Virus record (IMG/VR): IMGVR_UViG_3300033483_000001
Location: 402 to 64,401 of that record
From: a virus
Taxonomy: Duplodnaviria; Caudoviricetes
DNA length: 64,000 nt
Strand: one strand, 5' to 3'
Shown: in pieces, positions 1-64,000 of the stretch
Layout of the letters: every line of letters begins with the position of its first letter
How positions within the stretch are numbered: position 1 is the first letter of the stretch
The notes under the pieces: model-generated
Told to the model about the DNA's origin: nothing
What the model saw: only the letters and a program-made list of their open reading frames with translations
The model's database searches: none
Program-made: the position numbers and the translations under genes

Positions 1-13
1 AGTTTTCACGGCA

Positions 14-583
14 CTAGTCAGAGTTTACATGCACGCTGCCAAATTGCGTATGTTTTGCATGTGCCCCAAGGTGGATTACCGCCACGTTCCCGGTGTAAGT
101 GTCAAGCCCGCTACCTCTACGAGAGGCGCAGATCAGAAGCAGCGACGAGTAAGTATTGCTAACCGGGACAGGGATATCGGTAACGAATGAAGTGTAATAG
201 TATGTGTTGGCAAACTCTGTGCCATCGAAGGTCACATGATGCGCTCCAGTGACCCATGACGATTTCGCAGGGACCGTCGCTCCAATCGGTATGAGGCAAT
301 AGGAATAGTCGATGTAAAACGCGTGCCCAGCCGTCGGGACTTCACTCAACAGATAGTGGAAATTGATGTCATCGATAGCCGTGGAAGGCTTGACTTGGTG
401 GCTGATTTCAAGAGTCGACTGGAACATATCCGGCTTGACCTGGCCACGACGAAGCCAGTTCGCATAGTAGTCCGTGTCGCCGACAACATCCCGTTCCCAT
501 TGGGACGATCCTGTAGGGACAGTCTCCAGAGGTCCTATCAGATCGTCGTGCCCTGGGCGGACTGGTTTCATGCAGATTCTCAT
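14..583 (-). CDS. hypothetical virion/tail-associated protein
   Basis: 189 aa ORF co-oriented with and downstream of the tail fibre genes; aromatic/Thr-rich, beta-like composition. Confidence 0.6.
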   Translation of the reverse strand: MRICMKPVRPGHDDLIGPLETVPTGSSQWERDVVGDTDYYANWLRRGQVKPDMFQSTLEISHQVKPSTAIDDINFHYLLSEVPTAGHAFYIDYSYCLIPIGATVPAKSSWVTGAHHVTFDGTEFANTYYYTSFVTDIPVPVSNTYSSLLLICASRRGSGLDTYTGNVAVIHLGAHAKHTQFGSVHVNSD

Positions 584-587
584 GACG

Positions 588-971
588 TCAATCCTTGATC
601 ACGACGATTGGAAGTTTCCCATGGTCGCTGCTTCCATCGTAGAAGACCGCTCCCGTACCCCCGCTGGTTGCGTCGTATCGTATCCGCAGATACTTAGTCG
701 CGGTCTCGATGTTGTCGAGCGTCAGTGTGCCGGCCGACCCAGCTGGCTGAGCGGACCAAGGGATGTCTACCGAGTATTCGTCCCATGTACCACTTGCGTC
801 TCCGTGGTTTGAAACCTCAATGGAAAACGCGCCAACAGGAGAATCTGTGGATGGCCATGCTATCTGAACGCTAGCGATAGTCCCTCCATCAACAAGGATT
901 GGCTGCGACACCCTATCAGAGCTCATGTCTCCGCCGAAAACAACTTTTACAGTCTCGTATGTTCCGAGCAT
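588..971 (-). CDS. hypothetical virion-associated protein
   Basis: ATG at 971 with an AGGAG RBS upstream; small beta-rich protein in the late arm. Confidence 0.6.
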   Translation of the reverse strand: MLGTYETVKVVFGGDMSSDRVSQPILVDGGTIASVQIAWPSTDSPVGAFSIEVSNHGDASGTWDEYSVDIPWSAQPAGSAGTLTLDNIETATKYLRIRYDATSGGTGAVFYDGSSDHGKLPIVVIKD

Positions 972-1016
972 GACCCTACTCCTATCTACCTGCCATCCGT
1001 CTCTCAAACAGTGAAG

Positions 1017-1038
1017 CCGCGCCTCGAAAGGGGCGCGG
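1017..1038 (-). terminator. GC-rich hairpin, possible weak terminator or processing site
   Basis: CCGCGCCTC-GAAA-GGGGCGCGG in the gap between two minus-strand genes; only a weak U-tract (CTTCACTGTTT) follows on the minus strand. Confidence 0.35.
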
Positions 1039-1058
1039 TCCTAGGTCAGCCTACCATG

Positions 1059-1334
1059 CTACGTAGGCCAGGAAAATTCAGGTGGGATCGCAAAGTCACC
1101 CTTGAACTCGGCGTGCTTCGCCGCGAAGGCTGCAATCTTCGTTTCAAGCACTGCACCAGCGCTTGCTGCAGCGGTCTGCGCGGTCATCATGGCGGCTTTC
1201 GCAGCGTTATACGCTGTGATCGCATCTTGCAGATCGTTCCCGGACGGCTGACCGAGTTGCCCGTAATCTTCCTGTTGACTCGCATTCATTCCCATGTTCC
1301 TGTTGCTCCCATCGCCGGACTTCTGTTGTTTCAA
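1059..1334 (-). CDS. hypothetical Ala-rich helical protein
   Basis: 91 aa ORF filling the gap between tail fibre and downstream gene. Confidence 0.55.
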   Translation of the reverse strand: MKQQKSGDGSNRNMGMNASQQEDYGQLGQPSGNDLQDAITAYNAAKAAMMTAQTAAASAGAVLETKIAAFAAKHAEFKGDFAIPPEFSWPT

Positions 1335-1376
1335 AGCCTCGCGAACTTACCGGTATAGTATCGCGCTGCTGGTTGA

Positions 1377-4300
1377 CTATTGAGTTGGCCCAGTCCTGTA
1401 CACCGCCATCTTGGTCACGTTGACGTCAGCGTTGGCGTTCGTGTTTTGGCTGCACACAGCAACCCAAACGGCTGGCAGTCTGTATGCAGACCCGGACGAT
1501 GCCGCCGGCGCGACGTAGTTGCCTCCGCTTGTAAGGTCTGTGAATGCTGGCCACGACGTCCCGTATGATCCCCACAAGATATCCACAAACCATAGGTTGG
1601 TAATCCTGAAGGCGTATACGTCTAGGTTGCCATACAGTGCGAGGTTCTGAGCAGCCGTGCAGGTGCTCCCAGCGGAACAACCTAGCGTGCTGGTGTAGAC
1701 ATCGCTACCTGGGTTGTGCATGACCCCGACGTGCTGACCGTAATTGTAATAGCTGGTATTGTACTGCGACATCTGAGACACACGGACTCCGCTTGTTTGA
1801 ATTGCAGCATTCGGAACAACGCCGTTGCCGTACGTTACGTACGCAATGCCAGCCTCAAAGCGATCGTAGTTCGCGTTTGGAGTAGTGACATAGCCCATCT
1901 GGAGCAAAACCATGATGTCGCTCACCAAGTGCGCTTTGAGATTGCTGTTCAGGTTGGCAAGAGGGACCATGGCATACGGGCAAGTCATCGTCGTGCCAGA
2001 GTGGTTAGAATTGGTAGAGCTCGCCTTGATGTAGAGCCCCCTACTACTCGTGCCGAGGTTGAATGTGCCGGCAGCTGACCTGTTTCCGATCCACCACGTC
2101 TTCCCGTCGATCGTTGCCGTCCCATCGCTACCAGACCATGACTGCGACGCTTGGGCAGTGAAGTCGATTTCATACGCGAGCGTGTACGGGATGGCTTCGG
2201 CCACCGTGGCAGATCCATACGTGCCATCACCTCTCAGCACGTCCGAAACGCTTCCTGACAGCTTCGGCAAGAACCCGTGAGCGCTAACGGTCGCATCGTT
2301 CGTCGTGTAGTCAGATAGAGACAGCCCTGTTTCGTCGATTATCACGTCTCCGTTCCCGCCATAAAGGTCGAAGCAAATCCGATCGGTATCGATCGTCCAA
2401 CTCCCGAAGTCCTTGTAGCGAGCACGTGCGCCTCCGTATAGTGCCCCAAAACGGACGAGGGCCTCCATCCCGTCAATGAAATCGGTCTCCGCTGACGCAT
2501 CTCCGGTGCGAGAGATTTTCGGCTTTGTAACCCCAGCCTCGCCTGGTTCAATCACCTCGAAGATGCCATTGTTGACCTGCCCGTTAGTGGAGGCCTGGCA
2601 CCTTCGAAGAGGGTTCCCTTTTGTTCCTGGCTGCGCAACCAGCACGCGATCGCCAGCGGAAACGGTGATACCGCTCTCTACGTAAGAACTCCCAGTGAGC
2701 GCGATTGCGCTAGTGTGTTCCCACACCCCAGGCGACGCCAGGGTGAAGCTAGACATGGTTGACCCGCTAAAACCGAGCAGGTAATCGACCGACTGCAGGT
2801 TGGCGACGACGGGAGACACCCGGACCTTCTGAGTCGGAGGAGACCCGGTCGTCGATACGTATAGACCCTGGCCAGCCTCGATCTTCTGATTCAGGTAGTC
2901 CGCACCGTCTCCGTTGGCAGCCGCCACCTTTTCGTCCGCGCTAGTTCCACCAGATGCTGAAATAGTGCCAGTTTGAGTGGTCGAAATGCTGGTCACAGTC
3001 GCGGTCGATGTCCCTGTGCCTGTAGTAATCGTCACGTTGCTTCCAGCAATGATCTGTCCTACGGTGTTGTGAATCTGCACGGTCTGACTTGGCGGCGCAC
3101 CTTCCAGGGACAGGTAGAGCCCTTGACCTGTGTCGGCTGACATTTTCTGATAGAGGTAGTCGATTCCGTCTCCGTTGGCAGCCGCCACCTTCCCGACGTA
3201 GTTGGCCGGCGCAGCCGTCGAGGTGAAAGAACCTCTCGGTCCGGTAAGCCTCGTAACCGCGACGAGCTTGGCCTTGGCAGAGCCCCCGAAATCGTTCCTA
3301 GCGTGGAATACGAGTTGGGCTACCGCGGTGAACTCTGCGAATGGCAGTGTCCCAAGCGATAATCCAGTTGGAGTCTCAGCAAGCGCTGCCGCCTGGGTTG
3401 TGTATGCTGTCTGCCCTGGGATCACGATGAATCGCTGGTTGCTCGAATCGAGAGCTGGGGTAACCACCACGTAGCTCGTGAGGTATTGACCTCCTGCCAG
3501 CCCTGACAAGTCCGCCGTCGTCCACCCAGTTCCACCGCCTGCGTCGTAATTCCGTTGCGGATATGTTCCATACAGGAACGGAAGGGAGGTCCCAGTCGTC
3601 CAGGTCCAATATCCAGAAATCCCTGAACGTCTCCAAATTGTGTAGCCAGGGCCGTCGGATTTCGACGTAGCGGTGTACAGGTTGTCCTCGTCGACTATCA
3701 CTGCCTCGCTGATGGAATACTGGATAGCAGCGTCTGTGTCGGTGTCGAGAGAGTAGTCCCCTAGAGAACCGCCGGAAATCAGCATCGTACCGACGGCGAG
3801 GTGCTGCTGCACATGCCACCCGATGTCGCGATCCCACCCGTGCAGCTCAGTGTATCCTGCCCCTGTGCCCCCTACGCTGGACCAATAGACATAAGCGGTC
3901 GGTGCGTAGGTGTGCAGGTTCCAGAATGTCTGCGACCACGTCCAGCCACCGCCGCCAGCATGGTAGAAAAACCACGCCCCTTCGGTGGCTGTGTGAGCGG
4001 CGCTCTCGTACGGAGACGAGACGGTATACTTCGTCCCGCGTACCCAGACGTCGAATGATCCGCCGGCCGTGGCAGTGATCGTGATCTTCCGAGTGGAAGG
4101 AGAATAGGCCACCGTCACCAGCCGATTCCCAGACGAATCCAGAGGCCACCCATGCGGGTCGGGTGTAACCGTCGATGCAGTGAATGTGCATGTGCCAGTA
4201 CCGCTACCAGGGATGGAGCATGCGCTGCCGTTGAGTTCGACTGCGTGCCCGCGGTTCTGGGCAGCTAGGATCAGGTGATCCGAATCGAGGTTAGCGTACC

Positions 4301-4388
4301 CATAGAACGCGCCTGCCGCGTACGAAGATGCGAACAGGACAGCCATCGTTGCCAACCAGAAATGCCACTTGCTAACTCGGATCTTCAT
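1377..4388 (-). CDS. large tail fibre / receptor-binding protein
   Basis: ~1000 aa, G/S/T-rich, follows baseplate genes; contains a GDRVLV...NNGIFEV module typical of fibre proteins; ATG at 4388 overlaps the upstream stop (ORF track start 4415). Confidence 0.75.
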   Translation of the reverse strand: MKIRVSKWHFWLATMAVLFASSYAAGAFYGYANLDSDHLILAAQNRGHAVELNGSACSIPGSGTGTCTFTASTVTPDPHGWPLDSSGNRLVTVAYSPSTRKITITATAGGSFDVWVRGTKYTVSSPYESAAHTATEGAWFFYHAGGGGWTWSQTFWNLHTYAPTAYVYWSSVGGTGAGYTELHGWDRDIGWHVQQHLAVGTMLISGGSLGDYSLDTDTDAAIQYSISEAVIVDEDNLYTATSKSDGPGYTIWRRSGISGYWTWTTGTSLPFLYGTYPQRNYDAGGGTGWTTADLSGLAGGQYLTSYVVVTPALDSSNQRFIVIPGQTAYTTQAAALAETPTGLSLGTLPFAEFTAVAQLVFHARNDFGGSAKAKLVAVTRLTGPRGSFTSTAAPANYVGKVAAANGDGIDYLYQKMSADTGQGLYLSLEGAPPSQTVQIHNTVGQIIAGSNVTITTGTGTSTATVTSISTTQTGTISASGGTSADEKVAAANGDGADYLNQKIEAGQGLYVSTTGSPPTQKVRVSPVVANLQSVDYLLGFSGSTMSSFTLASPGVWEHTSAIALTGSSYVESGITVSAGDRVLVAQPGTKGNPLRRCQASTNGQVNNGIFEVIEPGEAGVTKPKISRTGDASAETDFIDGMEALVRFGALYGGARARYKDFGSWTIDTDRICFDLYGGNGDVIIDETGLSLSDYTTNDATVSAHGFLPKLSGSVSDVLRGDGTYGSATVAEAIPYTLAYEIDFTAQASQSWSGSDGTATIDGKTWWIGNRSAAGTFNLGTSSRGLYIKASSTNSNHSGTTMTCPYAMVPLANLNSNLKAHLVSDIMVLLQMGYVTTPNANYDRFEAGIAYVTYGNGVVPNAAIQTSGVRVSQMSQYNTSYYNYGQHVGVMHNPGSDVYTSTLGCSAGSTCTAAQNLALYGNLDVYAFRITNLWFVDILWGSYGTSWPAFTDLTSGGNYVAPAASSGSAYRLPAVWVAVCSQNTNANADVNVTKMAVYRTGPTQ
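2905..3191. repeat. internal direct repeat in tail fibre gene
   Basis: identical 26 bp CCGTCTCCGTTGGCAGCCGCCACCTT at 2905-2930 and 3166-3191; protein repeat KVAAANGDGxDYLxQK. Confidence 0.9.
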
Positions 4389-6310
4389 TACGCTGATACT
4401 CCACAAAGTTGCCAAGCACCAAGGCTTGTTAGGTACACATACTCCACCACGGCCCTGGTCATCAAATTGATATCATTGTACTCTTCGCCCATCATTGCGA
4501 GGCTGTTGTTCAGCAGCGGAGACGCTCCAGCCCCTGGAGAGCCGTTGTGCTGCAAGATGATTTGGCCCTCTTCTCCAAGCTGCGCGCCATAGACGATGAG
4601 GGTCACTCGGTCGCCATTCTGCCACCCGGATGTCGCGATTCCAGAAACCGTATCGCCGGGAGAGAGCGTCACCTCGCTAGTCCATGCTCGGTCTGGGATT
4701 GTGATGACACCACCGGCGAATGTCCCGGAGGCGTACGGAGGACGCCCCACGGTTGGCAGGCCATCGAGAACCGTCATGGCGCCATCTAGAGTGGAGACTC
4801 CTGTAAGGTTTCCAGTGAATCCATCAAAGCCAGACAGGTCAACCGTCGTATCTTCGTGCTGCCCGACTCCTCCAACCCTGTCATTCTTGTTCGTCAGGAG
4901 TCGGTGGTCCGTCGTCCCGAACCCTGGGACGTCGAACGTGGTCACGACGTGCGTCCCGCGCAGCGAACTGTTGTAAGTGAAGCTCACGGACACTGGGGTT
5001 GTCGACGTCGTGATGAATTCGAAAATGAGTTGTAGCCCGTAGTCTGGCGGGAATGCGTAGTCTTCATCTAGAGTCCCTTGGCACACCAGATCCCTCGACG
5101 ATTGGCTATACAGAGAACTCCAGTCGATCGGCTCGGTCGTTGCTTGGCACAGAAGCGTCCCCAACGCTTCGACGCGGTCCCATGCGTAGAGAGAGACCCT
5201 AATCGTGTTGACTCCATCTCCAGCATCTCCTGAAAGGATAACGTCTTGCAAGTGGAAGTCGTTCTTCCCAGCAGGGAACACTGCGATCGCAGGAGAACCA
5301 AGCGGAGTGGAGAACACCGGAGACATTGCAACCGTCTCATTGGTTGCAGTGGCGCTCATGTCTGTGGCCGTTGTCGACGCTCCTCTCGTCACAAGCTCGG
5401 CGGCAGACAAGAGCTCGTACGAATCAGCCCACGAATGAGTTCCAGAGAAAGTCCAGTTCTGTTCGGTTGTCCCCAGGTCAACGGTGGCATCCTGAAGTGT
5501 CGCGTATTGCCCACCGAAGTTACTACCTCGCGCAACCAGGAACGTCATGTACTGGACAAAATCACCGTCCGTGTTGTAGTTCAGATCGCGCTCTAGCCTT
5601 GCGTGAGTGGCTACGTAAACAGCTCCCTCATAGTGTCCACCGACGTCCTTCACCCTCCACACGCCGTGCGCCTTCTTGTCGGCCGTTCCCAACTCGGACG
5701 ATGGCGGAAGAATGACCAGCGAGTTCAGGAATGACGACGTCCCAGATGCATTGTGGGTGTCAGGGTCGACACCGTCGAACCAGGCGTATGTGAGTGGGCC
5801 AGTGGCGTCTCTTTGCATCACCCCTGGGATAATCTCGGTCCATCCCACGAATGGCAGATAGCCACCACATCCCTCAAGCCCAAACACACATACCACCTCG
5901 CCACGGTTCAGCGGGTCCGGAACAAGCGCGGTGTACAGAGAAGAGCCGGTGTCCGAAGTGGGTGGCGAGCCGATGCCTGTTACCGGCCAGATGAGAGACC
6001 AGTCGTATACCCCTGTCCCGTTCTTGCACCAAATCGCAACGGGGATTTCTTGGTCGCTCTCCCAGATTTCAAGCTGCCAAGCGATGGTCTTCGTCGGCCA
6101 CGGAGTCGTCCCAGTCGAGTAGCATGCAACCTCCGTAGGGTTGACGTATAGGTCGATCCAGATAGGGTCGAACGACAGCGCCAAGGCGTTGCAGATAGCC
6201 CGCCAAATGCGATGCTTGCGCTCTTCAAGAGTGCCAGTGGAGACGTCAAGCGGAGGGCTATTTAGCGCGTCCGCTACCGCATCGCCTATCAGGTCGCCAC
6301 GTGCGCTCAT
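4388..6310 (-). CDS. tail fibre / tail-associated protein
   Basis: 640 aa, tightly coupled to its neighbours, beta-rich, between short fibre and large fibre genes. Confidence 0.7.
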   Translation of the reverse strand: MSARGDLIGDAVADALNSPPLDVSTGTLEERKHRIWRAICNALALSFDPIWIDLYVNPTEVACYSTGTTPWPTKTIAWQLEIWESDQEIPVAIWCKNGTGVYDWSLIWPVTGIGSPPTSDTGSSLYTALVPDPLNRGEVVCVFGLEGCGGYLPFVGWTEIIPGVMQRDATGPLTYAWFDGVDPDTHNASGTSSFLNSLVILPPSSELGTADKKAHGVWRVKDVGGHYEGAVYVATHARLERDLNYNTDGDFVQYMTFLVARGSNFGGQYATLQDATVDLGTTEQNWTFSGTHSWADSYELLSAAELVTRGASTTATDMSATATNETVAMSPVFSTPLGSPAIAVFPAGKNDFHLQDVILSGDAGDGVNTIRVSLYAWDRVEALGTLLCQATTEPIDWSSLYSQSSRDLVCQGTLDEDYAFPPDYGLQLIFEFITTSTTPVSVSFTYNSSLRGTHVVTTFDVPGFGTTDHRLLTNKNDRVGGVGQHEDTTVDLSGFDGFTGNLTGVSTLDGAMTVLDGLPTVGRPPYASGTFAGGVITIPDRAWTSEVTLSPGDTVSGIATSGWQNGDRVTLIVYGAQLGEEGQIILQHNGSPGAGASPLLNNSLAMMGEEYNDINLMTRAVVEYVYLTSLGAWQLCGVSA

Positions 6311-6319
6311 TGCCGATCG

Positions 6320-7000
6320 CTAGGCTTTCGTCGCCTCTATCGTGAGTTCCCAGTCGTCTCCAAGCCCGCCTACGCCTCCGACAGTGAACTCCCATCCATG
6401 AGCGATCCTGGTAAAGTTGGCATAATTCCCGTCGTTGCCTGCCGACGACTGTAGGCTCCAGGTCAAAAAGTCCTCAGGCAACAGTGACCACAAAGATGAA
6501 TCGATCACTATCTGTCCGCTGGCGTCCGGGAGCGTCCCTGTCACACAGAATGACAGCTTTGCCGATGCCCCATGTCGCACGAGCAACGCCGCTTCGAGTG
6601 TCAACCCTGTACCCGTGAGCGTGGTAAGCGAACTAATGTCCGCTGATTGACAGTCTCGAATCGCCCAGTAGTTCGTATCTGTCGGAGCCACGCCCTGAGA
6701 AGATGACCCGCCAATCCTCTGGTATAGCCTCCCGGAGTATTGGGCAAAATCTCCTGTGCTGTAGGTTTCTGTAGAATCGTAGTCTGGGATCCCACGCGAT
6801 CTGAGATACGCAACCCATCCGAAAACACGATTGAGCAGCCAGTTCACAATCTCATACGCTGGCGCTGGCGTTCCTGTGTATCCGCTAAGCTTCAGTCCGT
6901 CGGAAGGCTCATAGACATCGCCAGGGTCTGCCGAGTATCCCCAAACGATTTCCCTACTTGAAGGCGGAGAACTGCTCATGTGATTGCCACTCCTGCCCAC
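6320..7000 (-). CDS. baseplate-proximal tail fibre protein
   Basis: N-terminal NWLLNRVFGWVAYLRSRGIPDYDSTETYSTGDFAQYSGRLY resembles fibre attachment plus CBM5/12-like motif; directly after the baseplate wedge gene. Confidence 0.7.
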   Translation of the reverse strand: MGRSGNHMSSSPPSSREIVWGYSADPGDVYEPSDGLKLSGYTGTPAPAYEIVNWLLNRVFGWVAYLRSRGIPDYDSTETYSTGDFAQYSGRLYQRIGGSSSQGVAPTDTNYWAIRDCQSADISSLTTLTGTGLTLEAALLVRHGASAKLSFCVTGTLPDASGQIVIDSSLWSLLPEDFLTWSLQSSAGNDGNYANFTRIAHGWEFTVGGVGGLGDDWELTIEATKA

Positions 7001-7614
7001 GTACCAGTGGGCGTTGAAACCTCGCTGAAACCCATGCCGCCAGTGATGAGCGGCACTCCTGGATTGCTGACTGTAGAAAAGCAGAAGAAGTCAGATGATG
7101 CTCGATCTGTCAATGTAAGCCTTACACCAGACGGTTTGGGGAGGATGCCTCCCGGCGTGAGACTGTCTCCAGACGCGATCGAAAGCACGCTCTTTTCGTC
7201 GTCTGTCAGAAGCCTTCCGATTTGCGCTTCCATGGCCATCCACCCAGTGTCAACCACATGGACGTCCGGGCTGCCAAACAGGAACATCAATGCTGTGTGC
7301 ATGTCGGGCACCGTTCCCTTGCACTTGTTACGCGCGATCTTGGCCAGCACGAGAACTCGGAACTCGGCGTCAGACAGCGTGTCTCCGCTTGGCAACGTGC
7401 GGGAAGCTCCCACCAGCCCGCCGCACAGGTCGAGCTGTTCTCCCGTCGCAGTCGTCGGGTCAATCGCCTCGCCGATGGCTGCGAATACCGTCTCCAGGTT
7501 ATTCGGGACAGCGGCGATTGCCGTGAGAAACGCCCGGAAGTGCGTCTTGTCCGTGTACTGCGATACCAGACGCGAAAGCATCTGGGTGACGTGGGCTATG
7601 GTGGTGATGTTCAT
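6976..7614 (-). CDS. baseplate wedge protein (DUF2612-like)
   Basis: TATGEQLDLCGGLVGASR and LSDAEFRVLVLAKIARN motifs; follows baseplate J. Confidence 0.8.
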   Translation of the reverse strand: MNITTIAHVTQMLSRLVSQYTDKTHFRAFLTAIAAVPNNLETVFAAIGEAIDPTTATGEQLDLCGGLVGASRTLPSGDTLSDAEFRVLVLAKIARNKCKGTVPDMHTALMFLFGSPDVHVVDTGWMAMEAQIGRLLTDDEKSVLSIASGDSLTPGGILPKPSGVRLTLTDRASSDFFCFSTVSNPGVPLITGGMGFSEVSTPTGTWAGVAIT

Positions 7615-8807
7615 GTTGCCGTCACCAGAATGTGCGCGGTTTCGAAGCGCGCAATGGCATCGAAATCAATTGCCACATTCTGCCAAGGAGTTGAAGGGCT
7701 TGGGGCTGTGCCCATGCGGACCTCAGTGACCGAGTATCCAGTGATACCTGCCGCAGAAATCCAGGTCAACACATCTGACCACGCAAACTCGTTGTTAGAG
7801 TCGCCGCCGATTGGGACGGCGCCTGGCTGTTCAGAGGCTGCGACGATTGCAGCGGCGATCGTGGTTTCCGATCCGTCTACCCAACCTGCTCGCTTTGTGA
7901 TGTCCAATTCGATGTAGACGTCAACGTCAGTTGGGCGAGAGAACCTGATCGTGTGTTCATGCCCTTGCACATCGGTTACCGTCCGCTCGACGTCGCCCAT
8001 CATCGAGCATCCGCCGGACTTCGTGAGCCAGATGGCTTCAGCGATCTCGTCCTGGTCGCCTCCATCGACGATGGCATAGATGCAATGAGGGGCAAGCGTT
8101 CCGCCTGGCATCGCCTTCGGATCGTCGAGTTCATTCTCCCAAACCACGGCCTGTGCTACATCGTCAAGGTTGGCGATCGCGGCGTAGACTCCATCAGTGA
8201 TTGCCTGCGAAGGAGCGGCCACCGACCGCGCGTACCTTGCCCGGAGTCGTTCGTCCGTCTCCTCGGCGTAGCCTCTGGTCGCGTCGGCGGCATTCGTGAC
8301 CGCCGTCCACCCTGAGATCACGGTCTGAATCCTGGTCAGCGTACCGGCCGGCGCTTGATAGTCTCCCTCAGCGCTGCACCTGACTGTCCCAGTGGTTGGC
8401 GATGCGCCAATCGTGACGGTCGCGGTGGGCGACCACGTGATCGTCGAGTCCGTCTCGGTGGTGCTGCGAATGAGCGCGGTAGTTGGGATAACCGTCCCGT
8501 TTGTTCCGGTGAACGTACACGTGGCCGTCGAGTAGGCACCAGAGTTTCGCGAGATTCCAGCAAGACGCACAAGCCTTGTCAGCGCATCTCCAGTGGCTCC
8601 GTCGATGAACAGGTTATTGTACTCTCCCTCGGCGATATCGTCTAGATTCGCGAACATCTCGGCAAGAGCCCCAATGATCTGGCCGTCGCGCGACTCCGGG
8701 TCAACGTCTATGGTGGCTCCTAGCGCGCTCTGCCAGATACCCTGAAGCTCAGTGATTCGCTCGGCCAGCGTGCTCTTGGTGAATCCGCCCGTCGTTAGCG
8801 TGGTCAT
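7611..8807 (-). CDS. baseplate J-like protein
   Basis: ATGDALTRLVRLAGISR and ETDERLRARY motifs. Confidence 0.9.
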   Translation of the reverse strand: MTTLTTGGFTKSTLAERITELQGIWQSALGATIDVDPESRDGQIIGALAEMFANLDDIAEGEYNNLFIDGATGDALTRLVRLAGISRNSGAYSTATCTFTGTNGTVIPTTALIRSTTETDSTITWSPTATVTIGASPTTGTVRCSAEGDYQAPAGTLTRIQTVISGWTAVTNAADATRGYAEETDERLRARYARSVAAPSQAITDGVYAAIANLDDVAQAVVWENELDDPKAMPGGTLAPHCIYAIVDGGDQDEIAEAIWLTKSGGCSMMGDVERTVTDVQGHEHTIRFSRPTDVDVYIELDITKRAGWVDGSETTIAAAIVAASEQPGAVPIGGDSNNEFAWSDVLTWISAAGITGYSVTEVRMGTAPSPSTPWQNVAIDFDAIARFETAHILVTAT

Positions 8808-9190
8808 GGGATGGATACCTCGATGTTTTCGACGTCGCCATCATCGGTCTTAACCGTGGCTGCGACGGTAGCGGCGCGCGTATTACGGTCCAGTGACATG
8901 GTGAAAGCGACAAGCTCCGAAACCCCTTCGGTGTCTAGGATCGCCGTCTTCAGGGTGCGCTCAACGTATCCGAGATCCACCGCCTTGACTCCCATGATTG
9001 GCGGGTCAATCGAGCCTGGCAACGCGAACCATGGAACCCCGACGTCTGGATCTAGAAACCACTCCGCCTGGACTAGAAGTAGCCGACAGCGCAACTTCTG
9101 CGCGGTGGAAGCGCTGAAAGCGACGACGTTGCCGAACCCACCGACCATGTCGCCGCTCGAATCCAACTGTCCTGCGATGAGCGTCCCCAT
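8804..9190 (-). CDS. baseplate gp25/gp46-like protein
   Basis: LLVQAEWFLDPDVGVPWF motif; start at 9190 (MGTLIAG). Confidence 0.8.
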   Translation of the reverse strand: MGTLIAGQLDSSGDMVGGFGNVVAFSASTAQKLRCRLLLVQAEWFLDPDVGVPWFALPGSIDPPIMGVKAVDLGYVERTLKTAILDTEGVSELVAFTMSLDRNTRAATVAATVKTDDGDVENIEVSIP

Positions 9191-9192
9191 GT

Positions 9193-9867
9193 CTATACCT
9201 TCCCCGCGAGCACGCGCGCGCACCCGCACCCTAGCGCTCCATGGGTGACTCCAAGGATAGGGCACGGATCGCCACCGATGAGCACGCCATTGAGCAACTG
9301 AGTAGCTCCAGGTGGAGCATTGAGCTGCACCGTGCCACCTGGACTGGATGAGCAAATGATGTTCCCGGTCCCGTCGATGCTCACGCTTGACGTTCCATCG
9401 CGCGCGCGAAGCTGGACCTTGTCCGTGCTCACGCTTGATAGCGCCCGCGGCTTGCTATTCACTCCGACGAGTGCAAACGCGTCGGAAAGGTCGTGTGTGC
9501 GATATTCTGCTGGAAGCTGCACCCCGCCATTTTGCCACCAATAGTCGATGGCTCGCTCGGAGAAAATCAGGATGCACTCGTCGTTGGCCGACACTGGGAA
9601 CGTCAGGACGAACCCGCCTCCGCCTGGGAAGCACACGGGGACGTCAACAAGCTCTGGGAGGTTCACCGCCCCCTGCTGGGCAAAGATGCGCTGAATCCCT
9701 GGCTGCACCTTCGCCGTCTGCGTAGACGAATCGAAGCTCACGATGTGCCCAGGCAGACACGTGTGAAGGTCCATTGCGCGTTCTTCGATATGCGCGGCAA
9801 TGGCAGCGGCCTGTTCATCAACCGCTGCTTCGTCACGGTCGAGGTCTGTCAACGTTGTGTCGCTCAT
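9193..9867 (-). CDS. baseplate central spike (Gp138-like)
   Basis: LHTCLPGHIVSFD, DVPVCFPGGGGF and HDLSDAF motifs. Confidence 0.85.
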   Translation of the reverse strand: MSDTTLTDLDRDEAAVDEQAAAIAAHIEERAMDLHTCLPGHIVSFDSSTQTAKVQPGIQRIFAQQGAVNLPELVDVPVCFPGGGGFVLTFPVSANDECILIFSERAIDYWWQNGGVQLPAEYRTHDLSDAFALVGVNSKPRALSSVSTDKVQLRARDGTSSVSIDGTGNIICSSSPGGTVQLNAPPGATQLLNGVLIGGDPCPILGVTHGALGCGCARVLAGKV

Positions 9868-10838
9868 TCGAGCACATCCAATCCTGGCATAGGGACTTCG
9901 CTTTTGCTAGTAGGAATCTTCTCTAACAGACCGACGCACTTGATCTCGGAGAACCAGTCATTCGCGCGAGTATCTCCCTTGTGGTTGACCACGAACACCT
10001 TGTAGACCCCATCGGGGTCCTTGCGCACTGGCGCCTTCGATTTCTTCTGCTCTTCCCGTAGCAGCATCGGCGGCTTGAAAACAGCTGCTTTGACCTCATT
10101 GTTTGCCAGCCACAGTTTGCCGTTGGGGACAACCCTCGGGTCAAGCTGGATCTTCATTGCGATGCCCTTGTCGTTGATTTGCGGTGTGCCAAGCAAGCCT
10201 GTGTCAGAATCGACCTTGATCGCCTCATTTGGCAGTGTACTATCGACTGGCACCATCACGAGCTTCCCGTCTTGGATCGCCCAATTGGCTTGGTTGTTTC
10301 GAGCGATCACATCCATGACCCGGCGGACGGTGCCAGAGTAGGTCTTGCCGAGGATGTGCTTTTCGTTGAGGTGCTTGCCGGCGCAGTAGCCAAGGACGGT
10401 GGTGCCGAGGTTTTCGAGCAGCTTCCGGATGGCGTCCCCATCGGTGTGGCCAGCTCCGAGCGTGAAGTTGACCTCCCCATCCTTGAAGTCCTTGTCACCG
10501 TCGCCTGCCTGAATCTCGACAATGCGATCGTTCCCTTCCCGGTAGGCATATCGGTATTGGATGTTTCCGCGGAAGAGCCCCATAGCCTGCGTGCCATACC
10601 CGACGTCAAGCTCAAGGTCGTCATACTCTTTCTTGATGTCGTTCTCGTGGTCCTCGCTCAAGTTGTAGAGCTTGATCGTGACGACGTTCGGCGTCCGATA
10701 GATGGTCTTAGTGACGTCGAATGTGATTCGCAGCGCCTCGGTGAACTCGCGCCCAACCACCGGATCAAACTTCGAGCCCTTCTTGCCCACGCGCACGCGG
10801 CAGATGCGCCCCCAGTGAGCCATCGCCGGGATGGTCAT
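9864..10838 (-). CDS. baseplate hub protein
   Basis: IKLYNLS, LFRGNI and GLLGTPQ motifs; position before the spike gene. Confidence 0.8.
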   Translation of the reverse strand: MTIPAMAHWGRICRVRVGKKGSKFDPVVGREFTEALRITFDVTKTIYRTPNVVTIKLYNLSEDHENDIKKEYDDLELDVGYGTQAMGLFRGNIQYRYAYREGNDRIVEIQAGDGDKDFKDGEVNFTLGAGHTDGDAIRKLLENLGTTVLGYCAGKHLNEKHILGKTYSGTVRRVMDVIARNNQANWAIQDGKLVMVPVDSTLPNEAIKVDSDTGLLGTPQINDKGIAMKIQLDPRVVPNGKLWLANNEVKAAVFKPPMLLREEQKKSKAPVRKDPDGVYKVFVVNHKGDTRANDWFSEIKCVGLLEKIPTSKSEVPMPGLDVLE

Positions 10839-11215
10839 AGGCCAGCCTCCGCGAGCTCAGCTGGCGTGTAGTAGAACACCTGCACTCGAACGCCCAAGTC
10901 GGTATCGCCAGCGTCCGAGCTAACAAGCACGCGCGTGTCATCTTCCAGCGGCCCTGCGTTTTGCATCGTCGCGCCCATATCGACAGCGAACAACCCGCCG
11001 ATGCCTAGGTAGCGGTATGGCCCCAGGATGTCCACGCCGAGCAGTATGGGCCGTCCGGCGATGAGCAGTGCATCCGTGCTGTCCAGGTATAGATCGAACG
11101 CCCAGAAGCCGGCCCGTTCGTTCCAGCGCACGTCGAAGCGGTAGACGGTGCCGTTCAGCGCACACGAAAATTCGTAGGCGCGATCGTCTGATGTGAAAGG
11201 AACGATCAGGCTCAT
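10835..11215 (-). CDS. baseplate protein
   Basis: LNGTVYRFDVRWNERAGFWAFDL motif typical of this baseplate type. Confidence 0.75.
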   Translation of the reverse strand: MSLIVPFTSDDRAYEFSCALNGTVYRFDVRWNERAGFWAFDLYLDSTDALLIAGRPILLGVDILGPYRYLGIGGLFAVDMGATMQNAGPLEDDTRVLVSSDAGDTDLGVRVQVFYYTPAELAEAGL

Positions 11216-11871
11216 TGCAGCACCCCGGCCGATTGCACGCTTTGAAGTAGCAAGGATTTGCGCTTCTTCTCGGTCTGCGCTGGCGTCGGCTCCGTGGCTT
11301 TCTTGTCAACTACCTTCTTTTTCGGCTGGCCTCGTTTCGGCGCCCGCGGAGGATAGCTCACCGTCTGCGACGTTGCGAACATGACTTGGCGCAAGTCTGC
11401 CGAGAAGTACAGCGCTCCCACCGATTCCTTATCCTGCGTGCACGACAGTCGCAGGATCACCATGTCTTTGTAGAGTTTGAGCCCAGTCTGTACCGCGAAC
11501 GGAACGGCAAACCTCTGCAAGGTAGTCAGGATTTCCCAAGCGTTCGCGGCGCGTGGCTGCCCGTTATCGGCTGCGGCCTTGATGCCATCGCCATTGACAA
11601 TGACGCCGACGCCGCCGTTCGTGTGCTCCTGATAGACCGGCGTATTGGAGAACGCGCCTTCGATGCTCAGCTTGAGCGGCTGCATGTACGCGTGATCAGA
11701 GATGACGACGCCGGTTTCCACCGGGTTGTCAGTGACGGCAAGTTCGCTTGTGTGCTCCTCGCGAATCACCGCATCGAACTTGAGGGCGTTCTCCGTCTGG
11801 TCATCGTTGATGGCCAGAATCCAGCGGCGAACGATGATTGCTGCTTCAGCCACCGACGCCTCCGTGTGCAA
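11212..11871 (-). CDS. Dit-like baseplate / tube initiator protein
   Basis: EEHTSELAVTDNPVETGVVISDHAY motif; directly after tape measure. Confidence 0.8.
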   Translation of the reverse strand: MHTEASVAEAAIIVRRWILAINDDQTENALKFDAVIREEHTSELAVTDNPVETGVVISDHAYMQPLKLSIEGAFSNTPVYQEHTNGGVGVIVNGDGIKAAADNGQPRAANAWEILTTLQRFAVPFAVQTGLKLYKDMVILRLSCTQDKESVGALYFSADLRQVMFATSQTVSYPPRAPKRGQPKKKVVDKKATEPTPAQTEKKRKSLLLQSVQSAGVLQ

Positions 11872-13426
11872 TACGGGCGAGCCCTCGGTTAACCTCGCGA
11901 GCCGCTTGGCGAGGGTCTGTAACGTTGGGCAGGTTGATGTTGACCCCTGTGATGTTCGTGGTAGTGGTAACTCCGCCGCTTGGCGAGCGCTTAGTCATCC
12001 ACGATGGCTCCCCGGTCTCTTCGGAACCCCATGGCTTGAATCCTTCGCCACCGAATTGAGCCAGCTTCAATCGCGACCGTTCGGCGTTTTTCAGAACATC
12101 GAGGCTCATTTCTTCGCCGCTGAAATCACCGATGGCCATTCCGCCGATCACTCGTCGGATAGGCTGCGGTATGCTATTCCAGAACCTGGCCACCGAGTTG
12201 AACATGTCGTCCCACAACTCTTGCCACCACTGTTTGAGCGGGTTCCATGCGTCCCTGATGGACTGAGCCGCGATTACTAATCCGCCTATCCCTAGCACTA
12301 GCAACCCAAGTGGACCACTGCCTGTCGACAATGCAACCAGAGATGCGCCTAACGCCACAAGTACGCCCTTCACAACCTCTACAGCGTATGGGAACTTCTG
12401 CAACAGTAGCCCAGTGACAGATTCGCCACCTTGGTAGAACGTCCACAAGTCCTCAGCCACAAGAAAGATGGCTGCGATAAGCCCGCCCGTGAGCAGCGTT
12501 CGCAGCAATCCTCCAGCAGACGCAAGCGTCCCTAATGACTTTGCAGCCGCCATAGCGTTTCCAGACCATTCGATCAGTCTAGCGCCGAGCTTGTAAGCCG
12601 CCATCACGCCGACAATATACGCAACCTTGTCGAGGTTCTTCCAGAGGATCTCAAGCACGTTAACCACGGTCTGCAGCGCATCGGTCAGGCGGCGGACGTT
12701 GCCGTCTTCCTTGGTCCACCTGATAAACCTCTCCAAGACTTTGTTCACCGTCGGCATGAGCGCGACGGCAATGCGCTTATTCAGCAGGCCAACCGAAGAC
12801 GATGCCTTCCTAAAGAGCTTGTCTGTCTTGTCTGCTAGCTCGTAGTTCTCGTTGGTGAGCGGGTTGCTCTTGAGTGCTGCGAGACGCAGCTTCTCGAAGT
12901 TCTCGCGGCCTTGACCCATCAGGTAGATCGTCGCATCGTCAAACCCAAGGCGCTGTCCAAGGGCGATGCGTTTCACTCTGTCCATGCCGGCCATCTTGTC
13001 GATGACATCGCCGAGAACTTCGTTGACGTCTTTCGTCGAGCCGTCGGCGTTCTTCGCAGCGATGTGGTACTTCTTGAAGAACATAGCGCCGCGTCCGACG
13101 CCAGCAGCGGCCTGCCCAGTCATCACGGTTAGCGAGCGAAGCCCGCTCTTCATCGCCTCCAGAGACGAGTCGTTCTCCGCCGCAACCTTTCCTAGCGCCG
13201 CCACCTCGCGCGCACTGATCCCCATCTGCTCGGCGAAGTTCTGCACGTCGCCCATGTCGCCGGCGGCTTTCTCGACCATGAGCCCGATGCCGCCGACGGC
13301 GCCAGCAACAGCAGCGCCAAGGCCGAGCATCGTCTTCTTCGACTTCTCCGCAAGACCCTCGAATTTCTCAAGGTTCTTGGCGTCGATTTTGAAGCCGAGC
13401 GCTATCCAGAGATCGTCAAGCTTCAC
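11846..13426 (-). CDS. tape measure protein
   Basis: 526 aa, Ala/Leu-rich helical with hydrophobic C-terminal half; follows the tail chaperone. Confidence 0.85.
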   Translation of the reverse strand: MKLDDLWIALGFKIDAKNLEKFEGLAEKSKKTMLGLGAAVAGAVGGIGLMVEKAAGDMGDVQNFAEQMGISAREVAALGKVAAENDSSLEAMKSGLRSLTVMTGQAAAGVGRGAMFFKKYHIAAKNADGSTKDVNEVLGDVIDKMAGMDRVKRIALGQRLGFDDATIYLMGQGRENFEKLRLAALKSNPLTNENYELADKTDKLFRKASSSVGLLNKRIAVALMPTVNKVLERFIRWTKEDGNVRRLTDALQTVVNVLEILWKNLDKVAYIVGVMAAYKLGARLIEWSGNAMAAAKSLGTLASAGGLLRTLLTGGLIAAIFLVAEDLWTFYQGGESVTGLLLQKFPYAVEVVKGVLVALGASLVALSTGSGPLGLLVLGIGGLVIAAQSIRDAWNPLKQWWQELWDDMFNSVARFWNSIPQPIRRVIGGMAIGDFSGEEMSLDVLKNAERSRLKLAQFGGEGFKPWGSEETGEPSWMTKRSPSGGVTTTTNITGVNINLPNVTDPRQAAREVNRGLARIAHGGVGG

Positions 13427-13680
13427 CTGTCTCGCTCCTTCATGGCGGCATGGTATCGGCGTTCATTTTCGTCCTCGACGTCCATGGCCTCGTGGAAGTT
13501 CGCCAAGTCATCGAGCGTATAGCGACCGCCGTCCTCAAGCTCCCAGAGCTGGCAGAGCGGCGGGTTTCGCATGATCGGCCTCCAGATTGCCCAGTCGATG
13601 TTGGCCGGCTGGGCTGGGTCAAAGGTTACGTCTTGGCGGATTCTTGTTGGCTTCCATCCGAGCGGACGACGGCTAAAAAA
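13423..13680 (-). CDS. -1 frame extension of tail assembly chaperone (T segment)
   Basis: open -1 frame after the slippery site encodes WRPIMRNPPLCQLWELEDGGRYTLDDLANFHEAMD; stop overlaps the tape measure start. Confidence 0.75.
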   Translation of the reverse strand, partial: FFSRRPLGWKPTRIRQDVTFDPAQPANIDWAIWRPIMRNPPLCQLWELEDGGRYTLDDLANFHEAMDVEDENERRYHAAMKERDR

Positions 13681-14045
13681 TCGCCGAGATTCACTTTCAG
13701 TGCCTCGACGAAGACCTGCCACGGTTCGATCGCGTTGTCTCCGAATGTCAGATCGATATCCACAATCGGGCGACCCTCGCATGTCACCTTGGAGAATGCA
13801 AGTAGCATGAGCTTGACGATCGCATCCGCGTCTGCCTTGCCGGCGACTCTTTCGAGCACCTCGCCGATTTCTCCAAGGATAGCAGCCTCCGACAAGCCTT
13901 GGCGCTTGGCCATGCCGGCGAGGTCGGCCAGCTCCGAACCGACTAGCTTGGCCACAGCAATCTGTAGCTTGAGCCCGTCGGTAGCCGGAAGCTTGGCGAT
14001 AGAAAACCTGCGACCATTGATCGTTTTGATGACTGCTGATGCCAC
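13626..14045 (-). CDS. tail assembly chaperone (G segment)
   Basis: 139 aa, between tail tube and tape measure. Confidence 0.8.
   Translation of the reverse strand: MASAVIKTINGRRFSIAKLPATDGLKLQIAVAKLVGSELADLAGMAKRQGLSEAAILGEIGEVLERVAGKADADAIVKLMLLAFSKVTCEGRPIVDIDLTFGDNAIEPWQVFVEALKVNLGDFLAVVRSDGSQQESAKT
13674..13680 (-). other. -1 ribosomal frameshift slippery heptamer T TTT TTA
   Basis: minus strand reads GGC GAT TTT TTA GCC; X XXY YYZ pattern in the chaperone reading frame. Confidence 0.8.
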
Positions 14046-14048
14046 TTG

Positions 14049-14540
14049 TTACCCTCCTAGTGCTGCTGCCACGGCTTGCGGCGTCCCTGCAATCGCGACC
14101 GGGTCTCCCAGCAGCAGCTGCAGGTTGGCTACGATTATAGTCCATTCCTGTTCGGTTGACTCGCGCCCGCGCTTCACTTCAGGGAAAGATTTGATGTAGC
14201 CAGGGCTGCCCGCCGCCATGTCCTGCCGGTAGCTATCCTGCCACGAAACCATCACGGGGACCCAGGTCGTCGCGCTTACCGCGGTGCCAGCAAGCTGGAG
14301 TAGCTTCTTGTTGGCAGACGAAGTCTGCTGCAGCTTGAGCGTGATCTCGCCGCTCCGGTCAGGGTTGAGCGAGATCACCATGTTTCCGTCGGCACCGATT
14401 TTGTGGGTGGCCAAGTCGGCGGCGCGTTTGACGGTGAGGACGTCGTCACCTTCGGCCCATCCGTCGATCTCGAAGGTGGCATAGCCGGACGCCGAGATCA
14501 GGACGTGATTCTCAAGAATGCTGTATGCGCGTGCGCTCAT
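14049..14540 (-). CDS. tail tube protein (DUF3277-like)
   Basis: IGADGNMVISLNPDRSGEITLKLQQTS motif; follows sheath. Confidence 0.8.
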   Translation of the reverse strand: MSARAYSILENHVLISASGYATFEIDGWAEGDDVLTVKRAADLATHKIGADGNMVISLNPDRSGEITLKLQQTSSANKKLLQLAGTAVSATTWVPVMVSWQDSYRQDMAAGSPGYIKSFPEVKRGRESTEQEWTIIVANLQLLLGDPVAIAGTPQAVAAALGG

Positions 14541-14550
14541 GGTGTGCTCC

Positions 14551-16038
14551 TTACCGCTGGAAAGTGATAGTCACGGCGCAGGAGTGGATGGCACCCGCAC
14601 CGATGCAAATCGCCGTGATGGCCGGGGCCTCGCGAGCCGCTCTGGCCACCGAGCTTTGCTGGCTTACTGGCTGCGCGTAGACATAGAATCCGTCAGCCAA
14701 GAAATCGTTGGTCGCGATCTCACCGACTGGATCTCCCACCCAAACACCTGGGGCGAGCAACCCGTTGGTCACGCCTTGCTTGAGCGCCATCACGATTGCG
14801 CTCACGAGCTTGGCCGCTCCCGCGTCTGTCTGTGGAATCTTCGTTACCGCGTTGGTTAGCTCCGCCATCACGTTCGTCTGGACCGTCGACTGCAGCCAGT
14901 CCAGGCCCATGACCTCGTCGAAGTACCTGCCCGAGGCGGTGACACCTTGAGACAGCATCGTGAACGTCCCGAACGTGGCATAGTAGTTCAGGTTGTACGA
15001 TTCGAGTTGCAGGCGATTCGTCTCAGTCAGGGCGTCTGCCCCGACGCCGACGAGCTGCTTGAACTTGCCGGTGATCGTGCTGTTCGGCTGGTTGAAATTG
15101 ACGGCGAAGTATTTCGCGCACGCGGCGATGGCGGCGTTAGGATAGTCCGCAGAGTACATTCCGAACGAGTGCGTGTAGCCGAGGTTCTTGGCGTAGTACC
15201 CGAGGTTCGTCGTGTCGTTGTAGCTTAGGCACGCGCTCTGGTCAGTGGTGTAGAAGAATGCCAGGCCCATCGACTCACACCAGGCCATAGCATCCTTCAC
15301 GTTCTGCGCATGGGCGCCCGGCTCTGCAAGGTCGCTAGACAACGCCACACCGTAGAAGGTTGGGTCAGCATTCCACGACAGCGTGAGCGACTGAGTGATC
15401 GTCTCTGTGGACAGCGGAACGCAGACAACCGCACCCTCGGCGGCGGTCATGTGCAAGAGCGTCTGGATTGGCGTAGGCGATCCGCCAGCCGTTGGGGCGC
15501 TACCGACGGTAACAGTCCCTGTAACTAGCGTCGGGCTGGTGATAATGAACTTCGTCCCGTCGTGGGTGACAGTGGTGTTGGCCACGAGCGCATGCAGAGC
15601 ATTCTGAAGCCTGGTGGCCACCTTCGCCGCGGTGTCATCGGTGGAGAAGTTGAGCGCCGAAAGCTGGCACAGCGTCGAGTTGATCGTGATGTCCATGCCG
15701 CCAGAGGTGACAGCATTCAGCGCGGCAATCTCGGCCGCGCTCCCCCACGCGCCAGAGTTCAGGTGGCCAGCCGCTCCCGTCGCGAAGTGCTCGCCCGTCT
15801 TCAGGTACTTGACTTTTGGGGATTGCCCGAAGTACGCGGTGGCCGCCTCATACTCTTCGTCAGTCGACGAATACACGTCGGCGATATCCGTCATGCCAGA
15901 AAACGTGGCAACGCGCCCCTCGCTAGGCAGGCGGCCAGAATCGCCGAGCACAAGCAGCGTGCCGAAGTCGCGAGCCGCCGCCGGCATCGCGGACACTTGA
16001 AGGGAAACAGAAACGATGTCGGACAGTGGTAGACTCAT
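14551..16038 (-). CDS. tail sheath protein (DUF3383-like)
   Basis: MSLPLSDIVSVS start; YFDEVMGLDWLQ, KIPQTDAG and GAIHSCAV motifs. Confidence 0.9.
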   Translation of the reverse strand: MSLPLSDIVSVSLQVSAMPAAARDFGTLLVLGDSGRLPSEGRVATFSGMTDIADVYSSTDEEYEAATAYFGQSPKVKYLKTGEHFATGAAGHLNSGAWGSAAEIAALNAVTSGGMDITINSTLCQLSALNFSTDDTAAKVATRLQNALHALVANTTVTHDGTKFIITSPTLVTGTVTVGSAPTAGGSPTPIQTLLHMTAAEGAVVCVPLSTETITQSLTLSWNADPTFYGVALSSDLAEPGAHAQNVKDAMAWCESMGLAFFYTTDQSACLSYNDTTNLGYYAKNLGYTHSFGMYSADYPNAAIAACAKYFAVNFNQPNSTITGKFKQLVGVGADALTETNRLQLESYNLNYYATFGTFTMLSQGVTASGRYFDEVMGLDWLQSTVQTNVMAELTNAVTKIPQTDAGAAKLVSAIVMALKQGVTNGLLAPGVWVGDPVGEIATNDFLADGFYVYAQPVSQQSSVARAAREAPAITAICIGAGAIHSCAVTITFQR

Positions 16039-16649
16039 GAAGGCACCTCGATTGTTAGGTCATCCTCGCGTCCGCCTGGCCACTGCGCTTTAAGCGCAAT
16101 CTCTGCGGTCGCCATGGTTTCAAGCAGAACTGTTTCGCTGGTGTTGCATCCGAAGAATAGGTCGACGCTACCCCTGTCTTCCCAATAGGCTCCGTCAACG
16201 AGCGCGGACAGATTGCGCGCACCGGAGGCGCCAAGGAACATGAGGCCCATCTTCTCCATCAGTTCCATGTTGGTTGACAGCATCAGGAGTGATTGCAGGC
16301 GAGCTGCCCGATCGAAGGCGCTCATCCCAAAGGCGGAAATCCCCTCGCCATCGCATCGAGGAGTAGCATGCCTGAAAAACTGCACTGAGGCGGTGAACTC
16401 GTGATATACGTCAAGCGTCTCTGACACCTTGGTGGAACCGATCGCGGTGTCATTCACCGTGCGGCGGATAGCGCTGGACACGTCGCCCTCGTCCGAGATG
16501 ATCTGCACCGTCGCAAATTCGGCGTCTTGTACTCCAGTCTGGTATGTTTGGTTCGCAGGCCGCACGCTGTTTGCCGCCATCCCCGTAGCCGAGCGCACGA
16601 GGTATCGGACCAAGTAGCCGATGGCGTCTATGTAGCTCGCGCGCGCCAT
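16035..16649 (-). CDS. neck / tail terminator protein
   Basis: start at 16649 overlaps the upstream stop; position between head closure and sheath. Confidence 0.7.
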   Translation of the reverse strand: MARASYIDAIGYLVRYLVRSATGMAANSVRPANQTYQTGVQDAEFATVQIISDEGDVSSAIRRTVNDTAIGSTKVSETLDVYHEFTASVQFFRHATPRCDGEGISAFGMSAFDRAARLQSLLMLSTNMELMEKMGLMFLGASGARNLSALVDGAYWEDRGSVDLFFGCNTSETVLLETMATAEIALKAQWPGGREDDLTIEVPS

Positions 16650-17020
16650 CAGGTCGCCAGTGCTCCTATGTGGATCCGTTGGGCGAGAGCTCGTTGCATA
16701 CCGTGCTGTTCGAAGTTCTGCACATGCAGCACGCGGTAGGTGTAGCCTCCCCACTTGAGCAAATCTGGCATCTGCGAAGGCCCGCCCGCGCTTAGGCCAG
16801 TGCTCGAAAAGAACGCATTCACGTCGGCGATGCGCACGCCTTCGGGCAGGAGGTTCGCGTCCGTGGTGGCCGCTGGCTGGACGATGCCGAGAATGTTCGT
16901 CTGCGCGTACGTCGTCGACGTCTCGCCCTCATACCCGAGCGTGGTCGTCGGGCGCGCGCGCACGAAGGTGGAAGCGCCCAGGTCGGTATCAACTAGAAGC
17001 TCGGAGACATCGATCTTCAT
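16649..17020 (-). CDS. head closure / head-tail joining protein
   Basis: LLPEGVR and WGGYTYRV motifs; synteny. Confidence 0.7.
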   Translation of the reverse strand: MKIDVSELLVDTDLGASTFVRARPTTTLGYEGETSTTYAQTNILGIVQPAATTDANLLPEGVRIADVNAFFSSTGLSAGGPSQMPDLLKWGGYTYRVLHVQNFEQHGMQRALAQRIHIGALAT

Positions 17021-17499
17021 TTGATAACCCTAGACTGGTCCGGAGGAGGTCCGACTTTCCAGGTGATACTCTGGCGCATCTGTCCTGTGTCGATGAGCGG
17101 TTTGGACGAACCTTTGCGCGCGATGGTCAGAGGCTTGTTCGGGGCAAACGTCCCGACGTTGATCTCGCGCTTGACTTCTCCGGAGGCGACGGCCCCAAGT
17201 TGCTCGAGCGCACCGGTGATAGTTTGCTGCCCAGCCAACACCTTGCGAAGGTTCATGATGTTGACTTGATCGAGCTTCGGCTTCGCGCGACGGATTCCAG
17301 CGCGGATGAAGGAGCGTTCGGGGATGTTGTTCTCGGGGCTGCCGAACTCGTGGACAGCGGCGATTATCGCAACCGATGTCCCGTCGTCTTCCTTGGCGCT
17401 CTCCGGGAACCCGACTGACACTTGCCTGTTTGCATCCTCTAGCATCTGTGCAAGTTGTCTCAGGCCTGGCAAATCCCCGCCATGAACCACTACGTTCAT
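17017..17499 (-). CDS. neck / tail completion protein
   Basis: AAVHEFG, IPERSFIR and KGSSKPLIDTGQMRQSI motifs. Confidence 0.8.
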   Translation of the reverse strand: MNVVVHGGDLPGLRQLAQMLEDANRQVSVGFPESAKEDDGTSVAIIAAVHEFGSPENNIPERSFIRAGIRRAKPKLDQVNIMNLRKVLAGQQTITGALEQLGAVASGEVKREINVGTFAPNKPLTIARKGSSKPLIDTGQMRQSITWKVGPPPDQSRVIK

Positions 17500-17858
17500 A
17501 TCGCGAACCCTCCGAGACCAACCTTGCGCCTGAGATAGGCGTAGCGTTGGCCGTACGTCGTGCGCATGAATGGGAACTTGGCCTGCAGGTTCAGGAGGGC
17601 GCTGTCACGGGACATACCAACAGGCCCGACGTGCTTCTCGGTGACGTCGTTCGCGTTGGTCTGACTCGTCGACTGCGTCGCCTCGAAGTTCGCAATCACG
17701 ATCGAATGAGCAACGTAATTGGCGAGGCCCTCTGAGTAGAAGTCTCCCCACCGGGTCACGTTGAAATACGGAACGGCGAGGTCGATGTACGACTGCACCC
17801 GCTCCGTCGTCTCAGACGTGAACTGGGGGAAAAGAGCCTTGAACTCAGAGGGCGTCAC
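17496..17858 (-). CDS. head-tail adaptor (DUF4054-like)
   Basis: FKALFPQF and TTYGQRY motifs; directly after major capsid. Confidence 0.8.
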   Translation of the reverse strand: MTPSEFKALFPQFTSETTERVQSYIDLAVPYFNVTRWGDFYSEGLANYVAHSIVIANFEATQSTSQTNANDVTEKHVGPVGMSRDSALLNLQAKFPFMRTTYGQRYAYLRRKVGLGGFAI

Positions 17859-17868
17859 CGTTCACCCG

Positions 17869-18975
17869 TTACGAAGCGGTCTCGTCCTGGTAGACAACCG
17901 TCTTGATGTAGCGGATGTTCAAGCCAGCGTAGCGGTACCAGCCGGGTACGAAGATATCCAAGCCCTCGGGCTGCGGAGCAAGGAACCGATGAGGCATCGG
18001 GATGTGCATCACCATTCGCTTCTTGTCGTTGCGGTAGAGGACGTTGCGCGGGCACGCGGCGCCGCCAGAGTACTTCGCGCCAGCGGCATCGGCCTGAAGG
18101 ATGGGGACGATGTTCAGCTTCTCGCCAGTGCGAGAAGTCGTCATGTTCCCTTCCTGGATGAGCTCGATGATTCGCTTGGTGCCGAGAGCGTTGTACCGAG
18201 CATTGATCGCCGCGAACGCCTTCGGAGCCAGTCCGAATGTGTTCGGCAGCACCACGAAGTTGGTCTGCGCCCAGTAGGCATAGATCGCGGCGTTGACGTC
18301 GGCAAGGATCTCGTCCGCAGTCGTGCTCGGAAGATCCCAGTCTCCGTGGAACCCGCTCGTCCCTTTGTTGATCGTGGTCACGCCGGTGTAGTTCAGCAGG
18401 CCCTCGTACTTCGCAGCGCCGGCCACGGTCGTCTTTTCTCCGACCATCGCAACCGAGTTCAGATGCCGCTCGCCCATCTCCATGGCGGTCGACATGCGCT
18501 CAGCAGGCAGCGGACGAATCAGTCTAGCAGCCTGGATGAGCTCGAGCTGAGAATACCGATACGCAGCACCACCGCTCACGACCGCGATCTCAACTTCGGC
18601 CGCGGACACATCCGACGTCGGGATGTCCTTGGCGACGCCGTTGATCCGCTTGCCTTGGCCGACGTGATCGTAGACCTGATAGCGGACCGTGGCCGCGTCA
18701 GGCCCAGCCTCGGCGGTGATGGGCAGGAGCGTGCGGAACTGCATCTCCTGGTATTCACGCTCATAGGTCTGCGCCTCGGTGTAGGCCAGCTGCGAGACCA
18801 TGAATGCGATGCCCTCGGCGGAGTCAGCGCCCAACAGGTACGGATTGGCCGTCTCCTGGAAGCACCGGCGGATGCCACGGTCGAAGTCCTGCATACGCGC
18901 CTCATCGAGCGCGACCATTCTCGGCTGGCAGGATTCGGAGTCGACTACTTTGACCAGTTTCTTTCCTTCAGACAT
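17869..18975 (-). CDS. major capsid protein (DUF2184/encapsulin-like HK97 fold)
   Basis: QLAYTEAQTYEREY, YEGLLNY and VLPNTFGL motifs; 368 aa. Confidence 0.9.
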   Translation of the reverse strand: MSEGKKLVKVVDSESCQPRMVALDEARMQDFDRGIRRCFQETANPYLLGADSAEGIAFMVSQLAYTEAQTYEREYQEMQFRTLLPITAEAGPDAATVRYQVYDHVGQGKRINGVAKDIPTSDVSAAEVEIAVVSGGAAYRYSQLELIQAARLIRPLPAERMSTAMEMGERHLNSVAMVGEKTTVAGAAKYEGLLNYTGVTTINKGTSGFHGDWDLPSTTADEILADVNAAIYAYWAQTNFVVLPNTFGLAPKAFAAINARYNALGTKRIIELIQEGNMTTSRTGEKLNIVPILQADAAGAKYSGGAACPRNVLYRNDKKRMVMHIPMPHRFLAPQPEGLDIFVPGWYRYAGLNIRYIKTVVYQDETAS

Positions 18976-18991
18976 GGTTGCTTCTCCTGCC

Positions 18992-19522
18992 TTACGTGGT
19001 GGTCTTGGGGTTGCTAACGCCGGTGAGCCGGACGAGCCCGACGCTGCCAGCGGTAGTGGTTGTCACCCAATGCGCATTGGGGATTGCGACGCGACCGCTT
19101 CCAGCCACGCCAGAGGTGGGGCCAGAAAGCTTCCCGCCTTGTGCGGTGACGCTCAGGACACTGTCTCCCGCGGTGACGTTCTCGTAGGCGATGCAGTAGA
19201 CGTCTCCGAGGTACATGATCGCGACTTCCTCGGTCGCGCGGTAGCCAATGGCACCAGTGGACGGGGCAGTCGGCATGGTGACGTGACGGACCGTGATCCC
19301 GATCGGGAGATCTGCGTCCGCGGCGATGCGCTTGCAGTATCCTGCGGTGGCGTGCCGAGCGACTGCAATGCCGAAGTCGAGCATGCCGGCGCTATCATCG
19401 CCTCCGGTCGTGCTGCCATTGGTGAGGCTGAAAATCGAACACTCTTCTTGGTTGGCGATTTGTCCGGCGTACCCCAAATCAAAGGTGGTACCGCCGAAGG
19501 TCGCAAGCGTTGCAACTGCCAT
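18992..19522 (-). CDS. head decoration / cement protein
   Basis: LDFGIAVAR and MYLGDVY motifs; between protease and capsid. Confidence 0.7.
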   Translation of the reverse strand: MAVATLATFGGTTFDLGYAGQIANQEECSIFSLTNGSTTGGDDSAGMLDFGIAVARHATAGYCKRIAADADLPIGITVRHVTMPTAPSTGAIGYRATEEVAIMYLGDVYCIAYENVTAGDSVLSVTAQGGKLSGPTSGVAGSGRVAIPNAHWVTTTTAGSVGLVRLTGVSNPKTTT

Positions 19523-19546
19523 GGGTCATTCTCCTTGCTTGGGCCG

Positions 19547-20752
19547 TTAGGCGGCCGATGCCTTCTTGGGATGGGTGAGGTTGTAGCAATACGCGGAGTA
19601 GCCCGAGGGCTTGTCCTCCGCATCCGAGGCCTTGCGGCCAGAACCGGCAGTCAGAAGAGCGGCTGCGGTCTGCGAGTCGGCGGCGGTTGTCTGCGGCTTG
19701 GCGGTCGCGCGAGCGGCGGCGAATGCAGCGCGGACAACTTCGGCTGTTGCCTTGTCCACAGCGACTCCGCCTAGAGCGGCGTCAGCCACGGTCTTGATCG
19801 TCTCGTTCTTCGCCGAGGCGGCGGTGATAGCTTCTCGCCGAATCTGATCGACGGTCTTGCCGGCCGGCTTCAGGTCTGGCGCCAGAACAGCAGCGTCAGC
19901 TACGACAACGGCGCGCTCTTCTGCCAGCGCTTCGATCTGTGCCTCGGTCGGGACCTTGGCTTTTAGCGCGGCGATCTCGGCGTCGGCGGCGGTAAGCTTC
20001 CCAGTGGCCTCGGCCAACTTCGCCTCAAGATCCTTCGATACCGTCTCGGTATCAGTGGCCAACTTCAGCGCCGTCTCTGCGTCGGCGGCAAGCTTGACAA
20101 TTTTGGACTGCTGCTTCTCGACGGTGACAGCAGCCACCTCTTCGAGGTCGAGCGGCAGTCCATCAACGATGACTCTACGTGTACTCATGTTGTCGGACTC
20201 CTTGTTTTCTGGGTTCTCGTCGGCGACGCGACAGTCTGGCCCGCCCCGACCCTTGGAAACGATTGCGGTGTGGTTGCCTTCAATGTCGACCATCCATCCG
20301 TCGACCGCCTCGCCCGTGGGCGTGGCCTTCTTGGAATCGTCGAACTGGAAGCGGTAGCCGTTGCTCAGTCCTGACTTCCCGTTGAGAATGTCCTTCACCG
20401 CGCCTTGATCGCGGACGGTCAGCGTCGCCTGCATGTCGTCGCCAACCATCGAGACACCGCGGGTATCGCCGACTGCGTAGGCCTTCCAGTTGTCGGCCGT
20501 CACCCACTTACCCGGTGGGTGGTCGTTCGTGATGGGCGCGCCCTCGAAGGTGGGGACCGACTTGGCCACCTCCTCGCGCGGTCGGTACAACTTCACAATC
20601 CGATTCGGATCTCCGTCCAAACCGATCTCCGCCGCTCGATACGTCTGGATGTTGCCGGCCTTGGCAATCACCCCAGGCGCCACGAGAAAGCCCGCATCGT
20701 TGACAACGCGCTGGCTGATGGCGAAGAGGTCTGAGACAGTGCAGGTCCTCAT
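19547..20752 (-). CDS. prohead protease/scaffold (DUF2213-like)
   Basis: GAPITNDHP, LSNGY and GNHTAIVSKGRGG motifs with coiled-coil C-terminus; true start MRTCTV at 20752 overlaps the MuF stop. Confidence 0.85.
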   Translation of the reverse strand: MRTCTVSDLFAISQRVVNDAGFLVAPGVIAKAGNIQTYRAAEIGLDGDPNRIVKLYRPREEVAKSVPTFEGAPITNDHPPGKWVTADNWKAYAVGDTRGVSMVGDDMQATLTVRDQGAVKDILNGKSGLSNGYRFQFDDSKKATPTGEAVDGWMVDIEGNHTAIVSKGRGGPDCRVADENPENKESDNMSTRRVIVDGLPLDLEEVAAVTVEKQQSKIVKLAADAETALKLATDTETVSKDLEAKLAEATGKLTAADAEIAALKAKVPTEAQIEALAEERAVVVADAAVLAPDLKPAGKTVDQIRREAITAASAKNETIKTVADAALGGVAVDKATAEVVRAAFAAARATAKPQTTAADSQTAAALLTAGSGRKASDAEDKPSGYSAYCYNLTHPKKASAA

Positions 20753-21621
20753 GCAGCCCCCTCCAATTCGATGTAGGGCAATGCTGCGCAGCGACAAAGA
20801 ATATCTTGCCCAGCGTGGCAAGGCTCTCCGTCTACCGATCCGGCGACCGGGCCTGGTTCGTCCCAGCGAAACACCTTGCCGTCTACTTCTTGGTGCGATG
20901 GACGTACGCGTTCGTCCTGCGACGTCGACCACTCGTACTTCTCGATCCCGACTTGCTGCTGGCGCTCCTGGTTGAAAGACGAGTTCATCTTTGCGACTTG
21001 GTCGCGCGCGATGACTTCGGCTCGACTCTCGGTGACATCGCCAACGTGCTTGACCTGTTCGACAATCGATTCCCAGCGTTGGCCTTGGCTCCACCCGCCG
21101 GTGACGGCTTCCTCGACCTTGCCGAGGTACTGCTCTGGCACCGTTCGAATCAAGTCGACGTTGGCCTTTGTGGCGTCCTTCATGCTTTCGAGCAGCGGGC
21201 CATTTGCCCGTAGCAAACTCGACACATCGACGCTGATGGCCTGGCGAATTGAGCTGGCCAGCCGCTCGTCGACATCGTTGCGCACCGACACTGCCGCGAA
21301 GTCGGCCAGCCCCTTGGCCCAAGAGTCGATGTTGCCGAACTTTTTCGCCGCGCTCTTCAGGATGCGCGCGATGCTCATCGGGACGGCATCGCCGACGACG
21401 ATGGAATCTCCTGCCTGCGCCGGCCACTCATCGCGGAGTTGCAGAATTGCCGACTCGACGATCGAACGCATGCGCTTCACCATGGCCAGCAGCCTGGCCT
21501 TGTAGGCCAACTCTGTCTTGCGGCTGGGCCTGACAGCTCGCGCACGCCTGCTCCCGCGCATACGCGCGCGTTGCCTCCGGTTTTTCACCGAGGCAAGCAG
21601 GGTTTGAATGTCGAGGCCCAC
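20749..21621 (-). CDS. MuF-like minor head protein
   Basis: IARDQVAKMN, WSTSQDERVRPSH and DILCRC motifs. Confidence 0.9.
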   Translation of the reverse strand: MGLDIQTLLASVKNRRQRARMRGSRRARAVRPSRKTELAYKARLLAMVKRMRSIVESAILQLRDEWPAQAGDSIVVGDAVPMSIARILKSAAKKFGNIDSWAKGLADFAAVSVRNDVDERLASSIRQAISVDVSSLLRANGPLLESMKDATKANVDLIRTVPEQYLGKVEEAVTGGWSQGQRWESIVEQVKHVGDVTESRAEVIARDQVAKMNSSFNQERQQQVGIEKYEWSTSQDERVRPSHQEVDGKVFRWDEPGPVAGSVDGEPCHAGQDILCRCAALPYIELEGAA

Positions 21622-21732
21622 GAACTCAATTGTGAATCCGCAGCGTCAACAGATGATAGTTTTCCTTGCGTGTCCAGTAAGAAATGGGCTAAAGTGTGTG
21701 GTTAACAGTTCACCGATTAGGAGTAACAACGA

Positions 21733-21984
21733 ATGATGGCCAAAGCGGATTACAGATTGCCCGATGAAACCAGAGAGCGCGTGTCCAAGCTGATCGCGGA
21801 GAAGAGCCTTGGTGGTCAGGGGGGCGCCACGCGGGTCGCCAAGCTTCTTGGCGTCAGCCCCATCACCCTGAAGTGCGCGGTGGCAGGGCTTGAGATTCAG
21901 CCTGGGACGGGTGCGCTCATCGAGAAAAGGCTGGGAGAGCGAGAGGCGAGGAAGTCTGGCCTTGCTGGCGAGGCGGCGAAATGA
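21733..21984 (+). CDS. small HTH-like DNA-binding protein
   Basis: AGGAG RBS; GATRVAKLLGVSPITLKCAV helix-turn-helix pattern. Confidence 0.6.
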   Translation: MMAKADYRLPDETRERVSKLIAEKSLGGQGGATRVAKLLGVSPITLKCAVAGLEIQPGTGALIEKRLGEREARKSGLAGEAAK

Positions 21985-22340
21985 ACCACCCTGGACCGTG
22001 GCGCGAGACTTGGTATGGCGACGAATGGGGACCGCCTGATGCCAACGGAGAGCAACGCCGCAAGCGCGAATTCGGAGAGCCTGGCAACCCTGACGATAGC
22101 TTGGAAGTCGCGCGCGTGCTCGATGCCAATGGAGACGACGTCATGTCGTGGGAATCGCGCGATGAGTGCTGCTATTCCACGGTGGCTGCCAAGCGGATGA
22201 TGCTGGCAGCACCCGAGTTGCTGGCCATGCTCGCGAAGCTTGCCCACGCGTGCAACACTCGCGTACTGTGCGCGGGTCTGCCGGAACTCGCCGAGTCGTA
22301 CGCGCTCATCGCCAGAATAGAGGGGCGCGATGGGAAATGA
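21981..22340 (+). CDS. hypothetical protein
   Basis: coupled to upstream gene; HPGPW start and MLAAPELLAML motif common in phage accessory proteins. Confidence 0.6.
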   Translation: MNHPGPWRETWYGDEWGPPDANGEQRRKREFGEPGNPDDSLEVARVLDANGDDVMSWESRDECCYSTVAAKRMMLAAPELLAMLAKLAHACNTRVLCAGLPELAESYALIARIEGRDGK

Positions 22341-22420
22341 ACCGACCGAACGCGCTGCTAGAGACGAGAAAGAACAAGAGGCAAAGTATGTCGTGTCGCA
22401 ACTGTCGTGGGCGCTACTGA

Positions 22421-23077
22421 CTACCCGATCACCGTCCGCGCCAGCTGATTCTCGATGTCCCCGGTGACGTTCACGTAGCGCTGCCACTTGTCGGGCCAGC
22501 CGGGGTCTACCGTGAGGCCTAGGCCAGCGCAGATGGCGTCTATAGCGAAACGCGGGTGTTCGCAAAACATCTCGTGTGACACCCGCGGGACGCCGGACTT
22601 GGCGTTGTAGGCCGCATAGCCGGCGGCAAACCCGGCATCGGTTAGCACGTCGTCATCAGGCATGAACAGACGCAGGCTGGCTAGCATGTTGGCAGGCGTA
22701 CGCGTGAGCCACGCCTCCCTGAGCTCGAAGCGCTCCCGCAAGGTCTCCACAAGCGTCGAGAGCATCGCTGGCGCGACGTTGTGCCGGCTTGGCACATAGT
22801 CCACGAAGTCCCACGAACGCAGCACCAGCGCGAGCCCACGAGCTCTGAAGGCCTCTTCCAGCGCGGCCACGGTATCGACGAATGGCAGGCCAACCTGAAC
22901 GTCAACGCCATACCATTCGCGAGCCTGCGTGCGCGGGTTGTTCCACTCGTGGCACAGCGTCGGGTGGATCTCGGACAGCAGCGCAACGCCGCTCATGCAC
23001 CCTATGCACCTGGAGACGATTGTCCCACCCGTGCGCGCGAGCCCGTGCAGGATGCGGATGGTTGGCTTGCCAGTCAT
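22421..23077 (-). CDS. sulfotransferase-like protein
   Basis: N-terminal ILHGLARTGGTIVSRCI resembles the PAPS 5-phosphosulfate-binding loop, followed by LLSEIHP; later LTRTPANMLAS and VSHEMFCEHP match the fold pattern. Confidence 0.65.
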   Translation of the reverse strand: MTGKPTIRILHGLARTGGTIVSRCIGCMSGVALLSEIHPTLCHEWNNPRTQAREWYGVDVQVGLPFVDTVAALEEAFRARGLALVLRSWDFVDYVPSRHNVAPAMLSTLVETLRERFELREAWLTRTPANMLASLRLFMPDDDVLTDAGFAAGYAAYNAKSGVPRVSHEMFCEHPRFAIDAICAGLGLTVDPGWPDKWQRYVNVTGDIENQLARTVIG

Positions 23078-23298
23078 GGAAGCGTCGCGATGATGTGGCC
23101 TGCAGTACGGTCGATACGCCTACGCATGAGCATGTTGATCGTGGAGCCATCGATCGTCTCACCTCCGCACTCAGAACAGCGATATCCATCGGCCATGGCC
23201 AGGATGGTGCGCTTGCCTGAGTACACTGACGCGTCGAAGTTGTGGAGCGTGGCAGGCATGAGATCTCCACCGCATTCGCACTTGATATGGCCGCTCAT
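23074..23298 (-). CDS. YgiT/MqsA-type zinc-finger protein (no HTH)
   Basis: CECGG...YRCSECGGETID, two Cys pairs. Confidence 0.55.
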   Translation of the reverse strand: MSGHIKCECGGDLMPATLHNFDASVYSGKRTILAMADGYRCSECGGETIDGSTINMLMRRRIDRTAGHIIATLP

Positions 23299-23993
23299 CT
23301 AAGCCCCCACCGCTTCCGCTCTGCGATCACTTCCTCGCGCGTGTCGCCGCCGTGGCTCCATGCCTGGTAGATCACTTGCTCTGGGCACGGCTCGCGGTCG
23401 GTGCGCAGGATGCGGAACAAATCAGGCCGGCGGGCGACCGCGTAGTTCCCCAGGACGTTGAACTCTGACAGCCGCTCCATTCCCTCCCGAAGGTGCCCGA
23501 TGATGCCGGCGATGCCGCCGATGTGCTGCCACACCTCTGCCAGGAACGAACTCGGGTAGACGAAGGGGAACGTCCGCATCGTCTCGAACGGTGGATCGAA
23601 CCCAAGCACGCGCTTCGTCGATTCGTACCAGCAGATGGCATCGCCGGCTTGCTCCCACGGCGTGACGATGAGCGGCCAGGTGAACGTGCGGAAGTCCACG
23701 GGGCGCACGAATACGCAATCCGAATCCACGAAGCAGATGATATCGGCATCCGTGTGCAGGTGCGCGCGCAGCTTCTCTATGCACTGGCCGCGGTACCCGC
23801 CAACCGGCGTGCCGCCCCAGTTCTCGCAGCGCTGGACCACGACGAACGATGGTACGGGCGGCAGGTAGTGCTGGCGCTCGATTAGCAGGAGCACACGCCG
23901 AAACCCGGTGACGTTCTTTTCGATGGAGTACCAGAGATGCGGCAGCCACTCATAGTCGGCCGGGTGCGACTTGACGACGATGTCGGCGATCAC
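23295..23993 (-). CDS. GT-A glycosyltransferase-like protein
   Basis: IVVKSH N-terminal strand and ICFVDSDCVFVRP (DxD motif). Confidence 0.65.
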   Translation of the reverse strand: MIADIVVKSHPADYEWLPHLWYSIEKNVTGFRRVLLLIERQHYLPPVPSFVVVQRCENWGGTPVGGYRGQCIEKLRAHLHTDADIICFVDSDCVFVRPVDFRTFTWPLIVTPWEQAGDAICWYESTKRVLGFDPPFETMRTFPFVYPSSFLAEVWQHIGGIAGIIGHLREGMERLSEFNVLGNYAVARRPDLFRILRTDREPCPEQVIYQAWSHGGDTREEVIAERKRWGLR

Positions 23994-24661
23994 TTGTACC
24001 TCGGCTCGCCCACGAGCCCGCCCGCGCGCTCGAACATGAGGTCAAATTGCCATAGACGCCCATCAAGCGGCCTGCGCATGACGTCCGCGATGTCGGTAGC
24101 GACGAAGCCGAGCGTCGCGAGCCGCTCCGCCATCCCACCGAATGTGAGCGCGCCTAGCTGTAGCTTGCACGTGTACGCCTCGATCACGAGCGCGCAGCAG
24201 TTAGCCAGCGTGTCGCGCGCGCCGTCCAAGATCTGCACCTCGAACCCGTGCGTGTCTAGCTTCAGCAGGTAGGGGCCAGGGAAGCCATAGCGCGCTACCT
24301 GGACATCAACCGTAGTGCTCCTCACCGCGCGAGTGTCTGGCCTTGAAACCGAGGAACCTTGCCCACCGAACGGATCCGTCGCGTCAGATGCGAAGTTCCC
24401 TTCCCCTTCGTGATCGTCCGCCAGCGCATGCACCGCGTGAGCATTCGGGTGAGCTGCGCAGAATGCGTCCAGTCCTTTGCGGTGCCGCTCGTCCGCCTCG
24501 ATGAGAATCATGTTGGCGTCGGGCCAGAATCGCAAGGCCTCCGCACTCCACCTGCCATCCGATGCGCCGACGTCGATGATCGTAGACGGCTGCACTCGCT
24601 GGCTCGAGCGCGCGAGGAGGTCGGTCATGCCGTTGCCGGATGGATACAGCCTGTCTACCAT
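23990..24661 (-). CDS. FkbM-family SAM-dependent methyltransferase
   Basis: IIDVGASDG, LIEADE, LLKLDTHGFEVQILDG and WQFDLMF motifs; start 24661 or 24628. Confidence 0.9.
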   Translation of the reverse strand: MVDRLYPSGNGMTDLLARSSQRVQPSTIIDVGASDGRWSAEALRFWPDANMILIEADERHRKGLDAFCAAHPNAHAVHALADDHEGEGNFASDATDPFGGQGSSVSRPDTRAVRSTTVDVQVARYGFPGPYLLKLDTHGFEVQILDGARDTLANCCALVIEAYTCKLQLGALTFGGMAERLATLGFVATDIADVMRRPLDGRLWQFDLMFERAGGLVGEPRYK

Positions 24662-24840
24662 GGCGGCACTACTGTGATTTCCCATCCGTATCGGAACGAT
24701 ACAACAGCTATCTTGACGACGAACCCCAAATACATGGAGACTCCAGCGACCATTATGAGCGACGCTGCCCAAAGCAATAACGATACGGCACACGTCCTAG
24801 CTTGCACCTTTGACTCTGCCAGCCATTTGCGAATGTTCAC
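24655..24840 (-). CDS. small membrane protein
   Basis: GTG overlapping upstream stop; hydrophobic stretch AVSLLLWAASLIMVAGVSMYLGFVV. Confidence 0.55.
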   Translation of the reverse strand: MNIRKWLAESKVQARTCAVSLLLWAASLIMVAGVSMYLGFVVKIAVVSFRYGWEITVVPPW

Positions 24841-25751
24841 TTCGAGCGCTTCCCTTTCCGCGCCACCTTCGGCGCCTTCGGTTTCTTCAAGGCATTTGGC
24901 CACGCCGACAGCAGCAGCCGTTTCCATTCGCGACCCACGAGGCTCTGCGCGCACTTCCAGGCGCTGCCGTCCTTCACGCTGGCAATCCACGCGAAGTCTC
25001 TCCCTAGCGTCTTGTACGTGCTCAGAGACAGCTTGTGGGCTCCGTAGAGGTTCGCGACTGCAGGGTGATGGCCAGCCTCGCTGACAAGCACCTGAGAATG
25101 GAAGCAGTCCCACGCCTCGGTATCAGGGCAAACGTGCAACGATGGGTGGTCAGCCCAGCAGCTCATATGCATGGCGAGCGTCCCGTTGACGTGGCGGTCG
25201 TAGAACTGGCTGGCCTCCATGATCGCCCCGGTCACGCGTTTGCCCGTCGCCAGGTTCGCTGCGTGCAGCCTCTTCAGGTGATCGATCCAGTCCCACCGCG
25301 CTGGAACGCCCTCAGCCTCGACGAAGAAGACGTTGTGCCACGGCCAACCCTTCGCCGAGTAGTTTGCATAGCAGCGGTCAGCGGTGCCAGCCCAAAGACC
25401 GAAGCATCCGGCAGGGTGGCCCTTCGCCTCGCGCAGGCTACGCACGTGCGAGACGTAGAACTTCCTCCCGCAATACATCATCGTCTTGGCGATCTCGTTG
25501 TCCATCTTCAAGTCGTAGCGGCTCGCCAGGATGAGCATCACGTCCTCGCGCCTGCTAGGCTCGACGTCGGCAAGGAATCTCGCCAGCCGCAACGCCGCGC
25601 GCTTGTCGCCCTTCCAAAACTGGATGGCGATGGCGAGCTTGAGCGGGTGGTGCCCGGACGCGGCCTGCCTCTGCGAGTGCTCGACCAGGAGGTGGCCCGC
25701 GGCGGTTGCGCCCAAAGGGTGAGACTCGATCATGCTGCGGTGGCGAGTCAT
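24837..25751 (-). CDS. putative glycosyltransferase-like protein
   Basis: LAIAIQFW strand, FFVEAEGVPARWDW (ExE variant of DxD region) and HVNGTL; start coupled at 25751. Confidence 0.4.
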   Translation of the reverse strand: MTRHRSMIESHPLGATAAGHLLVEHSQRQAASGHHPLKLAIAIQFWKGDKRAALRLARFLADVEPSRREDVMLILASRYDLKMDNEIAKTMMYCGRKFYVSHVRSLREAKGHPAGCFGLWAGTADRCYANYSAKGWPWHNVFFVEAEGVPARWDWIDHLKRLHAANLATGKRVTGAIMEASQFYDRHVNGTLAMHMSCWADHPSLHVCPDTEAWDCFHSQVLVSEAGHHPAVANLYGAHKLSLSTYKTLGRDFAWIASVKDGSAWKCAQSLVGREWKRLLLSAWPNALKKPKAPKVARKGKRSK

Positions 25752-25776
25752 CCGAACACCGCCTTCACCTGGGGAT

Positions 25777-25908
25777 TCACTTGTGCTTCCCACGCTCTCG
25801 TAGGAACGACTCGGTGCCAAATCCAATCGCCAAGATGAAAAGCCCAATCGCTACTACCAGGACCCACGCCTGGTACGAATGCGTATCGAAGTATGCCCAA
25901 AAATTCAC
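25777..25908 (-). CDS. 43 aa membrane peptide
   Basis: GTG overlapping ligase stop; AWVLVVAIGLFILAIGFG; not in ORF track. Confidence 0.45.
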   Translation of the reverse strand: MNFWAYFDTHSYQAWVLVVAIGLFILAIGFGTESFLRERGKHK

Positions 25909-26495
25909 GCGCGCACCGGCCATTGATACCCAAAATCGCTTCGCTTGAGTTTGCACAAGCGCCCATCTGGATGGTGCCAGACCACGCCCTCCATGGTGAG
26001 AACCTGGAAGTCTGACCGGAGCGCCACGAAGGCTTCATCAGAGTTGCCGTGCGAGCGGCATCCGAACATCAAGCCGGTCCAAAGCACCTCTTCCCCGTGC
26101 CGGAAGAACCTGTGTTGCGCAAGGCCTTCCGCGTTGGTCTGGAATTTTGGTCCGCACAACTCATATGTCCCAGGCAACGTTGGCCAGACCGCCGAATAAT
26201 ACCACTTGTCTTGCGGCCCATCTCCGACGAGCACCCATCCTGGCCAGTGCCCCGTGTTCTTGTCTGGTTCGGCCTGCGCCGGCACGAAACCATCCGGTGG
26301 GGTCTTACCGCCCTTGGCATCGTAGCGTCGCCAGAGCCGACCAGAATCATCGACCATGCAGCAAGTCCCATCACGCTTCCTGGTAGCCACACCTTCGCCA
26401 TTCAACACCCATTCGCATCCCGGTGTGAGTTGCGGAAGTACCAGCCTTGGGTCGTGGCCGAAGTCGCGAACGAACAGAGAAGGAATCTTCTTCAC
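25905..26495 (-). CDS. RNA ligase-like nucleotidyltransferase (RLIG1/C12orf29, DUF5565-like)
   Basis: ATRKRDGTCC (KxDG motif I), GHWPGWV, YELCG and EGVVWHHPDGRLCKLKRSDFGYQWP; GTG start overlaps upstream stop. Confidence 0.75.
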   Translation of the reverse strand: MKKIPSLFVRDFGHDPRLVLPQLTPGCEWVLNGEGVATRKRDGTCCMVDDSGRLWRRYDAKGGKTPPDGFVPAQAEPDKNTGHWPGWVLVGDGPQDKWYYSAVWPTLPGTYELCGPKFQTNAEGLAQHRFFRHGEEVLWTGLMFGCRSHGNSDEAFVALRSDFQVLTMEGVVWHHPDGRLCKLKRSDFGYQWPVRA

Positions 26496-26776
26496 GCGCG
26501 CACCTTCCCAGTCAGCAGCATATCCTCGTCGGCCACGATGTGCGTAGCGCGCTCGCCGACGAACGAGCACACCCACATGCCACCGTCCGACGCGTGCGCT
26601 ACGACCTGAATCGGCGGCAGTTTCGCCCCGACCTTCAGAGCGAGGCGGTTCACCTTTGGGTTGTTCGTCACCCGAACGTCATCCCAGATTTGCCCGATGG
26701 CAATCCTCGTCTGAGGCGCAGGCGTTGCTTGTTTGGCCGGCGGCACCGGAGCGTCCTTTCGCTTGTGGTCTCCCAT
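26492..26776 (-). CDS. hypothetical protein
   Basis: ATG at 26776 with putative leaderless promoter; stop coupled to ligase start. Confidence 0.55.
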   Translation of the reverse strand: MGDHKRKDAPVPPAKQATPAPQTRIAIGQIWDDVRVTNNPKVNRLALKVGAKLPPIQVVAHASDGGMWVCSFVGERATHIVADEDMLLTGKVRA

Positions 26777-26783
26777 GCGCCCA

Positions 26784-26792
26784 AAGCTAGCA
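26784..26792 (-). promoter_or_regulatory. extended -10 promoter, predicted leaderless
   Basis: TGC-TAGCTT then 7 nt then ATG (26776); AT-rich tract further upstream. Confidence 0.45.
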
Positions 26793-26996
26793 CAACCGTA
26801 CGCTTTGCTCATGAAAAATAATCCCTGGATTAATGCCTTGGGTGGAGAGAAAGGAAGAAAGAATTCCACACCGGGCTAGCCGGTCCAGGGGTGGCACCCG
26901 CATCGGTAGGTTCGGAGGAACAAATGAGCATCCATTCGCGACGGCGGGACGTCGACTTGGCAACCTTAGCACGAATCCGAGCGGATGTGGCGGGAT

Positions 26997-29159
26997 TTAT
27001 GCCTTCGCCTTCTTTGCGTCCCTGGAAGCGTACCGATGCGCCTGCGCAACCGAAGCCAAGTGGTGCGCCCGCTGCACGTTGCCTAGCTCAAACTGCTTGC
27101 GGGCAGCGCCCATCAACACCTTGTGCGCGTCTCGGTGGTCCGCCTCGTCGTAGTCCTTGCCAGCCTCTTCCACGTGCTTGAGTGCTGCGATCGGGAGGAA
27201 GTCCTTCTCTGGGTGTTGCCTGAACGCCTCGTTGGCGGCGAAGTTGTCATCGCGCGCTGGGGCCATCACTGGCTTTCCCTTGCGGGTAGTCCCAATCTGG
27301 CCGCCGCGCTCTCCAAACCTCCCGCCGCATTCGTCGCGAACGATGTCGGCGTCAGTAGCGGTGGCGCCTTCGCCTTCGTCGTCATCCTCGTCTTCTTCCT
27401 CTTCATCGCCCTCCATCTCGGGCGCCGCCGCTGGCTTCTTCCCGAATGGCGCCGCCACAACCTTCGGCGCAGGGCCGTCTGGCGTGCCCGCTTCGGCGTT
27501 TACCGACTCGGCCACCACTTCGCCGTGCTTCGCCTGGAATTCGACGATGGTCAGCTCCCCGTCGGCATCGTGCCACGGCCCCAGGCCCATCTTCGCGCGG
27601 GCCTCGTTGACGGTCACGATCGCCCCTTGCATGGTCGGGGTCAGGCCAAGGTTGCTGCCCGCGGGCTTCGCGCCTTCCGCAGTGGGAGGGGCGCCTCCGC
27701 CCTCGAGTTCTGCCCCTTCGGCATCCATCGGCGCCGACAACCCCTCGGCCAAGTTGACATCGTCCTCAGTCATGTTCGGGTAGGCTCCACTCGCACGCAG
27801 TTCTCGAGCAATAGCTCCCTCGGTAAGCACGCCGATCTGGAAGTACGTGTTATCGCGGGTGGAGTTCTTAACTCCGATGTCCGCTTTCTCGGCCTCGCTC
27901 ATCTGGCGGAGTGGGTTCCACGTGAATCGGTAGTCATCGGGCATGTAGCCGAGCGCCGAGCGAACCATCACCTGGTCAAGCTGGTATAGCTGCGGTGACA
28001 TGTCCGCAGTCTGCTTGGCCGCGACGTGGTCGTCGTAGTTCTGTTGGTCGTGCTCACCCGTGGCGTTCAACCCGCCAGGTGACACGCCGAATAGCCGCGT
28101 GAGCGGCACCTCTGCGGCGCCGGCCACATCCTGGGCGAATCGGTCGAGCAGGTCGCGTAGCCCGCTGAAAGACACCGGCTTGCGGTCGTAGTCTTCGCGG
28201 TCTTTGTCGATAACGATCATGCGATGGACGCTCTTCATCATCGACAGCAGTTGGTAGCGGGCGGCGATTACCGACCGCCCTTTGTCGTCGGCTAGGTTGT
28301 CAGTTAGATCGCCGGCCTTGAGGACGTCCACGCTGGCCTCTTGCACGAGGTGTCCGCACCCTGCGATGAGAGTGTCATAGTTCTTGATCGCAACCATGAG
28401 CGAGCGATAGACGCTGTCATGCCACATGGCATTCCGCATCCAGTCCGTCCACGGCAACTCCTCGCCGTCGAAACGCACACACCGCGTGTGGTGAATCCGC
28501 ATCGAGGTGTCGGCGAGGTAGTAGTATTCAGGCAGGCCGAAGTTTGGATCGCCCAGCTGCTGGTTCAGGTAGGGCACGAGTAGGTGCGGGTTGTTGCCCA
28601 CGAACTTGTCCGGGGGCGCGCCGTAGAGCCGCCAACGGTCGTACACCACGAGCGATTGCAGGTCACCCTTCTTCACGCGATCGACGTTGATCGGCTCGGC
28701 GAGGTCGTCTTGCCCTTTGACAATCATCACGACGATAGCGCCGCCGTAGTGGCGTGCCCACTTCAGCGCGCTGTGGACGCGCTTTGGGAGGGCGACTCGA
28801 AGCTCTTCCCGCTGGATGTCGAAGATTCCGTCATCGTCGCTGCTGCCGTCCCACATGACCGTGCGCCACTTGCGGCACATGTCGTCTGCGATCGAAGTGA
28901 CCACCCTGCGAGCAAGCCACGACGATCGGAAGATGGCGTCGCACGTGGTGCGGTCGACGCCAGTCTCCTGGAGATACTGAGTGTGATAGCTGTGGTCAGC
29001 AGTCGTCCCCATACCAGAGATGAGGTTCTGGATCCCGTCCACCGCGAACACGCCAGGTCGCCCTCTTGGGTCGGTCGGAGTGACGGTCGGGATGCTGTCG
29101 TTGACGACTGGAGATCCGGCGGGCCGCCGCGAGAAGAGTCGAGAGAAGATGTTTGGCAT
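26997..29159 (-). CDS. portal protein (DUF1073-like) with C-terminal extension
   Basis: SSWLARRVVTSIADDMCRKW, IHHTRCVRFDG, AEVPLTRLFGVSPGGLNATGEHD and FTWNPL motifs; follows terminase. Confidence 0.9.
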   Translation of the reverse strand: MPNIFSRLFSRRPAGSPVVNDSIPTVTPTDPRGRPGVFAVDGIQNLISGMGTTADHSYHTQYLQETGVDRTTCDAIFRSSWLARRVVTSIADDMCRKWRTVMWDGSSDDDGIFDIQREELRVALPKRVHSALKWARHYGGAIVVMIVKGQDDLAEPINVDRVKKGDLQSLVVYDRWRLYGAPPDKFVGNNPHLLVPYLNQQLGDPNFGLPEYYYLADTSMRIHHTRCVRFDGEELPWTDWMRNAMWHDSVYRSLMVAIKNYDTLIAGCGHLVQEASVDVLKAGDLTDNLADDKGRSVIAARYQLLSMMKSVHRMIVIDKDREDYDRKPVSFSGLRDLLDRFAQDVAGAAEVPLTRLFGVSPGGLNATGEHDQQNYDDHVAAKQTADMSPQLYQLDQVMVRSALGYMPDDYRFTWNPLRQMSEAEKADIGVKNSTRDNTYFQIGVLTEGAIARELRASGAYPNMTEDDVNLAEGLSAPMDAEGAELEGGGAPPTAEGAKPAGSNLGLTPTMQGAIVTVNEARAKMGLGPWHDADGELTIVEFQAKHGEVVAESVNAEAGTPDGPAPKVVAAPFGKKPAAAPEMEGDEEEEDEDDDEGEGATATDADIVRDECGGRFGERGGQIGTTRKGKPVMAPARDDNFAANEAFRQHPEKDFLPIAALKHVEEAGKDYDEADHRDAHKVLMGAARKQFELGNVQRAHHLASVAQAHRYASRDAKKAKA

Positions 29160-29170
29160 GGTGGTCCTTC

Positions 29171-30541
29171 CTAGAACACTGAGAAAATCGACCGCGCCTT
29201 GTCCGCGCTATTCCAACAGCCTGACAGGCAGTCGACCTGGTCGTCGTGTGAATCGTTCACTCCAGAGAAAGCCTGCACTTCGAGTAGAAACTGATGAACC
29301 CATGGCGCGCTTCTTGGCACGGTAACACGCCCGTCGTTCCATGCCGCCGCCACCGACTGAGCCCGCTGGAACTTGTCACCCTTGGGCTGGTCTTCGCGCA
29401 AGCGGAGTTGTTTCCCGCCGATTTCGCGCATCAGCTGCGGAACGGCCTTGAACCCTCCCACCGACTCGACGAACGCATAGGCCCCGTTGTGCTTGGCCTG
29501 AAATGCGACGAGCTTGCGCACGAATTCAGGAACCGTGACTTGTCCCCGCCACAGGTCCAGCACCTTGGCAGTGCGTTGCTCTTTTCGCCCCCTAACCGCC
29601 ATGCACATCATGACGCCATAGTCAGCTGTGGTTTTCTCGCTGGCCGCTGGGTCGGCGTAGATGACGAGCTGATGGCCGTCGATGCTGTCGTTGTCGTGGT
29701 ATGTCTCTGGCCCAAACAGGGAATGCCCGCGCGGACGAGGCTGGCCCTGGTAGAGTGCTGCAAATGACCACTCGCCGATCTGTGAGCGAATTGCGTGAAG
29801 CGACTCGGGCGGGAAGACTGCAGGCCAGAGAGCCTCGCCTGGCGCGCGATCCAACTGGTCGCCATCCTCCGCGAGCGCGGCGAGGTTGATGTGGTCCCAG
29901 CCCTGCTTGACCAGCCCAGCGATCAAGTCGTCTTGGTGCCACCGCGTGTGGCAGACGACGACGGACGCTCCTTCAAGCCTGGTCATGACAACTTCATTGA
30001 AATTCTCCCAGATCTTAGTGCGCACCACCTGCGAGTCGGCCTCCTCGCGATTCTTGTAGGGGTCATCAACCACCACGAGCCCCTGAAACCCGCGCCCAGT
30101 GAGTCCTGCGCCTGCGCCAGCCGCCACGACCCCGCCGCCTGCGCTCGTGGTCCACTCTCCAGCCGCTTCACTGTTGCCACCCAGCTGCACCCCTGCGAGG
30201 TTCGCGATGTTCCGACATAGCCGCGACTTGGACAGTGCGATCGTGTCGTTGTAGCTAATATAGGCGTTCATGTCAGCCGGCCAGTTCTGCACCCACCACG
30301 CAAGCGCATGCAGAAGGGTTACAGTTTTGGCGTGTCGCGGCGGCATGTGGACGCACAGACGAAGCGGCTCGAATCGAGCTCGCTCCAGCTCTGCCATGAG
30401 AGGCCAAATGTGCCGAGGGGGCGGGTGATGAGGCGACACCCGGCAGATAAAGTCAGCGAGACGTTCGCTTCCGCCAAGGGCTGCCAGGCTCGAAGCGATG
30501 GCCTCTAGTTGGTCCCTACTCAGACTTGCCAGGTCCACCAT
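29171..30541 (-). CDS. terL: terminase large subunit
   Basis: MPPRHAKT Walker A, VVVDDPYK Walker B and HDDQVD nuclease motif. Confidence 0.95.
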   Translation of the reverse strand: MVDLASLSRDQLEAIASSLAALGGSERLADFICRVSPHHPPPRHIWPLMAELERARFEPLRLCVHMPPRHAKTVTLLHALAWWVQNWPADMNAYISYNDTIALSKSRLCRNIANLAGVQLGGNSEAAGEWTTSAGGGVVAAGAGAGLTGRGFQGLVVVDDPYKNREEADSQVVRTKIWENFNEVVMTRLEGASVVVCHTRWHQDDLIAGLVKQGWDHINLAALAEDGDQLDRAPGEALWPAVFPPESLHAIRSQIGEWSFAALYQGQPRPRGHSLFGPETYHDNDSIDGHQLVIYADPAASEKTTADYGVMMCMAVRGRKEQRTAKVLDLWRGQVTVPEFVRKLVAFQAKHNGAYAFVESVGGFKAVPQLMREIGGKQLRLREDQPKGDKFQRAQSVAAAWNDGRVTVPRSAPWVHQFLLEVQAFSGVNDSHDDQVDCLSGCWNSADKARSIFSVF

Positions 30542-31013
30542 CGGCGTCGACCTGTGATTGCTCGGCCACCTTCTCGGCAGCGGCGGCGACTTCGGAAGCC
30601 TTCACGCCAAGTGCGAGCATGATCAACTCGCGCAACTCTGCCGTGGTCCTGGAAGTTGCAGCGGAGCCGAGACTGCCGTCTGGGCTGGACACGTCTACCG
30701 CCACCTTCGGCTTGCCAGCCGAATGCTCGATCAATAGCTTGCGATCGGGGGCACCCTTGAGGCCAGGCAGCATCGCCGTCTTGTAGGCAGCCAAGATCAC
30801 ATCGTCGAGCCGGTTCGTTTTCGCCCCCGGCTCATACTCGCTCATGATCTTCGCGATTCTCGCCTGAGCCGCCATCCAGCGATTCGAGCCGCTTGGATTC
30901 CCGCTCTGCCCAGGCTTCAGCGGCCTCAGGTTAGCGTTTCTTCGCGCCGCTGCGTCAGCACTGGCTGGCAATGGGTTGGGTGTTTCGTCTGTCACAGCAT
31001 CATCATGCCCCAT
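30516..31013 (-). CDS. terS: terminase small subunit (DUF5681-like)
   Basis: LRPLKPGQSGNPSG motif; overlaps terL start. Confidence 0.75.
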   Translation of the reverse strand: MGHDDAVTDETPNPLPASADAAARRNANLRPLKPGQSGNPSGSNRWMAAQARIAKIMSEYEPGAKTNRLDDVILAAYKTAMLPGLKGAPDRKLLIEHSAGKPKVAVDVSSPDGSLGSAATSRTTAELRELIMLALGVKASEVAAAAEKVAEQSQVDADGGPGKSE

Positions 31014-31380
31014 GCCTGGCCCGAGTCGTAGTCACTGAGGCCAGCACGCGAAAGAAATTGGCTAGCGATTGAAGAGTAGTGTTGACGGTTGAGGTTTTGG
31101 CAAGATGAGGACTCCGCTTCCCCTTATCTCTTGAGAGAGAATCAGGAGGCCTGCCTTCTTCTGCGGTGCTGTCTTGGACGTGGTGGAGTTTGGTGGCTAC
31201 TTCGCTGTCCACATGGCCGAGTCCGCGGGGCCGACGCCCCTTCGCATGTGGCCTTGCCCTACCTCACGGCGCCGCGTTTTACCGCGCGTCCGGGTACCTG
31301 CCAGCGCGTCCCTTGACTGCCTGTGAGCGTACCTCCCGCGGTCTTGTCCCGACGGATGGTTGCTCTTGAAGTTCATGCAG

Positions 31381-31612
31381 TCAACCTAGAACGAAGCGGA
31401 TACGAAGGCAAGCGCTAGCCGTTCCCCTTCCCGTGGTTAGGGTGCATTCTGCTGTAGTACTCGCATACGGTAGTATTCTCCGGGTCAACCTCGCCGCTAC
31501 GCTGGGTCGCCGGGATGAAGTTTGGCAGCGTCGGGAGGACGCAGATCCCTTTCGTGACCCCTGCCGTATACAACGATCGCTCGCAGTTCCCACACTTGTC
31601 ACCTTGTGCCAT
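31381..31612 (-). CDS. small Cys-rich hypothetical protein
   Basis: CGNCER...GICVL...TVCEYY; AAAGG RBS. Confidence 0.45.
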
Positions 31613-31920
31613 TTTCGGTCCAACCTTTCACCCGCTCTAAACCACTTGGCGGTTCCCGGATACTACCACGACAGAAAAGTCAAGTCTCTACTGGTGTCAT
31701 TCACCTTGTCTAGGAATTAGCACGCACGATCGATTGTGGTCACTTTCCGTCTTCTCCTTTGCGCAGGCCCCAGAGGTTCACCGGCCTGCCTCGCCAGTCG
31801 CGCGCCCATCGGTTACCGGGGCCGTCCTTCGGGAGAGGCGGGCGAGCTGACGCTAGTACCGTCACGGGCGGATCGCCGAACCTGTCGGCAAGATCATCGA
31901 ATGTTGGCTGATCCGTCATG

Positions 31921-32295
31921 CTACTTCACCAGTCTTGGCCCTGCAGGGAACATGCGACTGACGCCCGTCCTGTGCTGGAATTCGTGCCAGTGGATTTCGC
32001 ACGCGTGCTTGTCCTCGCCGATCTCGTGCGCGCAGACCTCGCACATCGGAAGGTCGCACGTCTTCCCGTCGCCAACAGGCCAATCGCAGAGGTAGTCAGC
32101 GACGTAGCCGCAGGAGCAAATCGGCTCAAGTGGAGCCGTCCCGCACGTCATCACCGACTCCGATGAGCGCTCAGCAATCCGATTGTCGAGATCCCTGAGT
32201 TCCGATGGCGTCATGTCGTCGCGGATTTTGAGCCCCGCCGCTTTCATGGTCTCGATGAACGATTTGGGGCGAAACTTCAGCGACTGGCAAGGCAT
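31921..32295 (-). CDS. Cys-rich hypothetical protein
   Basis: CSCGYVADYLCDWPVGDGKTCDLPMCEVCA motif common in phage proteins. Confidence 0.6.
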   Translation of the reverse strand: MPCQSLKFRPKSFIETMKAAGLKIRDDMTPSELRDLDNRIAERSSESVMTCGTAPLEPICSCGYVADYLCDWPVGDGKTCDLPMCEVCAHEIGEDKHACEIHWHEFQHRTGVSRMFPAGPRLVK

Positions 32296-32302
32296 TTGGA
32301 GA

Positions 32303-32311
32303 ATCCTAGCA
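32303..32311 (-). promoter_or_regulatory. extended -10 promoter, predicted leaderless
   Basis: TGC-TAGGAT then 7 nt then ATG (32295). Confidence 0.5.
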
Positions 32312-32397
32312 CGTCCGAGGCCTCCGCGAGAACGTCAGTCGCCCAAGGTCGCACGCCATCGCGCGAAAGTCAAGGCCCAGACAGCCGAACGGCCCGC

Positions 32398-32427
32398 TTG
32401 ACATGTGCCAAGGGGCCGCTCTAGACT
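32398..32427 (+). promoter_or_regulatory. sigma70-type promoter
   Basis: TTGACA-18-TAGACT, in-frame ATG 8 nt downstream (32436). Confidence 0.55.
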
Positions 32428-32435
32428 TCAGGTTG

Positions 32436-33215
32436 ATGGGACCTGTGAAAGTACGACTACCACGTATTCCAGCTTGGAGCAACTACTCAACTGGCAACGT
32501 TGCTGCAGAGATTCGAGCCATGCGCAGAGAGAGGGAAGGCCTGCCTCCTCTCCCCCCTCGTTGTGAAAGAGTCCAGCATCCCCACAAGGGGAACTCCAAG
32601 GCCAGAAAGAAGGCTCGGCGGGAAGCGGAGATGAAGGCATCGCGCATCCGCGTTGAGCGCATGCAAGCAGAGGTCGCCTCCATGGATTCGGCGATTCTAG
32701 GCACAGTGTTCTCCGAACGGATCGGGCGCGAATATGAGCCATGGGCTGGCCCTCCATCTCTGAGGCCTATCGGAGACATCGATCTGTCCACGTCCTACCC
32801 AAAGTCTCGCGAGAAGTGCGCAGGCGAAGCATACATCTATGGCATTTCGGATCCGCGAGATCATGTCATACGCTACGTGGGAAAGACGCAAAACACTCTT
32901 GCGCAACGGCTGTGGGAGCATGAGTTCTCTCCATCCAACGCGCGCGTTGGTGCTTGGCTGCGACAGATGCGAGCTGACGGGGTGACGCCGGAGATCACAG
33001 TGCTTGAGATCTGCCTGAAATACAGGTGGAAACTCTGCGAGGAGTTCTGGATCGCGGCGTTGTCGTCGAAAGAGAACCTGCTCAACATTTCGATCGGCGG
33101 TAGGTTCGACGATCCAAGGAACCGCAAGGGGAAGGCCTGGAAACGCGCAAAGGCGAGGTTCGACGAAGCGAAGGCGCACGGGCAGATCCGATTCCCCCGA
33201 ACGCCCACCGTCTGA
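32436..33215 (+). CDS. GIY-YIG nuclease-domain protein
   Basis: AYIYGISDPRDHVIRYVGKT...RLWEH...E...LLN motifs; basic N-terminal extension. Confidence 0.75.
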   Translation: MGPVKVRLPRIPAWSNYSTGNVAAEIRAMRREREGLPPLPPRCERVQHPHKGNSKARKKARREAEMKASRIRVERMQAEVASMDSAILGTVFSERIGREYEPWAGPPSLRPIGDIDLSTSYPKSREKCAGEAYIYGISDPRDHVIRYVGKTQNTLAQRLWEHEFSPSNARVGAWLRQMRADGVTPEITVLEICLKYRWKLCEEFWIAALSSKENLLNISIGGRFDDPRNRKGKAWKRAKARFDEAKAHGQIRFPRTPTV

Positions 33216-33277
33216 CGCGGCAACTCCTAACCATCACTAAAGACTTCGCGCGTCTACGGAAAGTTGGCGAATCTTCC

Positions 33278-33306
33278 TTGACGGGAGCCAGCCCAGCGGT
33301 TAGTAT
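33278..33306 (+). promoter_or_regulatory. sigma70-type early promoter, predicted leaderless
   Basis: TTGACG-17-TAGTAT, 6 nt, ATG at 33313 with no RBS. Confidence 0.7.
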
Positions 33307-33312
33307 ATGATC

Positions 33313-34057
33313 ATGACGACGACGACAAAGACTCTCACGGAACAGCTGGCCGCACAACGTGCGAAGATTGACGCTGCCGATGCCGCGGGCCGCAGCGCAT
33401 CCACGATGAATCGGCTTTGGGCGTTGTACTTCAAAATCGAGGACGGGCTCAAGGCGGTGTCTCGGGGAGGTTTCTAGATGGCGACATACAGCGTGACGAT
33501 TGTCAATTCAACCCTTAAGCGAGTAGAGGTGCTGCGCACCGAATCGAAGGCGCAGGCTGACGATGAAGCGTCGCGCTGGCGAGGAGATTATGAGCCGCGG
33601 ATAGCAGAAATTCAGGAGGTACAGTTTCGCAAAAGTTACCGAGCCAGGCGCGACGAGATCAAGCGATCCAGGCGCTTCAGGTAGGCGCAATCATGACGAA
33701 GAAGACTTACAGCGTGGTGCGAAACTTCGAACGGGACACGATCCAAGTCAGCGACGGCGGTTGCTGCTTGCAGGAATGGCCGGCATGTTACGCATACGCG
33801 ATGCGCGAAGCAAAGGCGGTGTGCAGCAAATACAATCTTCTTGAGAGCGAGGCTGACTGATGCGCACTCGTCTTTTCAAGACGCTTTTCCGAATCGCCAG
33901 TCGCGCCTACCAGATGCACCAATGTGTGTGTGGGCGCTGGATTGTCGGACACCAAGTGTGCCTATGCTGCGACACTGCATACGTTGACGCAAAGGCTCGG
34001 CGCAGGGCGCTGAAAGAAAAGTGCGGTACCACAAAAAAATCTCTTGACGGCTGCTAA
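33313..34057 (+). CDS. cluster of four small early genes
   Basis: coupled ORFs 33313-33477, 33478-33684, 33693-33860, 33860-34057. Confidence 0.6.
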
Positions 34058-34072
34058 GCGCTAAGCTAGTCT
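34044..34072 (+). promoter_or_regulatory. sigma70-type early promoter, predicted leaderless
   Basis: A-tract, TTGACG-17-TAGTCT, 6 nt, ATG at 34079. Confidence 0.7.
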
Positions 34073-34078
34073 AAGATC

Positions 34079-36216
34079 ATGACGACGACGAAATTGAACG
34101 AAAGGCAGACGCGGTACGTGACGCTCGCTCACACGAACCCGCCGGCGCGCAAGATGACGCGCAAAGAGCTGCACGATTTCGACCGCGATTTGGCTGCGCA
34201 GATTGCGGACGCCGCGCGCGCTCTCACAGACGACGAGCTGGCCGCGGCGATGGAGGCTCTGTAACCATGACGACGACAAAGATTCGCAGGGAATTCCGTA
34301 GCTACGAGGCCGCGGTGGATTGCGCCAATATGCTTCGTAATAGCAATCCTGGTAGCGAGTACAAAGTGCGCGCGGCGGCAGGATCATCGTGGGGATACAA
34401 GCGTATGGTGGTTCTGCAGAAGATCGACGGGGTTTGGGAATCTTTTTTCTAGCCCTCCCGCGCCTCGTGCGCGGCCTGCCGGACCCGAGACGGCAGACCG
34501 GACGCGAGACAGGAGGAGACGACATGACGAACGACGAACTGAGGGATTCAGCGACCGCGCGAGCTGAGGCGCTAGCAAACGAAATCAGAGAGAAAGCTGT
34601 CGCTGCTGGCTGCGACGCGAGCGTGTTCGTGCGCGGATACGCCCACTCTGTTGGAAGCGGTTGGGCTGGGCGGAGATACGACGGTCACATAGAAATACAA
34701 TTCGAAGCGCTTTACGGTGGTAGCACGCGACGTCGTTCGCTTAACGACTGCAAGCGACCAATAGACGTCGTCAAAATCGTCGCGCTGCTGGTCGAGCACG
34801 CAACGCACATACGTCGCCAAAATGAGCAGCTCAAAGCTGAGATGAAAGACACCGCGGCCAACGAGCTCGTCGCCAGCGAGATGCGCGAACTCGCGCCCAC
34901 CCTGCAGATCAGAGCGCATGCTGCAGGGATCGACATCGCGGCTAGGTCGCTGTCGCCTGAGCGAGCACGTGCGATAGTGGCGGCGCTGAAAGGACTCGCA
35001 TGACAGCAGATTACACACCAGCGCGGACGCTGCGCTACCAGCAGACCGACGACGACATAGCGGCGCAGGCTGCGCTAGAAGCGCTAGCGTCTCTACCAGA
35101 GGAAGAGGCGCGCAAGCGAATCGCCGAGGCCTTCGAGCGCGAGCACGAGGGCGAGGAATGACTCTTCGTCGACGCGCCACCTGGCGCACGAGGATTCAGC
35201 TGCTGCACCTACGCATGCCGTCCGAGCACGCAGCGATTCTGCGCGCCGCCGGGCCGGTGCGCGTAGCCGCGCGGATGGCCGCGCTCATGGCGTCGGGGAG
35301 ACTTGCCGCGAGCGCGGTGGTGCGCTCGGGAGCGGATTTGCTACACGTTGCGAAAGGAGAATGATGCGAAAAGCGAAGACGAAAGACACGGACCTCAAAG
35401 AGGCGGCAGCCGCCCTAGGATCCCGCGGCGGGAAGGCCTCGGCCGCGCGGCTCACGCCGGAACAGCGCAAGTCGCGGGCTAGCGACGCCGGCCGGGCCAG
35501 GTGGGCAAGACTCAAGCCGGCGTACATATCTGCTGACGAGGTGGACTAATGGCGTCGATCACAGTCGACGATGCGATCGCGTGGCTCCAATCTCGCGGCA
35601 AGGTGCTCGGGACAGACTTTTCGAGCGCGAATGCTATCGCGGTAGCGAACTACGTGTCTGCCGACGAGGAGATCGAGCGCGTGCGCCCTGGCGATGGAGA
35701 ATGGATGGAATTTGAAGGTGATGACACTTGCGAGGACTGCCGTGGGTGGGACGGTGTCGACCGTCGCTGCGATTGCGGGAACCGTCGGGTCTCGTGGGTT
35801 ACCGGTGACTTCCATAGCTTCAAGAGCCCAGTCGTCTTTGCGGAGGCGTTTTGACGGCCACGCTCACGCACCTGGAGGCGGTGCATACGTACGACCTGGA
35901 GGAGACTGCTACCGGATACGACTCCTATCGCGACATGGTCAAGCAGCAGTGGACAGGCCGCGAGTCCTGGCGACACGGCGACTGGATGCGCACCGAGGAC
36001 GCGCTGGCCGCTGCCGAGCGCGACGTCGAGTCGGCGACGGCAGAGCTGCGCGAGGCCCTCAGAGTCGAGGCGTCGGCCAGGCAGACGGCAGAGGACCGCG
36101 CCTACAAGCTGGATCTTGAAGCGGTTGCGCTGTCGATACGCATCGAGCAGTTGTGCGAGCGCATCGACTCAATGTCGGGACTGCTACTAGCGCACGGGAT
36201 AGCCGACTTACGCTAG
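34079..36216 (+). CDS. cluster of small early genes
   Basis: ORFs 34079-34264, 34267-34452, 34524-35003, 35000-35161, 35158-35364, 35361-35549, 35549-35854, 35851-36216, mostly with overlapping stop/start. Confidence 0.6.
34458..34508 (+). repeat. early intergenic double-hairpin element, copy 1 (divergent)
   Basis: CCGCGC-CTCGT-GCGCGG, CTGCCG/CGGCAG stem, then ACCGGACGCG. Confidence 0.65.
35361..35549 (+). CDS. small basic KGG-motif protein
   Basis: AAALGSRGGKASAARLTPEQRKSRASDAGRARW. Confidence 0.6.
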   Translation: MMRKAKTKDTDLKEAAAALGSRGGKASAARLTPEQRKSRASDAGRARWARLKPAYISADEVD

Positions 36217-36410
36217 TAGCAATCCGGTGCGTCCGTGAACAGCTCGGCCTCCGCCTCGGCGATCCGCAGACGCTGCGCCTGGCGCTCACAGGCCGCACGG
36301 GAGGCACGATTGCGAGTCACCACCACCGCTGGCTCGTGGTCGCAGAGGTCGCACGACTCGCAGCACGCTGGCGCGTTCCACGCGGCGACGGTTTGTGACG
36401 CGGTTGCCAT
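36213..36410 (-). CDS. small Cys-containing hypothetical protein, opposite strand
   Basis: CCESCDLCDHEP; only minus-strand ORF in the early array, with promoter-like sequence upstream. Confidence 0.45.
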   Translation of the reverse strand: MATASQTVAAWNAPACCESCDLCDHEPAVVVTRNRASRAACERQAQRLRIAEAEAELFTDAPDCY

Positions 36411-36417
36411 AACCTAT

Positions 36418-36434
36418 GTGACAAATATTGTCAC
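36418..36434. promoter_or_regulatory. operator-like palindrome
   Basis: GTGACAA-ATA-TTGTCAC (7-3-7) in an AT-rich gap; half-site GTGACAA repeated near 36487. Confidence 0.55.
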
Positions 36435-36834
36435 GTCAGTGCGCGCAAGTCAAGCCTGCCGAAAAACGTCGCAAGCGCGTTTCGAGGTGACAATTCTTGC
36501 GGCCAACGATTTCAACATGTTACGCGTTTCGACGCAAGGCGTGGCGACGAAACGCGTCCGCATGCGAATCTGTGCCAAATCGGAACCTAACAATTTCGCA
36601 TGTTTGCGACTGCGCGACGGCAGCTCGAAGATTGGCCCACGGGTTGCTTTACCAATCTCCGTGAGACGGGGACGGGAATGGGAGGGCGAGGCGGCCGACG
36701 GGAGCTTCGCGCGGCGGGTGGGCAGTGGGATAGGGGGGCGCTGGCGAGCCAAGAACTGGCGTCACGCGTACTGGCCCGAGTCGGATAACCCAGGCACCGG
36801 CGACGACGACGAAACCAAAGACGAAAGGGACACC

Positions 36835-38085
36835 ATGACGAAAATCACGAACGAGTTGATTTTGCAGGTACGCGCGTACGGTCGCAACTGGGCTGAAGGG
36901 GAGCACGCCGCACTGGTTGACGAGTCCAGCGATCGCAGATTTGGATCGCAGGCAGAAAGCTCACTGTCAGACGGGCTTCGCGCGTCAAGGCTGGTTGCAA
37001 ATCTAGACGAGAGTGCCGTTGACGAGCTCGTATCAATCGCGATCGGCGAGGCGAGAGTCGCGTGGAATCAGTGCGAGGTGAAGTGCAAGCACACCATGGC
37101 GTACGAATCAGGAAGGGTCGACGGACGCGCGGTGGCGCTCGAAGACAACCCGAGTCGAGAAGAGATAGAGAGTTGGTTGACCACTGGCAACGTACTACCA
37201 GACGAAGCGCTAATCAACGCGTGCGAAACGCCTCGCCTGGCCAGCGTCCTCGGGATATCGTCGACTGAGTGCAAGGTGCGAAGTGACGCCTTCTTCGCTG
37301 CGCTCGCAGACTACAATAGAGGTTACCAAGTTGGCGCGCTGGAAGCGATCTCCGACGACTAGTGCCACTTCCGCGCTTCGGCGCGGTCTGCTCACTCCAC
37401 GAGCGAGCAGACCGGACCGAAGCACGACGACGAAAGGGACGACCATGACGACGAAGATTACGACAGAGCAAATGGAATCAGCGGCTAGGATCATTGCCGC
37501 GAGTAGGTCAGAGGACACTGACACCCGCGCGTCCGCGCGGGCGGAATACGCTGCCCACATCGCCGCCGGACATGCGGCCGGCTGCCCGGCGCTAGACGGC
37601 GGACCGTGCAGCGCGGAGTGCAGCGCCGCGAAGCTGCGCAAGCTCGCGGACTGGGACCGCGACCGCGATCTCGGCGAGGCCGTGCTGGCGGAGTGGACTG
37701 CCGATGTCTACCCGCACAGGACCACGAGCGTCGGAGAGCTGGCGGCGAATCAGATCGCATTGCCGGCGGGCTACCTCGCGACGTCCCCGGCGTGGCGCAT
37801 ATACACCTTTTCCCCGAGGGGGCTGTAGACACGACAAGCCTCACCCGAGCGGCGGGCAGACCGGACCGAATCACGGAGGAGACGACGATGACCAAGACGA
37901 CGACAGCATACGCGGTGATCAGGCACTACACGAGCGCACAGGAAGTGGCCGGCGCATACTCCACGCGCGAAGCGGCGGAGGAATTGGCAGACTATCTTGA
38001 GCGAGACGGCGCGTACTGGGCCGAGGTGATCGAGTACGACACGCGCGATGCCGACCAGGTGTCTACGTACGGGATCCCTGGCTAG
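36835..38085 (+). CDS. three early genes, each with GA-rich RBS
   Basis: 36835-37362, 37445-37828, 37888-38085; all start MT. Confidence 0.65.
37371..37421 (+). repeat. early intergenic double-hairpin element, copy 2
   Basis: CCGCGC-TTCG-GCGCGG, CGGTCTGCTC/GAGCAGACCG stem, then GACCGAA. Confidence 0.8.
37846..37870 (+). repeat. early intergenic element, copy 3 (partial)
   Basis: CCCG-AGCGG-CGGG then CAGACCGGACCGAA. Confidence 0.6.
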
Positions 38086-38091
38086 CCAACC

Positions 38092-38148
38092 CCGCGCTTC
38101 GGCGCGGTCGAGACCGGACCACAGCTGTCCGATTTCGACCGGACCGAA
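38092..38148 (+). repeat. early intergenic double-hairpin element, copy 4
   Basis: CCGCGC-TTCG-GCGCGG, CGGTCGA...CGGAC/GTCCG...TCGACCG, then GACCGAA. Confidence 0.8.
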
Positions 38149-38170
38149 TCGACGAAGAAAGGACGACGAA

Positions 38171-38413
38171 ATGGAAGCAATGCTTGGCACGATCGCTAGA
38201 TACTCGATCTGGCTGCTCGCCGCGACGGCGGTGGCTTGCGACCCACAGCCGCCAGAGCCAGAATGCACGGCATGGCGTCGCTCGGACGACGGGAAGTACA
38301 CGTGCACCTCGACGGACCCGAGGCCGTGCGCGGAATGGGGCTATCGCGCAGAGATCACCGACGCTGGCGTGGCGATCGTCTCGGTACCATGCGTTCGACG
38401 TGAGGGCGAGTGA
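38171..38413 (+). CDS. putative small lipoprotein
   Basis: IARYSIWLLAATAVA-C signal with imperfect lipobox; four further Cys. Confidence 0.5.
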   Translation: MEAMLGTIARYSIWLLAATAVACDPQPPEPECTAWRRSDDGKYTCTSTDPRPCAEWGYRAEITDAGVAIVSVPCVRREGE

Positions 38414-40925
38414 TGAGATACGAAATTTCGACGACCAAAGGTCGCGTGACGGCTCACTCAAGCGGGCTACGCAGCGCACTCGTCAGAGCAGCCCACATTT
38501 TCGGTGTCGAGACGCCTGGCGGAGCGACGACGGACGGCATCCTCGCAGCGCTGGTAGCGCGAGTGTCAGCAGTGACGATCGTGGTATCGGCCGATGAAGA
38601 AATTGTCATTGACAAAACCGAAGTGACCGCAATGCCGACCCCTACCCCGGAGGTTGTGTGATGGCGCTAACACAAGATCAGATAGAAAGGATGGCGGCTG
38701 TTAAGGCGCAGATCGCAGCCGGACGGACTGGGTACTTGGCCGCCATGATCGGAGCAAACGGGAATGCGGAGCACCGAAGGCTTGCGCACGATGCAGATTC
38801 AGAGATTCGATCACTGCACGCTGAAATCCGCAGGCTTGAAAATGAGCTCTCAATGGCCATGGCGCGGATGGCAGCAAGGAAGGGTTGATGAGATGACATT
38901 CGACGAGCACCTTTGCGACGAAGTTACAGTTGACCTTACGGAGAGAGGACGGTAGCCATGAGCACCGCCAAGCTCTGCGACCTGTGCCAATCAGACGAGA
39001 ACGGAGGAGGTCCTCTAGCTGCAGTGTCGTGCCACCTGCTTACGATTATGGCAGACGGCAGAATCCTCAATGGACCAGTCAATTATAGTCTGTGCGCCGA
39101 GTGCTTCGACGAGGCGAATGATCACGGCGAAGTGCCACGCGAGTCGCCTGTGGAGGTGCTCTGATGTCGATCTGTTTAGTCGGTAAATACCGGATCAAGC
39201 TCGTCGATGAAAAGTGGAAAGTCATCCATCGTCCTGACTACACCGTAGTCTACGAATGCGACGACGGAGCCGAGGCTGTCAGATGGGCAATCGAGCAGGC
39301 CGGCCTGAAGGCCAGGAATGAGCTAGCCACATGCAAATAGCAGCCTGCAGATGCGACGACGAGAACGGGTGCTACGACTGCGGGCGCACCGGGAGCCAGC
39401 GACGGTGCGATACGTGCGGTGACTACTTCCCGTGCGAACGAGTGCCGATTCGCGAGGACTTTGAGAAACCGTGGTCATGCGCAGGATGCTGGCGCACGTG
39501 CCATGAGTGTGGAAGAGCGGTGTCATACGATGCCATCAGGTGGCTCGACGAGCAACCACGGCTAGGCAGAACTGCGATGCATGTGAGGCTGTGCGCCCGT
39601 TGCAAAGACACGCTCGAACAGGACGGGATGCTACATTCGTACGAGCAGCTCGGTGGAAAGTGACATGGGAATACCTTGGAACAACGCCGCCGAATACGAG
39701 GCTCTTCACGACCTCGTCGACGGAAGAATAGATCCATTTGGAGTTTCAACACAAGCATGCCCTCATGGAGCAACGGAATGCGATAACATGATCCGAGTCT
39801 ATGGCAGATATCCAGATGCATGTCCTCGCTTCGGAGGAGCAAAGCAGACGGCGCATGCTGGATACACCCAAATCCTGTGCAAGGGAGACAGGTACTTCGA
39901 GGTGGCAGGAGAGCCTCTGCCAACCAGGCACGGAACTTCTTGGAAGAAGGGAAAGTGACATGGCCACGGCATATGCTAGTATCCGAGACCGACGGACAGG
40001 AACAGAACGCTCTGTTGTTGTGACGGGCGACCGCATGCTAATCACCGACGACGTGAAGCGAGAACTCTCAAGGAGATGCTACGGCGATGCCCGCTGGGTG
40101 CTCGTTAGCGTGCTCTTCCCAGGCACGGCCGAGGTGTCCAAGTGAAGGTCACGGTCAAGCTTGCGCGCGGCGATGAGAGTACCGAGACGACTGTCGAGAC
40201 GCCAAACGGTCTTATCCCCGGCGTGCAGTCCATGCAGCTGGTGCTATGCCTGCTCGGCTGGCACGGTTGGAAATTTGTGTCATGGGACTACGCCGAAACT
40301 GAAACGAAAGGATACGAGACGACATGAAACACGAATTCGACGGGAAGGGGACGCCTGGTAACGGTGGCGTAAGAGCACCGTTCGCTACGTTCTCCGTGGG
40401 CTGCTGCGAATTGGTGCCGCGTGCCTCTGGGAAAGGCACAAAGTTTGGCAAGGCCAAGGTGCGAGTGACCGGTCCAGCGTCGCGTACGCTCGACGTCTAC
40501 CGGAAGGCGAGCGAGATCTGCGCGCAACTCAACGCCGGCACATACACAGGGCCGAAGAATGTGAGGGTGAAGTGACGACAACATTCACGCCCGAGGAGAT
40601 GGCCAAGCTGCCGAAGTGGGCACGCGAGAAGGTGGAGAGCATCCAGCGCCAGAGAGACGGGGCAATCAACCTGGCCACCGTGCGAGCTGGTGAACCGACT
40701 GGGATCAAGCTTGGCTATGCGCACGGCGATGATGTGCAGGTGTACATTCCCGATGACGGACGCGGGATCAAGTTCAGTTGCCCAACCAAGCACGACAGAG
40801 ACGGGTTCGTTGAGGTGAACAGATGCGTTGACGGAATCCGCGTGTCGTCTAATTCGACAATCGCGGTTGAGCCTTGTGCATCCAACGTGGTCAATGTTGT
40901 CTGCGCGGAGTGGGTGCGACGATGA
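38410..40925 (+). CDS. cluster of small hypothetical genes
   Basis: coupled ORFs 38410-38661, 38658-38888, 38958-39164, 39164-39340, 39331-39663, 39665-39958, 39960-40145, 40142-40327, 40324-40575, 40572-40925. Confidence 0.55.
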
Positions 40926-41794
40926 AAACGCTTCTTGCTGGAATCCACCGAGGCATCTCTCACGACGACTACCACGCTGACCCGTGCGAGGAGCCGTCGC
41001 TGTCGAGCCACATGGCCGGCGTTCTACTTGGCAAGTCTCCACAGCACGCGTGGCGAGCCCATCCGCGCCTTGGCAACATGGCCAAAAGCAATCACAGCGA
41101 CACTATGGACTCCGGGTCTGTGCTCCACAAACTGGTCTATGGCGTTGGGCCGGAAATCGTCGTGGTAGATGCAGAGGATTGGAGGACGAAGGCGGCGCAG
41201 ACGGCGCGCAAGGAGGCGCGCGAGCAAGGTGCAATCGCGATGCTTTCCCACAAGATGCGCGAAGCCAAGGAGGAAGCCGCCGTCATAATCGACGGATTCC
41301 CGGTGCCGATCAACGAGTGCTACGTCGAGCTTACCGTCGTCTGGTTCGACGCTGAACTCAACATCTGGTGCCGCGCGCGCATCGATTCCTGGCACGCGCA
41401 GACCGCGACGATCTACGACTTGAAAACCTGCGAGAACTTGGTTGCAGCAGCAAGTGGGGCACAGTGCATCCGTTTTGGCTACGATATCCAGGCAGCTGCA
41501 TACATCGAAGGCATGGAAACGTGCTTGCCAGATCTTGCCGGCCTAGTACAATTCAAGTTCCACTTCGTAGAGCCTGGAATCAAGCCGTGCACACCTGAAC
41601 TTTCGGGGGAGCTGCTGGAACTTGGACGCCGCAAGTGGAATCGCGCGAAAGCGATCTGGGCGCAATGCCTGGCGACGAACAACTGGCAAGGCCCGCAGAT
41701 CACGCGCATCGAGGCCCCGCCGTGGGCGATGGCGCAAGACATGGAACAACAACTCAAGGCAATCGAAGGAGGTTCGGATGGCATCGGGTTCTAG
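40922..41794 (+). CDS. PD-(D/E)XK exonuclease (RecE/ExoVIII, DUF3799-like)
   Basis: DDYHAD, CRARIDSW...IYDLKT and GYDIQAAAY motifs. Confidence 0.85.
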   Translation: MKTLLAGIHRGISHDDYHADPCEEPSLSSHMAGVLLGKSPQHAWRAHPRLGNMAKSNHSDTMDSGSVLHKLVYGVGPEIVVVDAEDWRTKAAQTARKEAREQGAIAMLSHKMREAKEEAAVIIDGFPVPINECYVELTVVWFDAELNIWCRARIDSWHAQTATIYDLKTCENLVAAASGAQCIRFGYDIQAAAYIEGMETCLPDLAGLVQFKFHFVEPGIKPCTPELSGELLELGRRKWNRAKAIWAQCLATNNWQGPQITRIEAPPWAMAQDMEQQLKAIEGGSDGIGF

Positions 41795-42752
41795 GACGTT
41801 CGAGGACACTCAGGCCACGCGGCAGCGCGTTCCTGTGCTGGTCGGTCTCACGGGTTCAAGCGGTAGCGGGAAGACGTTCTCTGCTCTCCGACTGGCTACC
41901 GGAATCCAGCGAGTCACCGGAGGCGACATCGGGTACATCGACACGGAGGCGCGTAGGTCGCTTCACTACGCCGACCGGTTCAAGTTCCGCCACCTGGAAT
42001 TCAAGGCACCATTCGGCCCGTTGGACTACCTGGCAGCGATCCAACACTTCGCTAGCAAGGGCGTGCGCACGATCGTCGTCGATTCTGCAAGCCACGAACA
42101 CGAAGGAGCCGGCGGTGTGCTTGAGATGCACGAGCAGGAAACCGACCGCCTGGCCAAGGCGTGGAACCAATCGCGCGAGAAGGTGCAGTTGACCGCGTGG
42201 GCGGCGCCCAAGGCGCAGCGCCGGAAACTCATCAACTCGATCTTACAGATGGACGTCAACGCGATCTTCTGCTTCCGCGCGAAGGAGAAGATCAAGGTGG
42301 TGCCTGGGAAGAACCCGGTACAGCTCGGGTGGATGCCGATCGCTGGCGAGGAGTGGATCTACGAGATGACGGTCAATTGCCTGCTTTACCCAGCAGGTGG
42401 CGGCGTACCTGTGTGGAAGACTGAAGAGCCCGGCGAGCGCCAGATGCTCAAGTTGCCGGCGCAATTCGAATCCATCTTTTCCAAGGCACAACCGCTGTCA
42501 GAGGACATCGGCGAATCGTTGGCCAAGTGGGCGGCCGGCGACTCCGCAGCGGCTCAAGCCGCGAAGCCGATCGCAAACAAGCTCGTTGCCCGCCTGGTTG
42601 AGCTCGCGGTTGGCGTCGCCCCTGCCGAAGCCGAAGCTCGAATTCTCGCACGCAAGCTAACCGACGCCGGGCTTACCAGCGCAGGGAAGGCTATCATCGG
42701 TGGTGCCAAGTTCGACGAGGAATTCCCGCCACTGCCGGACCAGCAAAAGTGA
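41778..42752 (+). CDS. P-loop ATPase, Sak4/AAA_24-like recombinase
   Basis: GSSGSGKT Walker A, IGYIDTE and IVVDSASHEHEGAGG motifs; follows exonuclease. Confidence 0.85.
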   Translation: MASGSRTFEDTQATRQRVPVLVGLTGSSGSGKTFSALRLATGIQRVTGGDIGYIDTEARRSLHYADRFKFRHLEFKAPFGPLDYLAAIQHFASKGVRTIVVDSASHEHEGAGGVLEMHEQETDRLAKAWNQSREKVQLTAWAAPKAQRRKLINSILQMDVNAIFCFRAKEKIKVVPGKNPVQLGWMPIAGEEWIYEMTVNCLLYPAGGGVPVWKTEEPGERQMLKLPAQFESIFSKAQPLSEDIGESLAKWAAGDSAAAQAAKPIANKLVARLVELAVGVAPAEAEARILARKLTDAGLTSAGKAIIGGAKFDEEFPPLPDQQK

Positions 42753-42757
42753 TTCAC

Positions 42758-42822
42758 GCCGCCCGCTCCGCCGTCGCCGCTGTCGTCGCGGTGGGGCTCG
42801 TCCCCCCAACGGAGCGGGCGGC
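42758..42822 (+). ncRNA. candidate structured cis element (three-way junction)
   Basis: 13 bp perfect stem GCCGCCCGCTCCG/CGGAGCGGGCGGC enclosing two small hairpins. Confidence 0.4.
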
Positions 42823-42858
42823 ACTTCTCGAAGAACAATCAACAACGAAAGGGACAAA

Positions 42859-43194
42859 GTGAAGAACACGAAGAAGAAGACCGAGAAGAATTTCGATCCG
42901 AAGCCTGGTACATTCGTCATCGTTCGATGCCGAGACGCTGGTGTGCATGCCGGAGAATTCGTGGCGCATCCTTCCGACCGCACCGTCGTGCTCAAGAACA
43001 GCCGGCGTCTGTGGTACTGGTCGGGAGCCGCGTCGCTGTCTGAGCTTGCCGTGTATGGAGCTAAGAACGCCAGCGCGTGCAAGTTCGGCGTGCTGCAAGT
43101 CGAACCGATCCAGCTGCTCGACGCCTGCGAGATCATCGTATGCCAGCAGGCCGGAAAGACGATGGTGGTATCGTGCCCGGAATGGCGTGCGTAG
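42859..43194 (+). CDS. conserved phage hypothetical protein (DUF6948-like)
   Basis: VIVRCRDAGVHAG and SRRLWYWSGAASLSELA motifs. Confidence 0.75.
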   Translation: MKNTKKKTEKNFDPKPGTFVIVRCRDAGVHAGEFVAHPSDRTVVLKNSRRLWYWSGAASLSELAVYGAKNASACKFGVLQVEPIQLLDACEIIVCQQAGKTMVVSCPEWRA

Positions 43195-43403
43195 TCTATC
43201 GGCCGTCTGGTAGATCCGTTGTGCAATCAGGCTCCGGCTCCGGCTCCGGAACCGGCGCCGGCGACGGCTCCGGCTCCGGCTCCGGCTCCGGAACCGGCGC
43301 CGGCTACGGCTCCGGCTCCTGCGACGGCGACGGCGACTGCTACGGCTACGGCTCCGGCTCCGGCTACGGCGACGGCTACGGCGACGGCTACGGCTACGGC
43401 TAA
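43182..43403 (+). CDS. Gly-rich (GS/GD/GY) repeat protein
   Basis: about 55 aa of alternating Gly; GGCTCC/GGCTAC/GGCGAC hexamer array. Confidence 0.65.
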   Translation: MACVVYRPSGRSVVQSGSGSGSGTGAGDGSGSGSGSGTGAGYGSGSCDGDGDCYGYGSGSGYGDGYGDGYGYG

Positions 43404-43574
43404 CAGATAACAGGGGTTCCCAGCGTAATCTCATGAAACGCTGGCGCGTGGCCAAGCATCCCCACACACAGTTTGCCAGCTTGGACTTCATCACACGCGG
43501 GGGCGATTGGATTGCGACTGTTGCAAACTAGCAGTCGTCCGAGGTTCGATTCTTCGGCGCCCCGCGGAGGTATC

Positions 43575-43898
43575 ATGCAGAGCAGACTCTATTGGTTTTC
43601 GCACAGACTCACGGACGCCGACCCAGAGGTACAGTCCGCGAACCTGGCCCGCGCCCGGATGCGGATGGCGTACCTGGCGCCATCATTCCGCGCCCGCGGC
43701 ATCGTCCTGTCCGCCCCGTGGATCGACTGGGCAGAGGCAGGCATTACTGAGGCAGAGGCGTGGCGGCGAATCGAGACGATGCTTCCGTGGCACGACGGGA
43801 TCGCTCTGGACTGCGACGGCGCGGACATGTCGCCTGGGATGGGCCGCGAAATGGGTATCATGGCGCTTCTAGGATTGCCTGCGGAGGTGGTGCGGTGA
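43575..43898 (+). CDS. nucleoside 2-deoxyribosyltransferase-like (DUF4406/DUF1937-type) protein
   Basis: LYWFSH, LSAPW, DGIAL and SPGMGREM pattern. Confidence 0.5.
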   Translation: MQSRLYWFSHRLTDADPEVQSANLARARMRMAYLAPSFRARGIVLSAPWIDWAEAGITEAEAWRRIETMLPWHDGIALDCDGADMSPGMGREMGIMALLGLPAEVVR

Positions 43899-44650
43899 GT
43901 GGTAGTGGGGTTGCTCGAGGAAGCGGCTGGGAGTTGCGCCTCGGCGATTGCCGAGACCAAGAAACAGGCCTTCTGTCACTCGGCACCATGTCCGTTGACC
44001 ACATCGTCACCGATCCTCCGTACAGTGCGAGGACACATGAAGGGCAGCGATATGGGCGGAGAGACTCCGCTTATTATGACGGATGGGTGAACACAACAGG
44101 ATTGAAGTACGACGGGCTCACCGTCGACGACGTCTCGCGCATGTCGAAACTGTTCTCCTCTGTCCGTCGCAAGTGGGCGCTCATCATGACTGACCACGTC
44201 CTATTCCCGTCTTGGGAGGCGTCGCTAGATGGCTACACGTTTGCCCCAGTTCCTATTGTTCTCGAGGGAATGACTGTCAGGCTCGCAGGCGATGGTCCAA
44301 GTTCGTGGACGATCTGGATGTGTGTAAACAGGGCCACAGGCATCAAGGACGGAACCAAGCCTGGAGCATACGTAGGGAGTCCTGGCGCTGGGCCAGACCG
44401 GGCCTCAAACCCGGTGAAAGGTCACAAGCCGGAATGGCTCATGGAGCGTCTGATCCTGGACTACACGGCTAAGGGGGATCTTGTATGCGATCCGTGCGCT
44501 GGTAGCGGAACGACCGGGGTCGCCTCCATCAAGCGTGGTAGGAGATTCATCGGGTGGGAGAAAGACGAAAAGACGTTCGCGTATGCGGCCAAGCGCCTTG
44601 TTCGCGCCAGGGAGCAAACAGGGTTCCCATTTGCAGAGGATGCGACGTGA
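43895..44650 (+). CDS. DNA N6A/N4C methyltransferase, beta class
   Basis: VDHIVTDPPY (motif IV), HKPEWL and VCDPCAGSGTTG (motif I) in beta order. Confidence 0.9.
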   Translation: MSGSGVARGSGWELRLGDCRDQETGLLSLGTMSVDHIVTDPPYSARTHEGQRYGRRDSAYYDGWVNTTGLKYDGLTVDDVSRMSKLFSSVRRKWALIMTDHVLFPSWEASLDGYTFAPVPIVLEGMTVRLAGDGPSSWTIWMCVNRATGIKDGTKPGAYVGSPGAGPDRASNPVKGHKPEWLMERLILDYTAKGDLVCDPCAGSGTTGVASIKRGRRFIGWEKDEKTFAYAAKRLVRAREQTGFPFAEDAT

Positions 44651-45578
44651 CCGACGTCTCCCACCGCACGACCTGCCCCATCGGACGCAAGCAAAGCGAG
44701 CCGTGCCAGTGCAAGCCACGTCAGGCAGTAGTCGATCCGTGCAACGCATGCATCGACCAGTGGCAGGAACGCGCTGCCCTCATCGCCGACGGCTGCAGGC
44801 TAACGCAACCGCAGGCCGAGGCTCTGGCGACGCAGCAACTGCGCGAGGCTGTGGCGAAGGCGGAACACGCGCAGGGGAGTCTATTCTAATGAGTGGAGCA
44901 GAGTGCATCGCTCGCAACCTTGGCAAAGAATTCTTGCTCAACGTGGCCGACAACATCGAGGTATGCTCTGGCGGATTCGGGTTAATGTTAACCGTGCGAG
45001 CTACGGGTGATCAGCTCTGCATCTACTATTTCGGATTGGATCAATTCTCGTTCAATGGCCGCGCGCTCTACGGCTTCCAGCTTCGACGCGCCGTCGAGGA
45101 TGCGATCGGCCCATACGACGATATCCACCACGAGGTGGAGGAGATCTTCCGCGAGGCACAGGAGGCGGCACGGCTCGAAAGCAACTGGGCGTGGCTGTCG
45201 CAACGGATCGGGTGGGCGCACAAGGGACGTAGGGAATTCACCGAGGCGGAGCGCAGCGCGAACGAGGACAAGCCGTGCGCGTGCGGGTGCGGCCGAAAGC
45301 TGGGGCGTGTCTCGAATCCGTCACGCCGTCGGTACGCCACCACGGAGTGCATGCGCCGAGCGGACAAGGCACAGCGCAAGTCCCGCCGGTCTGCTGCGCG
45401 CCATGCCGCCAAAGACAAGCCGTGCGCGTGCGGGTGCGGGCAAGCAATCCCGCGCGTCGGCCTATGGACCAGGCGGAAGTTCGTCGACGACAGCCACAAG
45501 CGCCGGGCGTTCTACGCCGCCAACAAGTCGGACTATCACCGTCGGTACGTTGAGAGGGCAGATCGTGCCAAGGCGTGA
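44647..45578 (+). CDS. two hypothetical genes; second with duplicated CACGCG motif
   Basis: 44647-44889 and 44889-45578; DKPCACGCG occurs twice. Confidence 0.6.
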
Positions 45579-45585
45579 CCGGTCA

Positions 45586-46398
45586 ATGCCGGCGGCCGAG
45601 CGCCGAGCCCTGGGCGCACACTACACGCCGCCCGAGCTGGCTCGACAGATCGTGGCACGCGCGATCGAGCCACACCTGCTGTCGTCCGCATCAGTCGCCT
45701 CGATGCGCATCTGCGACCCGGCCATGGGTGACGGTGTCTTCCTCGTCGAGGCGCTGCGTTTTCTGGCCCCCATGCTCGCCGAGGCTGGCGGGATCACGGT
45801 GCTGGAGGCTAAGCAGACGATCGCGAACGCCGTGCTTTTCGGGGTCGACCGGGACCCAGGCGCAGTAGAGGCGGCACTCGATGCCCTGTCCGCCGAGTGC
45901 GAGACGCGGGCCAACCAGGACCACTTCGCCGTAGGTGACGCCCTTGTCGGCCCGTCGGCGAACGACCTGCCCCACGGCGAGCTTTTCGGCCCAGACTGGA
46001 CCCTAGGTGGGACGGTCACTCCGCACGACTGGCGAAAGTGGCCGCAAATCACGTGTTGGGTTGGCAACCCGCCTTTTCTAGGCGGAGGCAAGATTTCAAG
46101 CACGCTGGGAGTGGAGTACAAGGATCATCTGCGCTCAATCCACGAAATCGGCTACCACGGCAACGCTGACCTATGCGCGCACTTCCTCCGCCGATGCGCT
46201 GGACTTAGCTGCCACAGCATGACCACCATGGGATTCATCTGCACCAACACTATATCCCAGGGGGACACTAGAACTACAGGACTGCAATACTTGGTCAACT
46301 TCGGATGGACTATCTACGATGCTACTCGATCGACGAAGTGGCCAGGAGACGCAAAAGTTTCAGTGTCAATCGTCCACCTAGTCAAAGAATGGGAATAG
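45586..46398 (+). CDS. DNA N6-adenine methyltransferase, Eco57I/type IIG-like catalytic core
   Basis: GAHYTP, ICDPAMGDGVFL, LFGVD, VGNPPF and ADLCAHF motifs; ends at VSVSIVHL. Confidence 0.85.
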   Translation: MPAAERRALGAHYTPPELARQIVARAIEPHLLSSASVASMRICDPAMGDGVFLVEALRFLAPMLAEAGGITVLEAKQTIANAVLFGVDRDPGAVEAALDALSAECETRANQDHFAVGDALVGPSANDLPHGELFGPDWTLGGTVTPHDWRKWPQITCWVGNPPFLGGGKISSTLGVEYKDHLRSIHEIGYHGNADLCAHFLRRCAGLSCHSMTTMGFICTNTISQGDTRTTGLQYLVNFGWTIYDATRSTKWPGDAKVSVSIVHLVKEWE

Positions 46399-46927
46399 GA
46401 ATGGCAACATCACTGTACTGCTGGCCGCACCAAAAAGGCTGCGACCCCACCAAGCCGAAGACGTTCAAGCCGGACTGTCCAAAGTGCCAAGCCCTGCTCG
46501 CCGAAGGCAAGCGCACCGGGCACGAGCCGCACCCGTCTGAAGTCTACCTGTCGAGCTTCGTGGCGAAGCGCCGCAAACGCGAGTCGTCCGAGTCGTTCAA
46601 GAAGCACGTTGAGACGGTGAAGGCGATCAACAAGGCTAGGACGGCTGACCCATGTTACCGTCGGTGTGGCCCGTGACGTACTGGGAGCGCAGAACGATTC
46701 AACGTCGCGAAGCTGGCGTGTGCCTTCGCTGCCCGAATGGACGGCAGACTCCTGTGCAACCTGGCGAGCAAACGTGCGCAACGTGCAGAGATGCCCGCAA
46801 GCGCATAGACCAGCGTCGGAAGGAGCGAGCCGTGCGAGAACGACTGTGCAGCCGGTGCCGGAAGAGGCCGGCCGGAGATGGGTACACGTGCGAGGTTTGC
46901 CTCGCTAGAAGGAGGACAGCAGCGTGA
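46399..46927 (+). CDS. two small Cys-rich hypothetical genes
   Basis: about 46399-46676 and 46652-46927. Confidence 0.5.
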
Positions 46928-47331
46928 GCCCGCGCCTTCGCGCCGAAATTCAGGAGACGTTCTTTTTCGTGGCCTCGGAGAAAGGCCTGGACGCCGCGAT
47001 CGATGCTGCCGCTCGAGCAGGTGCCGACGCGCACATGGAAATCCACAGAACCGTTCCGCAGCTCGTTCGTAGGATTGCGGCATACCTCGACGTGTCGGTT
47101 GAGCAACTCAGACGCGGATCTCGAGGCGGACGCAAAACGTCCACTGAGCGCCACCTCGCCCTGTGGGTGCTCCGCCAACTCGGCTACAGCTACCCAGACG
47201 CGGCCAGAGCAGTCGGGTTTCGCGAGCACACGGCTGCGATGCACGGAGTACGCCGGGTGCAGAACTCGCCCGAGCTGCTAGACCGCGCGCAACGAATGCT
47301 CGCCGTCGTCGGGCACGTCGAAATCCGTTGA
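46924..47331 (+). CDS. DnaA domain IV-like DNA-binding protein
   Basis: IAAYLDVSVEQLRRGSR...RHLALWVLRQLGYSYPDAARAVGFREHTAAMHGVRRV matches the DnaA C-terminal HTH pattern. Confidence 0.75.
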   Translation: MSPRLRAEIQETFFFVASEKGLDAAIDAAARAGADAHMEIHRTVPQLVRRIAAYLDVSVEQLRRGSRGGRKTSTERHLALWVLRQLGYSYPDAARAVGFREHTAAMHGVRRVQNSPELLDRAQRMLAVVGHVEIR

Positions 47332-47399
47332 CCGCGCGGCCGTGATGTGCAATAGTGGCGGTGTCGAGATGCATGTTTCCCATTGTCAACACTTGAGTA

Positions 47400-47467
47400 G
47401 AGCCGCCCTCCCCCAGTGGGCATGCGTCTCGACAACCTCGTTCGTTGGGTTGACGGGCGGTTCTTTT
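47400..47467 (+). terminator. long hairpin plus U-tract in the leader of the replication genes
   Basis: GAGCCGCCC...GGGCGGTTC-TTTT. Confidence 0.45.
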
Positions 47468-47478
47468 GAGGTGTTGAC

Positions 47479-48228
47479 GTGACGTCTGTCCCGTGGATTC
47501 GGCTCTACACATCGTGGCCACGCCATCGCAAGACCATGGCTTTACGCAGGATGCTAGGCACAGCGGAGCCGATCTTGGCACTCTGGTGTTGGGCTGCAGA
47601 GAACGCGCCAGACGGGAATCTAGGACGGATGACTCCAGACGAAATCGAATTCGCTGCCGAATGGCGTGGCGAGCGAAGCAAGTGTTTCGATGCGATGTTA
47701 GCAGTCGGTTACGTCGATATTAGCGCTAACGGCGAACATGTGTTGCACGAATGGACCGACGGCTCAGGGGCTGGAGTGGCGGCATACCTCAGGCGTACAG
47801 AGAAGCAGCGCGATCTGATGCGGAAGGTTCGAGCCAACGCCTCCGGATCCAGATCCGGATCCAGATCAGAAGAAGAAGAAGAAGTAGATGGGCACGCCAA
47901 CGTTGGTGCTAACGTTAGCGCTAACAGAAAGAAGAGAGCGAAGCCAGCCGTTGGCTCTGCGGCATTTGAGGCCTTCTATTCAGCCTACCCGCGCCACGTA
48001 GCAAAGCAGGCGGCTGTCAAAGCCTGGCCAGGTGACGACCTTGCCACGAAGATCATGGCGGCGCTGGAATGGCAGGCGCCAGAGTTCAGCAAGCGCGAGC
48101 CTGACAAGATTCCCCACCCTGCGACGTGGCTCAACGGGAAGCGTTGGGAGGACGAGAAGACTACGAACAAGCCAAAGCCCACCAAGCCATCCGAAACCCC
48201 GTTCTTCTGGCCGGACGCAACACGATGA
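47479..48228 (+). CDS. phage replication initiator / replisome organiser
   Basis: N-terminal WIRL...RHRK and C-terminal FEAFYSAYPRH...HPATWLNGKRWEDE; precedes DnaB. Confidence 0.8.
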   Translation: MTSVPWIRLYTSWPRHRKTMALRRMLGTAEPILALWCWAAENAPDGNLGRMTPDEIEFAAEWRGERSKCFDAMLAVGYVDISANGEHVLHEWTDGSGAGVAAYLRRTEKQRDLMRKVRANASGSRSGSRSEEEEEVDGHANVGANVSANRKKRAKPAVGSAAFEAFYSAYPRHVAKQAAVKAWPGDDLATKIMAALEWQAPEFSKREPDKIPHPATWLNGKRWEDEKTTNKPKPTKPSETPFFWPDATR

Positions 48229-49637
48229 ACGACGACGCACGAACGCCACCACGAAGCGAAGCCGCAGAGCGGGCGCTTCTCGGCACCGTCATCATCGCCC
48301 CGGAGTGCCTGCCAGAGCTTTCCGACTTGGCGGTTGACGACTTCTTCGCCCCCCCACATCGGGCAGTCTGGGAATGCATACGCTCGCTCCAGAGGCGAGG
48401 GAAAGTCGTCAACGTGGTATCCATCCAGGACGAAGCCCGCGCGCAAGGGTGCGTGGCTGCGTTGCCTGAGCGCGAAGGTTTTCTGCTAACCCTAGCCAAC
48501 GAGGCGTTGCCCCCAGTCCACCTTCGCAGCCACTACGAGACGATCCGCAAAATGGCCACCCTGCGCAGGATCATCGGGCTTTGCTCGGAGACGGCGGCGC
48601 GATCTTACTCGATGGAGGACGCCGACGACGTGATTGCCGGCATCAGGAATGGCGTCGCTAGCCTGGAAGTCAGCTCGAATAGCGCCGGGCCAGAGCGCCT
48701 AGCCGACTTGATCGATCCTGCCATCACCGAGATCGAAAGCCGAACCAACCGGAATGGAGAGCACGTCGTCAGGGCAGGGATCGCTTCCGTCGACGAGATA
48801 ACCGGAGGGTTCAGGCGCGGGCACTTTGGCGTGATCGGTGGGCTACCATCCATGGGCAAGACGGCTGCTGCTGTAGGAGTACTCGCATACAACGCGCTCA
48901 ACGCAGTCCCATGCTACCTGATAAGCCTGGAGATGGACCGGCAGGAGGTGGTCGAGCGCATCTTGTCCATGCGTTCTCGGGTGGCTGCAACCAACCTGCA
49001 CACCGGGAAGTTTTCCGACCTGTCCGAGTGGGAGAAGGTGAAGGCGGCCGGACGCAAGGCATGGGACTGGCCGTTGTGGGTTGACGATCGCCCTATGTCG
49101 GTGAACAAGATCATAGGCGAGACGCACCGTTGGTTTGCGAAGTGCGCCCGCGCTTGCCGGCCAGATGATCCGAATCCAATCGCGCTGGTTGTGGTTGACT
49201 ACCTTGGCTTGATCTTGTCCGATGAACGGGCAGAGAACCGCAACCGAGAGATCGCCAAGATGGCGCAGTCCCTGAAGGGGCTAGCGAAGGAACTTCGCAT
49301 CCCTGTGATCTCCCTTGCTCAACTCAACCGCAAGGTGCTCGAACGAGGAGGCGAGCCGACGATGGCAGACCTGCGCGATTCCGGCGAGCTTGAGGCGGCC
49401 GCTCAGGTCATCATCTTCCCGTGGCGCGAGCAGCACTTGAAGCCATCGGAAGGCGCGGTTGTCCCATACCAGCCGGAAGACGCTAAATGGATCATCGCCA
49501 AAAACACTGGAGGGCGTAGGGGGAGCGCGCCTGTTCTCTGGCACCGAGAGCGGATGGAATTCACAGATCTTGACAACAGGTTCCCAAGGGAGCCGACGCA
49601 ACCATACAGCGAAAGAGGGGAACGAGACGATGGGTGA
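48225..49637 (+). CDS. dnaB: replicative DNA helicase
   Basis: GGLPSMGKT, LISLEM, VVVDYLGL, LAQLNR and DLRDSGELE motifs; ATG at 48225 overlaps upstream stop. Confidence 0.95.
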   Translation: MNDDARTPPRSEAAERALLGTVIIAPECLPELSDLAVDDFFAPPHRAVWECIRSLQRRGKVVNVVSIQDEARAQGCVAALPEREGFLLTLANEALPPVHLRSHYETIRKMATLRRIIGLCSETAARSYSMEDADDVIAGIRNGVASLEVSSNSAGPERLADLIDPAITEIESRTNRNGEHVVRAGIASVDEITGGFRRGHFGVIGGLPSMGKTAAAVGVLAYNALNAVPCYLISLEMDRQEVVERILSMRSRVAATNLHTGKFSDLSEWEKVKAAGRKAWDWPLWVDDRPMSVNKIIGETHRWFAKCARACRPDDPNPIALVVVDYLGLILSDERAENRNREIAKMAQSLKGLAKELRIPVISLAQLNRKVLERGGEPTMADLRDSGELEAAAQVIIFPWREQHLKPSEGAVVPYQPEDAKWIIAKNTGGRRGSAPVLWHRERMEFTDLDNRFPREPTQPYSERGERDDG

Positions 49638-50015
49638 TGACTTGAGGAATCCAGTGCTGCGAACCATGATCACGATCTACGAGGTGCCGCATGGATGGCG
49701 CTACCGAGTCGGCCTGCGCGACGATGGAAACTACATGCATGCACAGGATGCTTTCTGGGCTGCAGAGAACTGGCTGAAGTCTCACCCAGAAGCGAATGTG
49801 GTGCGCGAATGACCACCGAATACCGAATCGAGTACAGGGACGCAGACGATGAGCCTGGGCTGTGGTACCCGTACAACGCTCCTACAGAGTCGCCAGAAGA
49901 GAGCTTCGAGACCGCCACGACGGCGCCGGAGATGGACTACCCAAACAACCGGAGCATCGTCGAATGGCGTCTAGTCAAGGTGACGACCGAAGTAGTAAGG
50001 ACCGCAACACGATAA
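49630..50015 (+). CDS. two small hypothetical genes
   Basis: 49630-49812 and 49809-50015, coupled. Confidence 0.5.
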
Positions 50016-50023
50016 AGGAAAGC

Positions 50024-50377
50024 ATGACCGAAGACAAGACAGGAACAGGATTCACGTTCACGGGCACAGGGCGGGTGATCCGCACCGATACGTTCACCGC
50101 GAAGTCTGGTAAGGACATCGTCACGCTGATAGTCGAGTGTGACGGAGGAAAGTTCACAGAGATAGTCCCGATCAAGGTGTGGGGAGGGCTTGCAGAGAAG
50201 TCGAAGGAGCTCAAGCCTGGAACTATCGTGGCGGTATCAGGTAGGCTCGGAGGCCGCGACTGGAAAGGGAAGGTGTTCGGTGACAACGTGGCAGAGTCAG
50301 TCGAGGTTGTCGGAGAGCGGACGAATAAGTCTACGAACGATTCTCCACAACAGGTGGATGACGAGATTCCGTTCTAG
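50024..50377 (+). CDS. ssb: single-stranded DNA-binding protein (divergent OB fold)
   Basis: VAVSGRLGGRDW and acidic C-terminal DDEIPF tail. Confidence 0.75.
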   Translation: MTEDKTGTGFTFTGTGRVIRTDTFTAKSGKDIVTLIVECDGGKFTEIVPIKVWGGLAEKSKELKPGTIVAVSGRLGGRDWKGKVFGDNVAESVEVVGERTNKSTNDSPQQVDDEIPF

Positions 50378-50380
50378 GAG

Positions 50381-51317
50381 ATGGGACAAATGGAAGAGAT
50401 CAAAATCATAGACGTCACCCCTGGGCCGTACACAGTGCTAGACGTTGGGCACGGTGTCTATGTGAAGGGGAAGGACGGAGTTGCAATCGCATTTGTGTCA
50501 GCTTCGATGGTTTCACCAGGCCATAGCATCTCGCTAGAAGAGGCACGCGCCAACGCGGAGTTCATCGCCGAGGCGCTACGACAAAACGAAAGGAAGGCAA
50601 AATGAAGAAGCCGAAATCAAGCAGGACGATCACAAAACACGAGACGTGGACAGCAAGGCCTGGAAGGTCTGATTTCTCCGTATGGATCGAATGGGACGTG
50701 ATAGAGCGGATCGGAGATCGTGACGCCAGGGTCACACAAGCTCTTCACGCGGATGACGTTCACCCTAAAGACCGCGCGCAGTTCGAGGCGATCATATGGA
50801 TCGGGGACAACATCCGTAGTCAACTCCAGTGCATCGTCGAACAGCACTTGGCTAGAAAAGCGCACAAGAGGGCAACATGAAGGACGCAGAATTCCGAGCA
50901 GAGTTGAAGTCCGCTAAGCTGACATTCAGAGAGGTGGAAGGGAATCCGATACGACGGGTTGAGTTCTCGCTGTGCTGTGAATTCACCGTCGAGGCGGCCG
51001 AGTGGCTTGGCGCCGTTGCACTCAACCAGCGAGACCTGATGGTCAACGGAGACGTCGAGAAGTTCACGGCCGATATTTCCGCCTACCACGCTAAAGCCTC
51101 GCTTTCAGGCACAGGAGGGAACGTTGAATTAGAGCCAGACGGAATCCTCGCGTCTGCAACCACGAAGGCCGGAAAGGGTGAAGATGGCGAGCCCACCTAC
51201 TGGGTGACGTTCACCTTCGAGGCGTACCCGCACGCGTCGTTGTTGACGTTCCTCGCTGCATGTCTGAAAGAGTACATAGATTGTGACTTCAAACGTGTTC
51301 AACTGGAGTGTGCGTAA
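50381..51317 (+). CDS. three hypothetical genes
   Basis: 50381-50605, 50602-50880, 50877-51317. Confidence 0.6.
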
Positions 51318-52183
51318 TGGCGTATCTACACATAGAGAACCTGTATCGCAACAAGGCGATCCTGATGTTCAAGGAGTGCTGGGCGATGGAGAAAGTCCAC
51401 GGCACTTCGGCTCACATTGCATGGCGCGACGGTCACGTGACGTTCTTCGCTGGCGGCGCCAAACACGATGACTTCGTCGCGCTGTTCGACGCCGAGAAGC
51501 TGACCGCCGCATTCACGGAGCTTGGTCACCTGGAGGTGGTCGTCTACGGGGAAGCCTACGGAGGTAAGATTAACGGGCAGTCGTGGCGCTACGGGAAGGC
51601 GCTTAGGTTCGTGGCATTCGAGGTCAAGATCGGAGAGACGTTCTTGAGCGTGGAAAACGCCTATGACGTGGCGACGCGTCTTGGATTCTCGTTCGTGTTC
51701 TATAGGCTCATTCGGTGTTCACTCAAAAACATCGACGCCGAGAGAGACGCTCCTTCCGAGGAAGCTCGAAGGGCTGGAATCGCCGAGGAACGCCCGCGCG
51801 AGGGGGTGGTTCTGCGCCCGATCGTGGAAGCCACGTTGAACGGCCACCGAGTGATCGCAAAGCACAAGCGCGACGAAGAACGCGAGACCAAGAGCCCGCG
51901 CGTTGTCACCAGCGTAGACGGGTTCGCGATTCTTGAAGGTGCCGAGAAGATCGCTACCGAATGGGTGACGCCCACTAGGTTGCAGCACGTGCTTGACCAT
52001 CTCGGAGGCTCTCCGGGGATGGAGAAGACACCAGACGTGATCGCCGCCATGGTAGAAGACGTGACCCGAGAAGCGGCAGGGGAAATCGTCGACAGCAAGG
52101 AAGCGCGCAAGGCGATTGGACGTGCGACGGCTCTGCTGTTCAAGGAGCACCTGCGGAAGCAACTGGAGGAGTGTGCGACATGA
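51317..52183 (+). CDS. RNA ligase, Rnl2-like
   Basis: MEKVHGTS (motif I), VYGEAYG (III), FVAFEV (IIIa), REGVVLRP (IV) and IAKHK (V). Confidence 0.85.
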   Translation: MAYLHIENLYRNKAILMFKECWAMEKVHGTSAHIAWRDGHVTFFAGGAKHDDFVALFDAEKLTAAFTELGHLEVVVYGEAYGGKINGQSWRYGKALRFVAFEVKIGETFLSVENAYDVATRLGFSFVFYRLIRCSLKNIDAERDAPSEEARRAGIAEERPREGVVLRPIVEATLNGHRVIAKHKRDEERETKSPRVVTSVDGFAILEGAEKIATEWVTPTRLQHVLDHLGGSPGMEKTPDVIAAMVEDVTREAAGEIVDSKEARKAIGRATALLFKEHLRKQLEECAT

Positions 52184-53136
52184 TGACCGCTGACGACATC
52201 GTTGGGTTGATGCCATCGCCAGCGAGGCCAGATCACGAGATCGAACATCTTGAGGTGTGCACGCTACGTGAGCTGCTGGCCATGGCGGCGGCATTCGAGC
52301 GAATCGCAGTCGTAGCGCTATGGAACTTCGGCGCACCAGAGATTGGGCTGACGGCATATCGAGTTGTCCGCGACTTTGAAACCGCCGCCGCGAAAGGGTT
52401 CAAGCCGTGACCGACACAGAATACAATGCTCTTTGGGAGAGGGTCTCTTCTCGCATGCGCAAAGGCGGCGTGTGGGTCAAGGCGTTGGTAGACTTGATCG
52501 CAGAGAAATGCGTGCGCGAAGTTGAGTTGGACAGGAAGAGGCGCGGGAAGAAAGCGAAGGCAAAGTCGTGAGCAAGCCGCACAGGATTGGCAGGAAGACG
52601 ACGACCGTGTATTGGGTGTGCGAGTCCAACGGATCCGCTTGGGGTGATCCTTGCTGGAAGTCAGCGAGGGATGCCGTCGAATGGTGCAAGGCAAGGCCGC
52701 ACCTGAAAGCACCGACGATCTACGTCCAGACGTTCCCGCGCTGGCAGAAAGCGAAGTGGCAGCCGTGACGAAAGAACAGCTGCACATCCTTCAACATTCG
52801 CTCGGCGTCGACGAGCACGGTCGTGGCAATCAGTACCGCAACCACTACGTTGCCGAGCCATTCACCGCCATGGAGGAGTTGGTCGCCGCCGGTCTCATGC
52901 GCGACTGTGGGGATGGAAAACCAGGATTCATCGGCAAAGGCATGCACACGTACCAAGTCACAGAGGCCGGGAAGCTGGCGATGATCGAGAATAGTCCGCT
53001 GCCACGGCGACTCACGCGAAGCCAGAAGCGATACCGAGAGTATCTCAACGAGGACGGATGCATGAAGTTCGGCGAATGGTTGCGGTGCCAGAAGAACATA
53101 CGAGAGGAACAGATGATTGGCAGGAGGCAAACATGA
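52171..53136 (+). CDS. cluster of small hypothetical genes
   Basis: 52171-52410, 52568-52768, 52765-53136 and a short ORF between. Confidence 0.55.
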
Positions 53137-53224
53137 CGACAGACGAATTGATAGCAACTATTTTGACAGTGCTATTGGTTGGATGCTTTGTTCTAATGCT
53201 TGTTGCTGACCACATGAGGATGCG

Positions 53225-53707
53225 ATGAGGCTTCTGCTGATCATACTTGCGCTAGCGTGGGCAGGGCTGCTGGTGTGCATTCCATCTCGCCCTGGCAACG
53301 CCGCCACGACGACTGAGCGCGCGCTTTCCGTCGCGTGCCCAGGGCACGAGCACCTAGCGCCGATCGTGGACGCGGCGGCCAGGAGGCACATGGTATCTCG
53401 CCTGACCATCGTGGCTCAAATCTTGTGCGAGTCTCGCTGCCGTGCCGGAGCGATCGGACGCTCCGGAGAGGTTGGCCTGATGCAGTTGCATGGCGTGGCG
53501 GCGAACGGGCTGACCCTATTCGAGCTTGTGCAGCCTCGCCACAACATCGACACCGGTGCTCGGTGGTTGAGCCTGCGCGAGCGAGACTGCGGAGGGAAGG
53601 TGGCCGGGTTGTCAGGCTACAACTCCAGGACGTGCACGGGAGGCAAGCGCTACGCTCGCAAGGTTCTGTCAACGGTCGAATGGATGAGAAAGGAGATCGG
53701 AAAATGA
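53225..53707 (+). CDS. lytic transglycosylase (SLT domain) with N-terminal signal/anchor
   Basis: ILCES catalytic Glu, GEVGLMQL and NIDTGARWL motifs; hydrophobic N-terminus. Confidence 0.85.
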   Translation: MRLLLIILALAWAGLLVCIPSRPGNAATTTERALSVACPGHEHLAPIVDAAARRHMVSRLTIVAQILCESRCRAGAIGRSGEVGLMQLHGVAANGLTLFELVQPRHNIDTGARWLSLRERDCGGKVAGLSGYNSRTCTGGKRYARKVLSTVEWMRKEIGK

Positions 53708-54051
53708 ACTCATTCAGTGCATGGTGCGAGATGATGGCCGCAAGGTATACGAGAGGAGATCTCGAAGTGACGAAGAATGATCGGAAGATGAAGATGAGCG
53801 GGCTGCACAAGCACAGATTCGACGACAACCCAGAGGAACGGAGGTTTGCCGAGGCATGGCACATGTTCGGTGAGGCAACAGGGCATCTCGGCCACTTGCT
53901 TGACCAACGTCCAGAGCAAACAGGCCGTCCCCCCTCGCCGTCCGACAGAGACTTCGCAGTAGCCGCCACGGTGATTCAGTGGCTCGGCTCACCGGTTGGG
54001 CAGAACTGGCTTCGCGATTTGGGATACGTGCGCAAGGGCGGTGCGAAGTGA
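53704..54051 (+). CDS. hypothetical protein
   Basis: [18 protein letters not shown] motif common in phage proteins. Confidence 0.6.
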
Positions 54052-54476
54052 AAGTGAAGATCAAGCGGCTGACGCCAACGGCGAAGCTACCGACGTACCA
54101 GACCGACGGAGCGGCAGGGATGGACTTGTACGCGGACGAGGATGGAGAACTATGGCCAGGTCAGTGGCACGCAGTGAAGACCGGAGTGTCGATTGAAATA
54201 CCAACAGGGTACGAAGGGCAAGTGCGACCGCGATCCGGGCTGGCGTCTCGTTTCGGAGTGACTGTTGCTAATGCGCCAGGCACTATTGATAGCGATTTTA
54301 GGGGTCAAGTGTGCGTGCTATTGATCAATCACGGTGACATGTGGCGTATTAAACGCGGAGACCGAATCGCACAACTTGTGATTGCTCCCGTAGTGCGCGC
54401 GGATCTGGAAGAGGTTGCCTCGCTCGACGAGACTGCCCGTGGTGCTGGAGGATTCGGCAGCACCGGATCTCGCTGA
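54048..54476 (+). CDS. dut: trimeric dUTPase
   Basis: [25 protein letters not shown] and [10 protein letters not shown] motifs. Confidence 0.95.
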
Positions 54477-54573
54477 AAAAGCACGACCGTTCGTGCCGAA
54501 AATAGCGGTTGACAAGCGTGGGAAGATGACGGAAGATTCACGCGTAACGAAGAACAAGACGAGACGATCGACG

Positions 54574-55428
54574 ATGAAGAAACAGACAGACTACGTGCTG
54601 CCACCAGGAAAGGTCCTGGTGATGCGCACATGCGACAAGGACATGCGAGGCTATGGCGGTTTCCAGTGGCCTGAGTCAGGGCCGGTAGAATGCCCGGATT
54701 GGGATCCAGCGGTTCAGTGCGGAGGTGGGTTGCACGGATTGTTGTGGGGTGAGGGTTCAGGAGATCTTCTGGCGATAGACGAACCGGAGGCGAAGTGGCT
54801 AATCGTCGAAGTGGATTTTTCATACATCGTTGACCTTACTGCGACAGGCTCTGTAAAGTGTAAATTCCAGCGTGGCGTGGTCGTATTTGTTGGGAACCAA
54901 TACTCTGCGACGAAGTGGCTATCGGAGCACGGAGGGCAAGGGAGGGCGATCATCGGCGGCACGTCCACGGCTGGCCACCGTGGCACGGCCACGGCTGGCG
55001 ACGGCGGCACGTCCACGGCTGGCCACCGTGGCACGGCCACGGCTGGCGACGGCGGCACGTCCACGGCTGGCCACCGTGGCACGGCCACGGCTGGCCACCG
55101 TGGCACGGCCACGGCTGGCGACGGCGGCACGTCCACGGCTGGCATCGGCGGCACGTCCACGGCTGGCCACCGTGGCACGGCCACGGCTGGCGACGGCGGC
55201 ACGGCCACGGCTGGCGACGGCGGCACGGCCACGGCTGGCCACCGTGGCACGGCCACGGCTGGCGACGGCGGCACGGCGAAAACCGGTGAAGTCGGCATCA
55301 TCGTCCTGAGCTGGTGGGACAACAAATCCGAACGCTATCGACTATCCGTCGGGTACGTCGGAGAGGACGGGATCGAGGCAAACACGTTTTATCGCTGCGA
55401 CGACAGCGGGAAGTTGGTGAAGGCATGA
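54574..55428 (+). CDS. octapeptide-repeat protein
   Basis: N-domain GFQWPESG...CGGGLHG; 13 GT(S/A)TAG(HR/DG/IG) repeats; C-domain GYVGEDGIEANTFY. Confidence 0.85.
   Translation: MKKQTDYVLPPGKVLVMRTCDKDMRGYGGFQWPESGPVECPDWDPAVQCGGGLHGLLWGEGSGDLLAIDEPEAKWLIVEVDFSYIVDLTATGSVKCKFQRGVVVFVGNQYSATKWLSEHGGQGRAIIGGTSTAGHRGTATAGDGGTSTAGHRGTATAGDGGTSTAGHRGTATAGHRGTATAGDGGTSTAGIGGTSTAGHRGTATAGDGGTATAGDGGTATAGHRGTATAGDGGTAKTGEVGIIVLSWWDNKSERYRLSVGYVGEDGIEANTFYRCDDSGKLVKA
54958..55269. repeat. 13 x 24 bp tandem repeat array
   Basis: units GGCACG(T/G)CCACGGCTGGC plus CACCGT, GACGGC or ATCGGC. Confidence 0.95.
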
Positions 55429-55942
55429 CGAAGAACGCAATCCACGACCCGAACATGATCACGCGCATCGCAGGCGAGGCGCAGGTGGACAGGAAAACGG
55501 TGCAGAAATACTTCCGCGAACGAGCGGCAGGAGTTGAACCAACGACTCGGCCAGGAGGCCGCATGCGAATCGAGGCAGCGATCGACAAGCTGGCGAGAGG
55601 TAAGGCGCGATGATCGAGTGCGATTGCTCCGTAGACTCGTCAGAATATGAAGCTGCAAGGTGTTTTGCTACAGCCATCCGCAAGGCTCGCAAGAGATACT
55701 CGTGCTGCGAGTGTCACGAGACCATCGAACCTGGAAAGCGATACGAGCACGTGACAGGCATTGACTGCGATGGCGACGCTTTCGGGTTCAGAACTTGCCT
55801 GCCGTGCGCGGCGATTCGCAAACGCTACTGCCCTCATGGATACATCTGGGGCGATCTAGCGGAAACTATCAAGCCGTGCATCGGCTTCGATTACAGACTT
55901 CCACCGAGCGAGATACCAGACGATTCACAGGTGACGGCATGA
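55425..55942 (+). CDS. small HTH-like protein and Cys-rich protein
   Basis: 55425-55613 (IAGEAQVDRKTVQKY) and 55610-55942 (RKARKRYSCCEC...TCLPC). Confidence 0.6.
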
Positions 55943-57612
55943 ACGACGAAACGAAGATGAGCAACAGCGAAGCGATGACAGTCGAGCAGCTGACCGCAGA
56001 GGAGAATGGCCGTCGCGCCGCCTTCGGCCCAGGCGCGAAGGCACCAGCCGCCGAGTGCCACCTGAACGCCAGCGCCGACATGCCAGACGAAGCTAAGGCG
56101 GCTCTGGCCAAGGTCGTGCGCGAGAACTACGCGTCTGCAACCAGCGCGAAGACGGAAGCGAAGCCTGCCGAGCAGCCCTCCCCTGCACTGGCCGTCGAGC
56201 CGCTGAGTGAGGCGGACATCAAGGGGTGTCTACTTCGCATGAACATCTTCGAGGCGGACAGAGAGTGGGTTCAAGCGTTCGCAGCGGCGAAGGATGTGGC
56301 CGAGCTTCAGCGCTCGAAGATCCGCCACGCGAAGCTGCCGACGGTGGAGGAGCTGGAAACTTCGATCGCGGACGTGTGCAGGCCGAGCAGACTTTTTGCT
56401 GATTGGGAGTTCCCTAGGCGCGCTGCTATCGCGGTCCTAGCCCGCTTCGGAGCGCAGCAGTCCGGAACGAGTGCCGAGACGACAGCACCTGCCGTCGACA
56501 CTACAGAGGCTGAGGATCTTGGAGCGGCTCTTCTGTGCAAGAAGCGAGGAGATGAAGGTTGGCTTCACGAGGTGATCCAGATTCACCGCGACCGCGAGTC
56601 GCGCATGGTGGCGGCGAAGCAGGCCGAAGTCGAGCGCCTGACCCGCGAGCGAAACGACTTGCGGTCGAAGTGTAACCGCTACCATGATGCAAACATGGAT
56701 CTGGCGAAAGCCATCTTCGAGATGGGCGGCGAGTCATTCAAGGGCGAGACGGCGACTCAGAAGGCGGCGCGGCTACTCCGCGAGCAGGCGGCGCAACTAG
56801 ACGAACAGGAGCGCTTCCGAGTAGCACACGCGAAGCAATGGTCCGACACTATTCGTCGTCTGTGCGCCGGCACTGGCATCGACTCTATGCAGACAGAGGA
56901 AGCCATCATTGATACTGCTGCGAGAACTCTCAGCGAGCAGCGGGAGAAGCTCGACGAGCAGGGACAATCCATCTCAGAAATACAAGCGATGCGCGATCAG
57001 CTTGAGGAGCGAGAGCAGAAGGTTGCCGAGCAGGCGGCCGAGATCGTGCGGCTGAAGCGCGAACTTGAGGCTGCATGCGAGCGCGAGGCGACGCTCACAG
57101 GAGAACTCGATGCTGAGATTGAGCGGATCAAGGAGAGCGCAACGCAACCAACGCAACCATCGCCAGCCGAGGCGCCGATGCCTCGGCTTGAGAGGATAGT
57201 TACTGACCTTCATCTGGACACACTGCCAGCCAGTGTAGACCCTGAGAGCTGCTCAGTTGGGGTGTATGTCATGGACGACGCCCGCGCCGACATGGCCGAA
57301 GCGCGAGCCGCGGACGCCAAGCGGATCGCCGAGCTGGAGGCTGAGCTGTATCGTATGTCCGAGGCATTGTCAGCTTCTGGGAGGTCGTGCGATTCACTGG
57401 CAAAAGACTGCGTGGAGACCGAGAAAGAGCGCGATGAAGTTCGCAGCAAGGCAGAGGAGAACGCGCAGGCCGCGAGTGAGTTGGCAGAGCTGAGGGAGTT
57501 CTTCGCCAAGCACAACGGTATCGACGTCACGAGCGCGAATGCGAGCGACGATCACCGGAGAGCATGGGCGATTCTGCACCAAGGATCATCGGCCGGGAAG
57601 AATGGCGACTAG
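55939..57612 (+). CDS. coiled-coil hypothetical protein
   Basis: 557 aa, E/A/R-rich heptads; ATG overlaps upstream stop. Confidence 0.7.
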   Translation: MNDETKMSNSEAMTVEQLTAEENGRRAAFGPGAKAPAAECHLNASADMPDEAKAALAKVVRENYASATSAKTEAKPAEQPSPALAVEPLSEADIKGCLLRMNIFEADREWVQAFAAAKDVAELQRSKIRHAKLPTVEELETSIADVCRPSRLFADWEFPRRAAIAVLARFGAQQSGTSAETTAPAVDTTEAEDLGAALLCKKRGDEGWLHEVIQIHRDRESRMVAAKQAEVERLTRERNDLRSKCNRYHDANMDLAKAIFEMGGESFKGETATQKAARLLREQAAQLDEQERFRVAHAKQWSDTIRRLCAGTGIDSMQTEEAIIDTAARTLSEQREKLDEQGQSISEIQAMRDQLEEREQKVAEQAAEIVRLKRELEAACEREATLTGELDAEIERIKESATQPTQPSPAEAPMPRLERIVTDLHLDTLPASVDPESCSVGVYVMDDARADMAEARAADAKRIAELEAELYRMSEALSASGRSCDSLAKDCVETEKERDEVRSKAEENAQAASELAELREFFAKHNGIDVTSANASDDHRRAWAILHQGSSAGKNGD

Positions 57613-57614
57613 AC

Positions 57615-58895
57615 ATGATCGACAAACTACACGTCCAGAAGTCATTTGTTCTGCTGGGAAGAAGCCTGACCAATTGCCTAGGATGCGGGTACTGTCGACT
57701 CAGCGACGGGGCCACCGACGGCCTCACCATGACAACGCTGCCGTCTGAGATCAACCAGGCATTTCGCGAACTCCCTGTAGCTGTCAACTTGTTCCACGGA
57801 GACCCGACACTGCAGATCCTCTACACGCAGAGATTACTACGGATGCTCGAACACGCAGGGCATGCTGGTCCAGTGGTCGTAATCCTGAAGGGGGATTTCC
57901 GGAGATTCCCAGTAGAGGATTTCGCTCTCGACCTGCACTTCGCATTTTCGACATTCGGGGTAGACCATCCGCTCGACGGCGGTTCGCGCGCCACCTTCAC
58001 ATCGAACCTTGCCGAAGCGAGCAGGCGCGGCTTGCACCACTACTCGATCGAGTACCGCCCGATCGTATACGGCGTGAACGATTCGCAGGAGACTGTCGAC
58101 TGGGTTCTTGACAGGGCAGCAGAGCATGGGATGGCCGTCGGGTATTCTGGCCTGCAGGGCAAGCCGTCGCTGGTCCAATCATGGCAGGCTCAGGGCCTAC
58201 CGCTCAGGCCATACCCTGGGTACCGCTTCGGTCACAAGAAGATGATCAGCGCCGAAGTCGAAGAACGAATCCGCAGCTCCGCCGAGAAGCGCGGTGCACC
58301 GGTATTCCGCAAGACATCGTGCTTAGTTTCATATACGCACGGGCTGGCGCGAGACTACAATGCGCATTACTACCGCCCTGGCGAGGTCGGATGCGCAGGC
58401 TGCCCGATGCGCGAGCGCTGCCACGAGTACAAGAAGAACTTGGGCTCGGTGAATACGGATGTCATCCCGTATCCCCACACCGTCGTAGAAAAGACAGACC
58501 ACGTCTGCGTCCTCAAGCGAAACGGAACGTGCGAGTTCCCGACGGACGATTGTTCGCGGATCAGCGGGCACGTCATCAAGACGCCAATCAAGCTCACGAC
58601 CGCGGACGTCCGCGTGACCAAGTGGCTAACCGGCCTAACGGTCGATGCTGATTTCGTGGAAAACCCACAGCTGAGTGATTTCTGGAACTCGCACGCCGGC
58701 CACCTCGACCAGCCGGCTGGTAATCCGAACGTCGACGCTGCGTCCGTGTTCACCAAAGAGGAACTCGACGATCTCCGTAATGGCACGAATCGCGGCTACA
58801 TAGACGCACGAGACAGCTACATGCGACGCACTGGATGTTCCATTGAGTGCGCCGAAGCGGCGATAGCACGGTGGAGATCGGTAGAGAACACATGA
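57615..58895 (+). CDS. radical-SAM-like Fe-S protein
   Basis: N-terminal NCLGCGYC, NLFHGDP, YRPIVYGVND and extra C-terminal Cys clusters. Confidence 0.6.
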   Translation: MIDKLHVQKSFVLLGRSLTNCLGCGYCRLSDGATDGLTMTTLPSEINQAFRELPVAVNLFHGDPTLQILYTQRLLRMLEHAGHAGPVVVILKGDFRRFPVEDFALDLHFAFSTFGVDHPLDGGSRATFTSNLAEASRRGLHHYSIEYRPIVYGVNDSQETVDWVLDRAAEHGMAVGYSGLQGKPSLVQSWQAQGLPLRPYPGYRFGHKKMISAEVEERIRSSAEKRGAPVFRKTSCLVSYTHGLARDYNAHYYRPGEVGCAGCPMRERCHEYKKNLGSVNTDVIPYPHTVVEKTDHVCVLKRNGTCEFPTDDCSRISGHVIKTPIKLTTADVRVTKWLTGLTVDADFVENPQLSDFWNSHAGHLDQPAGNPNVDAASVFTKEELDDLRNGTNRGYIDARDSYMRRTGCSIECAEAAIARWRSVENT

Positions 58896-61800
58896 AGCAG
58901 CAAGAGTCAAAGCGTGCCGCGCGCAAGCCGAAGTGCAAGTGCGGCCACGCGAAGATCGATCACTTTGGCAAGTGGCACAATGGAAGATGCGGGGGACCTG
59001 ATGACATAGGATGGTTCTGTCCGTGCATTAGGTTCGACGAGAATATGAGCCACTCGCGCAAGCCGGCTCAATTCAAACGGTGGATCGGGTTCAATGGAGG
59101 CACGCTGAAATACGACGGAGTTGTGTTCAGCGACTGGCCAGCACTGGCGGAGCTGCTCAACCGGAGACGAGTGGTGCTCACGAAAGGACGTGGAAAGTGA
59201 GTTATCAAGCAAATCGAGATGGTATAGAGGCAGCGTTTGGCCACGCGGCTGCAATGGCTCAGTCTGCGATTGTTGCGTCGGCCACCAGAATGGGCGATCC
59301 ACATGTGTTGATGAGGCCGCGGCTGTTCATCGACGGTGACAAGTGGTGCGCGCTATACGGCGAGAACTTGCAGGACGGCGTGTCCGGGTTCGGAGACAGC
59401 CCCGGTGCCGCCTGCATGGATTTCGATTCTGCTTGGTCTCGGAAGTTGCCGGGAAAATAGAAGGCGCTGGCAGATGTACATGGACGTGAGAGCGAGGAGG
59501 AATCCGTGACCTGCGACTTCTGCAAAGAGCACACTGAAGACCTGACCCCCGTAGGACCGGTGTGCGGAAGGCCGGCAACCCAGGTGATCCATTGGGCGGA
59601 CGGACGCTTGTCGCTGTCGTGCGATTGGCACGGCTTTTCTGCTCTCGACCCGCTGGCCAAGATGCTTGTGGCAAGGGTTGATGTGCTGCCCGGCGCGGGA
59701 GGAGTGAAGCCATGAAATACGTTCATCAGACCAGGAAGGGTCGCGAGCGATTCGAAGCTGAAGTTGATCGATTAGGGCTCCCTATCGACGAGCGCTACAG
59801 TTGTAACTTCGTGGGCAAGTTCTCCGGTCGCATGCCAGAGGAGAGAGCAAGTGAGCGACGATCGTGAATACCTGCAACGGATGTACGTCAACGGCTGCGA
59901 GCCCCTAAACTTGCCGGTGGTCAACATCGCCGTAGCTGGTGACAAGCGGATCAACGAACTGGCAGCCGAGAACGCCGACCTGCGCCGGCAGCTCGAAGCG
60001 GCCAAGGGCGAGGCGCAGCGGACCGTGTACGTGCCTGCAGTTGACGGATCACAGGCATTGACAAACATCATGCTTTCATCGTGTTGGTCGGACACGCCAG
60101 AACATTCAGAAATCGACGTGTTCGATCCGGAGAGCATGCAGGTCTACGCCGTCACGTTGACGGCGAGGGAGGTGGGCAAGCCATGAGCGTGCTTCGCCAA
60201 GTCATGTTAACAATCGTGTGTGGGGATGAAACCTGCGATCAGTGCAGTTGGATTGCCTACGACTTCATGGTCAGTTCCCACGTGTGCAACATGTTCGAGA
60301 TGCTCATTCTTGACGGCAGGAGGTGTCTGCCGTGCAAGGAAGCTGAAAGGAATGCGCGCAAGTCATGACAGACGAACCTGATATCGATCACATGTGCCAA
60401 ACGTGCCACCACTGGGGAGCTCCATTTGTGCAAGGTTGGGCAATTGACAGCCTTTGGCCATGCGTGTGCCCAGTCCCGCAATGGGCCGATGGGGTTGATC
60501 GGAAAGATGTCCACGCTGAATACGGTAGAAGCTGCGAAGCCTATTGTTACAGCTATAGGCGAGCGAGATTGGCAGGTGGGAAATGAAGAAGGAAACAGGA
60601 GCATTCCGACGCTGGGACTACAGCAGAACTGGAAAGCACTTCACCTACGACTTTGGAGAAGGTGGTGTCCTCGTCCGAGGAGAGATGGTCGCCAATCTGC
60701 TTGACAAGTTCATGGTTGTTCCGCCAATGCGTGCTAGGAGGGGTGTAAGGCAATGCCGAAGCACGCGCCACTAGCCTCGCGTAGGCACAACTTCGAGCAG
60801 ATGGTGCTCGCCAAGCAGCGCCAATGGGTGCATGCTGGGTGGTCGCCTGCTAGGATTCGCGCCGAAGTCGCGAGGCTGAAAGCAGAAAACAACGAGCGTA
60901 TGGCAAAGCAACAGGAGGTGAAACAGTGCAATCAGTAGAGCTTACCGAGATGGCAGAAGACTTGCGACTTGAGCGAGACAGGGCCGCCATGCAGGTGAGC
61001 AAGCTGTCAGCTGCGATTCGCCTGGCAATATCCAGAGCTAGAGAGCAAGCCGCGATCGCTTGGGCATGCGAGTCTGAGCCTGTCAGGTATATGGGGAAGT
61101 ACGTCGGTGGGATCGCAGACATGCTTGAAGCTGCGCTTGAATCTACGATGAAACAAACGGATGGCGTGCGGAATGACGAAGGCTAGTAAGCTCTACCGCG
61201 TATGGGTTAAACAGGTCAACCAAACGTGTTTCGACGTTGAGGCAACTGACGTCGACGACGCAATCGCTAAAGCCGAGCGCAAGTGGAGGCGCGAGTATTT
61301 CGTTCCTTCGATTTCTAACGTCAAGCAGATCGTACAAGAGGACCGTCATGACGAAGGCTGACCAAGACCCATTCGACGATCCGTCCTACCAGCGGTGGAT
61401 GTCGCAAGTCGCGAGCACGTGCCGAGCGCGTGACAAGCCGTGCGGAGGTTGCCAGGCAGGCGGCATCTGCGACGGGGCGATGGGCGGCGGACTGTACGAT
61501 GACGATGACCTGGACTATGGGAGCGAAGACCATGACGAAGGATGACATGCGGAAGCGACTCGCGCAGTTGAAGCGCGATCGGGACCTGGACAACGCCACG
61601 GCGGCGCACTGGAATCGCATGAACCCAGACAAGGAACCGCTGCCGGAGAGCGACGAGGCCGTGGATGCCGTGCTTGCGGAAGTGGAAGCGAAACTCAACT
61701 CGGAAGGGAAACCGTCGTGAAGAAGTCTGACCGCGAGGCGCTTCGGGAACGGCTCAACCATCGATTCGGGCACTTCACCAAGCCAATGGATTGGAAGTGG

Positions 61801-62234
61801 TGGGAGCTTGGCGTGTGGACTACGGTGATCAGCGAGATCGACCGCGCCGTCCGCCGGGAGCGCAGACGGGTGAAGGCAGAGGCCGTGCTGTTCGAAGAGA
61901 GGAAGCGAAAGCGATGAAGATCAAAGGACTTGAATTCGTTTGCACGTGCCACTGGTGGCCTGAGCAATACGACGTGAAAGACTCCGACGGGAAGATCGTC
62001 GGATACGTGAGGCTACGCTTGGGATACTTCCTGGTCGAATACCCGGAGTGCGACGGCGAGACGGTTTTCGAGGAAGAATTCCCGATCTGCATGAAAGGCC
62101 GCTTCGACGACGACCAGGAACGCGAGGTGTATCTCACGGCAGCCGCGGACGCTATACTGGCGGCTATCGCCCGATCTGGGCAAGGTGGTGCATGTGCCGA
62201 ACAGCCAGCGCCACGCCAAACGCAATCCAGCTGA
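58892..62234 (+). CDS. cluster of small hypothetical genes
   Basis: coupled ORFs including 58892-59200, 59197-59460, 59506-59715, 59851-60186, 60365-60586, 60583-60774, 60926-61186, 61717-61917, 61914-62234. Confidence 0.55.
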
Positions 62235-62523
62235 GAGCGAACATCATCAGAACTTCTGCAAGTCCTTTGTCGTCTGCTGGGATCGGAAGCGACTCGATTG
62301 CCTTGTCGATTCTCGGTTCAGCTCGCTTCCAGCCTGCAGCGAGCGTGGTCAGCATGCCAACCGTGACCCCTAGCTTCCCCTCAGTGCTTAGCCCGAGCGC
62401 CCCCCACCACGTGATGCCGATCGAGGCCGCTGCGAACAGAACTCCGACGGCTGTTACGATCCTGTGCAGCTTGGCCTTGGTCGGCGGGTAGACAATCGAT
62501 GACAGGTATCTGAGTGCTTTCAT
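62164..62523 (-). CDS. holin-like membrane protein
   Basis: 119 aa with 2-3 hydrophobic segments; start MKALRY at 62523. Confidence 0.5.
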   Translation of the reverse strand: MKALRYLSSIVYPPTKAKLHRIVTAVGVLFAAASIGITWWGALGLSTEGKLGVTVGMLTTLAAGWKRAEPRIDKAIESLPIPADDKGLAEVLMMFALSWIAFGVALAVRHMHHLAQIGR

Positions 62524-62822
62524 GGTGTGTCTTTTCCTTTTACGAGTCGCGCGCGTTCGCGTAGGTACCAGGCTTGGGCCTCCTCTGGAGAGCGAATGAC
62601 TACCGGCTTTGCCCCTTTCCACGTTCGAGCGAATTCTCTCTGTCCATCGGACAGCTCGCCGTCAGGCCCCTTTGCCTCTACCAGGAAAATGTGGTCGCAG
62701 AATCCAACGAGCAAATCCGGGATTCTCTTGCCTACGTCTCCTAGGTCTTCCACGCTGGCGCCGAGCTCCCGCAGCCGCTCGCGAATCGGCCCGTGGGTGG
62801 TATCGCGGCGCCCGTGCCTCAC
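62520..62822 (-). CDS. VRR-NUC / resolvase-like nuclease
   Basis: IPDLLVG...LVEAK...LSDGQREF motif. Confidence 0.8.
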   Translation of the reverse strand: MRHGRRDTTHGPIRERLRELGASVEDLGDVGKRIPDLLVGFCDHIFLVEAKGPDGELSDGQREFARTWKGAKPVVIRSPEEAQAWYLRERARLVKGKDTP

Positions 62823-63160
62823 AGCGAACGGACCTCGAGCACGTCGATCCCTGCCTGCCTCGCGAGTCTGGCTACTCTGGCGGTATCCTCACCTCCACGA
62901 AACGCTACGACGATGTCCGGGGCGAACGCTTTGAGCATCTGACCGATCTCGATATGCCCTATCACCTTGCCGTATCTCGTCACGTCCGCTTGGTACCTAA
63001 GCACTGGCCACCCTCTGTCTGTCGCGTAGGCCTCTGCCAGAGCATCGGCGCCAGGAGCACCACCGTGGGCGAGTTCCACCGGCCCATTGTATCTCCCGAG
63101 TGTTCTTCGAATCAGTTCGTAGTCGGCAAACTTCCGCGAGCCACAAACCAAAATTTTCAT
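62819..63160 (-). CDS. SLOG-family (YspA/DUF2493-like) protein
   Basis: MKILVCGSR, AHGGAPGAD and VVAFRGGEDT motifs. Confidence 0.85.
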   Translation of the reverse strand: MKILVCGSRKFADYELIRRTLGRYNGPVELAHGGAPGADALAEAYATDRGWPVLRYQADVTRYGKVIGHIEIGQMLKAFAPDIVVAFRGGEDTARVARLARQAGIDVLEVRSL

Positions 63161-63166
63161 GTGCCA

Positions 63167-63175
63167 AGCATAGCA
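63167..63175 (-). promoter_or_regulatory. extended -10 promoter, predicted leaderless
   Basis: TGC-TATGCT, 6 nt, ATG at 63160. Confidence 0.45.
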
Positions 63176-63180
63176 TGAAA

Positions 63181-63369
63181 TCACCCGGCCATGTATCGAC
63201 GAGACTCCTTGCCCTGCGCGCTCGGAGGACACGGACGCCGCCAGTCGTGAGTCTTCAGGCGTACGTCGAAGCACTTCTTGCACTCAAAAAATGGAAGCGC
63301 TCTGGATTGCACCGGTTCATGTCCTTGCTCGTCGATCTTCTTTCGCCTCTTCCCCATCGTGCCTTTCAT
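63181..63369 (-). CDS. small zinc-ribbon-like protein
   Basis: FFECKKCFD...RPCP. Confidence 0.4.
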   Translation of the reverse strand: MKGTMGKRRKKIDEQGHEPVQSRALPFFECKKCFDVRLKTHDWRRPCPPSAQGKESRRYMAG

Positions 63370-63662
63370 GGTGTTGGTTGCGATAGCAGTGCTGTTTGCT
63401 GCCGCTGCGAATGCCTGTCGATATAGCCAAGCACTTGCAGCCCAAGGCCAAAGACAGCGGCGATCATCACGATGATCGTCACATTCCTAGCCTGGGATTT
63501 CGCCGCCCCTACAACCTCTGCCTGTTGTAGCCTCATCGATGTCACTGTCTCCTCCAATGTCTGCAAGCGGGCTGCGAATGGGCAGTCTCGCTCATGGCGA
63601 GCAATGGCAAGCTCTACCCCTTCGTTTGTCGGCGATGGCGTCGCGTGCTTGTCACTGCTCAT
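63366..63662 (-). CDS. coiled-coil plus single TM protein (lysis-associated?)
   Basis: RLQTLEETV...VTIIVMIAAVFGLGLQVLGYI. Confidence 0.55.
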   Translation of the reverse strand: MSSDKHATPSPTNEGVELAIARHERDCPFAARLQTLEETVTSMRLQQAEVVGAAKSQARNVTIIVMIAAVFGLGLQVLGYIDRHSQRQQTALLSQPTP

Positions 63663-63699
63663 GTTGTCAAATCTCCTCGGCCACAGGCCGGCGCTTCGG

Positions 63700-64000
63700 T
63701 CAGTTGTTGTGTTTCTTGTTCATTGAGTAAATCGTCTCGTACCAGCGTAGCCGAGCTCTGTATAGACCTGGAAGCCTGTTCCAGCATCCGCCGGCAGACG
63801 CAAGCAGGTACCCGTGAGCCTGCTCGAACGTCAACCCGTAGCGGTACATCACAACCATGCTCGCGAACAGTCCAGTTCGGTCGCATCCGTGCGTGCAGTG
63901 CCAGGCTACAACGCCAGGGCCATCGTGCGATGCAACAGCCTGCGCCAACCAGTCAAGCGCCACAAGCTGTTCGTCCGTCGGGCCGCTGAAGTACTCCACC
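63700..64000 (-). CDS. Cx5R (PTP/dual-specificity) phosphatase, 5-prime end outside window
   Basis: VAWHCTHGCDRTGL active-site loop; frame open to the window edge. Confidence 0.8.
   Translation of the reverse strand, partial: VEYFSGPTDEQLVALDWLAQAVASHDGPGVVAWHCTHGCDRTGLFASMVVMYRYGLTFEQAHGYLLASAGGCWNRLPGLYRARLRWYETIYSMNKKHNN

Follow-up and report, generated by a model that had tools for sequence, protein, structure and literature searches.

What might be built by the enzyme genes lying between the portal gene and a head morphogenesis gene of an uncultured wetland phage, and on which acceptor? The phage is represented by a near-complete 64.4-kb metagenomic genome of an E217/Pam3-like myovirus, of which 64,000 nucleotides (the window) were analyzed. 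It was described as virulent, and a search of its genome for an integrase or resolvase found neither. An earlier note on this DNA had proposed a cassette that could build a methylated and sulfated glycan, a set of enzymes not recognized from phages. The assembly of the region was reproduced by an independent assembler: a single 27.6-kb Logan contig covered positions 20700-29200 with 0 differences, although it derives from the probable source sample.

Organization of the portal–MuF interval

The following features were located, in ascending coordinates.

20749..21621, minus strand: Mu-F-like head morphogenesis protein (MuF; PF04233, 2.1e-23), downstream flank of the insertion
21733..21984, plus strand: p83, small protein adjoining MuF and co-travelling with the cassette, no family match
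21981..22340, plus strand: p119, small ORF, coupled to p83, that converges on the cassette (phrog_1273, 1.8e-3)
22421..23077, minus strand: sulfotransferase-like protein, 218 aa, with P-loop and R-x7-S motifs
23074..23298, minus strand: Cys4 zinc-ribbon protein, 74 aa, with weak YgiT/MqsA-type and TiaS ribbon matches
23295..23993, minus strand: GT-A2, predicted GT6-like/DUF6492-like glycosyltransferase, 232 aa, DxD motif D90-S-D92
23990..24793, minus strand: FkbM-family SAM-dependent methyltransferase (TIGR01444, PF05050, phrog_8156)
about 24655..24753, minus strand: hydrophobic mini-ORF 2, ~32 aa from ATG
24837..25751, minus strand: GT-A1, glycosyltransferase-like protein, 304 aa, predicted GT-A fold
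25777..25908, minus strand: hydrophobic peptide 1, 43 aa (GTG 25908) or 48 aa (ATG 25923), one predicted TM helix
25905-26495, minus strand: RLIG1-like RNA ligase (phrog_14301, 4e-60)
26492..26812, minus strand: p94, conserved ORF of 94-106 aa (ATG 26812 or 26776), opening the inserted block directly after the portal
26997..29159, minus strand: portal protein (PF06381, 3.3e-93), upstream flank of the insertion

The cassette was confirmed at these ORFs, entirely on the minus strand within the portal–MuF interval, and the family matches on its two sides bear out its described placement between portal and head genes. Its four enzymes (GT-A1, the FkbM methyltransferase, GT-A2, and the sulfotransferase-like protein) lie within the late operon, in the head module and not in the replication arm. 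The block additionally holds the RNA ligase and p94, neither of which had been listed before and neither of which is a glycan enzyme.

The run had also been described as translationally coupled, and this holds for five junctions, at which 4-nt start/stop overlaps were read from the sequence: GTGA at p94/RNA ligase, RNA ligase/TM peptide, and FkbM/GT-A2, and ATGA at GT-A2/zinc ribbon and zinc ribbon/sulfotransferase. It fails at the two remaining ones, namely between the TM peptide and GT-A1, where a 23-nt gap is spanned by a 10-codon mini-ORF, and between GT-A1 and FkbM, where the gap amounts to 43-180 nt according to the FkbM start chosen. The promoter that the earlier note had assigned to the cassette was not recovered, since a sigma-70 consensus scan returned 2 sites in 5.7 kb (1.1 expected) and 0 in the 185-nt portal-p94 spacer. 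No terminator-like fold was found after the last cassette gene.

Two predicted GT-A glycosyltransferases

GT-A1 gave no sequence match in Pfam, PHROG, NCBIfam, or the PDB. Its AF2 model (pLDDT 95.2, pTM 0.91) nevertheless retrieved 230 PDB matches at E<=1e-3 by Foldseek with GT-A enzymes at the top, and VIA Z values of 14.8-12.6 over ~200-228 residues were obtained with CHSY3, C2GnT, Manic Fringe, C1GalT1, B3GalT5/6, and XylT1. At the end of strand 140-145 lies E145-A-E147, a putative metal/donor motif, the family consensus being E-A-D. The family comprises 49 clusters, 3 of which, including cellular members, are fused to PF03407 (Nucleotid_trans), and IMG/VR holds 128 relatives. On the basis of the model, GT-A1 is thus predicted to represent a new GT-A-fold glycosyltransferase family that has no Pfam model.

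GT-A2 matched PF20102 under the cut-off (5.8e-4; 19.5 vs 22.9), and three of its homologs carry this domain. Of the two aspartates of its DSD motif, D92 never varies and D90 hardly ever. The AF2 model of a 99%-identical cluster representative (pLDDT 92.2) yielded 308 PDB matches at E<=1e-3, with glycosyltransferases at the top; the best were alpha-1,3-GalT, ABO GTA/GTB, and BoGT6a (E ~1e-8, TM 0.53-0.59). GT-A2, like GT-A1, is thus predicted with high confidence to have a GT-A fold and is taken as a second GT-A enzyme, GT6-like and with a conserved DSD motif, in agreement with the DxD GT-A-like label that it had been given.

Methyltransferase and sulfotransferase-like proteins

The FkbM assignment, made from sequence, is solid: TIGR01444 was matched above its cut-off (4.3e-17, 62.9 bits, cut-off 37.7), and matches to PF05050 at 2.9e-9 and phrog_8156 at 1e-6 were obtained in addition. 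The longest ORF opens at GTG 24793, but translation likely begins at ATG 24661, for a product of 223 aa that agrees with the relatives (224-225 aa).

For the 218-aa protein, the sulfotransferase identity is supported at the family level. The motif residues of L13-A-R-T-G-G-T19 (P-loop), E36-x-H38, and R126-x7-S134 are invariant in 13 homologs, and the family profile matched the CurM sulfotransferase 4gbm (9.4e-4) and the OLS sulfotransferase 4gox (0.073). Sulfotransferases also make up the clusters closest to it in the Atlas (score 0.98), an exhaustive search gathered 1259 clusters of the domain family, and PF13469 passed above its cut-off on the same domain in the relatives P0078, P0083, and P0090. 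The window protein alone, however, stayed under the PF13469 threshold (0.064; 13.9 vs 27 bits).

Recurrence and fusion of the enzymes in related phages

Portal and MuF are direct neighbors in 40 of the 59 related loci, and the cassette is therefore an insertion at a junction whose default state is empty. Other IMG/VR phages have the four enzyme families jointly at this junction, in one orientation or the other; L004/L009, for example, hold all four on the opposite strand between portal and MuF at 47-61% identity for three families, the FkbM match being only distant. GT-A1 is accompanied by GT-A2, mostly as a neighbor, in 34/86 loci, and the survey of GT-A1 loci also found FkbM in 19 loci and the sulfotransferase in 6 distinct contigs. 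Fusions were encountered as well: a single 719-aa ORF in L035, adjoining GT-A1, joins GT-A2, FkbM, and the sulfotransferase with the motifs DSD, RSGGT, and SEVH intact, and GT-A1 is fused to GT-A2 in L034 and in L037/L038. Related cassettes further carry a TylF-type sugar O-methyltransferase and an SDR. The cassettes of L009, L010, L013, L034, and L038 are read in the opposite direction to the head genes, and late co-expression is therefore no general rule.

Both checks that bear on the earlier interpretation, on fold and on co-occurrence, thus left it standing and supported it. Taken together, the sequences portray a mobile, modular insertion, predicted to be glycan-building, at the portal/MuF junction of a myovirus.

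Accessory ORFs of the block

The RNA ligase, mini-ORF 2, and the zinc ribbon are three indels absent from the closest relative. As to the two membrane peptides reported earlier, both hydrophobic ORFs exist (Kyte-Doolittle 19-aa maxima of 2.41 and 2.18). L007 retains peptide 1, there coupled straight to p94. Mini-ORF 2 sits in a 197-nt stretch specific to the studied phage (24852-24655, missing in L007 and L003) and probably does not belong to the functional core. The zinc finger was likewise found as a Cys4 ribbon ORF with matches all under cut-offs; it is lacking in L007, has homologs in no loci but L008 and L010, where they lie elsewhere, and by its distribution is accessory. Absence from the closest relative is the reason why neither it nor the second peptide is counted as core.

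Homologs of p94 occur in 9 loci, after the portal and before GT-A1; family searches gave no match, and its poor Atlas model (pLDDT 0.50) had weak SH3-like matches. On the MuF side, p83 is present in 24 cassette loci and, within the portal-based locus set, only in the four that bear a cassette. Judged by eye, its sequence appears helix-turn-helix-like, and it may be a regulator. p119 is present in 7 loci.

Proposed product and acceptor

From the predicted GT-A folds, the methyltransferase family, the conserved donor-binding motifs, the co-occurrence, the fusions, and the insertion of the block, all of which were shown, we infer the enzyme activities, donors, step order, and acceptor as follows. 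The two soluble GT-A enzymes would transfer sugars from host nucleotide-sugars to the acceptor, the FkbM-family enzyme would O-methylate sugar with SAM, and the sulfotransferase would add sulfate from host PAPS, yielding a short methylated and sulfated oligosaccharide. The acceptor would be a phage-made virion protein, whether the capsid, the cement, or some other head component, by analogy with the virion glycosylation of mycobacteriophages. We tentatively regard such a virion glycan as the best explanation. Co-orientation with the late head genes, the coupling, and the lack of an integrase point to a virion protein as the most likely acceptor, which is favored over a host envelope glycan. 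No TM segments were found in the cassette enzymes. In cellular relatives, the sulfotransferase domain is frequently joined to TPR and GT41 protein-glycosyltransferase-like modules, which lends support to a virion target; that no obvious Ser/Thr-rich extension was seen in the capsid and cement proteins counts against it. Also unfavorable are the reversed orientation of the cassette in the loci named above, the lack of PAPS or nucleotide-sugar synthesis genes in the phage and the sub-threshold Pfam scores of the window sulfotransferase and GT-A2 taken alone.

The same enzymology may instead serve a host envelope glycan (an undecaprenyl phosphate-linked intermediate of O-antigen, EPS, or capsule, or else a surface glycoprotein), where receptor remodeling during infection would block superinfection or spare progeny from debris. 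This reading is somewhat unlikely, even though surface glycans are the usual product of the matched GT-A families (GT6, GT8, GT14, and GT31-like), the block includes a conserved small TM peptide, the sulfotransferase-domain relative P0090 is fused to the capsule-synthesis domain PF05159, and in several phages the cassette, like a moron, is oriented independently and accompanied by an HTH-like gene. Family scans of the block and a limited sampling of neighbors revealed no flippase, polymerase, GtrA/B-like protein, or polytopic membrane glycosyltransferase, and the genes lie in the late operon of the studied phage; the absence of an integrase or resolvase makes classical lysogenic seroconversion unlikely. 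It is improbable that the cassette glycosylates, O-methylates, and sulfates a small molecule, such as a host-made anti-phage metabolite, so as to tailor or inactivate it. Natural-product tailoring relatives do exist (FkbM as the FK506 O-methyltransferase family, TylF-type methyltransferases, and CurM/OLS sulfotransferases), and MAG contigs with the GT family were binned as Myxococcota, which are prolific metabolite producers. As far as is known, however, almost every glycosyltransferase of natural-product pathways belongs to GT-B (GT1), whereas both cassette enzymes are predicted GT-A with glycan- and protein-directed best matches, and GDP-mannose-4,6-dehydratase/epimerase, which accounts for 19/110 neighbor proteins of distant GT-A1 loci (best E 7e-139), fits glycan synthesis.

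A pile-up of unrelated accessory genes at an insertion hot-spot, without a joint pathway, is most improbable. The junction does accept unrelated cargo (an ADP-ribosyltransferase-domain gene in L139), so that position alone may reflect a hot-spot and not a head-related function, and the three indels are independent of each other; the in-frame fusions, however, already largely refute it, and together with the repeated co-occurrence across divergent phages in differing gene orders they make a lack of functional coupling hard to accept. Hardly more credible is hypermodification of phage DNA bases (glycosylated 5hmC/5hmU), with methyl and sulfate further decorating the sugar. The cassette is close to packaging genes, and it shares with DNA hypermodification clusters the possession of viral GT-A-fold enzymes, those glycosylating 5hmC being known from phages and common in IMG/VR (bioRxiv 10.1101/2023.12.21.572611). 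Such clusters, however, usually combine C5-MT/5mYOX or ThyS with GT-A/GT-B enzymes (same source), and these defining partners are absent here: no Tet/JBP dioxygenase, thymidylate-synthase-like hydroxymethylase, or C5 DNA methyltransferase was found in the genome, although the Tet/JBP negative is weak because the Tet_JBP positive control gave no match anywhere. A DNA target is unlikely for want of 5hm-pyrimidine genes, and the head-module position argues likewise.

Relation to known systems

In temperate Shigella/Salmonella phages, O-acetyltransferases or GtrABC (a flippase, a bactoprenol glycosyltransferase, and a polytopic glycosyltransferase at the prophage att end) alter the O-antigen. The studied phage resembles these seroconverting phages in bearing putative glycan-altering genes, and differs in its soluble GT-A enzymes, its head-module location, and the missing integrase. 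In the Nod-factor fucose of Rhizobium sp. NGR234, NoeI is a fucose 2-O-methyltransferase and NoeE a PAPS-dependent fucose sulfotransferase. By analogy only, such an O-methylated and sulfated deoxyhexose would fit the GDP-mannose-dehydratase neighbors of the GT family; the NGR234 pathway is cellular, symbiotic, and directed at a lipo-chitooligosaccharide.

[quoted passage not shown] The same two articles list an O-methyltransferase with three tandem glycosyltransferases in the cluster O Corndog type, cluster F Che8 gp107-110, and Myrna. As outlined there, the likeness lies in glycosyltransferases adjoining an O-methyltransferase; the present cassette adds a sulfotransferase, has relatives with multi-domain fusions, and belongs to another host and lineage (E217/Pam3-like wetland myovirus vs actinobacteriophage), and its action on the virion is a prediction, whereas the mycobacteriophage enzymes modify virion proteins. 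A tblastn search with the three non-FkbM proteins gave no match in 50,697 GenBank phage records, which agrees with the claim that the set is not one recognized from phages. The recurring and fused cassette suggests that phages may be able to make a methylated, sulfated glycan so far undescribed for them.

The same sulfotransferase-like domain family also occurs in uncharacterized giant bacterial TPR-GT41-methyltransferase-sulfotransferase proteins (e.g., P0076, 2416 aa), one of which unites it with FkbM, another sulfotransferase domain, and a glycosyltransferase. These differ from the cassette in being cellular and in employing GT41 (GT-B) with TPR repeats.

Genomic context and gene organization of the cassette

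The record (64,401 bases, of which the window covers 64,000) was rated 100% complete by CheckV, and its genes were arranged in two arms. The minus-strand late arm opens with the small terminase gene (30516-31013), continues with those for the large terminase and portal, and then for head and tail, and reaches base 14; the plus-strand early/replication arm starts at about 32,400. The structural proteins were of the E217/Pam3 myovirus type (major capsid PF09950 at 17869-18975, cement PF22758 at 18992-19522, DUF2213 protease/scaffold, DUF3383 sheath and Baseplate_J), with capsid identity to the nearest deposited phage capsids of at most 38%. Because no tyrosine or serine recombinase (integrase, resolvase) was found in the window genome, the phage is probably virulent. 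Cassette DNA was contained in wetland metagenomes from two studies, and positions 20700-29200 were spanned with zero differences by one contig of the independent Logan assembly, obtained from the probable source sample. For one sequencing run (X2), an indexed share of 0.81 of the stretch was not borne out by its contigs, and none of the sequencing runs listed was of RNA.

The cassette forms a minus-strand block between the portal gene (26997-29159) and the gene for the Mu-F-like head protein (MuF, 20749-21621), as listed below.

Genes of the cassette in transcription order, and the two small genes facing it (window coordinates)
26492-26812, minus strand: p94, first after the portal gene
25905-26495, minus strand: RLIG1-like RNA ligase (phrog_14301, 4e-60), second
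25777-25908/25923, minus strand: hydrophobic peptide of 43-48 aa, third
24837-25751, minus strand: GT-A1, 304 aa, fourth
about 24655-24753, minus strand: window-specific hydrophobic mini-ORF, fifth
23990-24793 (start probably 24661), minus strand: FkbM methyltransferase, sixth
23295-23993, minus strand: GT-A2, 232 aa, seventh
23074-23298, minus strand: Cys4 ribbon, 74 aa, eighth
22421-23077, minus strand: sulfotransferase-like protein, 218 aa, ninth
21733-21984 (p83) and 21981-22340, plus strand: two small genes converging on the cassette

The coordinates and gene list of an earlier note, which had described a glycosyl-, methyl- and sulfo-transferase cassette, proved to be right, since the ORFs were found as listed there and 4-nt start/stop overlaps were read directly in the sequence at five cassette junctions. 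The same note had also credited the cassette with its own promoter, a claim that was not borne out by a consensus scan of the 185-nt portal-p94 spacer, in which none was found. No terminator-like site was detected 3' of the portal gene or of the last cassette gene by scanning and by folding of the 3' end. Transmembrane segments within the cassette were confined to the two hydrophobic mini-ORFs, and family searches gave no match for p94, whose poor Atlas model (pLDDT 0.50) drew only weak SH3-like matches.

Glycosyltransferases and methyltransferase

The AF2 model of GT-A1, built with 44 homologues, reached a pLDDT of 95.2, and Foldseek returned 230 PDB matches at E ≤ 1e-3 with GT-A glycosyltransferases at the top. 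The second structural aligner, VIA, gave Z values of 14.8 (rmsd 5.3, 228 aligned) against 9q8z_A and 14.3 (rmsd 3.8, 222 aligned) against 2gam_D, and the matches with Z of 14.8-12.6 over 200-228 residues comprised chondroitin synthase, C2GnT, Manic Fringe, C1GalT1, B3GalT5/6 and xylosyltransferase 1. The modelled fold, a single Rossmann-like alpha/beta/alpha, places GT-A1 in the GT-A fold superfamily. At the end of the predicted strand 140-145, an invariant E145 is followed by A and then by E or D (consensus EAD), representing a putative ExD/ExE variant where GT-A enzymes carry DxD, as placed from secondary structure and not by superposition. At the sequence level, the family found no match in Pfam, NCBIfam or PHROG and none among PDB sequences; its profile gave only chance matches to the latter, such as NS3 protease at E of about 0.7, and single-sequence PDB searches with GT-A1, GT-A2 and the sulfotransferase-like protein likewise returned no match. 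GT-A1 is, as modelled, a new sequence family inside the GT-A fold.

Three longer relatives of GT-A1 are joined to a Nucleotid_trans domain (PF03407). A profile scan of IMG/VR identified 128 relatives. Among 185,579 species genomes, only five loci were found, all on MAG contigs and three of them in Myxococcota, and two of the five contigs also bear terminase, portal or MuF genes. The family is nearly confined to viral DNA.

The AF2 model of GT-A2 had a pLDDT of 92.2, and its best Foldseek matches were alpha-1,3-galactosyltransferase (alpha3GalT), the ABO enzymes GTA/GTB and BoGT6a (E of 1.5e-8 to 1e-7, TM 0.53-0.59), so that the predicted fold is nearest to those of the retaining GT6 enzymes. 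Its DxD motif is D90-S-D92, in which D92 was invariant and D90 at least 90% conserved among 12 sequences. GT-A2 scored 19.5 bits against PF20102 (DUF6492), under the gathering cut-off of 22.9, and this domain was present in three more distant GT-A2 homologues. The methyltransferase, judged by its profile scores, is clearly a member of the FkbM family (TIGR01444, 62.9 bits against a cut-off of 37.7; PF05050, 37.7 bits against 22.7).

Sulfotransferase-like protein

The 218-aa product of the last cassette gene scored 13.9 bits against PF13469 (Sulfotransfer_3), under the cut-off of 27. On the same domain, this cut-off was passed by the relatives P0078, P0083 and P0090 (35.5, 32.3 and 28.4 bits, respectively), and PF13469 was carried by two close homologues of the window protein. 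Three elements were invariant in the family, namely LARxGGT, a P-loop that follows the first strand, then SE-x-H, and R paired with S as R-x7-S; the residues invariant in 13 homologues were L13, A14, R15, G17, G18 and T19 of the P-loop together with R126 and S134. The P-loop after strand 1 and the R-x7-S pair correspond to the PAPS-binding elements of sulfotransferases, which bind the 5'-phosphosulfate and the 3'-phosphate, respectively. Furthermore, the family profile matched the CurM sulfotransferase at 9.4e-4, with the R...S segment aligned to LVRHPYSVIES of CurM, and the language-model protein Atlas placed the protein among sulfotransferase clusters with a score of 0.98. The 218-aa protein is predicted to be a PAPS-dependent sulfotransferase, a prediction supported at the family level.

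An exhaustive profile search for the domain yielded 1259 cluster representatives, and the cellular relatives were often fused to TPR-GT41 modules. Giant proteins such as P0076 (2416 aa), P0078, P0083, P0086 and P0101 combine TPR repeats, GT41, Methyltransf_11, FkbM and a second Sulfotransfer_1 with the sulfotransferase domain, and represent an uncharacterised bacterial architecture for predicted glycosylation-sulfation.

Core and accessory genes

In the closest relative of the cassette, L007, the GT-A1 gene is 87% identical in nucleotides and its product 94% identical. DNA comparison demonstrated that L007 lacks the RNA ligase gene, the Zn-ribbon gene and a stretch of 197 nt in which the second hydrophobic mini-ORF lies; because these three are absent from L007, the predicted core of the cassette consists of the four enzymes GT-A1, FkbM, GT-A2 and sulfotransferase, together with p94 and the first hydrophobic peptide. 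Two 14-nt copies of GGTGCGCGCGTGAA (25904-25917 and 26491-26504), of which none would be expected by chance, exactly bracket the RNA ligase gene, and each contains a GTGA stop/start overlap. A single copy, joining p94 to the hydrophobic peptide with no ligase between them, is present in L007. The RNA ligase gene appears to have been gained or lost as one exact, gene-sized unit through recombination at a translational-coupling junction, and on this sequence evidence is an independent insertion outside the cassette proper.

The gene p83 lies beside MuF in 24 loci that bear the cassette, and every portal-MuF locus free of the cassette lacks it. Its product matched no protein family; it appears HTH-like by eye and may serve specifically to regulate the cassette.

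Insertion status was assessed by a portal-profile scan, which returned 80 related loci, in 59 of which both portal and MuF were seen. The portal gene abuts MuF (gap ≤ 6 nt) in 40 of these 59, and insertions of at least 2 kb occupy the junction in nine loci, namely the cassette in four, the distinct cargo of L139 in one, and short ORFs with no known identity in the rest. The cassette is an insertion, and the portal/MuF junction is a hot-spot for cargo. At L139:11231-12742, the glycan cassette is missing and the junction instead encodes a protein of 503 aa, in which an ADP-ribosyltransferase exoenzyme domain was recognized (PF03496, 5e-18) and which may be a toxin-like cargo next to MuF.

Co-occurrence, gene fusions and sugar context

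Co-occurrence was counted in 80 GT-A1 loci of the 128 IMG/VR relatives by HMM searches on six-frame ORFs. GT-A2 accompanied GT-A1 in 34 loci, usually as its neighbor, and FkbM in 19, while the sulfotransferase occurred in six distinct contigs, each time inside the cassette. A second phage, L004/L009 (63.9 kb), carries GT-A1 (61%), GT-A2 (47%, plus a 30% paralogue), the sulfotransferase (57%) and a distant FkbM between portal and MuF, although both their strand and their order differ from those in the window. In L035, directly after the GT-A1 gene, a single 719-aa ORF encodes GT-A2 (28-229), FkbM (280-490) and the sulfotransferase (500-713); the DSD motif of GT-A2 is retained in this fusion, and RSGGT and SEVH are also intact. 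In addition, GT-A1 and GT-A2 are joined in one ORF in L034 and L037/L038. Because they are in frame, these fusions provide strong evidence for the prediction that the cassette genes form one pathway.

In related cassettes, other sugar-tailoring genes have been exchanged in: that of L029 has a TylF-type O-methyltransferase, and that of L025 an SDR epimerase/dehydratase. In a group of phages of about 70 kb, a GDP-mannose 4,6-dehydratase/epimerase adjoins GT-A1 (19 of 110 neighbor proteins, best E 7e-139), and these neighbors of distant GT-A1 members hint that the donor of the family could be a GDP-6-deoxyhexose. A genome scan of the window phage detected neither a GDP-mannose dehydratase/epimerase gene nor an APS kinase, and thus the phage would take nucleotide-sugars and PAPS from its host.

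The contigs of this group (L044-L085, about 30 in number; e.g. L044:2572-17888) have in common a conserved gene row with families of about 650, 190, 90, 700, 105, 445 and 305 aa, then GT-A1, variable sugar genes including the GDP-mannose dehydratase, and a family of about 430 aa. The flanking families f2, f3, f5 and f6 had no match in Pfam, PHROG or PDB, and a possible location of this GT-A1 inside a head module found no support from hhalign, in which comparison of the flanking families with the alignments of portal and capsid gave negative results, at probabilities of 0.2-0.3. The 305-aa flanking family f4 has an invariant DDD motif that appears GT2-like by eye.

Predicted product and acceptor

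The best-supported reading of the cassette is a glycan-building and tailoring module with putative enzyme activities, in which the two GT-A transferases would add sugars, the FkbM enzyme would O-methylate and the sulfotransferase would sulfate the product. As the acceptor we tentatively favor a virion protein, at not quite an even chance, given that the cassette is part of the late head operon here and the phage has no integrase, that the enzymes are soluble, and that fusion to TPR-GT41 is frequent among cellular relatives of the sulfotransferase domain. Moreover, as far as the accounts in PMC11600133 and PMC12363180 go, the only experimentally established phage cassette combining a glycosyltransferase with an O-methyltransferase acts on proteins of the capsid and tail tube (Freeman 2023). 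Against a virion target, several relatives carry the cassette in inverted orientation, and its site is a hot-spot, which weakens any function argued from position alone; a Ser/Thr-rich C-terminal extension that could serve as an acceptor tail was sought in the capsid and cement proteins, and nothing convincing was found.

The main rival acceptor, a glycan of the host envelope, we consider less probable. Gtr-type seroconversion systems are temperate and rely on membrane-embedded GtrA/GtrB/Gtr, whereas the window has no integrase or resolvase and the cassette bears transmembrane segments in its two mini-ORFs only. Glycosyltransferases may also act in DNA hypermodification, whose glycosyl pathways are usually clustered with dioxygenase, ThyS or C5-MT genes (bioRxiv 10.1101/2023.12.21.572611); this role is unlikely here because genes forming 5hm-pyrimidines are absent from the genome, namely PF00303 (ThyS-like), PF00145 (C5-MT) and PF12851 (Tet/JBP, a profile that was also negative in every control genome). 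Tailoring of a small molecule is possible, but fits poorly with the GT-A folds.

Taking the virion as the target, it is conceivable, although on balance doubtful, that this lineage of uncultured wetland phages coats its virions with a sulfated, O-methylated and possibly deoxyhexose-containing glycan, for which phage enzymes alone, a phage-restricted GT-A family among them, would suffice, some members having a single GT-methyltransferase-sulfotransferase polyprotein. If true, a bacteriophage would for the first time be credited with a sulfated glycan, and the resulting polyanionic particle could be altered in its adsorption to soil/EPS matrices or shielded from recognition. Sulfated glycans would then join the phage surface chemistries, which bears on the way phages interact with soil and wetland matrices and on phage-coat engineering. 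The ORF of L035 is a compact natural GT-methyltransferase-sulfotransferase fusion, and its direct expression could reveal the product.

Relation to known phage systems

To our knowledge, the phages known to encode glycosylation of their own virions are limited to a few actinobacteriophages. The GT-A1, GT-A2 and sulfotransferase families had no homologue in 50,697 deposited GenBank phage records by tblastn, and the region had no match in GenBank phages by blastn. As GT-A1 and GT-A2 had no tblastn match in these records at E ≤ 1e-3, no homology to the mycobacteriophage glycosyltransferases Che8 gp110 and Corndog gp38 was detected. Phage glycan cassettes as such are already known; new here are the enzyme families, the integral and sometimes fused sulfotransferase, the phage lineage and the habitat. 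In viromics papers, sulfotransferases have only been listed as auxiliary metabolic genes without context (e.g. PMC8290583). The present analysis adds a sulfotransferase within a conserved, sometimes fused, four-enzyme predicted glycan module in the head-gene block, and a large, nearly virus-confined GT-A family that has no Pfam model.

Variation of the portal gene

At its C-terminus, the window portal is extended by about 200-240 residues (26997-27720, residues about 480-720); Ala, Pro, Gly and acidic side chains abound in this extension, which includes an EEEEDEDDDE run and is missing from the 527-aa portal of L009. Logan contigs from several runs end or diverge near 27372-27408. In six loci of one clade (L021, L026, L028, L031, L043 and L089), the ORF/HMM map showed an apparent inversion, in which the portal gene and the adjoining terminase and MuF genes lie on different strands and overlap by 4 nt at their ends.
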